From positions 3,100,001 through 3,164,000 of the forward strand of contig OX597839.1 of the NCBI GenBank assembly GCA_951406725.2: 64,000 bases of DNA. The letters are read 5' to 3'. Position 1 is the first letter of the stretch, and each line of letters begins with the position of its first letter. Made by a program: the position numbers and the translations under genes. Under the pieces are notes generated by a model, which was not told the origin of the DNA, made no database searches, and saw only the letters and a list, made by a program, of their open reading frames with translations. This DNA comes from Octopus vulgaris. Its lineage: Eukaryota. Positions 1 to 64,000 of the stretch are shown here, piece by piece.

Positions 1-55
1 CATATATACATCAAAACACACACACACACATATTTAGAGAGCAGAAAATTGACAT

Positions 56-138
<83 letters not shown>

Positions 139-140
139 TA
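56..140. repeat. (GATA)n microsatellite
   Basis: Direct tandem tagatagataga; similar tracts at about 648-710, 4136-4243, 27270-27470, 41820-41918 and 43280-43560. Confidence 0.95.
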
Positions 141-224
141 TATAATATTTACATATATATATATGTGTGTGTGTGTAATATTAATAGATTGAAACATTTA
201 TTGCCAGAAAAATAATTTTGAATA

Positions 225-263
<39 letters not shown>

Positions 264-646
264 CATACATTCATAGAGACACAGACGCACGCGCGCGCAC
301 ACACACACACAGACACACACATAACGAGACGGTGTTTGACCCAGATATCTCGTATTTCGGCAAGGTCAAATCACCACATCCCAGCAAATGCAGTTCATTT
401 GGTTTGGCTTCCCAAAAAAAATCGAACCTGTTTTCCATTAGACTGCTGAATCAAGAGTCAGACATATGATCCTTTTACATCGTATAGTCAATATACACTC
501 AATATCACTTCATAATACAGATCTTATTTTAGCTGTTATTGATCCCTTTCGATAGGGCGATGCGAAAGGTGGAGGGTTAATAGACAGGAAGTGTTTGTTT
601 AGCTTCGTCTGAGACACCACCCATTTGGAATTTCTGTTTCCCTCCA

Positions 647-710
<64 letters not shown>

Positions 711-725
711 ATATATATATATATA

Positions 726-758
<33 letters not shown>

Positions 759-944
759 AATCTATATTTTTAAAATGTTCATGTAGGAACATTTAATGTG
801 CTATTTCTAGCGTGGTGGTATCTCTTAGATACCCTTATAATTTTAATAATTAATTATTACCTTTGAGGTTTTTATTCCCATGCTAGCCACCTGATAACAT
901 CGGTATTTTGAATAAGGATCTTATCCTTATTTATATAAATTTAT

Positions 945-1069
945 ACATATATATATATATATATATATATATGTAAATATATATATATGTATATATATAT
1001 ATATATGTATATATATGTGTGTATATATATATATATGTATACATATGTATACATACATGCATACATACA

Positions 1070-1103
<34 letters not shown>

Positions 1104-1380
1104 CATACATGCATACGTACATACATACATACATACATACAAACATACATACATACATACATACATACATACATACACATCTTGTGCCAGCAGATTTTTT
1201 ATGAACTTCAGATTTTTTTAAAATGTGTATCATATTGTTTAATCGATCTACGGCAATAACAATTTATTACTGCTGCTGCTGTTGCTGCTGCAACTGCTAC
1301 TATTGCTGCTGCAACTGCTACTGCTGCAAATGCTGTTGCTACTACTACTACTACTACTACTACTATTACTACTACCATCA
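945..1380. repeat. Compound (TA)n/(TACA)n and (CTG/CTA)n microsatellites
   Basis: Visible simple repeats; they explain the YVCM/HTYI/poly-L ORFs. Confidence 0.95.
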
Positions 1381-1459
1381 TCACAATCATCGTACGTCCG
1401 TTTCTACCTCCTGCAGTTCAAGTCCTTATGGACATTGGTACATGTATCTAGCAGAGACC

Positions 1460-2562
1460 TAGAGTAGGGGACTGGCAATTGGAGTGCCGTGAGGCACTTC
1501 AACTACTCTCTCGGACGGGCAATGCCGGCAACAAGAGTTCCACTGCGGATTTCTATAGCAGGATAGTGGGATCGAAGTCCGAAGACGCCTTGGGAGAGAC
1601 CCTGAGCTACGATGATAGTCAGTTGATCAACCTGTTCAGAAGAACGTTCGGGTCGGGGTACCTGGATAATTATCAGAAATCCTTGGCTTGGCAGTGCTTC
1701 CGTGCGTGGTTACCAGTTTGTGATAAACTACCAAGGCACGGAAGTGCTGTCTCACCGACTTGTCCAAGGTGCGAGCAGGATAGGGAAACCGTCTTGCACG
1801 CATTCGTGGAATGTCCTGAATTTTTGGGACTGATAGTTTTTACAGAACAACTGATGTCATCGATGGGAAGAGTACAGCTATCAGCTGAGTTCATCATCGA
1901 GATTGTGCTGTCTCCTTCCCTTAGCGGGGAGAGGAAGGCCTGTTTTTTCTGCGTGGTGGCCAAATTGAAAGAAACAATATGGAAGACGCAGTTGAAATGG
2001 ATTGTGACGGGTACTCTTACTCTTTTACTTGTTTCAGTCATTTGACTGCGGCCATACTGGATCACCACCTTTTTTTTAATCGTGCAACTCGACCCCGGGA
2101 CTTATTCTTTTGTAAGCCCAGTACTTATTCTATCGGTCTCTTTTGCCGAACCGCTAAGTAACGGGGATATAAACACACCAGCATCGGTTGTCAAGCAATG
2201 CTAGGGGACAAACACAGACACACAAACACACACACGCATATATATATATACATATATACGACGGGCTTCTCTCAGTTTCCGTCTCCCAAATCCACTCACA
2301 AGGCTTTGGTCGGCCCGAGGCTATAGTAGAAGACACTTGCCCGAGGTGCGACGCAGTGGAACTGAACCCGGAACCATGTGGTTGGTAGACAAGCTACTTA
2401 CCACACAGCCACTCCTTCGTATCTGACCAAGGGCTGGTCAACTTTTTTAGTTACCACCTCAGCAGTAAGATTAGGCTGGAGAAGAGGTACCTGTCACGTG
2501 AAAAATTCAGAAAAAGATGGAAGCTTGTTGAGAGAAAGCTGGGAGTAACTAACACCAGGTGA
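1460..2562 (+). pseudogene. L1/Tx1-clade LINE ORF2 C-terminal fragment (zf-RVT-like), interrupted by a SINE
   Basis: LAWQCFRAWLPV...CPRCEQDRETVLHAFVECP zinc motif; after removing SINE 2017-2416 the protein resumes FVSDQGLVNFFSYHLSSKIRLEKRYLSREKFRKRWKLVERKL to TGA at 2560-2562. Confidence 0.8.
2017..2416 (-). mobile_element. tRNA-derived SINE, family A (near full length)
   Basis: Minus strand starts aggagtggctgtgtggtaagtagc (A box), ggttcagttcc (B-box-like), internal TA/TG microsatellite, tail gactgaaacaagtaaaagag; many copies in the window. Confidence 0.9.
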
Positions 2563-2778
2563 ACGGAGCCACGGAAAGAAAACAAAAGTACTACTCTGGT
2601 GTAGGATGCCTTTCCTTCGTGTTAAACATTGCCTTTAGCAATGTATTCATTTAAAATCTCATCTGTATGATAATCATTGTTAATTTTTAATCGTTTAAAG
2701 CTACTTCACCCTTTTTATGTTTGTCTGTCCTTGTCCGTCCCCTCTATGTATTGCTTTATGGCAAATATTATGAAATAA

Positions 2779-3155
2779 AGTAGCTTGCTTACCAACCACA
2801 TGGTTCCGGGTTCAGTCCCACTGCGTGGAACCTTGAGCAAGAGTCTTCTACTATAACCTCGGGTCGACCAAAGCCTTGTGAGTGGATTTGGTAGACGGAA
2901 ACTGAAACAAGCCCGTCGAATATATGTATATATACATATATGTATGTGTGTGTATATGTTTGTGTGTCCGTGTTTGTCCCCCAACATCGCTTGACAACCG
3001 ATGCTGATGTGTTTACGTCCCTGTAACTTAGCGGCTGGGCAAAAGAGACCGATAGAATAAGTACTAGGCTTACAAAGAATATGTTCTGGGGGCGATTTGC
3101 TCGACTAAAGGCGGTGCTCCAGCATGGCCACAGTCAAATGACCGAGTAAAAGAGT
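2779..3155 (+). mobile_element. SINE family A, 5'-truncated copy
   Basis: Co-linear with the reverse complement of 2017-2416. Confidence 0.88.
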
Positions 3156-3684
3156 AAAATAGTTTTAAAGGACAACGTGGTTAAGATTAGACATTTGTTT
3201 TTATAAAAAGAATCTTGGATAGATTTATAAAAATACTAGAATAGAAAATGAAATAAGTATACGATAAGACCATTAATTCTGAATAGTATGAAGGAAATAC
3301 CAAATCGCTGAGGTGACATAAAATTTAATTCATAGACATTAATCATCCATTCTTTTATTTGTAAACCACTTGCCGATGCTTTACACATACAAACAGCACT
3401 TGTGACGTCGGAAGACGTTGTCGAGTGCGTTGGAGTAGAAAACACAGCCACATAATCTTACTGTCTGATTATTATGAGAAGAAGGGGATATCGAGAAGAA
3501 TGGCCAAATGGCTGATCTCCAGTAGCCATTAGATACTGTATAAGGGAAATTATTGCTGTGTAGAATAAAAAGTAAGCGCAAAATATACAACAAAGGAAGA
3601 AACAAATATTTCGTGCATACGTGACCTTCTTCATGAATAGAAGATAGTTTAATGTTATCCTAATATATGAATAGGGTATGTGAA

Positions 3685-3919
3685 GGCGGCGAGCTGACAG
3701 AAGCGTTAGCACGCCGGGCGAAATGCGTAGCCGTATTTCGTTTGTCGTTATGTTCCGAATTCAAATTCCGCCGAGGTCGAATTTGCCTTTCATCCTTTCG
3801 GGGTCGATAAATTAAGTACCAGTTACGTACTGGGGTTGTTGTAATCAACTTAATCCCTTTGTCTGTCCTTGTTTGTTCCCTCTGTGTTTAGCCCCTTGTG
3901 GGTAGTAAAGAAATATATA
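3685..3919 (+). mobile_element. tRNA-derived SINE, family D, with 13-bp target-site duplication
   Basis: ggcggcgagctgacagaagcgttag head, gcctttcatcctttcggggtcgataaa core; aatagggtatgtg at 3670-3682 and 3920-3932. Confidence 0.9.
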
Positions 3920-3974
3920 AATAGGGTATGTGCTAGTATAGTCTTGTAGGAAGTAGAGTAAATACAACCGATAA

Positions 3975-4100
3975 TGAATGAAGACCAATTCAACTTCTCA
4001 GCCAAAAACATTCCACTTCCGACGAGGAAGTATTATATGGAACGTAAAAGACTTTTTCTATTCATGAGCGTTATACTAATACATCTGTTTGTTTTGTACA
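3975..4100 (+). mobile_element. Decayed Penelope-like ORF start fused to a PLE-type terminal sequence
   Basis: FNFSAKNIPLPTRKYY resembles the KNIP motif at the N-terminus of some PLE ORFs; 4041-4098 resembles terminus 21657-21725. Confidence 0.45.
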
Positions 4101-4121
4101 GACAGACAGACAGACAGACAG

Positions 4122-4243
<122 letters not shown>

Positions 4244-4648
4244 GAGTATATATGTGCGTGTGAGTGTTTTCTTTTAAACAGACTTCATATCTATGTATAT
4301 TATAAGAATGATTCCTTATATATTTAAGCAACTTCACTTAGAGAAAGCGATGAGGAAGGCAGGCAAGTCGCACCTGTGCTATAATAGTTAGAGTAAATGG
4401 ATAGCCTTCTGGAGTGACGTCCTTTGATATTTCGAATTCTCAAATTGCTACCAGGCTTAAATTTCTCTTTCGTGTGTTTGGAGTCACAGGAATTTAGGTG
4501 ACAGTCATATTTCAAGTTCAAATCGATGAGATAGCAAAGGGTATTGCTTTTCAATAAAAATTGCAATGTACGTACGTGAGTGTGTGCGTATATACATATG
4601 TCTATCTATCTGTATGTATGTATGCATTATGTATGTATGAATGTATGC

Positions 4649-4707
<59 letters not shown>

Positions 4708-4863
4708 AACACAGGCATATCTGTATGTGTATATATATGTGAGTGTGTGTTTATATATTTATTGCAATTATATATATATATATATGTATGTGTATATGTA
4801 TGTATGTATATAATAATATAAATAATATATACATACGTATATGTACATACTTATATCTATACG

Positions 4864-4919
<56 letters not shown>

Positions 4920-4939
4920 TATATATATGCATATGTGAG

Positions 4940-5185
4940 CACAGGACGTCACGAAACATGTACAACAAAATAATACGAAGTACGAGTACATGGAATATGA
5001 ACTATTTTTTCGAACAACAAAAGACACAAACGGAAAACAAGACAAACAACATAAAGAACCACCCTTCATCATTTGTTGGCTGTTTTCTACTCTCGTATTT
5101 CGAGCATTTAACAATAATATACGCTTTCGATATAACAGTTGCTCTCGCAAACAAATTAAATAATGACGTCTAGTTGTATTATAGA
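4940..5185 (-). mobile_element. Putative PLE-type terminal fragment between microsatellites
   Basis: Shares gagtagaaaac(a)cagcc motif with 3430-3450; bounded by TA/CA tracts. Confidence 0.3.
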
Positions 5186-5194
5186 TATACTCAT

Positions 5195-5229
<35 letters not shown>

Positions 5230-5988
5230 TGTATATATATGTTTTCATATGTATATGTAATGTATATATATATGTGTGTGTATATATATATATATACAAA
5301 TATATACATGCACAACTATGTATGTATATATATATATGTATATTCGTCCGTATTTATATTTGTGTGTGTGTCTATGTGTATATATAAATATTCATGAATA
5401 CATGATTCCATACATCTGCGTACACATTCACACACACACACTAACACGCATTCACACACACACACGTACATTTTCTCCGAACAATGCACTCTGCAATCTC
5501 CAAACCCCGTTTTATTTTTCGTTTTTAATGCTACCCTACTTCATAGTCTCGTAGAAGTAATACCGGAAGTAAAGTAGAACTAACAAAAACAGAACAGATA
5601 AAGGAATGAACGAACGATAAAGAAACAAAACAAAACAAAACAAAACAAAACAAGACAAAACACAGAAGCAAGCAAAAGAAAAATGTTTATAATTGTCTAC
5701 GTAATACCATAATAAGATGGAAAACTAAAGATACTATTTTTAGTAAATTCTCTACTCCAGACATTCAGACTTAACTACAAAGAGACGTATTCTTTAGGAA
5801 GCAGTCTCAGTTTTGTTGTCTTTGAAGAAAGAGAAATGGAATCGTTATGTAAGTTAATTCTTAGTATGTCAGTCAAGTAAGTAAAGCCTCTTTTGACTTA
5901 GTTACGCTCAGTTGATGGCTGCTGGATTATCTCGGTATCTTTGGTATCTGTCTTTATCGATGTTAACGATGTAACACACAGTTGCCTA

Positions 5989-5989
<1 letters not shown>

Positions 5990-6036
<47 letters not shown>

Positions 6037-6078
6037 AATTATTATTACTACTATTATTATTACTATTATTATTATTAC

Positions 6079-6151
<73 letters not shown>

Positions 6152-6258
6152 TTATTTTTATTATTGTTATGATTATTCTATTTTTTATTATTGTTATTAT
6201 TATTATTTTATTTTTATTATTATTGTTATTATTATTATTGTTATTATTATTATTATTA

Positions 6259-6302
<44 letters not shown>

Positions 6303-6339
6303 TATTATTAATGTTATTATTATTATTTTATTATTATTA

Positions 6340-6392
<53 letters not shown>
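5990..6392. repeat. (TTA)n/(TAG)n microsatellite
   Basis: Direct tandem repeat. Confidence 0.95.
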
Positions 6393-6398
<6 letters not shown>

Positions 6399-6408
6399 TG
6401 CATACATA

Positions 6409-6789
6409 TCTTTATATATAAAAGTGAAGTTGTGTGTCTGTCTCCTACGATTTAGATTCCTAACTACTCCCACATATTGCGGTGCAGTGTAACCAAAACC
6501 GGGTATCTTATAGTCGTGATTCATATCGAGGCCTTCTGGGTATTAGCGCGCGTCTACGATGAGTCTACGATTTTAAAAAAAAATTACCATTTTTAATGCA
6601 TTTTTTTGCTATTATATAAGGGAAATAACTCTCTAAAAATGTATTATTAAATTTCAGAACGTAAAATGCTACAGTAACACTCCCTTTGTGGTTAGCCATA
6701 TTGAGATAGCTATTATACTTTACATCTCTGAAAATGCTTATATAGCTATTTCCCTTACAAACCCGAGCAACGCCGGGCGATACTGCTAG
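6409..6789 (+). mobile_element. Non-autonomous Helitron-type element
   Basis: A|TC start (tctttatatataaaag), subterminal hairpin cccgagcaacgccggg, CTAG|T end. Confidence 0.7.
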
Positions 6790-6984
6790 TTATTTATATA
6801 AGTCACGTACTTCCCCATATATATAGATAGAGAGATACATACATACATACACACATCACACATAGATTAGATTGATTTCATTGTGTGTGTATGCATGTGT
6901 GTATGTACGCGTGTGTGTGCGTATATATATATGTATATATATATGTATATACATGTGTGTGTGTATGTGTGTGTGTGTGTATGT

Positions 6985-7212
6985 GTGTGTGTCTGTGTTT
7001 GTCCCCCCAACATTGTTTGACAACCGATGCTGGTGTGTTTACATCCCCGTAACTTAGTGGTTCGGCATAAGACACCGATAGAATAAGTACTAGACTTACA
7101 AAGAATAAGTCCTGGGGTCGATTTGCTCGACTAAAAGGCGGTGCTCCAGCATGGCCACAGTCAAATGACTGGAGCAACTACAAGAGCAAAAGAGAGAGAG
7201 AGAGTAAAAGAG
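6985..7212 (+). mobile_element. SINE family A, 3' half
   Basis: Matches 2970-3155. Confidence 0.85.
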
Positions 7213-7696
7213 TATGCAAAGAAAGAGAAATTGTAGGTACAAGAAAAGGTCAAAGGTCAATCTCTGCAATGAGCAAACCGCTTAAAAAATGTTAGCAAGC
7301 AGTGACTTCGAAGACATTAGCCTATTTTTCCTAGTAAATAGTAATGAATATTAGCCAGTAAGAAAATCTCTATAAGAGATGAAACAGTAACTATACGGAG
7401 AAGTAAGGTTTATCATTATTTCAATATGGCTCTTCTGTAGGAACGGACGTTACAACCGTTTTAACCTGAGGAGTGCGCCTTCACTAGCTGGTTATTGGAT
7501 GCAATCTGCATCCTATATATATTGCAAGCAGGGGAACTGACCCTTTTCCGAGGTGCCACGTAGTGGAAGTGAATCCGGAATCACGTGGTTGGGAAGCAAG
7601 CTTCTTACCACACAGCCACACTTGTAGTATAAATTTTTTATGTGTATATATATATATATATATAGGGTGTGTGAATTTTTATGTATGTATTTATAT

Positions 7697-8105
7697 ATAC
7701 TGTTGTGTCTGGGGAGAGTCATTTTCTTTTTGTGCCTTATAATAACGGACAGACTCAAGACTGTTGAAAAGGTTGCAAGACACAACGAAAATTTTAGGAA
7801 AATAAAAAGAAGAAATAAGAGGAAATTTTACCGGTGAGTGTGTTACATTATAAGGCACAAAAAGAAAATGACTCTCCCCAGACACAACAGAATATGCTTC
7901 AACACACGAACTCATATAAAGAATCTTGCAAACCAAATCCAAAAACGTAATATTTATATATAAATTCTCGTATACTCCAGCTTCTGTCTTTCATTTGATT
8001 GATATATATATATATATATATATGGTATGTTTTTTTGCATCTGGTTTGTAAGATTATTTATGTGAATTCGTGTGTTGAGACAAATTTTGTGTAGGGAATG
8101 GCATT
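7697..8105. mobile_element. Inverted-repeat (PLE-terminus-like) element
   Basis: About 44-bp perfect IR 7700-7743/7847-7890; further inverted copy 8033-8100; related copy at 42815-42908; HHR-like ctgttga...gttg/caac-gaaa at 7761-7790. Confidence 0.55.
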
Positions 8106-8200
8106 ATGCTAATATAATTAACACACGCACTGATTGTATTTATATATATATAACATGTGTTTTTTGTATATATATATGCATGCATACACATACACACACA

Positions 8201-8242
<42 letters not shown>

Positions 8243-8413
8243 GAGAGGACGCGCACTAGAAATATATGAGCTTGATGCTCTTTGAAAAGAGAGAGTTTGA
8301 CGTTTCGATCATAGCTCATAGTCTGAAAGCAGGACATGAAAGATCCAAAGGTGGAAAAGAAATCGTTAACGGCACATGTGTGGTTACATGCGTATGTCTA
8401 CATCTATATCCTG

Positions 8414-8499
<86 letters not shown>

Positions 8500-8597
8500 T
8501 TATATCTATCTATCTATCTATCTCTCTTCTATATATATATACCCTATATATATGAACAACCATACTAACGGACAGGATATATATATATATATATATA

Positions 8598-8725
8598 TAC
8601 GACGAACTTTTTTCAGTTTCTGTATACCAAATCCACTCACAAGGCGCAATGTGCCACGCAGTGGGACTGAACCTGAAACCAAGTGGTTGGGAAGCAAGCT
8701 TCTTACCACACAGCCACTCCTGCGC
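8598..8725 (-). mobile_element. SINE family A, 5' part with internal deletion
   Basis: Same head motif; another head fragment at 7548-7620. Confidence 0.8.
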
Positions 8726-9292
8726 TTAAGATTATATATTCATGCATATATTTTTATATACGATATATTCATTATATTTATAATATACTTTTATTGTTTT
8801 TTTTTTGCTACTAAAGTATAAAATACTTGAAGTAATTCATTTTATTTGCAAAGAAATTATTAAAAATACATTTTTTCATACTTAAATACAATTATTAAAA
8901 TGCAGGATTTCAATTATGTTGAATAAACTGCTGAGTATGACCTGAGGAAAAATATGAGAAAGAGAATGATGTGAAGGCAGTGTTGCGATGCGTATGTGTC
9001 AGGTTTAATAGAACGAGCGACTTGAGAGACGGAGAGAGACGTAGAGGGAGAGAGAGAGAGAGAGAGAGAAGGAGGAAGAGGAGAAAAGAGAATGAGATTG
9101 ATCGATGAAATTACAAACAATATAAAATATGTCACTATCAACAGCAGCAGCGCAAATATGAGAAATATCTCTTTAATACAGAATCAGATGACATCGCTAA
9201 CACCACATGAAACTGAAGCCGATTTCCGATGTTTGCACTTTTCCCAATCAACCATCGTTTTTGTGGCAAATAAATAAATAAAAAGTTTTAGT

Positions 9293-9364
<72 letters not shown>

Positions 9365-9376
9365 TATAATAATTAT

Positions 9377-9547
9377 AATCTCAAGGCGACTACAGTACCA
9401 GTGATTGTAGGATCTCTAGGAATGATAAAAAAAAAAGGTACTGAAACCTATTTGAAAATGATACCAGGCTTACCATCCCTACAGGAAGTGCAAAAAATCG
9501 TGTTTACTGGAACGGTTCATGTACTGAGAAGAGCATTATTGCTGTGA
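9377..9547 (+). pseudogene. R4/Dong-type (RLE) non-LTR retrotransposon extreme C-terminus
   Basis: TVPVIVGSLGMIKK...LQEVQKIVFTGTVHVLRRAL (one frameshift), embedded between (TAA)n and (TTA)n tracts. Confidence 0.65.
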
Positions 9548-9599
9548 AAACAACATCCATTCATGAATTTATTTATTTATTAATTTTTTAAATACATAC

Positions 9600-9634
<35 letters not shown>

Positions 9635-9638
9635 CATT

Positions 9639-9673
<35 letters not shown>

Positions 9674-9717
9674 TATTATTATTGTTGTTATTGTTGTTAT
9701 TATTATTATTATTGTTG

Positions 9718-9760
<43 letters not shown>

Positions 9761-9849
9761 TATTATTATTGTTGTTATCATTATTATTATTGTTGTTGTT
9801 GTTATTATTATCATTATTATCATTATCATTATTATTATTATTGTTATTG

Positions 9850-9891
<42 letters not shown>

Positions 9892-10423
9892 GTATTATTT
9901 GGCCTATCTCAGGGTTTCTTGGAACTCTTTGGCTTTTCCAAGAGTAGCGGGTTTGCAACCTGTGGTATAATTTCTTTGATGAAAGAAATGATTTTTTGTT
10001 TGTTTCATTTTGAAAAGAAACGATTTCTGAGATTTCCAGACGCCTACATTTTTACTTGAGTAAAGAAATGTCTTGTCTTTGTCCTTTGGGATATATTTTT
10101 AAAGTATCTTTTGTACCAGTTATTTAAAAATTGCTTCTTTTGAGGTGTCCACAAAAGCTGCTTGCCATAAACGTAATAACAATGAATAGCTCGCACTCCC
10201 AAGGATTTGAAGAAAAAATTTAAGAGCCTTTAGATAAAGTTTCATAAACGGAAGAAAGGAAATTTATACAAATATGCTGTCGTGCACAACAAAGATTTTT
10301 ATCAAATTGAAACAAAAAATGTTATTTCTGATATTATTGACGGTAAAATCAGAGTTTCGCTATCCACAGAGCGGTATTCAATACAGTTCCCCACCCCCGG
10401 AAAACACACACATACACACACAG

Positions 10424-10483
<60 letters not shown>

Positions 10484-11029
10484 GCCCTTCAAAAAGGGAC
10501 AAAAGAAGAGTAACTACTTCAATGTATCCTCAAAACAACAGCTGGAAGAAACACTGACGTTGTTAATTCTAAACAAACCCACTTTTAGTAGTTTTATAAA
10601 CCTGCACTTTGGGCCACCAATAAAATTAGTTCATGGTCTTTTTAAGTATCCGAGGTGGCTGTGTTAACAGCAAAACATTCGTTCAGCTCTGTCGTTTATC
10701 TTAAAGACCAAGGCCAGTTGCTTTGTTTCTTGTATTTTGTAAGAGTTGGAATCAGTTTTCTTATAAGTCTTTGTATTGAATTCAAATTTTGGCACAAGGC
10801 CAGCGATTTATGGGGGAGGGGTTAGGCCATTTGATCGACCCCAGTGTTCAACAGGTACTTATTTTATCGACCAAGACTTTGTATTATTGGTACAAAGAAA
10901 AACAGCGAACTCGCAGAATAGTTAGCACACAGTACAGAATGCTTAGCGGCATTTTTTTCATTTTTTCGGGGTCAATAAAATAAGCACCAGAGCGAAAAAT
11001 TCTCTTTTGTCTGTCAATGATTCTTTCTG

Positions 11030-11490
11030 GGTGATGAATAATGGCTCGGGGTTATTTGATAGCCCTATGGACTACTTTGGTAGTGATCAGATCTGAACTA
11101 TGAAAAGATTGTTTATGGTAGGCAACCAGCTATCCAAATTTCACTGCATAAAATTAGGGTTATATAGAGACGACGGTCTAATCTTCACCTGTAATAAGAA
11201 TGGCATTCAATAAGACATACTTAGAAAGAATTTAAGCATTAGAAGTCTCGTTCTTAGGATTGCTGTAAGTGCTAGTCAACATTTTATACACCATACTCAA
11301 ACCAGCTTCAGATATTTACAACACATACATATTTTCGAAGGTCAAACGAAAATATATTTAAAAACTTAGAATTATCCCTCAGCCAATCTGGAAAATGTAC
11401 TTAAAATCAATGAAAAAATTTCTAGAATATTTTCTGATGGATAAAATTATGCTACTGTAATGTAAAATGAAGCTTTAAGATGCTGAAGGA
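11030..11490 (+). pseudogene. Decayed Penelope-like reverse transcriptase fragment
   Basis: LFDSPM... and LGLYRDDGLIF (YRDD catalytic motif) at about 11154-11187. Confidence 0.65.
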
Positions 11491-12515
11491 GATCCAGAGT
11501 TGGTTTCAGAGTCTCAAGATAAAACAGAACAGAGAGGTGTTTTTCTGTCCCTACAGCCTAAGAAATGCAGCTATTGTGTAAATCTGCCATTCAAATCATC
11601 GGCTGAACTATATATTCTAGAGTGGTTAAGTAGATCCTATCATTTGAGAGTTAAGATATTCTCAGTGGACAGTTGGTGGGATTTAAACCGCTAACCATTG
11701 AGTTTTGAATTGAGAACTATCTGGGTGCATGTTTCTTTCAGTTGTAGTGTGCAATATGGGAAGTAATATTATCTAACCATGAATAGCTAATCTTGACATT
11801 ATGGACATTAAAGAGTTTTTTATATCTGTGGATTATTGGGCAAAGCTGTCTAAGTAGTTTCAGAAAGCTTCTAGCTACATTAGCAGAGACATCAAGATAG
11901 AATATAGGATCAAACCAGATTACATACATACATACACACATACTTATACACATTTACATACATATATAAGTGTATTCTACATATATTTTGTGATGTGTGA
12001 ATTCATTGGAGATTTCAATTTTGCGATAAACTTTTCACAATGTTATTACTCTATGCTTTATTTTACGCCTTATAGAGTCCTCTTGTGAGAATTATACTTC
12101 ACAGATACTAATTCATGGTAACCAATAAAATATTTCACTGTTATGTATATGTGTATGCTTTTGTAAGGGCCTGTATCTCTATTTATATGCGTGTTTCTGT
12201 GCAATTTATAGATTTTGTTATTCAATTTTCTCCTCCACTCTTACCCATTCGTTCTATCATTCCCTCACTCAACCCCGCTCTTTCAGTCGCTCCAATCACA
12301 AATCCATCATATTTCTCTTTCTCCTCCTACTTCTCTCTTTCTCCTGCACTCCCTCTCTTTCTTTCCTCATCTCCTTCTCTCCTTTGCCCTTCACACTGTT
12401 TCAATTCAACTTTCTATCTCCGTATCCGTTATTACATTTAATTTTCCTTTGTCTTGTACAGTCGACAGGAGAAACAAACATACGTATACATACATACATA
12501 CATACGTATACATAC

Positions 12516-12571
<56 letters not shown>

Positions 12572-12644
12572 ACACATAAACACACACATATATAAACATT
12601 ATATATATATATATATATATATACAGATATATGCTTATATATAC

Positions 12645-12693
<49 letters not shown>

Positions 12694-12757
12694 CAGACAT
12701 GCATATATACATATATGCATGTATATACATACACATATATAGATAAATATTTATATG

Positions 12758-12789
<32 letters not shown>

Positions 12790-13283
12790 ATATATATATT
12801 ACACACATACTCACACGCTCAGATATATAATGCAAAGTTACTTGCACTGTTCCACATCATAACAATTCATTGAATAAATGAGTGAATGACCGAATGAGCT
12901 AGTAACAGAATAAGAAAATGAACGAATGAGGGAATGAAAAAAAAGGAATGATTGATACGTATAAACGAATAAAAACGATGCGATGGTGAAAACTTCGAAA
13001 ACAGTCATCAGGAAAACGAAAAATAAAAAAGAAAATAGAAGAAATCTTTTTTTATATATGTATTTGTTAATGTTCACAGCTCACTGATTATGACTAGTTT
13101 CTTGATGAGGCCCCACTCCCCGCCCATAGTTCTCCCATAGCTGCATCCGGTAATACTATGTGGTAGGTGAACCATGATGGAGATTAAACAGATATAAAAG
13201 AATAACAGCCATCAAATAATGACAATAACACAGCGTATATAATGAATCAGTTAAACGCATACGTGTGTGTCCGTGTATATAGA

Positions 13284-13361
<78 letters not shown>

Positions 13362-13399
13362 GTGTGTGTATGTATGTATGTATGCATGCATGTATGTAT

Positions 13400-13553
13400 A
13401 GGCGCAGGAGTGGCTGTGTGGTAAGTAGCTTGCTCACCAACCACATGGTTCCGGGTTCAGTTCCACTTGGACAAATGTCTTCTACTATAGCCTCGGGCCG
13501 ACCAAAACCTTGTGAGTGGATTTGGTAGACGGAAACTGAAAGAAGCCCGTCGT
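13400..13553 (+). mobile_element. SINE family A, 5' half
   Basis: ggcgcaggagtggctgtgtggtaagtagc head. Confidence 0.88.
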
Positions 13554-14046
13554 ACAACACCACACCGCAGCCACACAACCACATACTACTCACACACCTA
13601 CACACCACAACACAACACACAAACCACCATACATCACCAAACCACTTCACCACATAGCAACACCCTGCACACACTAGCATTGACCACTTCCTCGCATCCA
13701 CACCACACATCACCATACCACACCCACCATGCCACACCACATCACACACACTAGCACTGACCACTTCTCGGCGCGCACACCATCATCCGCACGCCTACAC
13801 ACACGTCAAGATCACCAGCCCCAATCCAAACGTACACACTCGCTCTCAAATACACACGCAGGGGCACCTTCGTTTTGGGATCACCACTATTTTATTATCT
13901 CCCCTTCTTCCTAGCTCTCTTATCTGTCCACCTCTGTCCAGCCATCGCTATGATCGATCGCTAGCCACTGAAGCTTTTTTTATTCTCCCTCTGTTTATTT
14001 TCTCGTGTTCCTTTCTGTTGAAGAGCCTAGGCTCGAAACGTAAAAT
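13554..14046 (+). mobile_element. PLE-type 3' fragment ending in a minimal HHR-like motif
   Basis: CA-rich tract, then ctttCTGTTGAagagcctaggctcGAAACGTAaaa, homologous to 21630-21667. Confidence 0.6.
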
Positions 14047-14101
14047 ATTTTATCACCCTAGAACCGTTGTATACACACACACACACACACACACACACAA
14101 A

Positions 14102-16073
14102 TGTAGTGATGGTTTGTTGCCAACTGAATGTGGCAGTCCCAGGAAAGAGGAAAATGTTACTGCTATTTAGCCCCATGAAACACCGTTACCAGTTGGCCAC
14201 GTGACACAAGCATTCTAGGCCCTTATAGTTTCAAACATGAGAGATAAGCACCTCCACCCAGCAAAGCCAGCATCCAGAGACTAGTTTCAGAGTCATTGCT
14301 TATCATCAGTCTGGAGTAGCATGGCTTGCTAGCTTAATTCATTATTACAGGCACAAGGCCTAAATACAGAGAGGACATACAAAGACATACGGGAACAAAA
14401 AACACATGAAAAAAAGAATGTAAAATGAATTAAATTACAATGAAAATGAGATGTTCATCTCGGTCCTGCTCCGAGATGAAACCGTGAACTCCTTCCCCCC
14501 ACCCATTTTTTAAATTTACATTTTAACTAAATATTTCCAGCCCCGCTCGGAGGCGAAACTGCGACTTCCCTTTTGACTTTCACCATACAATTTTAAAACT
14601 TTTTTTTTTAAATATTCGTTCATATATTTCCAGAATTTACTTATTTCCTTTTTTTTTAGCAATAAGTTTAAGCAAATGCTTTTCACACAGTTTCTAAAAT
14701 AAATCACGACTTACCATTTCCTCTCCTTTTCGTCCACATTATTCACCACCGAGGTGCAGGGTTCGACATCTACCTCCAGCCTCAGTCAGATCAATCTTTC
14801 ACAATGTCTTTCAATTTTGAAATTCTTTCAAGTTTGGGCTGTCCTATATTTCACAATAAATTTTCCTTTTGTCTGTGTTTTGCGTGTTTTCACTTTTTGT
14901 CTCTATATTTCCGCAGTTTTTGGCTTCCACGTGATTGTGTCCGTGTATCCGTGTATTTGTGTGTCTGTATGTTCGTTTGACTGTAATTCTACGTGTTTCG
15001 TCTGTGTGTCTATGTCTTTAGGTTTCCGTAATTCTGGGTTGTCTTGTTTCTGTCCGTTATTACTTGTGTGCTTTTGCCTGTTCATGTGTTTAAGTGCCTG
15101 CTGGTCTGAATGCCTCTGTACTTGTAAGTTCTTTACTGGTGATCCTACTGGTAAATCTTCCTCGTTTCTCGTCGTGAGTTGGGCTTCTTCTTCCATTGTT
15201 TTGTGCTTCTTTAATCCCACTATTATCGGTGACTTCCTTCTCTCTTCGCTTTTCTTCTTCAGCTCCGAATTAAAAATTGCTGCTATTATCTACTCTGGGT
15301 CTATCGACGGTGGGATTCATCCCACCCTAATTCTAACAATTCTTTTGCCCAAAGTTTAGCATCAACGTCCATTTTTCTCCCTGTATCAGCCTGTTGTCGG
15401 GTTTTTTCGCCTCCTCTTCTGATACACAGGTTACTACTATCGACGCATGTATCTTTCCTCTTGTAAAGAACGTTATAGTCTCCTATTTTTTCTTCCAAGA
15501 TTTCTTCTATCTCTTCCTGCGGCGCGTGTTCCATTCTTCTATTTTCATTCAAAAATATTCTGAATATGACCGTCTTCGTTTCTATTTTCCTTTTTCCTCC
15601 ACTGGCAGGGTCATTTTTATATTTGACCCGTCTTTCTTTACCATACCATGATATTTGTTTATTAGCTTCTCATTCCACTGTATCATCTCCGACTTCAACA
15701 CACGTGGGTCTAGAGGAACTCGACCTCCAGTAGCCTCTGCGTAAATTTTCAATTTTTCAATTGTTTCACTACCACCCAATAATGGCGGCTTCGCACAAAA
15801 AATCGGCTAGAATTCTTCAAAAAATAACAAAGGCGTGGCCTTGCTAGCTGTCGACGCTTTGAAAACATAGATTTCAATATCTTAGAGAAATTTATACAGT
15901 AGATACACGATAAAGTGATGGTTTGTTGCCAACTGAATGTGGCAGTCCCAGGAAACGGAAAATTCTACTGTTATTTAGCTACAGGAAACACCGTTTCCAG
16001 TTGGATATGCGACACAAGCGTTATGTGTCCTTATGTTTTCAAAGAAGGGAGATAAGCACCTCTACCCAGCAAA
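14102..16073 (-). mobile_element. HHR-bearing non-autonomous retroelement with L1/Tx1-ORF1-like remnant and direct terminal repeat
   Basis: Frameshifted KTVIFRIFLN...EEIEEILEEK...RIRVGWIPPSIDPE*IIAAI resembles the ORF1 at 33.7-34.3 kb; 15914-16073 is a diverged direct repeat of 14105-14265; HHR at 14273-14315. Confidence 0.7.
14273..14315 (-). ncRNA. Type I hammerhead ribozyme
   Basis: Minus strand UCCAGA-CUGAUGA-weak stem II-GAAAC-UA-GUC^UCUGGA. Confidence 0.8.
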
Positions 16074-16101
16074 AGTGTCACATGGCCAACTGGAAACGGT
16101 G

Positions 16102-17330
16102 TTGTTAGAATTAGGATGGGAAGAATCTCACCGTCGATAGACCCAAAGTAGATAATAGCAGCAATTTTTAATTCGGAGCTGAAGAAGAAAAGCGATGAGA
16201 GAAGGAAGTCAGTGACGATAGTGGGATTAAAGAAGCACAAAACAATGGAAGAGGAAACCCGACCCACGACGAGAAACGAGGAAGATTTACCAGTAGGATC
16301 ACCAGTAAAGAACTTACAAGTACAGAGTCATTCAGACCAGCAGGCACTTAAACACATGAACAGGCAAAAGCACACAAGTAATAACGGACAGAAACAAGAC
16401 AACCCAGAATTACGGAAACCTAAAGACATAGACACACAGACGAAACACGTAGAATTACAGTCAAACGAATACACAGACACACAAATACACGAACACACGG
16501 ATACAATCACGCGAAAGCCAAAACCTGCAGAAATATAGAGACAAAAAGCGACAACATGCAAAACATAGACAAAAAGAAAATTTATTGTGAAATATAGGAC
16601 AGCCCAAACTTGAAAGAATTTCAAAATTGAAAGACATTGTGAAATATTGATCTGACTGAGGCTGGAGGTAGATGTCGAACCCTGCACCTCGGTGGTGAAT
16701 AATGTGGACGAAAATTCGTGATTTATTTCAGAAACTGTGTGAAATACATTTGGTTAAACTTACTGCTGAAAAAAAAAAGGAAGAAAAAAAGGAAATAAGT
16801 AAATTCTGGAAATATATGAACGAACATTTTAAAAAAAAAAGTTTTGATAATGTATGGTGAAAATCAAAAGGGAAGTCGCAGTTTCGCCTCCGAGCGGGGC
16901 TGGAAATATTTAGTTAAAATGTAAATTTAAAAACTTAAAGAAGTTCACGGTTTCATCTCGGAGCAGGACCGAGATGAACGTCTCATTTTCATTGTAATTG
17001 AATTCATTTTACATTCATTTTTTCATGTGTTTTTTGTTCCCGTATGTCTTTGTATGTCCTCTCTGTATTTAGGCCTTGTACCTGTAATAATGAATTAAGC
17101 TAGCAAGCCATGCTACTCCAGACTGATGATAAGCAATGACTCTGAAACTAGTCTCTGGATGCTGGCTTTACTGGGTGAAGGTGCTTATCTCTCATGTTTG
17201 AAACTGTAAGGGCCTAGAATGCTTGTGTCACGTGGCCATCTGGAAACGGTGTTTCATGGGGCTAAATAGCAGTAACACTTTCCTCTGTCCTGGGACTGCC
17301 ACATTCAGTTGGCAACAAACCATCACTACA
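16102..17330 (+). mobile_element. Inverted, 5'-truncated second copy of the 14102-15339 element
   Basis: Reverse complement of 14102-15339 with scattered substitutions and small indels; duplicated ORFs 14903-15220/16212-16538. Confidence 0.92.
17117..17159 (+). ncRNA. Type I hammerhead ribozyme
   Basis: tccaga CTGATGA taagcaatgactct GAAAC ta GTC tctgga; stem I extends agcca/tggct (17106-17110/17163-17167). Confidence 0.8.
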
Positions 17331-17339
17331 TGTGTGTGT

Positions 17340-17371
<32 letters not shown>

Positions 17372-17388
17372 TTCTGTGTGTGTGTGTG

Positions 17389-17541
17389 TATACAACGGGC
17401 TTCTCTCAATTTTCGTCCACCAAATCCACTCACAAGACTTTGGTCATCCCGAAGCTATATTAGATAGCTACCTAAGGTGTCACGCTGTAGGACTGAATCG
17501 GAAACCATGTGGTGGGGAAACAAGCTTCTTACCACACAGCC
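17389..17541 (-). mobile_element. SINE family A, diverged 5' half
   Basis: aaatccactcacaag...aagctttcttaccacacagcc. Confidence 0.8.
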
Positions 17542-18329
17542 TATGTATAGAAATAAAGTAACATGGACAAAGCTCCTTCGCGCGTCATATAGACTCGTGT
17601 AGACTGACGGACTCTCTGGCGTATATGCGCTCTACCTTCCTGGACGGGACACCGATCCGTCACTGGAACATTTACTTATGTCTGTCGTGTGAACTGGAGC
17701 AACATATCAAGTGTTTTGTTCGAGAACACTATATCGGGCGGTCCAGGAATCGAAAGAACAATATTACGCTCACGAGTCCAACACCACAACCACTAAGTCA
17801 TGCGCCTCCATACATACATATCTAAATACAGACATACGTCCATATACATGTATATATGCATACACACATATATTTATCCACATATGCATCTTCATCTTTC
17901 TTACGTGTGTTTGTGGGTATGCATGTGTGTGTGTGTGTGTGTGTGTGCGTGTGTGGGAGTCGGAGAGGCTTTGGAAAACGTTTGTACTATACTGGTCCAT
18001 TTCTGAATAAATAATTACCCACAAAATTAATAATAATAATAATATTAGTATTAATAATAAATATGCTTCTGGATGTTTATATATATTTCCATTTACACTT
18101 TATTAAAAATGCAAATATTCATATCCGAATTGATTGTAGCTATTTCATTTGCCCTCAATGCAGCATACATACACTATATATATATATATATATACATAAA
18201 TTTGCACACACACATATACATACAAATAAGTACGTACATATATAAGTATATATACAACAGGTTACAGGAAGAGACATGAACATGAAATGAAGGCAAATAA
18301 TTAAATGTATATATATAAACATACATTCA

Positions 18330-18396
<67 letters not shown>

Positions 18397-18735
18397 TGTT
18401 CTTAATGTTTACTATATATATATATATGCATACGTATGCATGCATATGTATGAATGTGTATATATACATACATACATAATACATCCATCCATACATACAT
18501 ACATATATCTTTGAGCAGCCTGACTTAATTATGTTATTATAGAGTTCTTCTTCGGATTAGATGTACTTTTATATCGTATACGTTAACACATGAATCTGAT
18601 TATTTATTGGACTCTATTGCTTGTCACTTTGCATGTAAACTATAAATTATTTATACACATATTATTCATATATAAGCATACGGATAAATATTCATATAGA
18701 TATGATATATTCATATATAGACATATTCATATATA

Positions 18736-18942
18736 TAACGGGAAGCTTTATGAAAATAAACAAAAGACGAAGGCAGGTGGAATACAAACAAACAATTGTA
18801 TTAGTATGGCGCTCAGGAATATAAAAAAAAAAACGAGTCTTTTACGTTTCGAGCCTACTCTCTTCAACAGAAAGATACACAGAAAAGAAACAAGGAGAGA
18901 AAAAAATTGTGTGCAGAAGCTAGCGAATCAACATGGCGATAT
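18736..18942 (-). mobile_element. Penelope-type terminal repeat (pLTR) copy with HHR-like motif
   Basis: Reverse complement of about 21565-21766; tcttt-CTGTTGA...GAAACGTA-aaaga at 18838-18875. Confidence 0.75.
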
Positions 18943-18944
18943 CT

Positions 18945-19350
18945 CTTTTACTCTTTTACATGTTTCAGTCATTTGACTGCGGCCATGCTGGAGCACCGCC
19001 TTTAGTCGAGCAACTCGACCCCGGGACTTATTCTTTGTAAGCCCAGTACTTATTCTATCGGTCTCTTTTGCCGAACCGCTAAGTGACGGGGACGTAAACA
19101 CACCAGCATCGGTTGTCAAGCAATGCTAGGGGGACAAACACAGACACACAAACATACACACACACACATATATATATACATATATACGACAGGCTTCTTT
19201 CAGTTTCCGTCTACCAAATCCACTCACAAGGCTTTGGTCGGCCCGAGGCTATAGCAGAAGACACTTGCCCAAGATGCCACGCAGTGGGACTGAACCCGGA
19301 ACCATGTCGCTGGTTAGCAAGCTACTTACCACACAGCCACTCCTACGCCT
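18945..19350 (-). mobile_element. SINE family A, full length, low divergence
   Basis: Complete head-to-tail match to 2017-2416; a deleted copy follows at 19430-19604. Confidence 0.92.
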
Positions 19351-20450
19351 ACGTATATAAATTGGTATTCACTTATATATATGTACATACATACACATTT
19401 ATATATATATATTCTTTTCTTCTTTTAATAGTTACAGTCACTTGACTGCAGTCATGCTGGTGGGGGGCACCGGCTTTAGTCGAAGAAATCAGTTTACGTC
19501 TACTAAATCCACTCACAAGGCGTTGGTCGGCCCTTGGTATAGCACAAGACACTTACCCAAGGTGCCACGTAGTAGAACTGAACCCGGAACCATGTGGTTG
19601 GGAAAATACTATGAATCAAGTTGCCCCTGAAATGTTAATACGAACGAAATAAAACAAGCTTCGCGTAAATCGGACCAGTAGTTATCGCGATATTCAGTGT
19701 TTCGGACTATAAATACCTAAAACGGTGCATAATGGGAAAGTATTCCGAATATATATACATCCTGAAAGGGAAGAAACTCTAACCTTTCGATAAGACACAG
19801 TGACTTGACAACGAAAAAAAAAAAAACTATTTGCTTTTTACAGTAAATGTTCCTATTTTCGCTTTTGTTAAACATTTTAATCATTTAGAAATATTTTTAA
19901 GTGAATGTGATTTCAAAATAGTAAGTTGTTTGTGAAGTATTTATATTTTAGCTTTCTTTAAACACACAATATTTTAATGTTTTTTAATCATTTTCAAGTG
20001 GATACCATTTCAAAAATCATTTTTGGCATATTTCAAAAATATGTGAAAATGTGAAAATGACTATAAAAATACGGTAAATATTTTGTAAAAGACCCGTTCA
20101 TAACCTCGGTGTGAAATAATTTTTTTCCATAGGTTTTTTCGAGTGCATTCATCGTATCTCACCGCCAAATATTTGGCTGCTATTTCTAGCACATCCTGCT
20201 ACCATATAAAGGACCCAAAATACATGTTACGTGGTAGCAGGGCGTGCAAGAAATAGCAGCCAAATCTTTCCTTTTCTGGAGAATCTTTCCTTTCCTGACC
20301 GTTTAAGCATGATTTTTTCACATTCGTTGAAAGCATGCGAAATAATCTGGAAAAGACGGTCATAACACAGGAAACAAAACTCCGTTGCTGGGAACTCAGA
20401 CTTTGCTGGTGACCCAACGGATCCCGTGGAGTCTAGTCTAGTCTAGTCTA

Positions 20451-20488
<38 letters not shown>

Positions 20489-20491
<3 letters not shown>

Positions 20492-20835
20492 ACCCGCCTC
20501 ACTAGCACCCACCATCGACCCTATCCCATCATCCACTCCTTCACCTGCACCTCCAGCAATATTATCTATTGCATCTCTTGCTCTCTCTGCAATTCCTTGT
20601 ATATCGGACAAACGGGACGCCGCTTGGCTGACCGGTTCGCGGAACACCTTCGTGACATCCACCTTGCGAACGACACACCGGTCTCACGCCATTTCCGCTC
20701 CACCGGTCACTCCTTGCAACACCTATCTGTGTTCGGTTTGTCCTTACACAGAGGCCATCCGGATTCCCGTTTGCGCCGTGAACAGGAATTAATCTTCTCC
20801 CTTCGCTCTTATACGCCATTTGGTCTCAACTCTCC
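20489..20835 (+). pseudogene. Penelope-like element GIY-YIG endonuclease domain (5'-truncated ORF)
   Basis: SFTCTSSNIIYCISCSLCNSLYIGQTGRRLADRFAEHLRDI...PVSRHF...RLRREQELIFSLRSYTPFGLN. Confidence 0.92.
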
Positions 20836-21764
20836 CCCCCCTCCTCATCTAACCCCCCTCCCCCCTCCTCACCTATCCTTTCTCCCCCCGACCCCTACTT
20901 CTACAGTCCTTCATCCTTTCACCCCTACTCCCCTTCCCTTCTTCCCTCTTTCTCCCTCCCTCTTCCCCTTCCCTCTGCTCCCTCACTCCCTCTCTCCCTC
21001 TTTCCTCCTTCATCCCCCTTCTCCCCCATCCTCTCCTCTTCCCCCTCTTCTTCCCCTCGCCTTCTCTCCCCCTCTTCTCCCCCTCCCCTCTTCTCCTCAC
21101 TACACCACATGACTTTACACATCACATCACATATGATGTGCCATACTAATACACACACCAACTAATACATACTAATACGTACTAATACATACCAGTACAT
21201 ACTAATACTTACACCAACCCTATACATACACACGTCCAGACCCCGCATACGCACTTATACTCTCTCACACACACACACACACACCTATACATACCAATAC
21301 GTACTAATACATACTAATACATACTAATACATACACCAACCCCATACATACGCACGTCCAGACCAATCTTACGCACTAATACTCTCTCATACACACACAC
21401 ACACCCTTATACATACTAATACATACACCAACCCTATACATACACACATCCAGACCCCTCCCACGCACTTTTAGCTGGTCCCTCAACCCTTTTATCAACC
21501 CTATTATCTCCCCTTATTTCGCTCTCGCGTCTCATGTTTGATCTTTGACCTCTGGCCGAAATCAGATCGCCATGTTGATTCGTTAGCTACTGCACGCATT
21601 TTTTTTCTCTCCTTCTTTCTGTGTTTTTCTCTCTCTGTTGAAGAGCGTAGGCTCGAAACGTTAAAGACTTGTTTTATTTATATTTCCTGAGCGCCATACT
21701 AATACAATTGTTCGTTTGTTTTCCACCTGCCTTCGTCTTTTGTTTATTTTCATAAAGCTTCCCG

Positions 21765-21766
<2 letters not shown>
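20489..21766 (+). mobile_element. 5'-truncated Penelope-like element inserted in (TA)n
   Basis: GIY-YIG, pyrimidine-rich and about 110-bp triplicated UTR (21150-21470), terminus with HHR-like motif 21630-21667, TA tracts on both sides. Confidence 0.82.
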
Positions 21767-21804
<38 letters not shown>

Positions 21805-21999
21805 TAATTCTCTAAAAGGGATATAGACAGTAACTGCTCGATAACATAAGGGACTAAAGCCATCTGAATATGGCTAGGGACAGGGCAGGGTGGTGGGGGT
21901 GTTACTGTTGCATTTAGCCCCAGGCGAACATCGACGTCACCAGAAAGGCTCGACACCGTCACGGTGCCCTTAACCTGCAAAGGGAGGTAATTCCCCGAT

Positions 22000-22073
22000 G
22001 AAGCGGAAACCACACACGGACCATGGTTTCAAGGTGTATTGCCTATCATCGGCGTGTGGTAGGCCTCCGCTTC
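22000..22073 (-). ncRNA. Type I hammerhead ribozyme (CCGAUGA core)
   Basis: Reverse complement of 22489-22562. Confidence 0.75.
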
Positions 22074-22488
22074 CTCGACGAATTCTCACTCTGCAGGATT
22101 TTCTTATATAGATTTTCAAGCAAAATACATTTGCTGATTTCGAAAATCTGTTCGAAAGCAATAATAATTCTCTAAAAGGGATATAGACAGTAACTGCTCG
22201 ATAACATAAGGGACTAAAGCCATCTGAATATGGCTAGGGACAGGGCAGGGTGGTGGGGGTGTTACTGTTGCATTTAGCCCCAGGCGAACATCGACGTCAA
22301 CACCCCCACCACCCTGCCCTGTCCCTAGCCATATTCAGATGGCTTTAGTCCCTTATGTTATCGAGCAGTTACTGTCTATATCCCTTTTAGAGGAATTATT
22401 ATTGCTTTCGAACAGATTTTCGAAATCAGCAAATGTATTTTGCTTGAAAATCTATATAGAAAATCCTGCAGAGTGAGAATTCGTCGAG

Positions 22489-22562
22489 GAAGCGGAGGCC
22501 TACCACACGCCGATGATAGGCAATACACCTTGAAACCATGGTCCGTGTGTGGTTTCCGCTTC
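22489..22562 (+). ncRNA. Type I hammerhead ribozyme (CCGAUGA core); repeated at 22849-22922, 23209-23282 and 23569-23642
   Basis: cacacg CCGATGA t-agg caataca cct-t GAAAC catg GTC^ cgtgtg; distal stem I gaagcgga/tccgcttc. Confidence 0.78.
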
Positions 22563-23794
22563 ATCGGGGAATTACCTCCCTTTGCAGGTTAAGGGCACCG
22601 TGACGGTGTCGAGCCTTTCTGGTGACGTCGATGTTCGCCTGGGGCTAAATGCAACAGTAACACCCCCACCACCCTGCCCTGTCCCTAGCCATATTCAGAT
22701 GGCTTTAGTCCCTTATGTTATCGAGCAGTTACTGTCTATATCCCTTTTAGAGAATTATTATTGCTTTCGAACAGATTTTCGAAATCAGCAAATGTATTTT
22801 GCTTGAAAATCTATATAAGAAAATCCTGCAGAGTGAGAATTCGTCGAGGAAGCGGAGGCCTACCACACGCCGATGATAGGCAATACACCTTGAAACCATG
22901 GTCCGTGTGTGGTTTCCGCTTCATCGGGGAATTACCTCCCTTTGCAGGTTAAGGGCACCGTGACGGTGTCGAGCCTTTCTGGTGACGTCGATGTTCGCCT
23001 GGGGCTAAATGCAACAGTAACACCCCCACCACCCTGCCCTGTCCCTAGCCATATTCAGATGGCTTTAGTCCCTTATGTTATCGAGCAGTTACTGTCTATA
23101 TCCCTTTTAGAGAATTATTATTGCTTTCGAACAGATTTTCGAAATCAGCAAATGTATTTTGCTTGAAAATCTATATAAGAAAATCCTGCAGAGTGAGAAT
23201 TCGTCGAGGAAGCGGAGGCCTACCACACGCCGATGATAGGCAATACACCTTGAAACCATGGTCCGTGTGTGGTTTCCGCTTCATCGGGGAATTACCTCCC
23301 TTTGCAGGTTAAGGGCACCGTGACGGTGTCGAGCCTTTCTGGTGACGTCGATGTTCGCCTGGGGCTAAATGCAACAGTAACACCCCCACCACCCTGCCCT
23401 GTCCCTAGCCATATTCAGATGGCTTTAGTCCCTTATGTTATCGAGCAGTTACTGTCTATATCCCTTTTAGAGAATTATTATTGCTTTCGAACAGATTTTC
23501 GAAATCAGCAAATGTATTTTGCTTGAAAATCTATATAAGAAAATCCTGCAGAGTGAGAATTCGTCGAGGAAGCGGAGGCCTACCACACGCCGATGATAGG
23601 CAATACACCTTGAAACCATGGTCCGTGTGTGGTTTCCGCTTCATCGGGGAATTACCTCCCTTTGCAGGTTAAGGGCACCGTGACGGTGTCGAGCCTTTCT
23701 GGTGACGTCGATGTTCGCCTGGGGCTAAATGCAACAGTAACACCCCCACCACCCTGCCCTGTCCCTAGCCATATTCAGATGGCTTTAGTCCCTT

Positions 23795-23831
<37 letters not shown>

Positions 23832-23832
<1 letters not shown>

Positions 23833-24152
23833 AGGGCGCGTGGCTTAGTGGTTAGGGCATTCGGCTCATGATCGTAAGCTTGTGAGTTCGATTCCCGGCG
23901 ACGCGTTGTGTCCTTGAGCAAGACACTTTATTTCACGTTGCTCCAGTCCACTCAGCTGGCAAAAATGAGTTGTACTTGTATTTCAAAGGGTCAGCCTTGT
24001 CACTCTCTGTGTCACGCTGATTATCCCCGAGAACTACGTTAAGGGTACACGTGTCTGTGGAATGCTCAGCCATTTGCACGTTAATTTCACGAGCAAGCTG
24101 TTCCGTTGATCGTATCAGCTGGGACCCTCGTCGTCGTAACCGGCGGAGTCTT
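23832..24152 (+). mobile_element. tRNA-derived SINE, head B + tail X
   Basis: A box tggcttagtgg, B box gttcgattcc, ccttgagcaagacactt core. Confidence 0.9.
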
Positions 24153-24199
24153 TAAACTATATATATATATATATATATATCTTCGCTACTATTTCTTTG

Positions 24200-25055
24200 T
24201 TTACATTTTCTGTTAATTTTATATTATAGCTTCTTTTACCTGTATCGATTGCTAATCCTCCAGACTTATGAGATTTATCAGGTGTATCAGACGTATTTAG
24301 TACTTGGTGGGTCGTTTATGGTCATTTCTAAGTTTGATCGGGCCAGTGGCTCGTGTGTCAATTCTACTCATCTGATTATTAGTACAAATAACCTTAAGTT
24401 TAATGCTATGGTGGTAAAATATCACTTGATAACCACTTCGTTTGAGGACTTCATTGTAATATTCTGCATTATTTAAGAATATCATTTGTTTGGTGAAAAG
24501 ATTAGAGATTCTAATAGATATATTCTTTACTATGCCGTTCCTAACTGAAAATGGATGGTTAAAGGATCGATGGATGTACTGTAGATTCTCGTTTGGCTTA
24601 TGACAGAAGCGGTGTGTTTGTCAGATTAATCAAAGGTTTGGTCAAGAAAATTAACAGTAGTATTTCCAATTTCCGAACGAGATAGTTAGATTAACGTTTT
24701 TGAAAAACCTGTGTAATTTCTTCCTTAATCTTTCTAAGGACGAGGAAGCGTGGTTCGAAACCGTAATTTGAATGTCATCTCCACTGATATGTGGGAAGAA
24801 TTTGCATAGTTCATATAAAATATATAGACCTACAAGGTCAGTAACCTGAACAGAGTCAGATGAGCCCATAGCAACATTGAACTGATTATCACGGAACGCG
24901 CGGGTATCAGGGTATATAAATTTTGTCATTAAAAATATATAAATTTTGTCATTAGAGATTTAAAAAAAATTTCTAGCCTTATTCAGCAGAAAAGGATATA
25001 TCGTGGAAAGACAGTTATTTATGTTAAACTGGAGGAGAGCTATTTTATTATTCTT
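24200..25055 (-). pseudogene. Decayed Penelope-like RT/thumb fragment
   Basis: FNVAMGSSDSVQVTDLVGLYILYEL...LERLRKKLHRFFK; YYNEVLKRSGY. Confidence 0.72.
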
Positions 25056-25219
25056 GTTATCTTAATGGGACAATCGATAACTTCACCAGAATTAACCCAT
25101 AGGCTGAAACTGATGAACTGTTTAACATAAATGTAACATGAAATATATAATACGTACATACATACGTACGTGCGGACATACAGATATACATATACATATA
25201 TATGTATGTGTGTGTATAC

Positions 25220-25259
<40 letters not shown>

Positions 25260-25389
25260 TCAAATAAACAAATAAAACCATCTGAGCTAGATATGTAAAA
25301 TATACATATACATCTCTTTCTTTCTCTGTCTCTCTGTCTCTCTGTCTCTCTCTCTCTCTCTATATATATATATAAATATATATATATAT

Positions 25390-25511
25390 ATCACCGTGAT
25401 CACTGTGACCGCCCAGGCTATCAGATGTTGTTACACATCGCTGGTCACAATGCGCTTCGCATTGTTTTAGCCTTTGAATGACGCCACCCCGCTGGCTAAG
25501 CGAGCAGGCCA

Positions 25512-25512
<1 letters not shown>
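25390..25512 (-). mobile_element. SINE tail W fragment
   Basis: Reverse complement of 59113-59236. Confidence 0.75.
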
Positions 25513-25578
<66 letters not shown>

Positions 25579-26389
25579 CATGTATGTATGTATATACATA
25601 TATAGCTAAGTAAGATTGTATAATGCTGTTCAAAGCTTGTCCACAGTTATTGGCTACCTGGTGTCATCATACACCGGTAGTGCCCTTACTACTGGATATA
25701 CATTAGGAATTCCAAAGTATTCATAAAGTTTATATAAACAGATAAATGACAAAAAAATTAAATATTGTCGTTAATTCCAATTTATATCGTTTATCTGTCT
25801 ATCTATCTATATATCTATCTACCTATCTACCTATCTATCTATCTAAGCACTACATATATCCACCCTCCCATATTCTTTTTAGATATCTATCTGTATGATA
25901 AGTCAAAATAATCACAGGAACCGTCCATAAACCCTCCTGATCCTTCTGATTGGTGCAACTGGTAAATATCCCTTCGCTAAACATTCCATACATCCAGAAC
26001 ACTAATAGAACTTTTTCCTGAAGAAAACAACACAAGTATTAATATTCCCGTTAAAATCCATGGATTTTGCAAATCATATTTGTAATATTCTATAGATGTG
26101 GAATATAATAACTAAAGCATGAGTTTTGTGGAAACGTGCGTAGCTATGCATTAACGGATTTATAAATTTCCAACCCAAAGACTGTTATTATTATATTCAT
26201 CCTACGCTATAGTGGCACCAGAGTAATAACCTTCCCATAAAATTAATCTGGAAGATGGGAACAATAAGCACTAGTCGGAATAAATAGCATAGGAGCTTTT
26301 TATGAGCGCACTCAAAAACGTTTCACAAAAACGAATTTATCTATTGATGTGTGTGTATACATACATACATACATACATACATACATACA

Positions 26390-26491
<102 letters not shown>

Positions 26492-27009
26492 ATGGTTAAA
26501 TTAGGAAATGGAGTCATACGCAGGTGTTATTCAAATAATTTATACTTCCAACATATGTTTCGAAGAAAGCATTGAAATTATTTCGGAGGGAATAAAAATG
26601 ATGTAAAACAATGTAATCATCTCGCCAGGGGAAAAAAAAGAGAAACAAAACACATCAATAAGCCATTTTAACCGAATATAATTACCATGTATATGATTAT
26701 ATGATGAAGGTGAACGCTAGCAAGTTATGTTTTTTAATAAACCGTTAATAGATTTAACGTCAAAGGTAAAATAGAGAAAGACAAGGAGGAGAAAGAAAGA
26801 AATTAGCAGAAAATTAAGATTGGGAAAATATGGTGTGATAAATGAATGGGAATAACGTTTAAAAGCGTGGAAATAGATATATGTACTGAAGATGAAATGT
26901 AAGAAGACAGCTAAAGGTCGAATTTTATAGATTGGTAGAAATTAATTACAGGAACTAAAGGTATGTTTTTGCCAATGTTTACAACGATAAACGCCAGGTG
27001 CTCAGGTGC

Positions 27010-27138
27010 ACCACAAATGTATTCTCCGTGAAAAGGATACGAAATTGTTCTTGGTTACAGAGCGGACAAAAATATTTACCTTTGTCATATGGGAAGGATC
27101 TCGATAGAATTTTCCATTCCAAATCGAATTTCTCAATC
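27010..27138 (-). pseudogene. Penelope-like ORF C-terminal remnant
   Basis: LEWKILSRSFPYDKGKYFCPLCNQEQFRIL fits the WKIL..PY..CxLC..EK..I pattern of PLE endonuclease ends. Confidence 0.55.
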
Positions 27139-27277
27139 TCTCTCTCTCTCTCTCGAACGATCGATTTATATATATATATATTGTGTGTGTGTGTATGCTT
27201 GCAACGGTGTATGCATGCATTTATTTGAGCATACACATGTATGTGTATGTTCCTTTGTGTGTATGCATCTATCTATA

Positions 27278-27312
<35 letters not shown>

Positions 27313-27334
27313 ATATATATATATATATATATAT

Positions 27335-27417
<83 letters not shown>

Positions 27418-27787
27418 CTATCTATCTATCTATCTATTTATCTATCTATCTATCTGTTTATATATCTATCTGTCTGTTTGTCTACTTATCTACATTGCTA
27501 GCTAGCTAGCTTTCTGTCTTTGTTTATCTCTCTCTCTGTCTCTCTCTCTCTCTCACCCTCATTCTCTCTCTATCTCCATCTGTGTCTCTCTTTATCTGTC
27601 AGTGCTTGGTTGCAAAGTGCTATGGACCACCAGCCAACTTTATCTCCAATATGGCTACGTTCCAAGGTTTCTTCTAGTGCTGTTTTTCTATTTATTCTCT
27701 GATCTAATGTATGGTTTACGTCACCGGACAGTCGCAGAAATGTTTTTAATACTAAGCAATATTTCCTTATGTAAGATGTCAATTTCC

Positions 27788-27848
27788 ATCATCATCACCA
27801 TCATCATCATCATCATCATCATCATCATTATCATCATCAACATCATCG

Positions 27849-27893
<45 letters not shown>

Positions 27894-28095
27894 ACATCAT
27901 CATCATCATCATCAACAGCATCATCGTCATCGTCATCATCATCATGATCATCATCTCCATCACCACCTCCACCACCACCACTACTACAAGTACCATCATC
28001 ATCATCATCATCAACATCATCATCTTCGTCATCGTCCTCGCCATTATCGTCATCAACATCGTCGTCATCATCATCATCTTCGTCATTATCATCAA
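27788..28095. repeat. (CAT)n-based compound microsatellite
   Basis: Direct repeat. Confidence 0.92.
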
Positions 28096-29078
28096 CCCCT
28101 GGACGTTACTGTGTTGACATCTAGGACTCATAAAGAAGTTTATCCGATATTTATGTCATTGAAGGGATCAAATCACGACATTCGTCAGTGTTTAAACGGC
28201 TGCTCATTTACAGCGAACGGATTGTAGTAATGTGGAATGAAGTGCCTTGCTCAAGAACGCAACACATTATCCGGTCTAGAATCGTGCGCCATGTTTCTGT
28301 ACCGAGAATCGAACCAGTTTACAACACATCGTTCTCTCAACGTTCTCCAGCTTCGTTCTCCAGTTTTATTTGTTCTTCACGCAATGGTGTCGTCTGCGTT
28401 TCCCCTTCTTTACATTTTTTCTTCAATTCAATCTTTCATAATTATCCTTGCTGCTCAAGATGTTGCCTTAAAAAACAAAATTTAATATTATTTTCCTTTT
28501 CTTCTGATCTGATTCCTGTTTCTTTCTGCTGTTTGTATTGCACGCAATTTAATTGTTCGTATGAGATCCATACCAACCCTCTACATCCTTCACATCGTTA
28601 TTCTTCTTTCATACAAATATACAGAACAGCATCAGCAGAATCAGAAGCAACAACAACAGTAGCAACGGTAGCAACAGTAGCAGCATATAAAACATTGTTA
28701 ATGTCACACCTCCAGGAATCTCATTTTGTTTGATTTCACTTATATTCTGCTTCCATTTTGTTTCCTGAACCTATATGCGTGCGTACATGCATATATGTAT
28801 GAATGTATGTATGTATGTATGTATGTATGTATGTATGTATGTATGTATGTATGTATGTATGTATGTATGTTATTGTATGTATGCATGTTATTGTATGTAT
28901 GTATGTATGTATATGTATAAATACATATGTAAATACGCATATACATATGTAGGTTTATATATATGGACACTCACACTCACACACACACAAATATATATGT
29001 ATATATGTGTGTGTATGTCTGTGCACATATTTGTTTATATATTTGCATATACGTCCATATACATATGCATATATGCAT

Positions 29079-29114
<36 letters not shown>

Positions 29115-29122
29115 ATATATAC

Positions 29123-29178
<56 letters not shown>

Positions 29179-29243
29179 CATACACATACACACACATACA
29201 TACAAACATACGTACATACATACAAATAGACATACATATATAT

Positions 29244-29276
<33 letters not shown>

Positions 29277-29607
29277 CATACATACATACACACATTCGTG
29301 CGTACGCACATACACGTATACATACACACACGGATGCTGATTTCCCTGTTATGAATTGAGATGTGTTTCGATACAAATTTCTCGAATCCTCCCTCTCTTT
29401 CCGCCCTCCCTCCTCTGCGTGAAAATAACAATCTTCTTTTACTCTATGTGTACACAATCACGTGAAGAGAAACACAACAGTGAACCAATAAAAATTGAAT
29501 ATCTTTGTAGAGTACCTAGTTACCGCAAAAACGTTGAATGCTGTATGGTGGTAGTTGATGGTGAGGCAGCGGGGACGCAGAGGTGTTACTGCCACTTGCC
29601 CTCAGGT

Positions 29608-29992
29608 TCATCCTCATCATCGTCTTTATCATCATCACCATCATCATCGTCATCATCTTCCTCATCCGCTACCACTTCTTCCTCCTCCACCACCTCTTCT
29701 ATCCTTTCCTCCTCCTCCTCCTCCTCCTCCTCATCATCATCATCCTGCTTCCCCTTCCCATTTTCTCCATCCTCCTCCTTCTCCTCCTTACCATCATCAT
29801 CACCATCATCATCGTCATTATCTTCCTCATCCGCTACAACTTCTTCCTCCTCCACCACCTCTTCCATCCCTTCCTGCTCCACCACCTCTTCCATCCCTTC
29901 CTCCTCCTCCTCATCATCATCCTGCTTCCCCTTCCCATCTTCTCCCTCCTCCTCCTTCTCCTCCTTACCATCATCATCACCATCATCATCAG
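29608..29992. repeat. (CAT/CCT)n low-complexity tract with about 170-bp tandem duplication
   Basis: cttcctcatccgcta...cctgcttccccttccca...ctcctccttacca occurs twice. Confidence 0.8.
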
Positions 29993-30274
29993 CAACAGAA
30001 TCTACTTGAGGAGTGAAAAAGAAAAACACTATCTCAAATATTTTAACATGTCCGACCTACCATCTGTTCTTACGGTGGAAGGAAACACGCACATTATAAA
30101 ACCCCTTTGTTATAGCCACATTCAGGATCGTTGGGGACAAAGATCTATGGACCTTTCTTTTATAAGTGCAAACATTTTAGGCATATTATTCGCAAGAAAC
30201 TGAAGTAAATTGAGTGGTAAACTCATCGCTTCGATAAATGTGGGTTCAGGAACAGAGTTGGTGTCTTAGAAGGA

Positions 30275-30610
30275 GACCCCCTTCGGTCATGAATGACCGT
30301 GGGATTGCACCTAGAAAGTTATCCTTTGAGGCACAAGTCCGGGTAAAGTTGTTTGTGGAAAGCTAGCAGTCGCCCATGCATACCAGCCTCCTCTCTGCAC
30401 ATCACCGATATTATCCAAAGGAAAAGGCAAAAGCCGATACAGCTTGGCTCCAGTGGCATTGCAACGCATTTCTACAGCTGAGTGAACTGGAGCAACGTAA
30501 AATAAAGTGTCTTGCTCAAGAACAGAACACGAAGCCCGGTCCGGGAATCGAACTCCCAACCTCACGATCGTAAGCTCGACGCTCTAACCACTGAGCTAAG
30601 TGCCTTCACA
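30275..30610 (-). mobile_element. SINE head B + tail Y
   Basis: Head as in 23832; co-linear with 55800-56140. Confidence 0.88.
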
Positions 30611-31635
30611 GTTGGTGTCTTAATTCGCTGAATAACCTGCACGATAAATAGTATTTTAGTGAGCGTGGTTTGTGGAGAGCCAGTCTCAACCGCTTTTCCT
30701 TTAGATTTATACTGGTCTGGTGCAACAAACGCCACAAAACTAGTACTTATCAGGATCCAGGACTTGTATGGAGGTACCTTCTCTTTGATGGGTAGCTAAA
30801 TAGCTGAAGGGTTTCATCTGCCCTGTGTTTATTTGAGTTAGTTCTTCGTGAAGGTAACTCTGTGATGTGCCAGTTAACCCTTAGCTGGGGCCCTGCGAGA
30901 CGCTACTACTTCAGGTCAGAGTGAACAATAGTGGGCAAGAGTTGGTTCCACATTCTTCAAAAACCCTGGAACTTCCGAACCAGAGCTCCACTATCGGATG
31001 CACTTCAAAGTCATACCCAGGACTCAGATGAGCAGCAAAAGAGCTGGAGGCCTTCGTCTGCCCTGGATCAGTTGGGGAGTCTGTGAGCGACTTTCCCCCG
31101 GAGTTAATTCCGTGGCGTGTTAATTAACCCATACTTGAGATTCTGACAGATTCCACTACTCCAGGTCAGAGTAGACCGGGTTTGGGACCGACATAGTTAA
31201 ATTGTATATCGTCAGACATATTTTCTCTGAAAAAAAAGTTTATTTCACTACCGGATATATGAATTGGTATTTCTGAAAAGTTTCGTTTGATCCATGTGAA
31301 TTCCAGCATAATACCATATTTTAATAATTAAATTAATTCGCTGGTTATGTTCGAATGAACTCCGATAATGACAGCATCATTCAGTCAATGGTTTCCTTCG
31401 ATTTTCATGACATAAGAATCCTTTCGTCCAATAAGAACTAGAAATCTATTTGAAGGCAAATTCTTGCAACGATAAATTCTTGCTAAAAATGTGTATTGTA
31501 CCAAAAATATTTCATTATGTTCCAAAATCGTTAACGTGAAACTTAGAATTACGCTTTGTAAAAGTTTTCCTGCTTCAGAAGAATTATATATATCATGTGT
31601 GTATATGTATATATGTATGTATATATTGTATATAT

Positions 31636-31726
<91 letters not shown>

Positions 31727-32689
31727 ATATATATATATATATGAATATGCATATGCATATGTTGAGCATATACCTACCTACCTACAAACATACATGCATA
31801 TCAACACACACACATGAATATACATACATACAATATGAGATAGATGCATAGATTAAATAGAAACGCGGTATAAACGTGTATACCTTTGATTGAGTGTGTG
31901 AGTATATATATATACATATACACTTACGCACACATATATATACATACATGCATACATACATATACATACGCACATACGTACATATACATACATACACTCA
32001 CACGTACGCACACATACATGCATATCTGCATACACACATACAATGCGAGAGAGGTACATATATTAATAGAAAAATTGCATAACAGTGTATGCATGTATCT
32101 GAATACACACACACACACACACACACATTCCTTTCCGACTTCACATTTACTATTATTGTGATATCTAACAGATTCTATGGAAGTGTGATGGCTTCTTGTT
32201 CTGGTTTTTCTCTCGGTACTGGTCTCGTCTCCGAATATTTCACACGTTCATCTCATTTCCAATTTTGTGTTCTTTCCTCTTTATTTTATCATTAAATATT
32301 TTTCTCGCCTATCTTATACACAGTCGTTTGATTTGCTGGAAACATAGCCAAGTCTCTCTCAATCGGTGTCTACAAAATTATTAAAGAACACACAAAAAAA
32401 ACCCCAGAAAATATAAAAGAACACAAAGATTATAATAAGTAGGTGTAAACACATGAACAAAATAAAAATAAACAAAAACAAAGACAAAAAACAAATTACA
32501 CGAACGTATATAAACAGGAGATACAAATATCACAGACACTTCCCCCCACACACACACACACATTAACTAAACATAGACACACATAGAGGTATACGCATGC
32601 GCAAATGAAGACACATACAATAGGAATACAAAATACAAAATGACTGACCGTTAGTAAGGAGAGACACACAAATAAGAAAGAAGAAAGCA

Positions 32690-32745
32690 AAGGACCACTG
32701 ATGAGGTCACGGGAGTGTGAAGAAAGAACTCTGGCCGAAATAAGA
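32690..32745 (+). ncRNA. Partial hammerhead motif in a PLE-like terminal region
   Basis: CTGATGA ggtca...gagt/actc...tggcc GAAA; stem I/III partners not found. Confidence 0.45.
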
Positions 32746-33002
32746 TTAAGATTAATGTAAAAAATGAATAACGCTAAGGCAAAGTAACACCAAATATATC
32801 GTGCGTGTGTTTTTATTGGCTAAACTGGCAAAATGACCATTCCTAAATACAACAAAACAAAAAAAGAATATACTGGATAATGAAGTCATAAATCAGTTAC
32901 ACAAAGCTTGAAAAGAAAAAGCCGGGTTGGTCACGTTTGGCAAGCTTTTGATTATACGCCAGCTGGATCTGGAGAGAGCTAAGATTAAATAATTTCTTCT
33001 GA

Positions 33003-33210
33003 TTTTGGCACAAGACCAGCAATTCTATGGTGGATTAAATCCATTACATCACCTACAGTGTTCAACCGGTTAGTTCATATTATTTTCCGCCGAAATAAAG
33101 AAACTCAAAATCAACGTTGGCGTCATTTGAACTCAGAACGTAAATATCCAAAAGAAATGCAGCGGGAAGATTTTGTTCGATGCGCTTATTCTACTGGCTC
33201 TCCGTCTTCG
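33003..33210 (-). mobile_element. Diverged SINE family D
   Basis: atttgaactcagaacgta and ttttggcacaag motifs; other old copies at about 10785-10990, 41370-41510, 46340-46510 and 57405-57620. Confidence 0.6.
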
Positions 33211-33281
33211 CAGAGTTAAATATAAGAAATGAGATAGTAGGCGCAAGCGTGGCTATATAGTAAGAAGCCTGCTTCTGCGCA

Positions 33282-34405
33282 TGCGTCAGGTTATTTGTTG
33301 TTTTGGAGGCGTTTCCCGCTTCCAAAAATTGTGAAATTCTTTTGGAAAATTTTCTGAATTTCTACCAATTTGTGGCAGATTTTTTTGAAGTTGTGTTCCT
33401 GCTGCTGTATCCCTGTTCACTTTTGGAGTACCTTTTTTGGAGTACCTTTTTTGGAGTACCTTTTTGGAGTACCTGTTGACCAGGAGAACCGGTTGGCCGG
33501 AATTGTGTGTTCCCATGTTTTGAACTGTCTTCCTTCGTTCTTTTTCTTTTCTTTGTCTTTCTGCTCTTCTTTGTCTTACTTCGAACTGTTTTTTGACTTT
33601 GTTTGGACTTTTGCTGCTTTTATATTTTCAACTATTTCTTGAACTTTTTCTTCAAAGCATGGCGAAGAAACTGAACACTGCTTCGGAGTGGGAAAGCATC
33701 CCACCCAAGCAACGGTTAAAAACATAGAGGAAACAACGGTGGTGTTGAGGACTTATTTCTAAGTCACTCGACACCATTACGGTCTTTCCTAAGACAGAAA
33801 TAGAAAAAAGAGTTGGCAGAATATCTGCCAACTATTAAGTTTATTTCCAGGGGTGTTAGATATGCAACGGTGTGGTTGCTATTTGAAACCTCTGAGGTGG
33901 CTCGCAAATTTGCGAGCCAGCCCTTAAAAGGGCAAAAGATTCTATTCCTTGAAGAAATTAACAAGAGCTTGGGTCTGTGGGCTGTGGGCTGTGGGCTGTG
34001 GGCTGTGGGCTGCCACTGGGCATTGAACCAGAATGGATAGAGGATACTAACCGCCGGGGTCTGGGTGGCAGCGGGCTCAAGCTTTTAAATGTGAAATTGT
34101 TGTCGGCGGCTGATTGGGAGGGGTCAAAAGCGATTTTGACCCTATGGACCCAATCAGCCGCTAAAGATCTGGTATTTCCAGATTTTCTGAAAATGGCCGG
34201 TTGCAGGTACCTAGTGATACTTGAGGGACGCCCCCAAGTGTCACCTGTGCCTGGAATCGGGCCATATTTAGAAGAACTGTCCCCAGGACCAAAGTAGGGT
34301 CCTAGAGCAGTTAATAAAAACAGCGTCCCTCCTCCTTTGAAGGGAGAGATGGAGGTAGTCGAGGAGGTGGAGACTGCCTCGAAAAAAGGAAAAAAGGAAG
34401 AAGGT
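33282..34405 (+). pseudogene. L1/Tx1-like LINE 5'UTR and disrupted ORF1
   Basis: T-rich UTR with 14-bp repeats, then TVVLRTY...ISRGVRYATVWLLF...GLPLGIEPEWI...LVILEGRP plus decayed knuckle; (tgtgggc)5 slippage at 33977-34011. Confidence 0.68.
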
Positions 34406-34775
34406 GAGCAACAATGGTTATAGAAGCACTCCGTCGGTTACGACGACGAGGCTTCCAGCTGATACGATCAATGGAACTATACTAAAAGACACTTGCATAA
34501 GGTGCCACGCAGTGGGACTGAACCCGGTGCCATGTGGTTGGGAGCAGGCTTCGTACCACACGGTCACGCCTGCGCCAATATGCGAGAGACAAATAGATGC
34601 AAAAGTTAGCAATGCTGTTACATAAGTTTGAAACATCTTCCAGTTAGATATTTCGTATTTCGCTATAACAAAGTAACCACACAGCCAACTATATATATAT
34701 ATCCACACAGGCACACAAATATAAATATATTACACATAGATACACGCATTGATACATATATTATAAATGTATGCA

Positions 34776-34852
<77 letters not shown>

Positions 34853-35005
34853 CATGGATGAATGTATTTATTAACCATACATCCATATATATGTATTATA
34901 CATACAAATATCTATGTGTATTATGCGTATATATGTTTTATATACATACACATATGTCATATTCCATTATATAAGTAACATATGCATCATATATATGTTT
35001 GTGCT

Positions 35006-35040
<35 letters not shown>

Positions 35041-35337
35041 TATGCATACAAACATACATATATAAGAACATATATGTATATGCATACATTTATATATGAA
35101 CACATGCATGCATTATACATACACATATGTATATTATATAGTTATACAGAGAAACGCTTACATGTATTTTACGTGCATAGATTTATATGTATAATGCACA
35201 TATTCTATATATATTTTACATACATATACAAATATATAAAACATTTTATTGGCGTTATACATACACATACATATGTATACATCAATGTTCCTCATATGTA
35301 CACAATATTTATTGTATACATACAATACATGTATATT

Positions 35338-35416
<79 letters not shown>

Positions 35417-36345
35417 AGCCATGTGTTGAGGGTAAATCTAATCGAACACAATTATAATCTCGCCTTTCCGCCAATTCACTGCAAATTTATGGCTTTCTGC
35501 CAATATATAGGAAATCATATTTGATGTAGATCTTTTCTATGCTTCTGTCTATGCAATTGTACACTGCATGTTTGTATTAGCTTTACCAAATGCAAAGAAA
35601 AGAAATCCAATGTTGATTGCTACATCGCCAAACTTCACATTAGCTCATTTTTCTTAATGGACAAATTTTCACTGTGTTCGTTCGTTAATGTCTTTTTTTC
35701 ATGTTTCAACATTCTTGATATACTCATCTAGTTTACTTGCCAAAAACAATAACAAAGAAAAACAAACAAAATGCCAAAATTCACAATAAAGAATTCTTTA
35801 TCTCGTTTATTGACGCATCTAATTTAATGAGAATAGCAAAATTTCCTGTTGTTTTTAATTTCGTCTTGAAATTTAGTAAACGCTTCATGATTTTGCTATT
35901 TTGTTTCTCAGTATACTCCGAGCTTATATCTATATACTGTAATGAATTATGTTCCCAACATAGTACTTTGAAGAACTTAACTTTGATTTAAATTCTATAA
36001 TTCAATAACGATATAAATATAATTGTCCATGAGGCTATACTGATAAAATATAAATGTCTATGTTTTATATAATAATAACTTTTACATGCAAGTGAAATAA
36101 ACACGCCAAAACTACAAGAGCTACGCAAAAATGTTCCAAGCTTTTCTGATGTCGACTAAACCTATTGCAATCCTTCCTTGTCTGTACTCGGTATCTCAAG
36201 GCCACAAGCGTTATATATACCTATATACCACGCTCCACCCTACAGCATTCTTCTTGTTTTTCTGGATTTACGTTTCACAAATGGCGATTTTACAAAAGAT
36301 TCTGAAACAATTTATGCAACAAGAAAACAAAAATTAAGAGAGAAA

Positions 36346-36376
<31 letters not shown>

Positions 36377-36819
36377 GCGTAGGCATGCATGCACATACAT
36401 ACATACATATGTATGTGTGTGTGAGTGTGTGTGTGGCTGTATGTGTAGAAACCTACGTAGTTCAGATATACACATTTAACTAGTTCTCCGTCCGGAAAAG
36501 AAAAAAAATTATGAACAGCGTTAATCGGATTTCAGATTGCAATGACTGAACTGTCTACATTCAGCCTATCTCTTTATACAGACAGCAAATCCAGTAGCTT
36601 CAGAGAACCGGTGACACTAATTTATACACTATAGGTATTTAACACTTTATTTTAATAGGGACCCAGGCCGCACAATATCAAGGTATGATATATGTAACCC
36701 TATGTAGCAGACATATAAACATAGAAAATTTAGCTACTTCTCCAAAGATTGAAAAAAATTATATATCTATATCTATCAATCTATCGGTCTATCTCTCTCT
36801 ATATATATATTCTTTTATC

Positions 36820-37030
36820 CTTTTACTCTTTTACTTGTTTCAGTCATTTTAATGCGGACATGCTGGAGCACCACCTTTTAGTCAAGCAAATCGACACTAG
36901 GACTTATTATTTGTATTTTATTATTTTTTCGGTCTATTTTGCCGAGCTGCTAAGTGACGGGGACGTAAACACACCAGAATCTGTTGTCAAGCGATGGTGG
37001 GAGGACAAACACAGACACACAAACACACAT

Positions 37031-37112
<82 letters not shown>

Positions 37113-37267
37113 GACGGGATTATTTAGTTTCCGTCTACCAAATCCACTCACAAAGCTTTGGTCGGGCCGAGACAATAGTAGAAGACACTTGCCCAAAGTG
37201 ACACGCAGCGGGACTGAACCCGGAACCATGTGGTTGGTAAGCAAGCTACTTACCACACAGCCACTCC
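36820..37267 (-). mobile_element. SINE family A, full length
   Basis: Head-to-tail match. Confidence 0.9.
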
Positions 37268-37271
37268 ATAT

Positions 37272-37715
37272 AATTAATTAAAAAACAACGGAGAAAAAGA
37301 CAAGAAAAAACAACAACGTGAGGACGTAGCACATGTATTAATAAGACGCTCAGAGAAAAAAAGAGTGGTTGTTTTACGTTTCGAGCATAGCTCTTCTTCG
37401 AAAACAGGAAACAGGAGAGTCCAAAGGAAAAGGAAGGAAAAAAAATTGCCAACAGTCCACGTGTAGTTGCATTTTTGAAATGACCGGAAGTAGGAGAAAG
37501 AGAAAGTGTGAAGAATGGTTGTGAATGCGTGTCTGCGCGCCGCGTGTGTGTGTTGGCAAGAGTGTGTAATAGTGCGAATGTGTATGATAGCGTGCGCGTG
37601 TGTGTGGCTGTAACTGAGTGTGCGTGCGTATAGCCTGTGTGTGTAATGTCACAGTGAGAGATCAGCAGCTATAGTGACAGGTGTGTGAATGGGTGGGTGT
37701 ACAAAGAAAAGAACA
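37272..37715 (-). mobile_element. PLE-type 3' terminal fragment with HHR-like motif
   Basis: Minus strand tgttt-TCGAAGA-agagctatgctc-GAAACGTA-aaaca at 37370-37406; related pieces at 8255-8370 and 42432-42490. Confidence 0.6.
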
Positions 37716-37797
37716 AGCTTAGAACAATATCTATGAAACAAGTTCCATACTATAAACTATATGAACCAAATAAATTGCTTATTAAAAGTAAAACAAG

Positions 37798-37864
<67 letters not shown>

Positions 37865-38141
37865 TGTGTGTGCGTGTGCGTGTGCGTGCGTGTGTGTTTA
37901 TATATTTATAAGTCCTGGTGTTTATATAATAAACACAATATATGTATTTGTGTGCTTCTATTAATCTCAAGTGCTAAGAGCAGGCCAAACAGTATTTTTT
38001 AACACGTTTAGTGTCGTAGCTCTCGGCACATGAAACTAATAGCAGGACATAAATATATGTATTTATTAAATAGTATTTATCTCTCACCAGATGGAGTACT
38101 CCTTTTGTTTATCTCACACTCACGGAACAGTACACTATATG

Positions 38142-38206
<65 letters not shown>

Positions 38207-38377
38207 GTGTGTGTGTGTATCTAATAGTTGCCGTCTCTGCATGAAAGAATCACTGTATATATTATTATATAAACATAAGAATTTAATAAATTGTCCATCA
38301 GAAGCACTTTCAACATGTAGGCACAGGTTTTATAAAACCTTTAAATATCATAGGAAATCTAACAAAGATTTGGATTA

Positions 38378-38461
<84 letters not shown>

Positions 38462-38472
38462 TTTATAGAAGG

Positions 38473-38523
38473 AGCTTCTACAGGACTAGAACTGTTTCAT
38501 TCAAAAGAAATCATCAGGAAGCT
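38473..38523 (-). ncRNA. Canonical type I hammerhead ribozyme in a 250-bp insert (38458-38710) between TA tracts
   Basis: Minus strand agcttc CTGATGA tttcttttgaat GAAACAG ttctagtc CTGTA^ gaagct. Confidence 0.8.
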
Positions 38524-38726
38524 AGGTGACAAGAATAGTTTTGGCATTTATACACTTAGGCAGGTTTAAAGGGGTGGTGGTAGGGGACTTTTTGGGGTAG
38601 GCATGGCGCAAACTATCATTCTTAGGGGAGTGGTCAAAGGAATCAGTGATAAAGTAGATAAAAGAATAAATAGAATAATAGAGTTTAGGTAAATAAGGAG
38701 ACTCTCACTTATACATATATATATAT

Positions 38727-38775
<49 letters not shown>

Positions 38776-39714
38776 CATACATACATACACATACACACAT
38801 ACATCCATATACACATGTACATATGCACCCATTTACATACATCTACGTACACACCCATACCCATACTCATACATACACACAAATATCTACACACATATAT
38901 ATATGTAAAAATAAATAAATATAATATAAATATAAAAGAGGATATACACACCCCATACACACACATATATATATATATATGTATATATATGTGTGTGTGT
39001 GTATATGTATATATAAATATATATATGCATGTATATGCCAGAGCGAGCTGGCAGAATACTTTATATGTGTATATATATTATATGTATACAATATTATGTA
39101 CATACACCTACACACCTACACACAAAATATATATAATATATATACACATATAATGTATATATATATATATATATGTATATAAATGTGTATATATATATAC
39201 ATGCATATATATATATATATGTTCTTGTTTTATTATTCACAGAGTTTCTCATATTTGATAGATATGTATGTACTGTATATGTATAAATATATTAGTGTAT
39301 GAATATGTAAGTCTATATATGGCATTATATAACAAACATATATGTGCGTATGTTGCACTTAGATCCATGCACACGCCCACAGACATGCACACACACACAC
39401 ACACACACACGTACGCACATATATACACATTTGGGAAATTAACGACAGATTCAGTGGAGCGTCAGATAAAATGATTTGTGATATCTCATTACTTGCTATT
39501 ATGGTATAAAAACATCCGGCAATGTTACTGAACCGATTCTAAATACCGGACCGTATCATTCTTCATTTAAGAGAATTGGGAAAACAGTACATACGTACAG
39601 GCATACATGCGTACATGCACACATAGACACATACACACATATAAGTATATATAAGTGTAAATATACATATAAACATATATATATATATATATATATATCA
39701 AGCCAAATATATAC

Positions 39715-39760
<46 letters not shown>

Positions 39761-39774
39761 AGCTAAATATATAC

Positions 39775-39833
<59 letters not shown>

Positions 39834-39908
39834 TATATATGTATATGTAGAAATGTAGTATACATATAGATATATAAATATATATATACGTATATGTGTA
39901 TACGTATG

Positions 39909-39953
<45 letters not shown>

Positions 39954-39983
39954 TTAACGGTCATTTTCATAGCATTTTTTCGA

Positions 39984-40056
39984 TGGCCGGATAACTGAAG
40001 AGATGGCGGCGTGGGTTTCCGCCCCGACATCCGAAACTTGGTGTATTATCATGGCT
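39984..40056 (+). ncRNA. Canonical type I hammerhead ribozyme in a short insert (about 39950-40130)
   Basis: gataa CTGAAGA gatggcgg...ccgccccgacatcc GAAAC ttggt GTA^ ttatc; stem I extends tggcc/ggcta. Confidence 0.82.
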
Positions 40057-40246
40057 ACCGAATAAGTGTCATATATATTTACAGATAAATTCCTCTTTCA
40101 TTCTTTTGTTGTCTTACTATTTCTGTCAATATATATATATATATATCATTACTTTTACTCGTCTACCCGTTCAAGTTCATATCTCTTGAGCACTTCGAAG
40201 TGTATAGCGAAAACCTGTCTCTAACCTATAAACTAAATATATATGC

Positions 40247-40319
<73 letters not shown>

Positions 40320-41766
40320 TGTGTCTGTGTCTCTGTGATGTCTATATATTGTGGATATCATATATACAAAGATATTCAGCAAATGGTTCCAGTCATTTGA
40401 CTACGGTGATACACACTGGAACACTTTTGATATATTATAAAACAACCCAAGTTTCGCGACCATTTTATATTTAATGGTTGCACTCTTCTGTCAGGCTCCT
40501 TACTTTATTCGATCGTTCTTTCCTTGGAACCTTCAACTCTAGTTAGAATCGTAAGGACGCCGTAGTAACAGACGGCTTGTTTTGGAAATTATAAACACAT
40601 CGGAAGACCCTCCCTTCTCAAGTCTGATACGAGAGAGAGAGGGTGGTTGAGAGAAATCAACCTAAGAATTGAATTGATTTGTTGACCTTGATCAAATGAA
40701 AGTGGTGGTGCTGGTGCTGGTGCTGGTGGCGGCGGCGGGGGTGAGGAGTCGGAAACGATCTCAGCGTGGTTTAGTCTCTGGGTATAGAGGACAGAAGTGA
40801 TTTTCTGAGATTTTAACGATACTGCCAACTAGCTGCCTTGTCTCTCAGGCCTTTCTATAAGAACCAAGGAGAAAGCAGTGGCTCCGGCCAAGAGATATGG
40901 ATGAGATTAAAAGAACATATTACAGAGATAGGTGGAGGATTGACAGAGAAGGAGATAGAGATAGATAGATAAATCGAGAGAGAGAGTGTGTGGGGAGGGA
41001 AAGAGAGAGACAGAGAGCCAGAGAGAGAATAGGATGGACAGAGATGTAGAGAGAGACAAAAAGTAGAGGGAGACAGACAGACAGACAGACAGAGAGAGAG
41101 GGAGACGACAGAGACAAAGAGAGGAACGATGCTAGCAAACATAAAATGTCTTCAGATGAGCAAAAATGGAGGGGGGATGGAATAGAAGAAACAATGAAAA
41201 AGAAAGATATTGTATGAGTAAGAAAAGAGAGGTAGAAAGAAGAAAGATAAAAATTTGAAACAGAGACAAAAGAATTAGAGAAGTAACGGGATAAAATAAT
41301 ATACAATATGAGCTGGAGAAAATACGCAAAAGATATTTAAAAAATGATAGAGATAGAAAGAAAGGAATAGATCGACGCCAGTAGTTGACTGCTGCTTTAT
41401 TTTATTTATTGTAGCGACCCCTAAAAGGATGAAAGGTGAAGTTGAGCGAGATTTAGAATGTAAAAGGATCGCTAATCATTTTATCGGACGCGCTAACGAT
41501 TCTTCTAGTTCACCCCTTTAATAAAAGGATAAATAGAAATAAATACGCATAAGAGAATAAAGTTTCTCTATGTGTGTGTGAGCGTGTGTGTTGTGTGTGT
41601 GTGTGTGTGTGTGTGTGGTGTGAGTATGTATGTGTTTGTGTGTGGTGTGTGTGAGTATGTATGTGTGTATGTGTTGTGTGTGTATGTGTGTGTGTGTGTG
41701 TGAGTATGTATGTGTTGCAATGAGTGTATGAAATGAAGAAAAAAGGGATTAGGTTATGTTTGCTCA

Positions 41767-41822
<56 letters not shown>

Positions 41823-41835
41823 TAGATAGATAGAC

Positions 41836-41918
<83 letters not shown>

Positions 41919-42576
41919 GTCCGAGTGTGTGTGAGAGGGCAGAGAATTATAGAGAGAAGAAATAATAAAATAAATGAGAGAGAGAGATGATAGTGAGAAA
42001 AGATTTAGAGACTGAGAATCAAAGATAAAAAGGCGAATACATGATTTTCCGTGTATACAAGAGGTAATTACCAGCTAAGCAGTAGGCGAGATTTTGAAAG
42101 ACTAAGAAACTGCTCCACTTGGGAACTTGCAGATAGAAGATGATCACTAGAAACCAATGTTCCGCATGTGAAATGGAACAGGATATATATCTTATGAAAC
42201 GACAAGAAGATACACAAAAAGTAAACAAGGAAATCTTGAAGTATTAGGAATAAGAATAAGTATGACTGAAAGAAGAGAGAATGAGATGTAAATGAAACAT
42301 GAGATGTAAATGGAGCAGAGCTTGAAATACAATAATTATGAATTACTTAAAAGACGAAGAAATAAAGTGTAAACTGTCATTTTTGGTGGGCAGTATACTG
42401 GAATATAAATATATATATATATATATATATAGTTAATCCAAACAAGAAACCACACAAAAGCTCAACAACGCGAGGACGTGGAACAAATATATGTATGTAT
42501 GTATGTATGTATTATAAGTATATATATAGTGTGTATGTGAATATCTTAATATTTGCATGTATATTATGTATGTATG

Positions 42577-42658
<82 letters not shown>

Positions 42659-42928
42659 TATATAAAATAATTTATATACGCACATATATTTATATATATG
42701 AATATATATATATACATATATATGTATGTATATGTATGTATATGTATGTATATATGTATGTATGTATGTATGCATATGTATGTATGTATGTATCTATGTA
42801 TATATATATATATATGGCACTAAAAGAGAATGATTCTTCCCAGACACAACAGAATGTGCTTCAACACGCGAACTCACATAAAGAATTTTGAAAACCAAAT
42901 CCAAAAATGAAAGATATATATGTATATG

Positions 42929-42989
<61 letters not shown>

Positions 42990-43296
42990 ACACACACACA
43001 TACATGCCCATACTCACACTCGCAAGCACACACACATACATGCATAAACGAAAATGGAATACAAAATTAGTTTTTCTCGGGTTTCCTTTCTAATTCCATC
43101 TGTTACTTGCCAGGCAGACGTGTTGTCTGTTTTCTTTCTAACGACTATATTGTTGATAGAATTGAGTACGATCGATTCATTTAAGTTATTCCCACTTCTA
43201 GGCATTTAACTTGTCAACACTGAAATTGGCGTTTAGTAATCAATGTGTCAACGATAATGAAGTGAGTGAGATGTGTCTGTCTACCTATCTATCTAC

Positions 43297-43350
<54 letters not shown>

Positions 43351-43563
43351 GTCTATCTATCTGTCTATCTATCTATCTGTCTATCTATCTATCTATATAT
43401 TTATCTATCTATCTCTCTATCTATCTATCTGTCTGTCTGTCTATCTACTTATCTATCTATCTATTTATCTATTTATCTATCTATCTATCTATTTATTTAT
43501 CTATCTATCTATATATCTATCTATCTATCTATCAGTCTATATATCTATACATCTATATATTTA

Positions 43564-43613
<50 letters not shown>

Positions 43614-43807
43614 CATTCATATGTATATATATGTACACATATGCATATATATACATATATACATATATACATATATACATATATACGTATACATGCATGC
43701 ATGTATAGGTTGTCTATTGACTGTATTACGCATGCTGGTCACCGGTAGGAAAATTTCTCCAAATTCTTCTCATTTCACATTCACACACACACATACACTC
43801 ACACACG

Positions 43808-43868
<61 letters not shown>

Positions 43869-44279
43869 GCACACATACATATATATATATATACGTACAT
43901 ACATACGTACACACACACATACACACATATGTATGCATATATATCTTCAGGGCTGTCTTGGTAGCATTATAGGCTTCTAGGCTTCTAGGTATTAGAATGC
44001 ACTCTGCCCTATACTATGTATTTATGGAGAGCAAGCCAAAGAATACATTGATTGGAATTGTACTCCGAGTCGAGAGTCTTCCGTACCACTGCTCCCTGTG
44101 CCAATGCCTGAAACGGGTCTGTGTATATCGTTTAAATCCATGGTATGAAGCGTCTACGTGGCGGTGTGCTAAACACATTTCTTACTCAACCACATGGTTC
44201 TGGGTTCAGTCCCACAGCGGTTACTCGATGGATCAGTGTCCTCCAGCCAGTTCTATACTGGGTCGCTTCTTTCAGATTG

Positions 44280-44600
44280 TCCACTCTTGATGGTGTCAAG
44301 CCAGCGGGTTCTTAATCGGCCTCTTCCTCTCTTGCCACTGACCATTCCGAGCATGATGTCCTTCTCCAGGGATTTTCTCCGCATAATATGACCAAAATAT
44401 GTCAATCTATGCTTGGTGATCCTAGCTTCTAGCGACAGTTTCGGCTTGCTCTGGTTAAAAAGTTCTCCATTTGTGAGCCTCGCTGTCCATGGAATCCGCA
44501 AAAGCTTTCTCCAACACCATCGAATCCGTAAAAGTCTTCTCCAACACCATGGAATCCGTAAAAGTCTCCTCCAACACCAAAGCTCGAATGCATTAATGCT
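44280..44600 (-). pseudogene. RTE-clade LINE C-terminal fragment
   Basis: INAFELWCWRRLLRIPWTAR.TN...LTYFGHIMRRKSLEKDIMLGMVSGKRGRGR. Confidence 0.9.
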
Positions 44601-44727
44601 CATCTGGGTCCTTATATATACTTAATTTGTCAAATTCCTTTAGATATATACTTTTTTATCTGCGGGAACACTTACATCTATAAGTCTACAAGTATTTTCT
44701 TCCGTCTCTTAAATAATTTTCTAGTCG

Positions 44728-45232
<505 letters not shown>

Positions 45233-45534
45233 ATCATCATCATCATCATCAACATCATCATCAACATTTGTCTTTTATGCCTTTGTTTAATATAATCTTT
45301 TATCACGACGTAAAATACTTATCGAATATTCCAATGCTAATATCTCGACTTCTGAAATAACACCATTCTGTGTGGTATTGTATATTGACACAGCTTCGAT
45401 ATTATTGGTTTTCAACCCACTGGCAGGTATATATTTCTTATCAATCCTATTCCTAACCTCTAACACCAACAACACTTTCCAAACCCAAATCCCAACAACA
45501 AATCGTGCTCCTTTTCTCCTTCTCCTTCTGTTTT

Positions 45535-45930
<396 letters not shown>

Positions 45931-46529
45931 ATATGTCTGTGTGTGTGTGTGTATTTATGTGTGTATCTATGTGTGCGTTTATGCGTGTTTCCATCTGTGC
46001 GTCTGTGTGCATCTACGTGTGCGTTTGCGTGTTTCGTTTGGATGCGAAATCTTAGTATTTGTAATTCTCTTTGTAAGAATTCTATTTTTATGAGAAAATT
46101 CTCGAGAACCACATTCTATATGATTTGTCACCTGAGACCAGATGGTAAAGATTATACAAAAAAATTCTCCGATTATGTATCTATTTTGTATCTTCTATCT
46201 CTAACTAAAATAAATTACATTATCTCGCCGTTTCTTACAGATTTTTCTCTCAAAACGTATCTAGTGCTACAACTTATAATAGCTGAAAGTAAATACAGGC
46301 TCCCGTTTATATCTTTCGAAATCATATTTTTTCTTTCAAATTTTGGCACAAGATAAGCAAGTTTGAGGGTTGGATGAGTTGACGGGGTCGGAGCAATAAG
46401 GCCAAATACATCGACTTTCAAATGCAGTACCATTTAAGTGCTGGGATCGATGTGATCGACTTCCACATCCTTTCAAAACTGCCGGTCTTTGAACCAAAAT
46501 CAAAAAGAATTATTATTATTGTTGTTGTT

Positions 46530-47448
46530 GCCTTTGCATAGCTTCTAACGCTGGAGATGTACTACAGTGTCAGCTGTTCACTACCAGTGAACTAAGGTAA
46601 CACCCCTTATTTTTCGAGCATCTTCCGGGGTATTCGAGCGGTCCCAAGCAGTGCTGTTTTCTGCAAGTGCTCCACCCTTATTGCAGCCCCTTTTTGTTTC
46701 ACTTACTTCCCGAGATTTTTGCTCACTGTTCACAAGGCTCCGACAATTATTGGTACTACTGCTACCTTTTTCATCGACCACAACTGCTTTACTTCCCAAG
46801 CTAACCTGTCATATCTCTCAACTTTTCTTTCTTCCTTATCGCATACCTTGTTGTCAGCTGGGCATGCTATATCTATGATCCAGTATAGTTTGCCTTTTTT
46901 CTCAATTAAGACTATGTCCGGCTTCCTATTTTCAATCTCATGGTCGCATTGAATCATAAAATCCCACAGGATATTTGCAATTCTATTTTTGGCAATTTTT
47001 TGCTCTGTCAAGTCCATACTTGTTGCAAAGTGTCCAATGGACCAGCCTGGCTGGTCGTGGCGTTTCTTATGTTCCTTCTTGGCTAGTGGTGTACATTGGC
47101 AGGTAATATGCCTTACGGTTTCACCAGTTTGTCCACAGATTCTGCACTTATCACTTTTTGATGTGTTGTCTATGCTTTATTTTATGTAGTTTGTTCTTAG
47201 TGCCTGCTCTTGGGCAGCACACTTTAGGGCCTCCGTTTCCGATTTTAAATCACTTTTAGTCATCCACAGCCATCTTATTTCTCTGTCCGTCTTATCTTCA
47301 ACATCACTATGAAATTGACCATGCATTCTTTTCTTTACCCACCTATTTTCAGTTTCATTTGTTTTCAATTTCTTGTATAGTGCTTTATCTTTGCAATCTT
47401 TCTTCCTACACAAACCTGACATTCCTACTTCTAATAATAGCGGTTCTG
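46530..47448 (-). pseudogene. R4/Dong-type non-LTR retrotransposon 3' part (CCHC knuckle + restriction-like endonuclease)
   Basis: MHGQF...LKSETEA..CAAQEQALRTNY; CRICGQTGETVRHITCQC; ILWDF...RKPDIV...IIDIACPAD; 3'UTR then CAA/TAA tail. Confidence 0.9.
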
Positions 47449-47469
47449 AAAAATCTCAGCTTATTTTGC

Positions 47470-47880
47470 TGGGTATGATAAAAAGTGTCAGCTGTCCACA
47501 GCTAGCAGACTAAGGTGACAATTGTTTACTGGTCGTGCTTCAAGAACCCTGCGAAGTATTTTTGTCGGTTCTAGCCATGCTGATTTTTGTAGGTGTTCTA
47601 CTTTTACATTTGTACCAGTCTTTTTGAACCATGCTGGTAGTTGAATGCTGATACTTCCAAGTGCCCCAATTACTATTGGTATCACGTCTACTCTCTTCAT
47701 TGACCACAACCTTCATATTCCCCACTTCACATCGTCGTGGCTGTTTAATTTTTTCTTCTTTCTCATTGACATGTTATGTCATTCTCGCCGGGACATGTTA
47801 TGTCAATTTTCATGCATATTCTCTCTTCTTTTTTCACCACAACAATTTCTGGTTTCCGATGTCTGGAAAGGTGATCGATT
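47470..47880 (-). pseudogene. Second R4/Dong-type RLE C-terminal fragment
   Basis: RHRKPEIVVVKK...IDITCPGE; MWSMKRVDVIPIVIGALG...ILRRVLE; abuts (TAA)n; close relative of 44850-45030. Confidence 0.85.
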
Positions 47881-47884
47881 ATTA

Positions 47885-47939
<55 letters not shown>

Positions 47940-48940
47940 CATTATTATTATTGAGTGAGTGCAGCGCATGCCAACAAAGTGACACTGGGGTACAAATATA
48001 CGAAGCCCAATATACACATCATGTCTACCCGTCTGATAAGGGTACACTAGGTACATGCATTACAACCATATGTGTACGACATGGTGATCTCATATCAAGA
48101 TAAACAGCGCATGACCTTGCAGGTGGGGCCCAGTTAGAATTTTCTTCTGGTCGAGTATATAGGTATCTTTTATCTTTCAGCTCCTTAATGCATCATTCTA
48201 CAAAACAGAATATATAGTACGATACAAAAGCACACAATAAGGAGTGTATAAAGTTATAAATGACAAAGGAATGATGAAAATTTATTTAGCAATAAGAAAA
48301 TTCAAATATCACAAGTTTTTTTGTAACTTAAAGAAAAGAAAGGTGATATATTTTATTATATTTAAAAATAAATAAATTACTTGTCTGCATTAACGCAAAA
48401 TACAAGAATCTTTTAAGTGCAAGAATACTTTAAAACAACGCAGAATTTAAGTTACTTCCTCAGGTTGAAGGTCTTTGTATAATACTAAATACTTGTCGTA
48501 ACGTTTCAAGAATGCAAAAACAATATTCAAAAGATTATGGAAGACAATATTAATAAATTTAATATTAAATAAAGAGACGATTGTCTAATAGGTGAAAGAG
48601 GAATTTGGTTATATAATCAAAAAATAACTAGAAGATATTATAATAAAAGAGATCAGAACGTAGCTTAATTTCTGCATAGTTTTAAGAGAATTTTGCATTA
48701 TGCAATAATACAGACATGAAAGTAATTTATTTATTATTAAATATAATAATATAATTTACCTTAACGTGATTTAAGTTACCAAACAATTTCTCGTGATATT
48801 TGAATTTTCTTGTTGTTAAATAGATTTTCATCACGCTATTTCTATGTCAATTATTACATGATGTATATAGAGAGATAGGCAGAGAAACTGAGAGAGAGAG
48901 ACAGCATGTTGCCTATGTATATAAATGTGTATGTATATAA

Positions 48941-49011
<71 letters not shown>

Positions 49012-49123
49012 GTGAAATAGAAAGATGAATAATCTTGTAGTAGTTCGAAACACGTGTAGAATGAAATAAAACGATTTCTGTTCAATCTGCGTTCAGCTCC
49101 ATTTCTTCAATTCACCAATAATG

Positions 49124-49162
<39 letters not shown>

Positions 49163-49264
49163 TATATACTCTTTATTTACTCTTTATCTTATATTAAACC
49201 TTTAATACTTTTTGATAGTTATATTTTAAAAAAATAATAATAATAATAAAATATATATATATAT

Positions 49265-49447
49265 ATATTTAAAAATTTATAAGTATGAATTATTAATTTA
49301 AATAATTTTTTAAAATTTTAACTTTAATTTAAATATTTTAAATTTTGAATTTTATATTTATATATTTTTTGTTAATTAATTTTATTTCTATGTATTGGTT
49401 TATGATTTTCGCTGTTTGATTTTCCTAATAGTGGTTTTATCTCTAAT

Positions 49448-49526
<79 letters not shown>

Positions 49527-49708
49527 CATATGTATTTAAAAATTTATAAATATAAATTAAAAAAATTTTAAGTTTAAATAATTTAAATTTTAAATTTTAT
49601 ATTTTATATATATTGTATATTATGTTTATTATGTTTATTTTTATGTTTTGATTTATGTTTTTCACTGTTTGATTCGCCTAATAGTGGTTTTATCTCTAAT
49701 TTAATTTA
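49265..49708. repeat. AT-rich about 190-bp direct duplication separated by (TA)n
   Basis: ctgtttgatt..cctaatagtggttttatctctaatttaat at about 49412-49453 and 49665-49705. Confidence 0.75.
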
Positions 49709-49829
49709 TATTTATACATATACATATATATACGTATATATATATACATATATATATACATATACATATACATATATATATATACATATGCATATACATA
49801 TATATATACATACATATATATAGACACAT

Positions 49830-50330
49830 ACATTATGTGGGCGATATTTTCAACCAAGACGTTCCAGTTGTGTCTGATTCTTCAAGTGCTTCAATTCTGT
49901 GTACGTACATAAATTTACTAGATTGGCAATTATTAATGGTTTTCCCCATTCTGTTGAGGTGCCATTTTTTTTATCATTAACAAAGTTGTCGGCATTTTTG
50001 ACGACACAGGTATCCTAGTATTTAATAAATCAGCTGGAGGTGTCCATCCGAAACACATGATCTACGGAAACTTCAGAAAGTTCACAACATTATGTGCTTC
50101 AATAGGCATACAAAACGGTTGCACCCTGTCTCCTCTCCGGACCTGGTTGGCCGTTGACAGCTTCTGTCTGAAACATTCTTCGCCTATTTTTTTATTTCCC
50201 TTAAATTTTTTTTAATGTGGATGTACTTCCATAATATTTTCTCACACGGTATGCTGGAACCAGTGATTTGCATGAGAAAAGGTCTATGAACGTCACATAT
50301 TACAGAAATTAATAGAAACCATACCCCGAG
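49830..50330 (-). mobile_element. Possible highly decayed Tc1/mariner transposase remnant
   Basis: Minus strand HNVVNFLKFP...WTPPADLLN loosely resembles WPPxSPDLN. Confidence 0.3.
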
Positions 50331-50512
50331 CAACAAATGATAATCACTCGGACTATTTATATATCAATCAATATTCAGAATAAATCGCCTGGACATAAAG
50401 CAGTCTTTGTATATAAAATTTTTTATTTAGAAGTAATTACTGAATCTACAATACCCGAGGACTCATTCTGCGTATTGGTAGTACATATATACATGCATAC
50501 ATACATACATAT

Positions 50513-50587
<75 letters not shown>

Positions 50588-50609
50588 TATATATTCAATG
50601 TACAAATAT

Positions 50610-50645
<36 letters not shown>

Positions 50646-50703
50646 GCATATGTGTGTATATATATACATATGTGTGTGTATGAAAATATATAGACTGCAC
50701 AAC

Positions 50704-50764
<61 letters not shown>

Positions 50765-50844
50765 GGGCAGTTATAATTATAATTAATTTATGTGCTCTGT
50801 GATGTGAGACATTTTATTTCTCGAACGCTAATTACCAAATTACC

Positions 50845-51600
50845 ACAACCTGTTGGAAGCTTGTGTTGGTAATAGCAAGTTGGTGCTCTGTGCAGAACTT
50901 GAGCAGGAGGTGTCCGTTGTCGTTACAGCCACCAACGACGTGTCTTCCTTGCCAAGCCTCAAAGTACCTCCCAACTCTTGCGTTGAAGTCACCAAGGATC
51001 AGGACCTTGTCGTTTGCAGGAGTGTTGTTCAAGAGTCTGCACAGATCAGAATAGAAGCTGTCTTTGTCCGGAGGATCTGCCAGTAGAGTTGGAGCATAAA
51101 CACTGAAGAGCGTGAGATGTTGTTTGCTCTCCAGAGGTAGGTGCATGGATATGATGCGGTCCGAGTGGCCCGTGGGTAACGTTTCCAGTTTGGAGGTGAT
51201 GGAATTCCTCACCATGAGTCCCACACCCGACACGCGTCTATATGCTTTTCCAGACCAGAAGAGGGTGTAGCCAGCGCCGCGTCCTTTGACGCTGCCCTCG
51301 TTAGCGAAGCGGACCTCGCTGAGAGCTGCTATGTCAATGTTGAGGCGAGAGAGTTCATAAGCTATGAGAGCCGAACGACGTTCCGGGCGGCTGCTGTCAG
51401 CCTTGTCAAGCATGGTCCTGACATTCCAGCAGGCAACTTTCAACTCCTGCTTACTTTTCTTCGGCTTTGTTTCCATGTTTGCTCGACCGCTCTGAAGATG
51501 CCCGTTGACCGCGGCTGGCCAACTGGGTATAGAGGAGACGAGCTTTGTTTAGGCGGACTTTTTCTATGTGGAGCAGACAGTGCTCTCCCTAAATAGGGCT
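50845..51600 (-). pseudogene. RTE-clade LINE 5' end: UTR + apurinic endonuclease domain (ORF 51476-50832)
   Basis: WNVRTM...RPERRSALIAYELSRLNIDIAALSEVR...SVYAPT...LILGDFNARVG. Confidence 0.93.
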
Positions 51601-51720
51601 GTGTATGCGTGTATATAATTGTAATAAGGGCTTAAATTTTTTAAGCCCTTATGATTATACATGTAATTTTCACCTTAACTCCAGATAATTATAAAAAAAA
51701 AACTTTCATCCTCTATTATT

Positions 51721-51834
<114 letters not shown>

Positions 51835-52777
51835 GTCTGTGTTTACATGCATATGCACATACTCATAAACGCTCACACATACACACATATTCTTTAGTTA
51901 CCATCTTACTTCTATGCAAAAATTCAATGAAATCTCTTTTTATAACCTCTAATGTCACAACAAAAGACGCTATATTCAAGCTACTGCTTTAGCACTAGTA
52001 ATTAATTAAACTTACTTTTTCCACATTCAAACTGCATTACTCACACGAATGCATAAACTCATGAAAGTAACGCCGTTTTTGTTTTTTAAATTTTGATTTC
52101 TCCTCAGTATTTTCCTTCTTTGGTAAAGAAATATCTCGAGGGTGAAACGCAGCGTGCATGAAAGAAATCCAAACGCAATCTATTTGCGACCAAGATTTTT
52201 CTGCGTTCTGCCGCAATCTTATTAATCCAAGTATTAATTTTTTTTTTTTTTAAAAAGAGTAAAACGTAAAATAACGAGTAAGATCTCTTACAGATTTAAA
52301 GAAACGAAAATGAAAGAAATTGATAGGATGTATCAGTGCAAACAATAAATAAATAAATGTCAAGTACGTATCTTGAAATGAAGAGGTTAACCCTTTGTAA
52401 TTGTGTTCAGAACATTTCAATATTTTCGGTACACACACAGACACACACAGATGTATGTATGTGTAGAAAATTAGTATAAACAGCAGTTTACCATGTTTCA
52501 CCAAAAAGGGAAACTATAATTGTCACTAAATATCACCAGAGTGTTAGAAACACCTTCATTGCTAGAAATAAGAGCTAAAATACTCTCATGCTGTAGTCAA
52601 AAACACATAATTTTATTCATATATACTAACATTTACTATAATCGTCCGAAAACACCGATCGAGAATTCTTTATACCGACGTCAGTTTCGGCAATTTCGGT
52701 TGCCTCACCAGCATGGACTGGCTCGAATTCAGCAGATTTCGGACTTGCATCTCTGTCAGTATATATGTTTTTATCAT

Positions 52778-52826
<49 letters not shown>

Positions 52827-52939
52827 GCACGCACACACAAATATATGCATACATACAGAAATATAAATAAAATGATGGTATATATATGTATATGAGTGGA
52901 TACTGGATAGTATCTGGTTTTAAAGTTATCGCGATAGGC

Positions 52940-53045
52940 TGGTGGAGGTCCAACCTTTCGTGTTCTTTTACAAGGCTCAGAAGAACTGAAGGACCGCTGC
53001 AATAAATGTATGAATCTGAGAGGAGAATACGTTGAATAAAATCAC
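52940..53045 (+). pseudogene. Mariner transposase C-terminal remnant
   Basis: QPFVFFLQGSEELKDRCNKCMNLRGEYVE* fits the L..RW.KC...G.YVE end motif. Confidence 0.65.
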
Positions 53046-53046
53046 G

Positions 53047-53095
<49 letters not shown>

Positions 53096-53235
53096 CATAT
53101 ATATATGTATATATATATTTATATGAAGTATATGATGTATATACATAGATATATATATGTATATATATGATGTATATGATGTATATATATATATATGCAT
53201 GTATGTATGCATGTATGTATGTGTGTATGTATATA

Positions 53236-53735
53236 TGATGGCTGCCCCCTCGTTATCGAGTATGGCTATTGCACGAAGCTTAATTGTTATTGGTGCTGTG
53301 ATCGAATGTGACTTTTTAGCCCAGCTAAAGATCTACAATGTCTTGTACAGAATTGGCAGCTAAAACCTTTACTGGTAATAGCCGGCTGTAGTTGTAACTG
53401 GGCTTCGTGTACCTTTGCATGTCGTTTAAGTCTTCCTACCGAATTACACTCTCTTCCACATGCTTGACAGATATGATTAGTATGGTGTGTAACAACACCG
53501 CCAGTGGCCAGGTTGTCACTCATCTGTCTCGCTTTATGACCACGAAGATGACTCTTGAGTCCAGCTTTACTGAGGCAGGGTCTTGCACAGACACTGCATG
53601 TCAGCATCATAGGAAGACCCTTCCCATTTGGAAGTTTAACAGCGATGCCCTTCCTGACATCCCTCCTTACTTTCTCATGCGCAACTCGCGGGATTGGAAC
53701 TCGGCGTGTTGTGTGTCAAAAACAAACATTCCCAA
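53236..53735 (-). pseudogene. RTE-type LINE 3' end with three C2H2 zinc fingers and short 3'UTR
   Basis: CSVCARPCLSKAGLKSHLRGH, CQACGRECNSVGRLKRHAKVH, CQFCTRHCRSLAGLKSHIRSQH; stop, about 50-nt UTR, then TA/ATAC tail. Confidence 0.7.
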
Positions 53736-54264
53736 GTAGTATAGTCAACAACGTCACGACTGTACCATTCCCTATATATTGTAAAAAAAAAAAACGATAA
53801 AAAGGGTCTTGTATGAAACACCGCAAATTTCCTACTCACTTCATACCATCTAACTTTATTTTATGAAGTGTTAATAAACATTTTCTACGGTTTGATTGTT
53901 TCGGCTTCACAAAGCGAATATTGCATTTTAATTCATATGTTTACGAGTTCGTGTACACTTCCGGTTTGCTTGCTATTCTGGTCATGTTGCTCTTGTATAC
54001 TTCCGGTTATTTTGCTATTCTGGTCATGTTGAATTTCGCCTTTATTCTCAGAGAAATGATTATTTTTTTTCTTTTTCATTCGCTATAGAATAAAAGTACT
54101 GAGAGAAAGAAGCGGGATGAATGGTTACACTGCTGTCAGTTTCAGTTCTGTGAGTTCGATACGGAAGAATGAATAAAATATTGGAGCTTAGTATCTTTTA
54201 TATTTTACAGGTCTGGGTCATAGGAATGCGGTGATGCTGGGGCATAACCTTGAAGAGCTTAGTC

Positions 54265-54514
54265 CAGTGGTTCAAAACCGGATCCTTATGGTCCTTGGGG
54301 TTTCATATAAGATTTCGTTGTTAAAATTTATCTGCAATGAATTTGTTATATTTCTACAATACATAAAATATTAAAAAAAATTTTCTGATACAATTCCTTA
54401 TAAAATTTATTTACAGATATATATGGTTTTTAAACAACGAATGACTAGGAGGACCCATTTGAGTAAAATAGGGATCAGAGGGGCCAGTAGGCAAATAATG
54501 GTTGAGAAACGCTA
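54265..54514. mobile_element. hAT-like MITE nested in an old family A SINE (about 54195-54665, minus)
   Basis: Ends cagtggttcaaaacc / ggttgagaaacgcta are imperfect TIRs; SINE sequence resumes after it. Confidence 0.5.
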
Positions 54515-54659
54515 GAATAATGAAACAAATCAACCATAGTAGTTTTTCTTTTTAAGTCTTATACTTATATAATATCGTCATTTATTTTTTTGCCGAACCG
54601 CTAGGTTAGGGGGGGGGGCATAAAGAATGCAACAACGGTTGTCAAGTGCTTGGAAAAAC

Positions 54660-54975
54660 ACAAACACACACACACTCATTTTCACACACACATACTCGTA
54701 CACACACCCATTCTCACTCACACATACTCACACACACTCTCATTAACACACACACTCTCCTTCTCACACACACACACACTCATTTTCGCACAAACATACT
54801 CATACACACATTCATTCTCACTCACATACTCACACACACTATCATTAACACACACACTCATTCTCACACACACACTCATTTTCACACACACATACTCATA
54901 CACACACTCATTCTCACTCACACATACTCACACACACACTCTCATTCTCACACACACACACTCATTCTCTCTCTC

Positions 54976-55030
<55 letters not shown>
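54660..55030. repeat. CA-derived minisatellite
   Basis: Recurring cacacactcattttc/cacatactca units. Confidence 0.8.
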
Positions 55031-55034
<4 letters not shown>

Positions 55035-55249
55035 CACACATACATACAAACACATGCACGTCGTGGTTCCACATACTTTCCGTTTTGTTAAACTGAATAC
55101 AACAGAAATATGTCCAAGTTTTGTATCGATAAATGTCTGAAGACCAACATAGGGTAAGAACGAATTGGAACCAGAAAAGCGAAACACACTAACTTTCTAA
55201 AGGAATTTGAACCGAGTTTCTTTTGCTTTACCCTTAATTGTTCCATACT

Positions 55250-55381
55250 CAGTCCCACTGCATGGTACCTTGGGTTTGTGTATTCTACTATATCGTCGGG
55301 CTGGCTAAAGCCTTGTGAGTAGGTTTGGTAGACAGAAACTGAAGGAACCCCGTCGAGCATACACACACAAACACACCATAT

Positions 55382-55412
<31 letters not shown>

Positions 55413-55553
55413 TATGTGTGTGTGTGTGTGTGTGTGTGAGCGTGTGTGTGTCTGTGATTGTGTGTGTATTTGTCTAGCCCCACCACTTGGCAGCCGGTGT
55501 TGGTTTGTGTAATACTAACTCTAACCCCGTCGAGTATATAGACACAAACACAT

Positions 55554-55584
<31 letters not shown>

Positions 55585-55770
55585 AAGTGTATGTGTCTGT
55601 GATTGTGTGTGTATTTGTCTAGCCCCACAGCTTGACAACTGGTGTTGGTTTGTGTACGTGTTTACGTCCTCGTAACTTAGCGGTTCAGCAAAAGAGACTA
55701 TAGAATAAGCAGTAGGCTTTAAAAAAAATAAGTACTGGGGCCAATTCGTCCGACTAAAATTCTTCAAGGC
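55250..55770 (+). mobile_element. Diverged SINE family A with internal duplication
   Basis: tgtgattgtgtgtgtatttgtctagcccc occurs twice (about 55453 and 55598). Confidence 0.7.
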
Positions 55771-55799
55771 AGCAAAAGAGAAAATGTGGTGATGGTGGT

Positions 55800-56140
55800 G
55801 ACCCCCTTCGGTCAGACACTGACCATGGGTTTGCACCTAGAGAGTTACCCTCTGAGGCACAAGTCTGGGCAAGGTGTTTTTTTTTTAAGGAAGACCAGCA
55901 GTCGCCCATGCATACCGGCCTCCTCTCTCCACGTCACCGATGTTGTCCAAGGGAAAGGCAAGGGCCGATACAGCTTGGCACCTGTGACGTCGCAACTCAT
56001 TTCTACAGCTGAGTGAACTGGAGCAACGTGAAATAAAGTGTCTTGCTCAAGAACACAACACGCAGCCCGGTCCGAGATTCGAGCTCACAACCTCACGATC
56101 GTAAGCTCGACGCTCTAACCACTGAGCCACGCGCCTTCAC
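55800..56140 (-). mobile_element. SINE head B + tail Y
   Basis: Co-linear with 30275-30610. Confidence 0.88.
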
Positions 56141-57111
56141 AAAGAGAAAATGTAAAAGACAGATTTAAGAACATGTACAACACCGATATTCCGGACCATC
56201 GATGATGGTCTCTTATAAACCGCACTATTTTATACTAATGTACGGATACCTACATTTAATTCAATTAATTAATTAAATTCAATATTCATTTAATCGAGCG
56301 TGTTATGACCAAAATGACCGTACCAGGTTCGGGAAAAATCAATAATCTGGAATGGCGTTGAAATCAAAGGTCTGAGAAAATCGATATTGCACCAGTTAGT
56401 TTCTGCTGAAATGGATGAGAGGTGCTCTGTGTCTGAAAAGACAGCACTGGCTTTTGGTAAGCTATTTGCATTTAGTCAATAGATATGGTTTAAGTATGTT
56501 TATTTATCAGTTTAATAACAAATTTCTCTTGTATATTTATCAGAAGTCATTTCGTTTGCTCAGCTGATTTAAAATGGCTTCTGCTGCAGCTTTATTTTCT
56601 TGTAGAACTGTTATCGCATGTCCTGAAGATTCTTTGGCAGAAGAGTCGCGATAACTATTGAACTTTCTTATCTCTCCGGCTTTTATCTTCTACTCTTCCT
56701 CTATCTACAATAGGGCATTTAAGATCTTTGCTCATATCTCTGTGTTTCTGTTTCTCTCTTTCTCTCTCTTTCTCTCTCTTTCTCTCTCTTTCTTTATATC
56801 TCTTGCCTGTCACTCTCTTTCTCCTCGTTCTTGCTTTAAATACACTCTGGAGAACTCATTTGCATAACGCTTCATTTTTATTAGATAAATTTCCTACTGT
56901 TCATACACAAACTGACACACACACATTTTTACAGCAGACAGACACACACACACATATACACACACACAAACCCAATATTTTCATAAGTGTTCTATCCCCA
57001 TTTTTTCATTGAAATTTTATAGAGTGGGGTCATCTAATTACTAAAACTCATTCATTTTTTTTCTCATTATATATCATTACATATATTATATTAAAAAATA
57101 AAAATAAACGT

Positions 57112-57339
57112 TTCCTTCTCGATCCATGCTAGGCTCATGAGGGCTGGTTTCCCGGTTTCAATGGCATATATATTCCCCAACTGGACGGGTACTCATTTTT
57201 TGTCAGCTGAGTGGACTGGAGAAACGAGAAATGAAGTGTTTTGCTCAAGAATACAATGCGTCATCCCGTCGAGGAATCGAAATCACAATCTTACGATCAT
57301 GAGTCCAACATCCTAACCACTGAGCCACGCGCCTCCACT
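57112..57339 (-). mobile_element. SINE head B + tail Z
   Basis: Minus head ggaggcgcgtggctcagtggttagg; distinct 3' part. Confidence 0.8.
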
Positions 57340-57919
57340 GTTATATTACGTTATATTATATTATATCATATCATATTGTACTATATTAATATAATATAAT
57401 ATTGGTTTCAAATTTTGGCACAAGGTCAGGAAGTTCGGTGGAGGGAGTAAGTCGATTACATTGACCTCAGTACTCAAGTGGTACTTGTTTTATCGATCCG
57501 CGAAAGGATGAAAGGCAACGTTGACCGTGCCAGAATTTGAACTCAGAACATTGAAGACGGACGAAACACCGCTAAACATTTTACCCGGCGTACTAACGAT
57601 TCTGCCAGCTCACCACCTTATCATATCATATCATGTATATACTTATATAATGAAATATATTCACCGAGAAGGTGGCGAACTGACAGAATTGATAGAACAT
57701 CGTGAAAATACTTCCTGTTCAGTACGTTCGAATTCCTCTGAGGTCGACCTTATCTGTCATTCGTTCACCATCATCATCAGCAGCAGCACCAGAATACTCA
57801 GCCATTTAGCTAACCCAAAATGTCTGGTAGCTCAGTTGATTGTATGAGTGGAAATTTATGAAATTTATGGTCGTAAAATTTGATCGAAGTTAATTTTAAA
57901 AGTGCAAATTATTTAAGAG

Positions 57920-58410
57920 AAAGGCAATTTTTGGCATTTTTTCAAAGAGAGAATCGTTGGAATGGTTTCGTGAGTAAAATGGAGACTTACATCGTTTGAA
58001 ACAAAACTACCAACGGCGACATAAAATTTAATATTTCATTAATGGAGTCGATGGCTAAAAAACATTTATATCGGCCAACACTTTGATGATGTTAAAAAGA
58101 TGATTCAAAATGTAAATGCTTTGGATATCATGGAAAAACAGATCACATTTTGCGGCGAAGAAATACTGTGATGTTGAGATATAATTTTTATGGCTACTTT
58201 CAAAAGAATGGAATTAGTTTTGCAGATTTTGTGGCAGAATTAAAACCAAAATCGTTAAACTGTGGCTTCAGACATATAGAGATACAAATATTACAGAAGC
58301 ATATTGATTGTGGACACATTTGCGAAAAATATGCAACGAGTTTCTATGAAAGAAACTAACCCAACACTAGAAAAAGCGTTGAAGATTGGCATAACTGGTG
58401 AAGAGCGCCG
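57920..58410 (+). pseudogene. Decayed Gypsy-type gag remnant
   Basis: RYNFYGYFQKNGISFADFVAELKPKSLNCGF...HIDCG fits the R..F....Q..GES..DF..EL......C.F gag pattern. Confidence 0.6.
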
Positions 58411-58589
58411 TTAGAACCTTTTCAAATTTGTTGGGAGAAAAGCTTAATGTTAAAGATTCAAGTGTCGAAACTGTGCAGAGAAAGAATAAAATATTATATA
58501 GGAATGAAAAATGATATCGTAAAGCTACAAATCGTACGAAGAACGAAAAACTCTAGAAAGTAATGGCACATACATACAAACGTAACTAG

Positions 58590-58730
58590 ATACTCGTTAC
58601 TAGTTTTTCTTGAATCACCGATAGTGCTTCACCAGTTGGGACTTTGGTGAACAGGCTTATCACATCTAGACTCACCATCTGGTTGGATTCAATGGGGGTG
58701 TCCTTGATCAATTCTGTGAAGTGTGTCGGA
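58590..58730 (-). pseudogene. Penelope-like RT fragment
   Basis: HFTELIK...MVSLDVISLFTKVPTGEALSVIQEKL (SxDVxSLFTxVP motif). Confidence 0.8.
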
Positions 58731-58937
58731 AGTAAAAGAATTTGAACAACACCTGCGTTTAACTCCATTTATTTATTTATATATAATGTACAAAATATTT
58801 CACCTAAACCCGAAGTTTCCACCTTTAAAAACAAGGAGTTACAGCCTTTTTACTTGTGTGATTTTTTTCTACCCTGGTAACTATTTATTTATTTTTTCCG
58901 TGTTAATAGTTAACAAGGGAAAATACACACATCTATA

Positions 58938-59231
58938 TATATATAGATGTATTTTCAAGGCAGCGGATTCGCGGTCGTAGGATCGCGGTTTCGATTCCCG
59001 GGCGTTGTGAGTGTTTATTGAGCGAAAACACCTAATTCTCCACGCGGCTCCGGCAGGGGGTGGTGATCCCTGCTGTACTCTTTCGCCACAACTTTCTCTC
59101 ACTCTTTCTTCTGTTGGCCTGCTTGCTTAGCCAGCGGGGTGGCGTCATTTGAAGGCTAAAACAATGCGAAGCGCATTGTGACCAGCGATGTGTAACAACA
59201 TCTGATAGCCTGGTCGGTCACGGTGATCACG

Positions 59232-59236
<5 letters not shown>
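58938..59236 (+). mobile_element. SINE head C + tail W
   Basis: B-box-like gtttcgattccc; head shared with 62957-63133. Confidence 0.82.
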
Positions 59237-59285
<49 letters not shown>

Positions 59286-59651
59286 TATGTTTGTATGTAT
59301 ATGTATGTATGTATGTATGTATGACGGCCTCTTTCTGTTTCCGTCTACCAAATCCACCCGAAAGGATCCGGCCGGCTTGAGACGATAGTAGAAGACACTT
59401 CCCCAAGGCTGTATTCAACCTGGAACCATGTGACTGACTAGCAAACTTCTTAAAACACAATGGCACCCACTCCGTCTATCATAGGTGATTTCAGCTATGT
59501 CTAACGTGTTGTAAATATTGAAACCAGAATTTTGGCCTGGAAATAATTTTGTAATTGTGACGCTACGGCCTGCAAACCTCGTTACAGACCATGGTCGCTA
59601 ATTCAACTATGTTTATATTTTCAATTTTTGTGTGCGTATATATTCATAGAT

Positions 59652-59683
<32 letters not shown>

Positions 59684-60073
59684 TCACACTCACACATGTG
59701 TATGTGTCTATGTATATATAAACAGATGTATGTATATATGTATATACACACGTGTGCGTATATATATATGTACGTATATGTATATACATATATAATTATA
59801 TATATAAATATATTTATATATATATATATATGTACATATATTTACATGTATCTACATATACGTATATACATGCATGTACATATATGTTGATGCATGTAAA
59901 TATATATATATTTAATATTTAATATATATATATATTTACGTACATACATATATTTACATGTATCTGTATATATGTGTATACATACATGTACATATATGTG
60001 GATGCATGTAAATATGTATATATATTTAATATATATATATATATTCACATATATATAAATACATCTAATTATT

Positions 60074-60114
<41 letters not shown>

Positions 60115-60234
60115 AATCCAAACGGGAAAACAAAAAAAACAACAACAATGGAACAATTACAGTATTATTATTAATAGGCGCTCAGGAAATATGATATATA
60201 TATATATATATATACACACACAATAAATATGCAA

Positions 60235-60270
<36 letters not shown>

Positions 60271-60577
60271 TCACACAATGAATAAGCGTCTCTCAGATGT
60301 TCGTTCGACCCCATCCCGTTCCAAAGCAATTAGCCAAGTAGAAATAAACGACCGAAGCAGTTTTTTTTTTAAATAACATCATATCAGGAACGCTAATGTA
60401 ATTTTCCTTAAACGTCAAGATCAGTCTCTACGCCATTACCGAAAATATTAATTGCAGCACTTACACTAAAATAATGGTTTTTAATTATAAGAACCACCAT
60501 ATGTATATCAGACAACGGACAAACTCTTATGGTATGGTATATGTGTTTGTGATTTCGAAGTTCGCTGCAACAGCCGA

Positions 60578-61266
60578 GGGATCTTTTCGGTTTGAACGGC
60601 AGTTTTTAAAAATAATTTCCACGTAACTAAACACTTAAACTTCGTATACTGGTAGAATGTGTTTATAAAACATCTTTTTCTCTTGGCTTTATTGAGAAAA
60701 TTCTATAGTTTGTAAGATATTTGTTGTTGTTTTTCTTCAATTTCTGCAATTTCAACCAATCAATGACGTCTATTGAGGTGAAAACATTCTGTGCCGTATG
60801 AATATGTCCCTCGTTTAAGAAACAGATTGGGTTTATTTACATTTCTGAAGAAAAAAGATACCCCACCAACCCTAATCCTAACCCTAACCCTAACTAACCC
60901 TAACCCTAACTAACCCTAACCCTAAAACAGATTGAAATGCAATAGATCGATACTAAGGTCATAATTATGGGTGACAATTTCATATGACACCGCTAGAAAA
61001 AACTGCCGTTCAAATTTCTTCAGAAATTTAAATAAACCCAATCTGTTTCTTAAACGAGGGACATATTCATACGGCACAGAATGTTTTTTATCTCAATAGA
61101 CGTCATTGATTGGTTGAAATTGCAGAAATTGAAGAAAAACAACAACAAATATCTTACAAACTATAGAATTTTCTCAATAAAGCCAAGAGAAAAATATGTT
61201 TTATAAACACATTCTACCAGTATACGAAGTTTAAGTGTTTAGTTACGTGGAAATTATTTTTAAAAA
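60578..61266. mobile_element. MITE-like element carrying (CCCTAA)n with an added 250-bp inverted duplication
   Basis: TIR tttgaacggcagttttt (60591-60607)/aaaaactgccgttcaaa (60998-61014); telomeric repeats 60868-60926; 61015-61266 is the reverse complement of 60603-60853. Confidence 0.75.
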
Positions 61267-62039
61267 GTCTAAAGTAAATTCATTCCTTTCGTCTCAATTT
61301 CTCCTCCTTCATAGTCCCTGACACTAAGTAGCTACTTGCCTTTTGGGGGACTTTCTTATAAAATAAAGGTTACTTCCCTTTGAGAGCGTAACAGTCAAGT
61401 ACATGTCATGACAGGCAGAAAAGAAAAATTATAGATCATCTCCATTACCACTATCCTCATCATCATGAACATCATCACCACCACCACCACCACCACCATC
61501 ATCAACATCACCACATCCACCATCACTACCAACACCACCATCAGTAGCACCAGCAGCAGTATTATCAGTAAATTTCCCTAAGAGGTAATTCTCTTCATTT
61601 AACATCAACTTTTATCTCTAGAAAATAAAATTTCCATTAAAAAAAGGAAAAAAATTTCCACCGGGGAAAACTAATTTTAGATTGAAATCCAGATAGAAAT
61701 TTTTTTAGAATGAGAAAAAAAAAAACCTTGTTAAAATGAAATTCTAATAGAATCAACAGAAATTAAGAAATATTTCTCAACGTCTGTTAATGTGGATAAA
61801 ATGTTAAGTTCATATTTCGTGTTTTAGCGGTTTCTTACAGAGTTATCTGGAGGTTCTATATTTAAAACAGTAAATGACACGAATATAAACGGGGAAAGAT
61901 GTACTCTTTAGTCGTGTCATCGTTGTCGTAGTTACTTTCTTTAGACTCATACCCCTAGCAACTTAACCACGCATCTTCACACAGAGTTGATACGAGTCTG
62001 TTCTACTATCGGCACAAGTTCCGAATTTCTTGGGGAGAG

Positions 62040-62390
62040 ACCATTCGATTAGATCAACCCCAGTACGCAACTGGTACTTAATTTATCGACCCCGAAAAGA
62101 AGCAAAGTCGACCTCGGCGGAATTTGAACTCAGAACGTAGCGGCAGACGAAATACCTATTTCTTTATTACCCACAAGGGGCTAAACATAGAGAGAACAAA
62201 CAAGGACAGACAAACGGATTAAGTCGATTATATCGACCCCAGTGCGTAACTGGTACTTAATTTTATCGACCCCGAAAGGATGAAAGGCAAAGTCGACCTC
62301 GGCGGAATTTGAACTCAGAACGTAGCGGCAGACGAAATACCGCTAAGCATTTCGCCCGGTGTGCTAACGATTCTGCCAGCTCACAGCCTC
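62040..62390 (-). mobile_element. SINE family D with partial tandem duplication
   Basis: aaagtcgacctcggcggaatttgaactcagaacgtagcggcagacgaaatacc at about 62104 and 62289; another copy on plus at 62505-62640. Confidence 0.85.
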
Positions 62391-62406
62391 ATAATAATAA
62401 TAGCAA

Positions 62407-62435
62407 CTAGCTGAACCCGTGAAAAATTCACGGAA
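62407..62435 (-). mobile_element. Helitron-type 3' terminus
   Basis: Minus strand hairpin ccgtgaatttttcacgg followed by CTAG|T. Confidence 0.5.
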
Positions 62436-62754
62436 AACACTAAAAATGTAAGCATCTGTAAACAGTGTACTGGTGCCATGAGAAATGTTTGTATATTATA
62501 ACCGTCAGTCTTTACATTCTGAGTTCAAATTCTGCCGAGGTCGACTTTGCCGTTCGTCCTTTGGAGTCGATAAATTAAATAACAGTTGTGTACTGGGGTC
62601 GATCTAATTAACTAGCCCACTGCTCACAAAATTTCAGGCCTAGAAAAGTATATTGTGACAGTTACAGAATATAGAAAGTAATGTAACACTAATGACTGTG
62701 TAATCCAAACAAAATATGTTACACCAACGTAAACGGAATTACCATTTGGATGGA

Positions 62755-63133
62755 AGCACTCCGTCGGTTACGACGACGAGGGTTCCGGTTGATCCGAATC
62801 AACGGAACAGCCTGCTCGTGAAATTAACGTGTAAGTGGCTGAGCACTCCACAGACACGTGTACCCTTAACGTAGTTCCCGGGGATATTCAGCGTGACACA
62901 GAGAGTGACAAGGCCGGCCCTTTGAAATATAGGTACAACAGAAACAGGAAGTAAGAGTGAGAGAAAGTTGTGGTGAAAGAGTACAGCAGGGTTCATCACC
63001 ATCCCCTGCCGGAGCCTCTTGGAACTTTAGGTGTTTTCGCTCAATAAACACTCACAGCGCCCAGTCTGGGAATCGAAACCGCGATCCTATGACCGCGAGT
63101 CCGCTGCCCTAACCATTGGGCCATTGCGCCTCC
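62755..63133 (-). mobile_element. SINE head C + tail X
   Basis: Head matches 58938-59100; tail matches 23980-24150. Confidence 0.85.
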
Positions 63134-63204
63134 ACAGGAATTACCATTTAACCTTATTCGAAGAACCTTCTTGGTTTAGTGATACGGAACGTTTTTTCTG
63201 GTAT

Positions 63205-63420
63205 TCTTTTATTCTTTTACTTGTTTCAGTCATTTGACAACGGCCATGCTAGAGCATCACCCTTTAGTCGAAGAAATTGACCCCTGGACTTATTCCCTGT
63301 AAGCCTGGTGCTTATTCTATCAGTCTTTTGTGCTGAACAGCTAAATTACAAAGACGCAAACGCACCACCATTGGTGTGGAGCAACGGTGATGGTGGGACA
63401 AACACAGACACAAACACACA
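63205..63420 (-). mobile_element. SINE family A, 3' half
   Basis: tcttttacttgtttcagtcatttgac tail. Confidence 0.8.
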
Positions 63421-63488
63421 TACATACATACGTACATAAATACATACATACATACACACATACATAAATACATACATACATACATACA

Positions 63489-63524
<36 letters not shown>

Positions 63525-63534
63525 TATGCGTAAA

Positions 63535-64000
63535 TTAACTCACTGGGAGGGAGCAACTTCACATTATCACCTTCTTTTTTTAGTAGTCCTTGGAATTTCT
63601 TTAAATCTTCCTTCATTATTACAATGTTTTTACAGGAGCGAGTTGCTGCACTCGCAAAATTAATTTTTGACTTTTCCTCTTGTTTAGCCTCGCTAGACAT
63701 CTTGTCGTCTGCCTTTGTAACGAGCGCGTGCGACGCCTCTATACTTTTACCTTTCTCCTCCCTCATTTCGTCTCTACGTCTTCACACAAAATTTCGAAGT
63801 TTTCCTCGGACTCGGAAGAAATTGGTGGCAAATTCATGTTTTTCGCCGCTTCCCCCTTGAAACAAGGGGGCAACAACAGCAAAACTCTGCTGCAACAGCA
63901 GAAAAGAAGTGGTCTTCAAGACCAAAACAGCAAATTTTCACAATTTTCAGCACAAAAACAATCTTTCACTGCGGAGCAAAGAATAACACGACCGATAACG
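63535..64000 (-). pseudogene. L1/Tx1-like 5'UTR and ORF1 N-terminus, related to the 14-16 kb element; runs off the window
   Basis: KKFQGLLKKEGDNVKLLPP resembles NKYHGMVKKDGSNIKMTLP (ORF 15582-15779); T-rich UTR like 33290-33420. Confidence 0.55.

Follow-up and report, generated by a model that had tools for sequence, protein, structure and literature searches.

The region at positions 14,102 to 16,073 of the stretch of Octopus vulgaris contig OX597839.1 analysed here (64,000 nucleotides; hereafter the window) is made up of two nested elements rather than one, a decayed coding LINE fragment lying within a small hammerhead retrozyme. The insert is an ORF1-only LINE derivative, HAL1-like in its make-up, which occupies the predicted start of the retrozyme and was quite probably placed there by an autonomous LINE of the L1 group (Tx1-like) whose end falls at the same nucleotide, through its endonuclease and reverse transcriptase. 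Target duplications bound the insert, the nesting recurs in other copies, autonomous partners are present in the genome, insertions at the first base (+1) of U1 and U2 snRNA genes accompany those in retrozymes, and a motif lies at a fixed spacing upstream. The hypothesis that promoter position sets the insertion site is strong as to pattern, and a mechanism is proposed below. The window copy itself is a dead example that has been rearranged twice. Its features are as follows.

15914 to 16073, minus strand: upstream piece of the host retrozyme, unit positions ~70-230; 85% identical to 14265-14105 and mapping onto the 340-bp solo unit
15850 to 15913, minus strand: remainder of the upstream retrozyme unit; the snRNA-type promoter motif, at -58 in intact copies, is absent here
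15833 to 15849, minus strand: target-site duplication, 5′ copy, 17 nt
14335 to 15832, minus strand: ORF1-only LINE derivative (HAL1-like), 1.5 kb; undeleted copies are ~1.7-1.8 kb
14860 to 15750, minus strand: frameshifted ORF1 remnant, bounds approximate; tblastn matches at 15743-15275
14516 to 14707, minus strand: 63-codon frame, not ORF2-like and not kept open in other copies
14454 to 14480, minus strand: 10-bp hairpin within the LINE derivative's 3′ UTR (z -2.97)
14335 to 14346, minus strand: 3′ end of the LINE derivative, an AATAA-type tail without poly(A)
14319 to 14334, minus strand: target-site duplication, 3′ copy
14273 to 14315, minus strand: type I hammerhead with damaged stem II and a palindromic 2-bp stem III; predicted cut between 14279 and 14278
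14105 to 14265, minus strand: downstream retrozyme part, stopping at unit position ~230, one of the two common 3′ ends of the family
14064 to 14101, minus strand: (TG)n and a 10-nt flank; an inverted repeat of both lies at 17331-17398
16075 to 16103, plus strand: short inverted retrozyme piece, joined to the right arm by a 4-nt microhomology
16102 to 17097, plus strand: LINE derivative, 3′ half only, as an inverted copy carrying the same deletion
17098 to 17327, plus strand: retrozyme in inverted copy, including the second hammerhead (17117-17159)

A first-pass annotation had placed the hammerhead and a direct terminal repeat on one element with the LINE-like coding remnant. The repeat is real (16073-15914 against 14265-14105; 85% across 161 bp), as are the 10-bp hairpin at 14480-14454 (z -2.97) and the frameshifted LINE ORF1 remnant, which matches an intact ORF1-only element by tblastn (e-value: 8e-12), the ORF1 of the latter in turn matching the ORF1 of autonomous LINEs (e-value: 2e-35). 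The hammerhead and the direct repeat belong to the retrozyme, however, and target duplications flank the ORF unit. When this unit is subtracted, the window copy is a 1.5-mer of the retrozyme, and the ‘terminal repeat’ is thus the tandem overlap of the retrozyme itself. Position 14334 is predicted to be both the retrozyme +1 and the base of an extended stem I. The peptide at 14707-14516, previously read as the end of an ORF2, finds no counterpart in three intact ORF2 proteins (best e-value: 1.1), and a further candidate identity, the C-terminal domain of sister ORF1-only families, was rejected by profile comparison (e-value of at least 16). In comparison with other copies, the window ORF1 has lost its CCHC knuckle to a ~325-bp deletion at ~15245, while a ~50-bp stretch carrying the predicted snRNA-type promoter motif has been deleted from the upstream retrozyme unit.

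The hammerhead core is present on the minus strand at 14309 and stem I is paired at all positions tested (5/5 pairs), but only 2/4 pairs are left in stem II, such that the ribozyme stands in a damaged form. The 89-nt fold is no better than those of shuffled sequences (z -0.70), and no Rfam hammerhead model matched at an e-value of 10 or below within 13900-14500, or stood among the 150 listed of 334 whole-window matches. The conserved core, NUH cut site and stem I closure are, as far as the sequence can tell, those of a type I hammerhead. Across ten sister families, 47/50 stem I cells are paired against 31 under permutation (0/20000 shuffles as high) and 34/40 stem II cells are paired (173/20000 shuffles as high); inside the window's own retrozyme family no covariation was found. 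Stem III comprises 2 bp and is palindromic in 8/12 parsed copies, and its palindromic form in most families suggests that cutting may depend on dimers. The ribozyme in the window is probably weak. The direct repeat starts 13 nt past the predicted cut between 14279 and 14278, an offset to which the first-pass annotation had drawn attention. Although present in the window, it does not recur, the inner arm ends of 19 distinct F1/F2b pairs being scattered over the whole unit (positions 17 to 333), with only three at 15 nt or less from the cut.

The host retrozyme also exists without the insert. An exact hammerhead-core pattern has 148 matches in the genome, and 25 of 30 such loci lack an upstream LINE end, while the other five each have such an end, at precisely the same nucleotide. 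Solo units measure ~340 bp, lie in tandem (L159/L185) and are free of ORFs, and in being a non-coding tandem with a type I hammerhead, within the range of 170-400 nt, the unit appears to fit a non-LTR retrozyme. Retrozyme 3′ ends peak at unit positions 225-234 (31/115) and 280-289 (38/115), and head-to-head pairs are common. Contigs of the retrozyme family, themselves without ends, were recovered in 4/4 sequencing runs whose RNA nature is a guess. A 3′-box-like motif follows U1 and seemingly also the hammerhead hairpin in several retrozyme families (L277, L185), which suggests that the retrozymes may undergo snRNA-like 3′ processing. No autonomous Penelope-like element (PLE) parent of the retrozyme was found in the one active PLE family examined, which gave a 70% match at only 1/30 loci and no continuity. 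A Penelope-like family at L285-L314 is active, with a C-terminal GIY-YIG domain, frames of up to 1025 aa and many head-to-head pairs; no canonical hammerhead was found in the first 500 bp of its 3′ UTR.

The window holds a second retrozyme at 21800-23799, consisting of 4.2 tandem 360-bp units (99%) and an inverted arm with (TA)n on both sides. Its hammerhead core lies at 22510; +1 is predicted at 22483, and the promoter motif stands at -58 relative to it. The 360-bp unit had been proposed to descend from the family at 14,102 to 16,073; it is instead a young sister retrozyme family and not a derivative. There are 670 exact intact sites of this family genome-wide, at none of which a LINE end was found, the two matches being variants of the family's own promoter. 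Another short repeat occurs at 13944-14045 (plus strand), 18840-18940 and 21566-21665, within which 14018-14039 resembles a degenerate minimal hammerhead of a different family, with a perfect palindromic stem.

The insert is an ORF1-only LINE derivative that entered with a 16-17-bp target duplication, and units of the window family measure 1.7-1.8 kb between duplications. The linkage of ORF and hammerhead recurs in other copies, and chance nesting is ruled out. For 42 distinct copies of this family, a script placed the 5′ ends in F1 (22), F4 (8), F3 (1), tandem (8) and other (3) contexts; L077 and L072 were reassigned to F1 and L059 to tandem by eye, and after this check the figures are 24 F1, eight F4, one F3, eight tandem and one 5′-truncated copy. 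As such, 41/42 of the 5′ ends are placed either at the +1 site of a retrozyme or after the tail of another element. The start of the target is duplicated on both sides in 19/21 copies with a called 3′ end. Copies in F1, F4 and F3 targets are intermixed on the tree of the window family, and those in F4 emerge at four points. The same insertion nucleotide is used by at least four ORF1-only families whose 3′ UTRs differ. A related family, with intact 443-aa frames and poly(A) and without a hammerhead, is arranged as tandem units of 1.79 kb. Tandem trains of different intact ORF1-only elements were also observed (L111-L112, L115-L117, L119), with a C-terminal domain that has no Pfam match.

The ORF1 of one copy (L019) contains a zf-CCHC domain (Pfam; e-value: 5e-5), and the ORF1 core of a relative is predicted to adopt two RRM-like folds plus the knuckle (pLDDT 84), for which the best Foldseek matches are tandem RRMs (e-value: 4e-5). 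A fold search with VIA returned ferredoxin/RRM-like folds at Z of 8.3 or lower and no L1 ORF1p row, the Atlas places ORF1 in a ZCCHC3-type cluster at 0.90 (a lead), and a PDB sequence search with the ORF1 alignment gave weak knuckle matches only. An ORF1 database search had 0 matches among 8000 candidates. HAL1 proper, of mammalian L1 origin, was considered and rejected for this ORF1 with its CCHC knuckle and predicted tandem RRM-like folds.

Full-length copies bearing a reverse transcriptase (RT) were sought and found, and their ORF2 is of the L1 group and not of the PLE type. ORF2 fragments stop at the same retrozyme junction as the ORF1-only derivative, and intact copies encode ORF1 and a 1134-1148-aa ORF2 with Exo_endo_phos (APE), RVT_1 and zf-RVT Pfam domains. 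Among solved structures, human L1 ORF2p is closest to the partner RT (e-value: 7e-63, against 2e-25 for R2), and the autonomous ORF1 matches that of the window family in 3/4 copies tested (e-values: 1e-21 to 6e-28). The eleven in-genome RTs form one clade (100/100) in a tree with 28 of 120 database homologues. The nearest named relative among the 120 homologues listed is a protein of Argonauta hians, and no named Tx1 reference occurs among them; the designation Tx1-like, drawn from architecture and target preference in a comparison holding no such reference, is a lead. Some copies in different targets are near-identical: a U2- and an F7-inserted copy are identical over 486 aligned columns, and the endonucleases of U2- and F5-inserted copies differ at 3/234 residues. 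Young intact LINE arrays with a ~5.28-kb period occur in non-retrozyme targets (L251-L256, L258, L260, L263, L264, L267-L269), one of them 32 nt behind a TATA box and several in one common repeat.

Targets were surveyed with a protein query from the ORF2 end, which is blind to the flanks. The best 30 of 150 places were examined, and of these ORF2 matches 25 end in a retrozyme (one being the query itself), four at U2 +1 and one is truncated. By the >20%-of-flanks measure given in the available text of PMC4494074, the partner lineage therefore shows a target preference (retrozymes 25/30, U2 4/30). The 25 retrozyme ends share one structural position, and in retrozymes the LINE junction lies 24-33 nt ahead of the hammerhead core, close to the base of the extended stem I. 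A wider set of 59 distinct ORF2 ends, part of which came from queries that contained the junction, comprises 37 in retrozyme families, four in U2 and 18 elsewhere. At L270 the order is U2 promoter, U2 nucleotides 1-14, a full LINE and a complete intact U2. Insertion into U1 was predicted beforehand, and one insertion at U1 +1 was found among 42 U1 matches, in a 5′-truncated copy without duplication. Since the same LINE lineage is found at the first base of both U1 and U2, it likely aims at snRNA-type promoters.

Six distinct U1/U2 promoters have a common motif at -56 to -59. A matrix was built from these six promoters alone and its best site sought in 150 nt. This site falls at -57 to -60 from the junction in the nine retrozyme families with a readable promoter, namely F1 (two sub-families), F2b, F4, F5, F6, F7, F8, F9 and the 360-bp unit (upstream of F2 and F3 is not readable), with a background tail of 1e-5 to 4e-4 per site where computed. 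In one F6 copy (L335) with an altered motif the best site lies elsewhere. The retrozyme families are related and share the motif by descent, so that the nine amount to roughly one independent test; U1 and U2 share no descent with the retrozymes. As the motif stands a fixed 57-60 nt upstream of the insertion point, the LINE junction is predicted to be the retrozymes' transcription start site; the motif itself would be a proximal sequence element, which would make the junction +1. One U1 promoter variant (L324:8180-8237) has an 11-nt stretch in common with the promoter of an F1 sub-family, at a 6-nt offset relative to +1, which may reflect promoter capture or else call for caution over the precise start. 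For newt satellite 2, the available portion of PMC2220036 reports a promoter of the snRNA type.

We suggest the following mechanism. The endonuclease would nick at +1 on the bottom strand and ~15 nt downstream on the top strand. An insert of full length would capture the promoter and give an RNA that opens with the ~15 duplicated nucleotides. Read-through beyond the 3′ end would yield a tail identical to the target, which could pair with the nicked primer strand, and such a tail would explain the exact 3′ junctions without poly(A). In retrozymes, an intact downstream hammerhead would trim the read-through tail at ~55 nt. The earlier proposal that a ribozyme sets the 3′ end of the LINE RNA thus survives only as a putative by-product of the insertion site, and not as a property of the LINE. 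Choice of site would combine a short sequence preference, differing between sub-families, with promoter context. The window copy afterwards lost its promoter and knuckle and underwent the inverted duplication.

How far promoter context matters separates two accounts of the nested insertion. Ordinary sequence recognition by the endonuclease, aided by read-through pairing, would account for the data with the coincidence at +1 inherited and kept as a promoter source, and the chance that this is correct is a little short of even. In keeping with this, each sub-family follows particular, related +1 sequences, the first four bases being the same in U2, F5, F7 and F9; the youngest intact arrays (14/59 ORF2 ends, one sub-clade, whose intact arrays are also the longest) have left these targets for others without the motif at -58; and the 360-bp family has no insertion. 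On the other hand, the targets of near-identical enzymes have no more than ~7 bases in common near the cut, a number insufficient to account for 29/30 matches in a 2.8-Gb genome, and U1 and U2 are struck at +1 despite being unrelated by descent to the retrozymes. The stronger account, a LINE tethered to the snRNA promoter machinery in which one endonuclease acts at the +1 of whichever gene possesses a proximal sequence element, is put forward tentatively, as a general promoter rule is weakened by the motif-less targets of the young arrays and by the 670 uninserted sites of the sister retrozyme. If true, its scope would take in U1, U2 and about ten hammerhead retrozyme families, and the LINE would take its 5′ promoter from the target, borrow the ribozyme of its host for its 3′ end and carry ORF1-only dependants.

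The second rearrangement of the window copy is an inverted duplication, of which the region described here is the left arm (14073-15339 against 16102-17359; 92%), the right arm holding a second hammerhead at 17123 on the plus strand. The inverted arms differ by 4.9% and the direct repeats by 14-17%, indicating that the inversion is younger than the insertion. Local DNA copying is moderately favoured over a new retrotransposition as the origin of the inverted arm. The contrary view, that both arms were laid down at once when an enzyme of the Penelope type copied a read-through RNA of the composite again, is the less likely. This retrozyme family typically shows head-to-head arms, microsatellite flanks and joins by microhomology, as do, to judge from the available text of PMC8557442, Penelope-like elements. 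However, both window arms end symmetrically at ~230 with a common flank, against 9/9 asymmetric ends (~285 versus 208-231) in the other inverted pairs with both ends readable; the arms are much closer to one another than are the direct repeats; and, in two sets of 40 scored candidates each, no near-identical source copy was found elsewhere. The right flank of the inverted arm, at 17389-17541, is a repeat with many window copies, which we take to be a SINE-like repeat with a microsatellite tail.

It is very improbable that the locus represents a single coding retrozyme, composed of ORF1, hammerhead and direct repeats and spreading through ribozyme-cut RNA. The ORF and the hammerhead are indeed linked in many copies, and both inverted arms in the window carry LINE and retrozyme with the same private changes. 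For the family as a whole the composite unit is nevertheless largely refuted by the target duplications, the three target families on one tree and the tandem LINE-LINE junctions, as well as by inverted pairs in which the insert is found in a single arm and the site in the other arm is intact (L092, L094, L106, L110, L177). In addition, no copy of >89% identity was found elsewhere (40 candidates scored in each of two sets). The related suggestion that a large retrozyme once captured LINE sequence fails likewise, the ORF unit switching among three retrozyme families and also occurring in tandem. Least credible of all is a Penelope-like or terminon-like element with the hammerhead in a pseudo-LTR and a gag-like ORF: a hammerhead of type I, together with inverted arms and 3′ ends in two peaks, speaks for it, but homology ties the ORF to the ORF1 of APE-RT LINEs, the unit lacks GIY-YIG or a PLE RT, and the RT-bearing partners are L1-group LINEs.

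Nested insertion of an ORF1-only derivative by a target-specific LINE can be set against several known systems. The Tx1 clade includes the target-specific LINEs Tx1, Keno, Kibi, Koshi and Tx1-Mar, and in the available text of PMC4494074 shares with the octopus lineage an APE-RT ORF2, a knuckle-bearing ORF1, targets that are multicopy RNA genes or transposons, and tandem arrays; a figure legend there names ‘satellites’ and U5 among the known targets. Relative to the clade as described in that text, the octopus lineage differs in using many unrelated sequences at one promoter-relative position, +1, with hammerhead retrozymes, U1 and U2 among them. Keno and Utopia also reside in U2 snRNA genes, where, according to the part of PMC4640811 seen, the downstream U2 begins at nucleotide 39, whereas the octopus lineage enters at U2 nucleotide 1, duplicates nucleotides 1-14 and leaves a whole, promoterless U2. 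The ORF1-only derivative resembles HAL1 (half-L1) in being a non-autonomous LINE derivative with ORF1 only, and differs from that mammalian, L1-derived element, as portrayed in the excerpt of PMC5753468, in its target specificity, the lack of poly(A) at retrozyme junctions and its occurrence as at least four families with different 3′ UTRs. The host agrees with non-LTR retrozymes in its ~340-bp tandem units, type I hammerhead, lack of an ORF and Penelope-like arrangement (PMC7229834, in part), a comparison that extends to newt satellite 2 (bioRxiv 10.64898/2026.07.22.740005 and PMC2220036, in the sections available), while the two-peaked 3′ ends and head-to-head pairs are features of the Penelope-like kind (PMC8557442, in the portion available).

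In a literature search, with Repbase and subscription papers outside its scope, no paper was found that describes retrozymes as dedicated targets of LINEs, or LINEs targeting retrozymes or snRNA +1, and no prior description was found of a target-specific LINE lineage at the promoter-relative +1 of unrelated RNA genes. Target-specific LINEs are usually taken to be readers of DNA sequence; here, near-identical enzymes arrive at the first base of unrelated RNA genes that have a promoter type alone in common, and the young intact copies make the choice between sequence and promoter tethering directly testable. In about ten retrozyme families the insertions furthermore point to the probable start site. 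They also lend support to a promoter of the snRNA type in the retrozymes of invertebrates, a matter relevant to the transcription of abundant ribozyme RNAs. Also of interest, for site-directed gene insertion, is a LINE whose copies are written in downstream of a strong small-RNA promoter. Ty3 and the Dictyostelium element TRE5 are promoter-tethered through the Pol III machinery, with a position set relative to the transcription start, while R2 inserts into rDNA, relies on the promoter of the host unit and processes the co-transcript with its own HDV-like ribozyme. Unlike in these systems, the promoter used by the octopus lineage is predicted to be of the snRNA type, and the ribozyme is the target's own.

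Follow-up and report, generated by a model that had tools for sequence, protein, structure and literature searches.

Metazoan non-LTR retrozymes, with units of, for example, 350-390 bp in the mussel Mytilus and 330/350 bp in the axolotl, are dispersed multimers of a non-coding unit of 150-450 bp with a GC content below 50%, one type I hammerhead ribozyme (HHR) per unit and a short stem III, and they are associated with duplications of more than 4 bp, a highly paired predicted circle and co-resident Penelope-like elements (PLEs) (Cervera and de la Pena 2020, PMC7229834). All of these traits recur in the repeat family that we describe here from Octopus vulgaris, starting from one locus within a 64,000-nt stretch of genomic DNA (the window), and the U.U at the base of stem II is common to the window ribozyme and HHR_Amex2 (PMC7229834). 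On the other hand, the earlier study describes head-to-tail repeats only, whereas the octopus insertions are mostly two-armed, with ends at unit positions 62 and 106 and (TA)n beside them; the youngest core here is CCGAUGA, unlike that of the retrozymes described there; and RNA circles were demonstrated in that work, while here the circle is a prediction (PMC7229834). Which enzyme mobilises retrozymes, and whether the circle serves as its template, is stated to be open in the Discussion of the same paper (PMC7229834). A link with PLEs has been proposed (PMC7229834, PMC7761336), and no conserved motif points to an autonomous partner of retrozymes (PMC7761336). A preprint reaches the same view, treating retrozymes as non-autonomous PLE sequences that either arise from PLEs or are mobilised by them (bioRxiv 10.64898/2026.07.22.740005). 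Its basis is co-occurrence and pLTR similarity in vertebrates, as opposed to insertion anatomy in the present work, and its accessible portions make no mention of a tail or target site and use the word 'inverted' only in a reference. Searches of the open literature returned no cephalopod retrozyme, no member of this family and no tail or inversion signatures of retrozymes.

Insertions of PLEs typically comprise partial tandems, an inverted, 5'-truncated copy and a tail of 30-40 bp at one end, and (TA)n is the preferred target of some PLE clades (Craig et al. 2021, PMC8557442). When the anole PLE protein was purified and assayed in vitro, it nicked AT-rich targets on both strands and extended each of them, and its reverse transcription began at two positions within the RNA, one on either side of the tail; it used uncut RNA, and HHR mutants had no effect on insertion (Frangieh et al. 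2024, PMC11167929). The octopus family resembles such EN+ PLEs in its partial tandems with an inverted, 5'-truncated copy, its tail at one end, its AT-rich or (TA)n targets and what appear to be two internal reverse transcriptase (RT) start sites (PMC8557442, PMC11167929). It differs from them in that it has no ORF, a tail of 43-44 rather than 30-40 nt, a full HHR with stem III instead of a minimal one and no sequence similarity to the PLEs sampled, and in that both of its arms may run for many rounds. Besides, it recalls the Chlamys elements such as MRC1, which are non-autonomous, non-coding PLE parasites with multicopy head-to-tail insertions; unlike the window family, however, MRC1-type elements are similar to autonomous partners at their 3' ends, and canonical HHRs are lacking from the clade (PMC8557442). 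In our view, the locus is a single insertion from a young family of dispersed 360-nt hammerhead repeats that are non-coding. The family is likely an animal non-LTR retrozyme, copied twice at once by a PLE protein from a probably circular RNA, and we give this explanation a probability of roughly 0.7.

Layout of the locus

The preliminary description had read the locus as one head-to-tail array of about 5.6 near-identical copies of a 360-bp unit, bounded by (TA)n. Exact alignment returned the same size (~5.55 copies, 499 + 1501 nt) and the same borders, both outer ends of the array adjoining (TA)n (21766-21800 on the left, 23800-23829 on the right), but not a single orientation. Instead, the order is (TA)n, an inverted arm of 1.39 units (21801-22299, minus strand), a direct arm of 4.17 units (22299-23799, plus strand) and (TA)n, with the arms joined back-to-back at 22299-22300 through one shared base. 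TRF reports the 360-bp repeat only at 22299-23799 (4.2 copies), missing 21801-22299 because that arm is the reverse complement of the same 360-bp unit in 1.39 copies. The plus-strand units were indeed near-identical: those within 22660-23739 are three copies without a difference, and the first plus unit departs from them by a 1-nt insertion near 22392 and a 1-nt deletion near 22458.

Throughout, unit positions (U) are counted from 23020, and 23020-23379 (plus strand) serves as the reference unit U. It measures 360 nt at 47% GC, its longest ATG-started frame has 50 codons, and it is without the ORF for RT plus GIY-YIG that marks an autonomous PLE. The predicted hammerhead cut lies after U244. 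The inverted arm extends from an outer end at ~U103 (the '106' priming class) to an inner end at ~U324, and the outer end of the direct arm is at ~U60 (the '62' priming class). The array ends thus lie away from the HHR cut, and with U103 and U60 the window copy is of the common two-armed kind. Between the two fixed insertion ends lies a 44-nt 'tail' (U63-U106; 23082-23125, plus strand) that is present in every full unit. It is this two-armed inverted layout, with fixed ends at ~U62 and ~U106, that is the main feature missing from the preliminary description.

The neighbourhood of the locus is itself rich in repeats. A 5'-truncated copy of a young PLE termed P5 (20489-21765, plus strand) ends within the very (TA)n that received the retrozyme, and a SINE-type tRNA-like repeat (23830-24156, plus strand) directly follows the right (TA)n and ends in another (TA)n. 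The latter has a weak Rfam tRNA match at 23836-23905 (E 0.59), while ARAGORN found no tRNA within the window. Since the arms are inverted, a transcript entering 21801-23799 from either side would form a hairpin of ~460-500 bp, which would leave the sense hammerheads of the longer arm unpaired and might be a substrate for RNA editing or small-RNA pathways.

The hammerhead ribozyme and its natural variants

Every part of the ribozyme that had been named beforehand was found. Each full unit contains stem I (CACACG/CGTGTG), the core CCGATGA, stem II (T-AGG-CAATACA-CCT-T), GAAA, the palindromic ACCATGGT and GTC. In the direct arm, type I hammerheads lie at 22504-22549, 22864-22909, 23224-23269 and 23584-23629 (all plus strand), and their cuts are predicted after 22543, 22903, 23263 and 23623, as they had been from the sequence before. 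In the first of them, stem I (22504-22509 with 22544-22549) encloses the core (22510-22516) and stem II (22517-22531), followed by GAAA and the palindromic stem III (22535-22542). The inverted arm holds a further type I hammerhead at 22013-22058 (minus strand), with a predicted cut after 22019 in the minus sense. The core is non-canonical in having C at position 4 (U4C) and a U.U at the base of stem II. A U4C change lowers hammerhead activity considerably in vitro, yet it was tolerated in a viroid (PMC3088659). The predicted fold of the 360-nt circle is stable (z = -5.5 against 60 dinucleotide shuffles), and the catalytic fold lies 7.4 kcal/mol above the minimum free energy (MFE) of the circle.

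A search with the Rfam hammerhead models, which the preliminary description had put forward as a check, matched none of them, neither in 6 kb at E ≤ 1 nor in 141 nt at E ≤ 10; the miRNA and snoRNA matches that Rfam did return stayed below gathering scores and arise from the inverted junction and from microsatellites. Given this negative outcome, the hammerhead was tested by comparison of natural sequences. Genome-wide, the 28-nt cut-site motif has 1358 exact copies (control 0). Across 14 natural sequences from three families (A, B and C), 94% of the cells of the HHR alignment are paired, as compared with 19-54% in slid controls, and 6 of the 15 HHR pairs have changed on both sides; the shuffle control of this covariation yields no probability, because the 14 sequences are few and related. 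The core pair 3-8 occurs as C-G, U-G or U-A, including the compensatory change from C3-G8 to U3-A8. Stem III is palindromic throughout (ACCAUGGU, ACCUAGGU, ACCGGU and ACUCGAGU), and the persistence of this palindrome fits with putative cleavage as a dimer.

The same comparison traces a series of cores. Older copies of the window family have UUGAUGA, UUGACGA or UUGAUAA; the sister family B, likewise of 360 nt, has UUGACAA or UUGAUAA (314 matches to a 30-nt motif); and the older family C has the canonical CUGAUGA (5979 candidates, 40 of them scored). Loci L162-L186 represent family B (U3-A8 core) and L237-L246 family C, and further relatives lie near L260 and L265. Judging from these alignments, the HHR is kept with compensatory changes in two older sister families, though Rfam misses it. 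We take the type I hammerhead to be real and self-cutting to be likely. In a Xenopus study, 8 of 9 predicted retrozyme dimers showed no cleavage. Three TTTT runs in the unit make Pol III transcription of multimers doubtful.

Of four runs that are not on record as RNA and were examined as assembled contigs, three (X1, X5 and X14) contain a contig of 390 nt that is self-closing with a period of 360 nt. As a genomic tandem gives a self-closing contig as well as a circle does, such contigs carry no evidence on expression, strand or ends. The contig from X14, which is labelled as another organism, has 6 differences from the unit over 23020-23379, and 5 of these 6 are common older variants in the octopus genome, including one at the free N7 core position. 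The family seems to be shared with a related organism.

Paired insertion ends and Penelope-like elements across the genome

The genome searched is a microsatellite-rich 2.8-Gb assembly in 227 contigs. The unit finds 728 candidates there, of which the 40 scored lie on many contigs with identities of up to 100%, and 80 loci picked by end motif have a median identity of 98.1% to U (minimum 91.4%). The family is therefore young, with subfamilies present. Exact motifs of an end plus TATA number 441 for the 106 end and 526 for the 62 end (controls 0), so that there are at least 526 dispersed, young insertions, with arm lengths ranging from 21 to 5304 nt. The dispersed arrays of variable copy number that the preliminary description had expected hence exist, and its view of a young, dispersed retrozyme gains support from the genome-wide copies, their high identity and the HHR covariation.

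Most of these insertions have two arms that point outwards from a central junction. This form, with ends near U62 and U106, already prevailed among the first 40 loci, for which unit sequence was the only criterion of choice. Of the neighbouring ends less than 10 kb apart, 49 of 51 are outward 62/106 pairs and the other two are on the same strand; this count used 80 of the 441 and 100 of the 526 ends, all within the same stretch (C1 to ~70 Mb of C3). Altogether, 120 loci were analysed, two of which were cut by the fetch and dropped. Among the 118 complete loci, 98 are two-armed and 20 one-armed, or 58 of 78 two-armed once the 40 loci picked as 62/106 pairs are left out, since these would make a test of end pairing circular. 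The 58 remaining two-armed loci comprise 50 with 62/106 ends, one with 62/62, one with 106/106 and six with a broken end (62/106 versus same-class pairs: 50 vs 2, p = 3e-13). The lengths of the two arms of a locus correlate (rho 0.63, n = 64; 0.45 for all 90). A TA run adjoins 60 of 68 primed ends at loci chosen by unit sequence only, against a background of ~3% of random window 20-mers that score as TA under a similar rule. Target duplications of 12-15 bp were read at L031, L054 and L152; inside pure (TA)n, as in the window, a duplication is unreadable. In family B, the same two ends recur 43 nt apart (25 loci, several of which are the same element), and L172 and L178 have duplications of ~13 bp when read by eye. 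No LTR-like layout occurs in the 120 loci.

Inside the loci, by contrast with their fixed outer ends, the arms meet at any phase. All 94 simple junctions differ, and no locus repeats the junction of another. Exact microhomology of at least 3 nt is present at 9 of the 94, no clear excess over the ~5% expected by chance (p = 0.056), with 24 more inexact cases. One junction (L059:3053-3290) contains ~150 bp whose source is the flanking DNA ~340 bp outside the element, the result of a template switch during integration; that this insert might be a piece of the partner PLE was rejected, given that it copies DNA ~340 bp away in the same flank. Separately, recurrent multi-base changes in a short palindrome near U290-301 (L067, L040, L050, L054) resemble errors of template switching at a hairpin.

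PLEs with the same signature reside in this genome. A search for GIY-YIG gave 6136 candidates, 150 of which were scored, and autonomous PLEs with RT, a CX2-5CXXC motif and GIY-YIG were found within (TA)n. One group, the young P1 (L217-L232), comprises 16 loci with intact 781-aa frames, mostly 98-99.8% identical, in a unit of ~4.7 kb, and its zinc motif is of the Neptune/Nematis type. The two P1 ends, both in (TA)n, are separated by 38 nt, and in L222 each arm bears one of them. A second element, P2 (L234:1800-4990), is two-armed with a tail of ~30 nt, and its hammerhead-like motif shares both oddities of the window ribozyme, having CCGAAGA (a CCGAnGA core) and, at the base of stem II, a U.U. 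P5, the left neighbour in the window, has a 4.48-kb unit (1025 candidates), a minimal hammerhead-like motif near its end and, in L256, an open frame of 1092 aa that contains RT and matches GIY-YIG weakly. None of the 12 P5 copies fetched, which were found by a query ending at the short end, has an inverted arm, so that P5 is disfavoured as the partner. Among 50 + 12 PLE loci, none resembles the unit in sequence, and the 44-nt tail occurs in none of the sampled PLEs. A tail like that of family A beside the PLE of L234 was considered as the pLTR of that element and rejected, as it belongs to a separate copy of the older family C.

From the two-armed layout with fixed ends, we infer that the likely machinery is a Penelope-like RT/endonuclease priming twice. 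The family would count as a retrozyme by its unit size, GC content, type I hammerhead, dispersal and long duplications (PMC7229834), and by its ends it appears to work like a non-autonomous PLE.

The template and a proposed mechanism

From the two-armed layout with fixed ends it is clear that the ribozyme cut is not where insertion begins. The cut was also considered as a point of run-off, with the one-armed L052 and L069 ending at U246, but only 4 of 204 inner ends lie there, without a pile-up and no more than at six other positions. Besides, 122 of 180 arms extend past one or more HHR cuts (at most 15, in L096), with a single indel in 314 crossings. Since arms cross the cuts without scars, a linear monomer is excluded as template and was rejected.

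A circular monomer and an uncut multimer leave different traces at positions that were copied in several rounds. In 124 of 143 cases, a common variant is shared by every copy of its locus; of the rare variants, 6 are in every copy, 117 in one copy and 7 in some. Rare variants carried by all copies include those of L133 (8/8) and L138 (4/4), across both arms. A change of one unit that appears in every round of both arms needs a monomer bottleneck or conversion, which favours the circle. Partial variants shared by both arms are found at four loci. Those of L045 and L113 coincide with the fold-back register of the two arms, pointing to conversion or fold-back copying; that of L067, in round 8 of both arms, fits both templates; and that of L064, in the first round of both arms only, fits a linear multimer. 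Provided that a PLE mobilises the family, we consider it quite probable from these variants that the template was a circular monomer rather than an uncut multimer, and rolling reverse transcription of the circle, as proposed in the preliminary description, would be the favoured reading.

The main competitor, which we think unlikely, retains the double priming by a PLE and has as its template, in place of the circle, a linear multimer that was transcribed from an existing array and left uncut. The hammerhead would then be weak or incidental, and the element a non-autonomous PLE rather than a circular-RNA replicon. The U4C core and a catalytic fold that is not the MFE would fit this, as would the insertion of unprocessed RNA by the anole PLE irrespective of HHR mutations (PMC11167929), and a variant confined to round 1 of both arms (L064) or to round 8 of both (L067) is what a multimer would leave. 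Young, homogeneous source arrays would also yield uniform daughters. However, the source transcripts would have to retain as many as 15 ribozymes uncut (L096), and rare variants shared by all rounds (6) exceed the clear round-matched case (1) despite 117 rare changes in single copies. The change in L067 is of the hairpin-error type and fits the fold-back register as well, no junction is repeated between loci, and the HHR has been kept by compensatory change in three families, all of which speak against an uncut multimer.

Far less probable is a minisatellite-like history in which monomers or short copies insert and the arrays grow locally by unequal crossing-over or slippage. This route has been proposed for vertebrate retrozymes (bioRxiv 10.64898/2026.07.22.740005), and within single loci (L038, L108), a few variants do reappear at intervals of 360 or 720 nt. 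Yet it leaves unexplained the obligatory 62/106 pairing, the inner ends at any phase and the correlated arm lengths, as well as loci such as L068, in which all units are identical to the commonest form of the family; local growth may nevertheless act afterwards, as local conversion. Hardly credible at all is the idea that an ordinary LINE mobilises the family by twin priming of the L1 type, or that the array is an artefact of assembly: twin priming does give 5' inversions, but only one 3' end is then fixed and the second site is primed at random, whereas both octopus ends are fixed, poly(A) and a 3' terminal repeat are lacking and the anatomy is common to hundreds of independent loci.

Copying of a probably circular RNA by a PLE protein, our preferred explanation, would proceed as follows. 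Transcription may run through a genomic array, and the hammerheads of the transcript would cut it, probably with the aid of base pairing between the palindromic stems III of two units. Ligation would close the resulting 360-nt monomer into a circle. As the ends and duplications strongly suggest, the GIY-YIG endonuclease of a PLE would then nick both strands of a (TA)n or AT-rich target ~12-15 bp apart, and each nick would, again with strong indications, prime reverse transcription inside the RNA, one at ~U62 and one at ~U106. Both polymerases may circle the template for related lengths, from less than 100 nt to ~15 rounds, before the two cDNAs would be joined at their 3' ends, with a new junction each time, and filled in to give the outward arms. 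In its most specific form, the arrays would be the record of a PLE protein dimer that primes both strands on one ribozyme-made circle, 44 nt apart and in step, a version that we put forward tentatively and at slightly less than even odds.

In summary, this is likely a new family of animal non-LTR retrozymes, and its insertions are mechanism-level genomic evidence for mobilisation by PLEs. As the family is young and numerous, it offers unusually direct evidence on a question previously argued from co-occurrence or similarity; with two fixed start sites and one arm for each, the mechanism can be read from the ends, as in vitro for the PLE protein. It also provides a naturally occurring U4C hammerhead whose core changes can be followed as a series, and intact PLE proteins encoded in the same genome. 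The model predicts that such a protein starts at U62 and U106, one per target strand, with nicks 12-15 bp apart in (TA)n. If true, priming of both strands in step on one circle would settle how animal retrozymes integrate and would explain the tail and the inversion of PLEs by one mechanism, and every two-armed copy would give sense ribozyme RNA together with a long hairpin, whichever the direction of transcription.

Follow-up and report, generated by a model that had tools for sequence, protein, structure and literature searches.

Known systems for comparison

Penelope-type reverse transcriptases are the closest relatives of telomerase. Their RNA recognition and two-armed insertion have been addressed by one in vitro study. 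As far as the available text of that work goes, the Poseidon protein of the anole cleaves both strands of AT-rich DNA, needs no homology to its target and has in vitro two internal starts which bracket a tail and lie in a stem-loop downstream of a hammerhead, the binding and initiation region lying within the first 172 nt of the ORF (PMC11167929). Insertions of EN+ Penelope-like elements are marked, in the available part of their description, by partial tandems, an inverted 5′-truncated copy, a tail at one end and a bias towards (TA)n (PMC8557442). Metazoan non-LTR retrozymes are dispersed, high-copy tandems whose non-coding units of 350–360 bp each contain a type I hammerhead and which often match the pLTR of a coding element; the portions available to us describe neither a conserved fold beyond the hammerhead nor fixed double ends (PMC7229834; bioRxiv 10.64898/2026.07.22.740005). 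As a class they are already known as non-autonomous Penelope-like derivatives (bioRxiv 10.64898/2026.07.22.740005).

The window, which is the whole 64,000-nt stretch of Octopus vulgaris DNA that was analysed, holds retrozymes of this type. The part downstream of their hammerhead, the module, is the subject here. The reading we favour, with moderate confidence, is that of a covarying RNA pattern of several helices, common by descent to non-coding hammerhead retrozymes, which likely docks a borrowed Penelope-type reverse transcriptase/endonuclease and so sets its two internal starts. Like the Poseidon region it is downstream of a hammerhead, has two internal ends bracketing a tail, and goes with an AT-rich target and no need for homology, but it is non-coding, its tail is 46–60 nt and its fold is defined by covariation; the likeness to the Poseidon PAc is one of description. 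It shares the insertion marks of EN+ elements, though the retrozymes here are without a reverse transcriptase or endonuclease ORF, and no match to the pLTR of a coding element was found for them. The literature searched holds no description of a covarying domain linked to two ends; its novelty may depend on supplementary material (the PAc stem-loop in Figs S1B and S2C of PMC11167929, and the supplements to the bioRxiv preprint).

Retrozymes in the window and beyond

21800..23799, unstranded: 360-bp retrozyme of family A1, inserted as two arms placed head to head with (TA)n on both sides (minus arm 22302->21800, plus arm 22299->23799)
22503..22552, plus: type I hammerhead with short palindromic stem III, architecture as in the available text of PMC4209133; predicted from its core to cut after GUC at 22543
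14101..17331, unstranded: family B retrozyme, inserted as two arms that both stop at end 1, defined below (minus arm 16075->14101, plus arm 16102->17331), and carrying an ORF1-only insert
15875..16066, minus: complete family B module, internal copy
7364..7543, minus: decayed family C module copy
6663..6725, plus: A5-type module piece that stops at end 1 and lies within a Helitron-like repeat

In every unit of the A1 array a type I hammerhead lies about 20 nt 5′ of the module. The array resembles a non-LTR retrozyme in its tandem hammerhead units and lack of a protein of its own: the longest ATG-led frame of the 360-nt unit is 50 codons, and there is no long frame, linear or circular. Copies 99–100% identical occur on many contigs of the 2.8-Gb genome (at least 189 matches, with 40 of 702 candidates scored), and the unit is also present in sequencing runs of several other organisms, with no RNA run among those listed. 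Cyclic 390-nt contigs in sequencing runs, whose RNA nature is a guess, fit circles or tandem DNA alike. A TATA-like CTATATAAG at 22811–22819, some 50 nt 5′ of the next hammerhead, is a possible unit promoter.

The preliminary description of this DNA had listed complementary motifs after the hammerhead in both the 360-bp unit and the 14–17 kb element, and all of them are present where it placed them: ACAGTAAC at 22654–22661 with GTTACTGT at 22728–22735, GGCACCG at 22594 with CGGTGTC at 22604, GCCATATTCAGATGGC at 22688–22703 and, on the minus strand, ACAGTAGA with TCTACTGT at 15971–15964 and 15903–15896. GAUGAUARGCAAU is indeed common to both hammerheads. That the module follows a hammerhead in both elements is true of the copies at 17186–17331 and 14101–14266, which have the hammerhead and stop short of the long stem's 3′ strand, but not of the copy at 15890–16060, which has none in front and is cut at the inversion junction near 16075. 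The module is not a chance arrangement, since the hairpin pattern has 4529 exact genome matches compared with 1 for a reversed control, and the pattern of hairpin plus stem strand has 4146 compared with 0.

Iterated searches found the module in families A1–A5, B, B3, C, D, E, F and further variants, family discovery being by patterns and DNA searches. It is part of a superfamily of 350–360-bp hammerhead repeats (retrozymes) with thousands of copies in at least six lineages, whose identity is 52–77% (anchored columns, eight comparisons); tandem spacing is 342–363 nt, and families A, B, D and F and their relatives have type I hammerheads. A pattern scan of metagenomes gave 2 matches, both in bacterial-looking coding contigs and neither fitting the model.

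Retrozyme pieces also occur in other settings. The repeat at 6410–6790 is one that we take to be Helitron-like (5′ TC, 3′ hairpin plus CTAG), and the same composite with its A5-type module piece recurs in locus L133, so another element has captured a retrozyme end and spread it. Locus L215 has at 4334–5200 an array with 119-bp spacing of the 3′ module part plus (TA)n, without the hammerhead.

The fold and its covariation

22566..22580, plus: helix H1, predicted from folding alone, covariation not counted
22594..22610, plus: hairpin H2, two-sided change in 3/6 pairs across families
22612..22646, plus: hairpin H3, two-sided change in 6/10 pairs; outer stem AGCC/GGCU, conserved internal loop (..CU / UGG), inner stem GGUGA/UCGCC
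22654..22735, plus: long stem P (22654–22661 with 22728–22735), closing a multi-branch loop
22688..22703, plus: hairpin H5, GCCA/UGGC, the most conserved part, with pairing probability of about 1 in the full monomer
22740..22754, plus: hairpin H6, imperfect in A1, 76–78% of cells paired, little covariation

Folded independently, the consensus modules of B2, B3, C, E and A4 give the same layout: H1, H2, H3 with its 4 × 3 internal loop, then P closing a loop with the small hairpin H4, H5 and a linker, and finally H6. A1–A3 are without H4, which the youngest family has lost and which in A1 is replaced by a C-rich stretch. The sequence ggggctaaat is not a loop motif, as its GGCU pairs with the upstream AGCC. 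In the long stem, AGA/UCU is a variant peculiar to the subfamily in the window, the usual family form being CAGUAGC/GCUACUG.

Covariation was scored on sequence-only alignments of real copies against 500 shuffles, A1–A3 being left out of the H2/H3 alignment because of a loop insertion in H3. Cells with two-sided change numbered 21 for P/H5/H6 (8.9 when shuffled) and 30 for H2/H3 (10.0), each above all 500 shuffles, though such an excess can arise from relatedness alone. Counts of pairs are weaker against the shuffles, being not significant for P/H5/H6 (46/500) and weak for H2/H3 (15/500). Fourteen held-out copies, a set biased towards pairing because they were chosen by pattern or model, have 27 such cells (10.6 in shuffles), and 11/20 of their pairs change on both sides (1/500); pairing in P is 93% and pair 7–71 is AU, GC or UA in 14/14. 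When the registers were slid, all paired far less than the true register. In stem P itself two-sided change affects 6/8 pairs, or 5/8 among the held-out copies. A further point against P/H5/H6 is that its G-U cells are no more numerous than its A-C cells (17 and 19), which in H2/H3 number 22 and 10.

With the tree taken into account, H2/H3 has 7 compensated branches where 1.06 are expected (P ~5e-5, or 0.03 under the most generous null) and P/H5/H6 has 4 where 1.7 are expected (P = 0.07). The latter value, the homology of the families over the whole unit, beyond the motifs first listed, and the passing of a single-pair covariation filter by 230/6290 unrelated column pairs would all suit a module that is inherited but hardly constrained in structure, or one made of promoter motifs in the DNA, the covariation then being a few inherited events. 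We think this quite unlikely, as P and H2 have stacked covarying pairs, H2/H3 is significant on the tree, and family F has rewritten P on both strands (GCGGUGGUG/CACCACCGC) with 9/9 pairs kept. The original proposal of a conserved, covarying cis RNA whose pairing outlasts divergence is supported, held-out copies included.

Stability counts both for and against the fold, stem P being marginal thermodynamically. Subfamily consensus modules of B, C, D and E fold with z of −2.3 to −3.8 (7/7 rows), and the module copies of the window are no more stable than shuffles (0.23 and −0.71; A1 consensus −0.26). Within whole monomers H5 holds in 4/5 units, as does H3, and stem P has a probability of 0.00–0.07 in 4/5 units and 0.96 in one, enforcing it costing 0.5–5.8 kcal/mol. 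Stem P, if formed, probably needs a protein or a folding path.

Could such a fold be a second self-cleaving or ligating ribozyme, as the preliminary description allowed? Its multi-branch form would suit this, as would the bases that are conserved though unpaired in the internal loop of H3 and the loop of H5, and the sharp insertion ends described below could be cut sites. However, a single cut cannot explain two ends each used once on opposite strands, and a possible pseudoknot of A1, GGGGCUAAA/UUUAGUCCC, is not conserved. No Rfam ribozyme matches two module regions at E ≤ 10, a weak negative because the hammerhead itself was also missed. A ribozyme here is, we consider, very unlikely. Nor does any other Rfam family explain the module: for the same two regions ribozyme, SECIS, IRES and tRNA models gave no family match (best E 4.7 and 0.16), and the best 150 of 334 matches for the whole window are sub-threshold microsatellite look-alikes. 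ARAGORN found no tRNA in 10/10 loci. An HDV-like pseudoknot built from GGGGCUAAA/UUUAGUCCC was considered and rejected, being confined to A1/A2.

Two insertion ends at fixed distances from the fold

22718..22721, plus: end 1 in unit coordinates, 15 nt after H5 and about 8 nt before the P 3′ strand
22764..22765, plus: end 2 in unit coordinates, 61 nt after H5, just past H6

The stretch from end 1 to end 2, the ‘tail’, is 46 nt in A1 and 46–60 nt overall. Among 126 distinct microsatellite-bounded ends after H5, 51 are at +7 to +20 and 71 at +52 to +82 nt (122/126 in all), with peaks at +15/+61 from H5 in family A and +11/+71 in family D. The sequence at end 1 varies between families, at most 1–4 nt of it being shared with the target, and the end lies about 8 nt before the P 3′ strand irrespective of the local sequence. 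One end of each kind is present in 23/23 two-armed family A rows (22 distinct loci), a count limited to insertions of less than 3.2 kb with both ends in (TA)n. The exception is the older family B insertion of the window, in which end 1 is used by both arms. Inverted 5′-truncated arm, tail at one end and microsatellite target, (TA)n, are all as in Penelope-like insertions.

Fixed ends beside a fold are a correlation, not a demonstrated cause, and the fold might be selected for another RNA step (circle stability, ligation, export, ORF1-type packaging or control of a dimeric hammerhead), with the ends set by local features or RNA 3′ ends. Whole monomers do fold into long rod-like stems, the best-covarying hairpins, H2 and H3, lie 70–120 nt from end 1, and retrozyme circles are abundant in other animals in the available account (PMC7229834). 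We nevertheless judge this rather unlikely: the distance of end 1 to H5 and to the P strand is constant across families that differ in local sequence, and the use of one end of each kind fits two primed starts. Of the three functions first offered for the module, recognition by a reverse transcriptase is the one that fits ends fixed relative to the fold.

The family B composite

14334..15839, minus: decayed ORF1-only (zinc-knuckle) insert, just upstream of the hammerhead

On the minus strand the order in the 14–17 kb element is module, ORF, hammerhead and truncated module, to which the inverted truncated arm is added. Duplicated GCTAGCAAG sites (15840–15848 and 14325–14333) flank the insert as a target-site duplication, and the empty site was found in loci L063, L123 and L127. 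The duplication and the empty site make this a nested insert, and the module is therefore common to the two elements by descent: in the 14–17 kb element a sister retrozyme took up the insert, and the composite was later moved in one piece as a two-armed unit. Sharing of the module, as first noticed, stands, but the independence that this seemed to imply was wrong, the elements being sister families.

The ORF encodes a zinc knuckle (zf-CCHC) in related loci, with a ZCCHC3-like lead and 370 distant relatives. It is broken in 20/20 loci examined, the longest open stretch being 256 aa; longer homologues were not found at E ≤ 0.001, which is weak evidence. With ORF1 alone and a target-site duplication it is like the HAL1 half-L1, as far as that is described in the available part of PMC5753468, in encoding only an ORF1-type zinc-knuckle protein; it differs in sitting at a fixed site in a retrozyme and then moving along with it. 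The insert is at the same site before the family B hammerhead in the window (14334–15839) and in L071 and L079, and in some loci is stacked twice.

Because the module precedes an ORF in this composite, and because self-cleavage can drive translation in viral UTRs (from the accessible portion of PMC13725137), a cap-independent translation element had been among the functions suggested. Yet the sole ORF is a later insert with its target-site duplication, and the module is carried by ORF-less family units, the 360-nt one having no long frame, whether linear or circular. We hold a role in translation to be most improbable.

A probable docking site for a borrowed enzyme

The pattern is kept despite sequence divergence and the ends are fixed to it, which makes it a likely handle for a borrowed Penelope-type reverse transcriptase. 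The data show that the families have the fold in common, that there are two fixed ends of which two-armed insertions use one each, and that the target is (TA)n. The retrozyme unit would be transcribed, and its hammerhead would cut the transcript to give monomers or circles. H3, P and H5 may be bound by an enzyme that a coding Penelope-like element supplies and that would nick (TA)n on both strands. One start would be primed within the multi-branch loop (end 1) and the other immediately beyond H6 (end 2), and the two cDNAs would then join head to head, the stretch between the starts being the ‘tail’. More tentatively, and at well under even likelihood in our estimation, the module could be a discrete docking domain like that of telomerase RNA, a portable fold setting two priming sites, one per DNA strand, by which circular non-coding RNAs would hijack an enzyme that has no sequence in common with them and carry inserted cargo (here a 1.5-kb half-LINE).

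Natural variation maps a candidate recognition domain here to the level of base pairs and gives two start points that are exact, besides a family that is very young; with these the mechanism can be tested directly. The 14–17 kb composite shows that the unit is movable with 1.5 kb of foreign sequence, which is relevant to RNA-templated insertion tools.

Coding Penelope-like elements and neighbouring repeats

None of the Hydra-, Neptune-, Nematis- and Poseidon-like elements sampled has the module at its ends; these clade names are presumptive, read from motifs and domain order. A partner was sought through the Hydra-like fragment of the window, a GIY-YIG family, a Nematis-like family of 1312 aa and Poseidon-like reverse transcriptases, none of which has the module. 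The few module matches near coding elements are separate insertions or lie across a microsatellite, with no direct junction in the loci examined, and a 3′ end shared with a coding partner, the mark of a non-autonomous Penelope-like element, was not found among the families sampled. Either the partner is among unsampled families (Naiads, or rarer ones) or the RNA is recognised by shape.

In one contig (run X5, window 23013) the 360-bp unit is joined to a Hydra-like 3′ end in reverse complement; as a single case it is possibly a template switch. A very young Nematis-like coding family, with copies 98–100% identical and the 1312-aa ORF, is at 1978–5913 (minus) of locus L261. It has a hammerhead and a 55-nt tail, and a piece of its end is at 32698 in the window. 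The 3′ ends of Neptune-type elements at 20495–21776 and 13547–14072 adjoin both retrozyme insertions, the microsatellite alone lying between. A decayed Hydra-like reverse transcriptase fragment is at 24300–25050 on the minus strand, and a C-terminal piece of an L1/Tx1-type ORF2 (zf-RVT) at 1452–2045.
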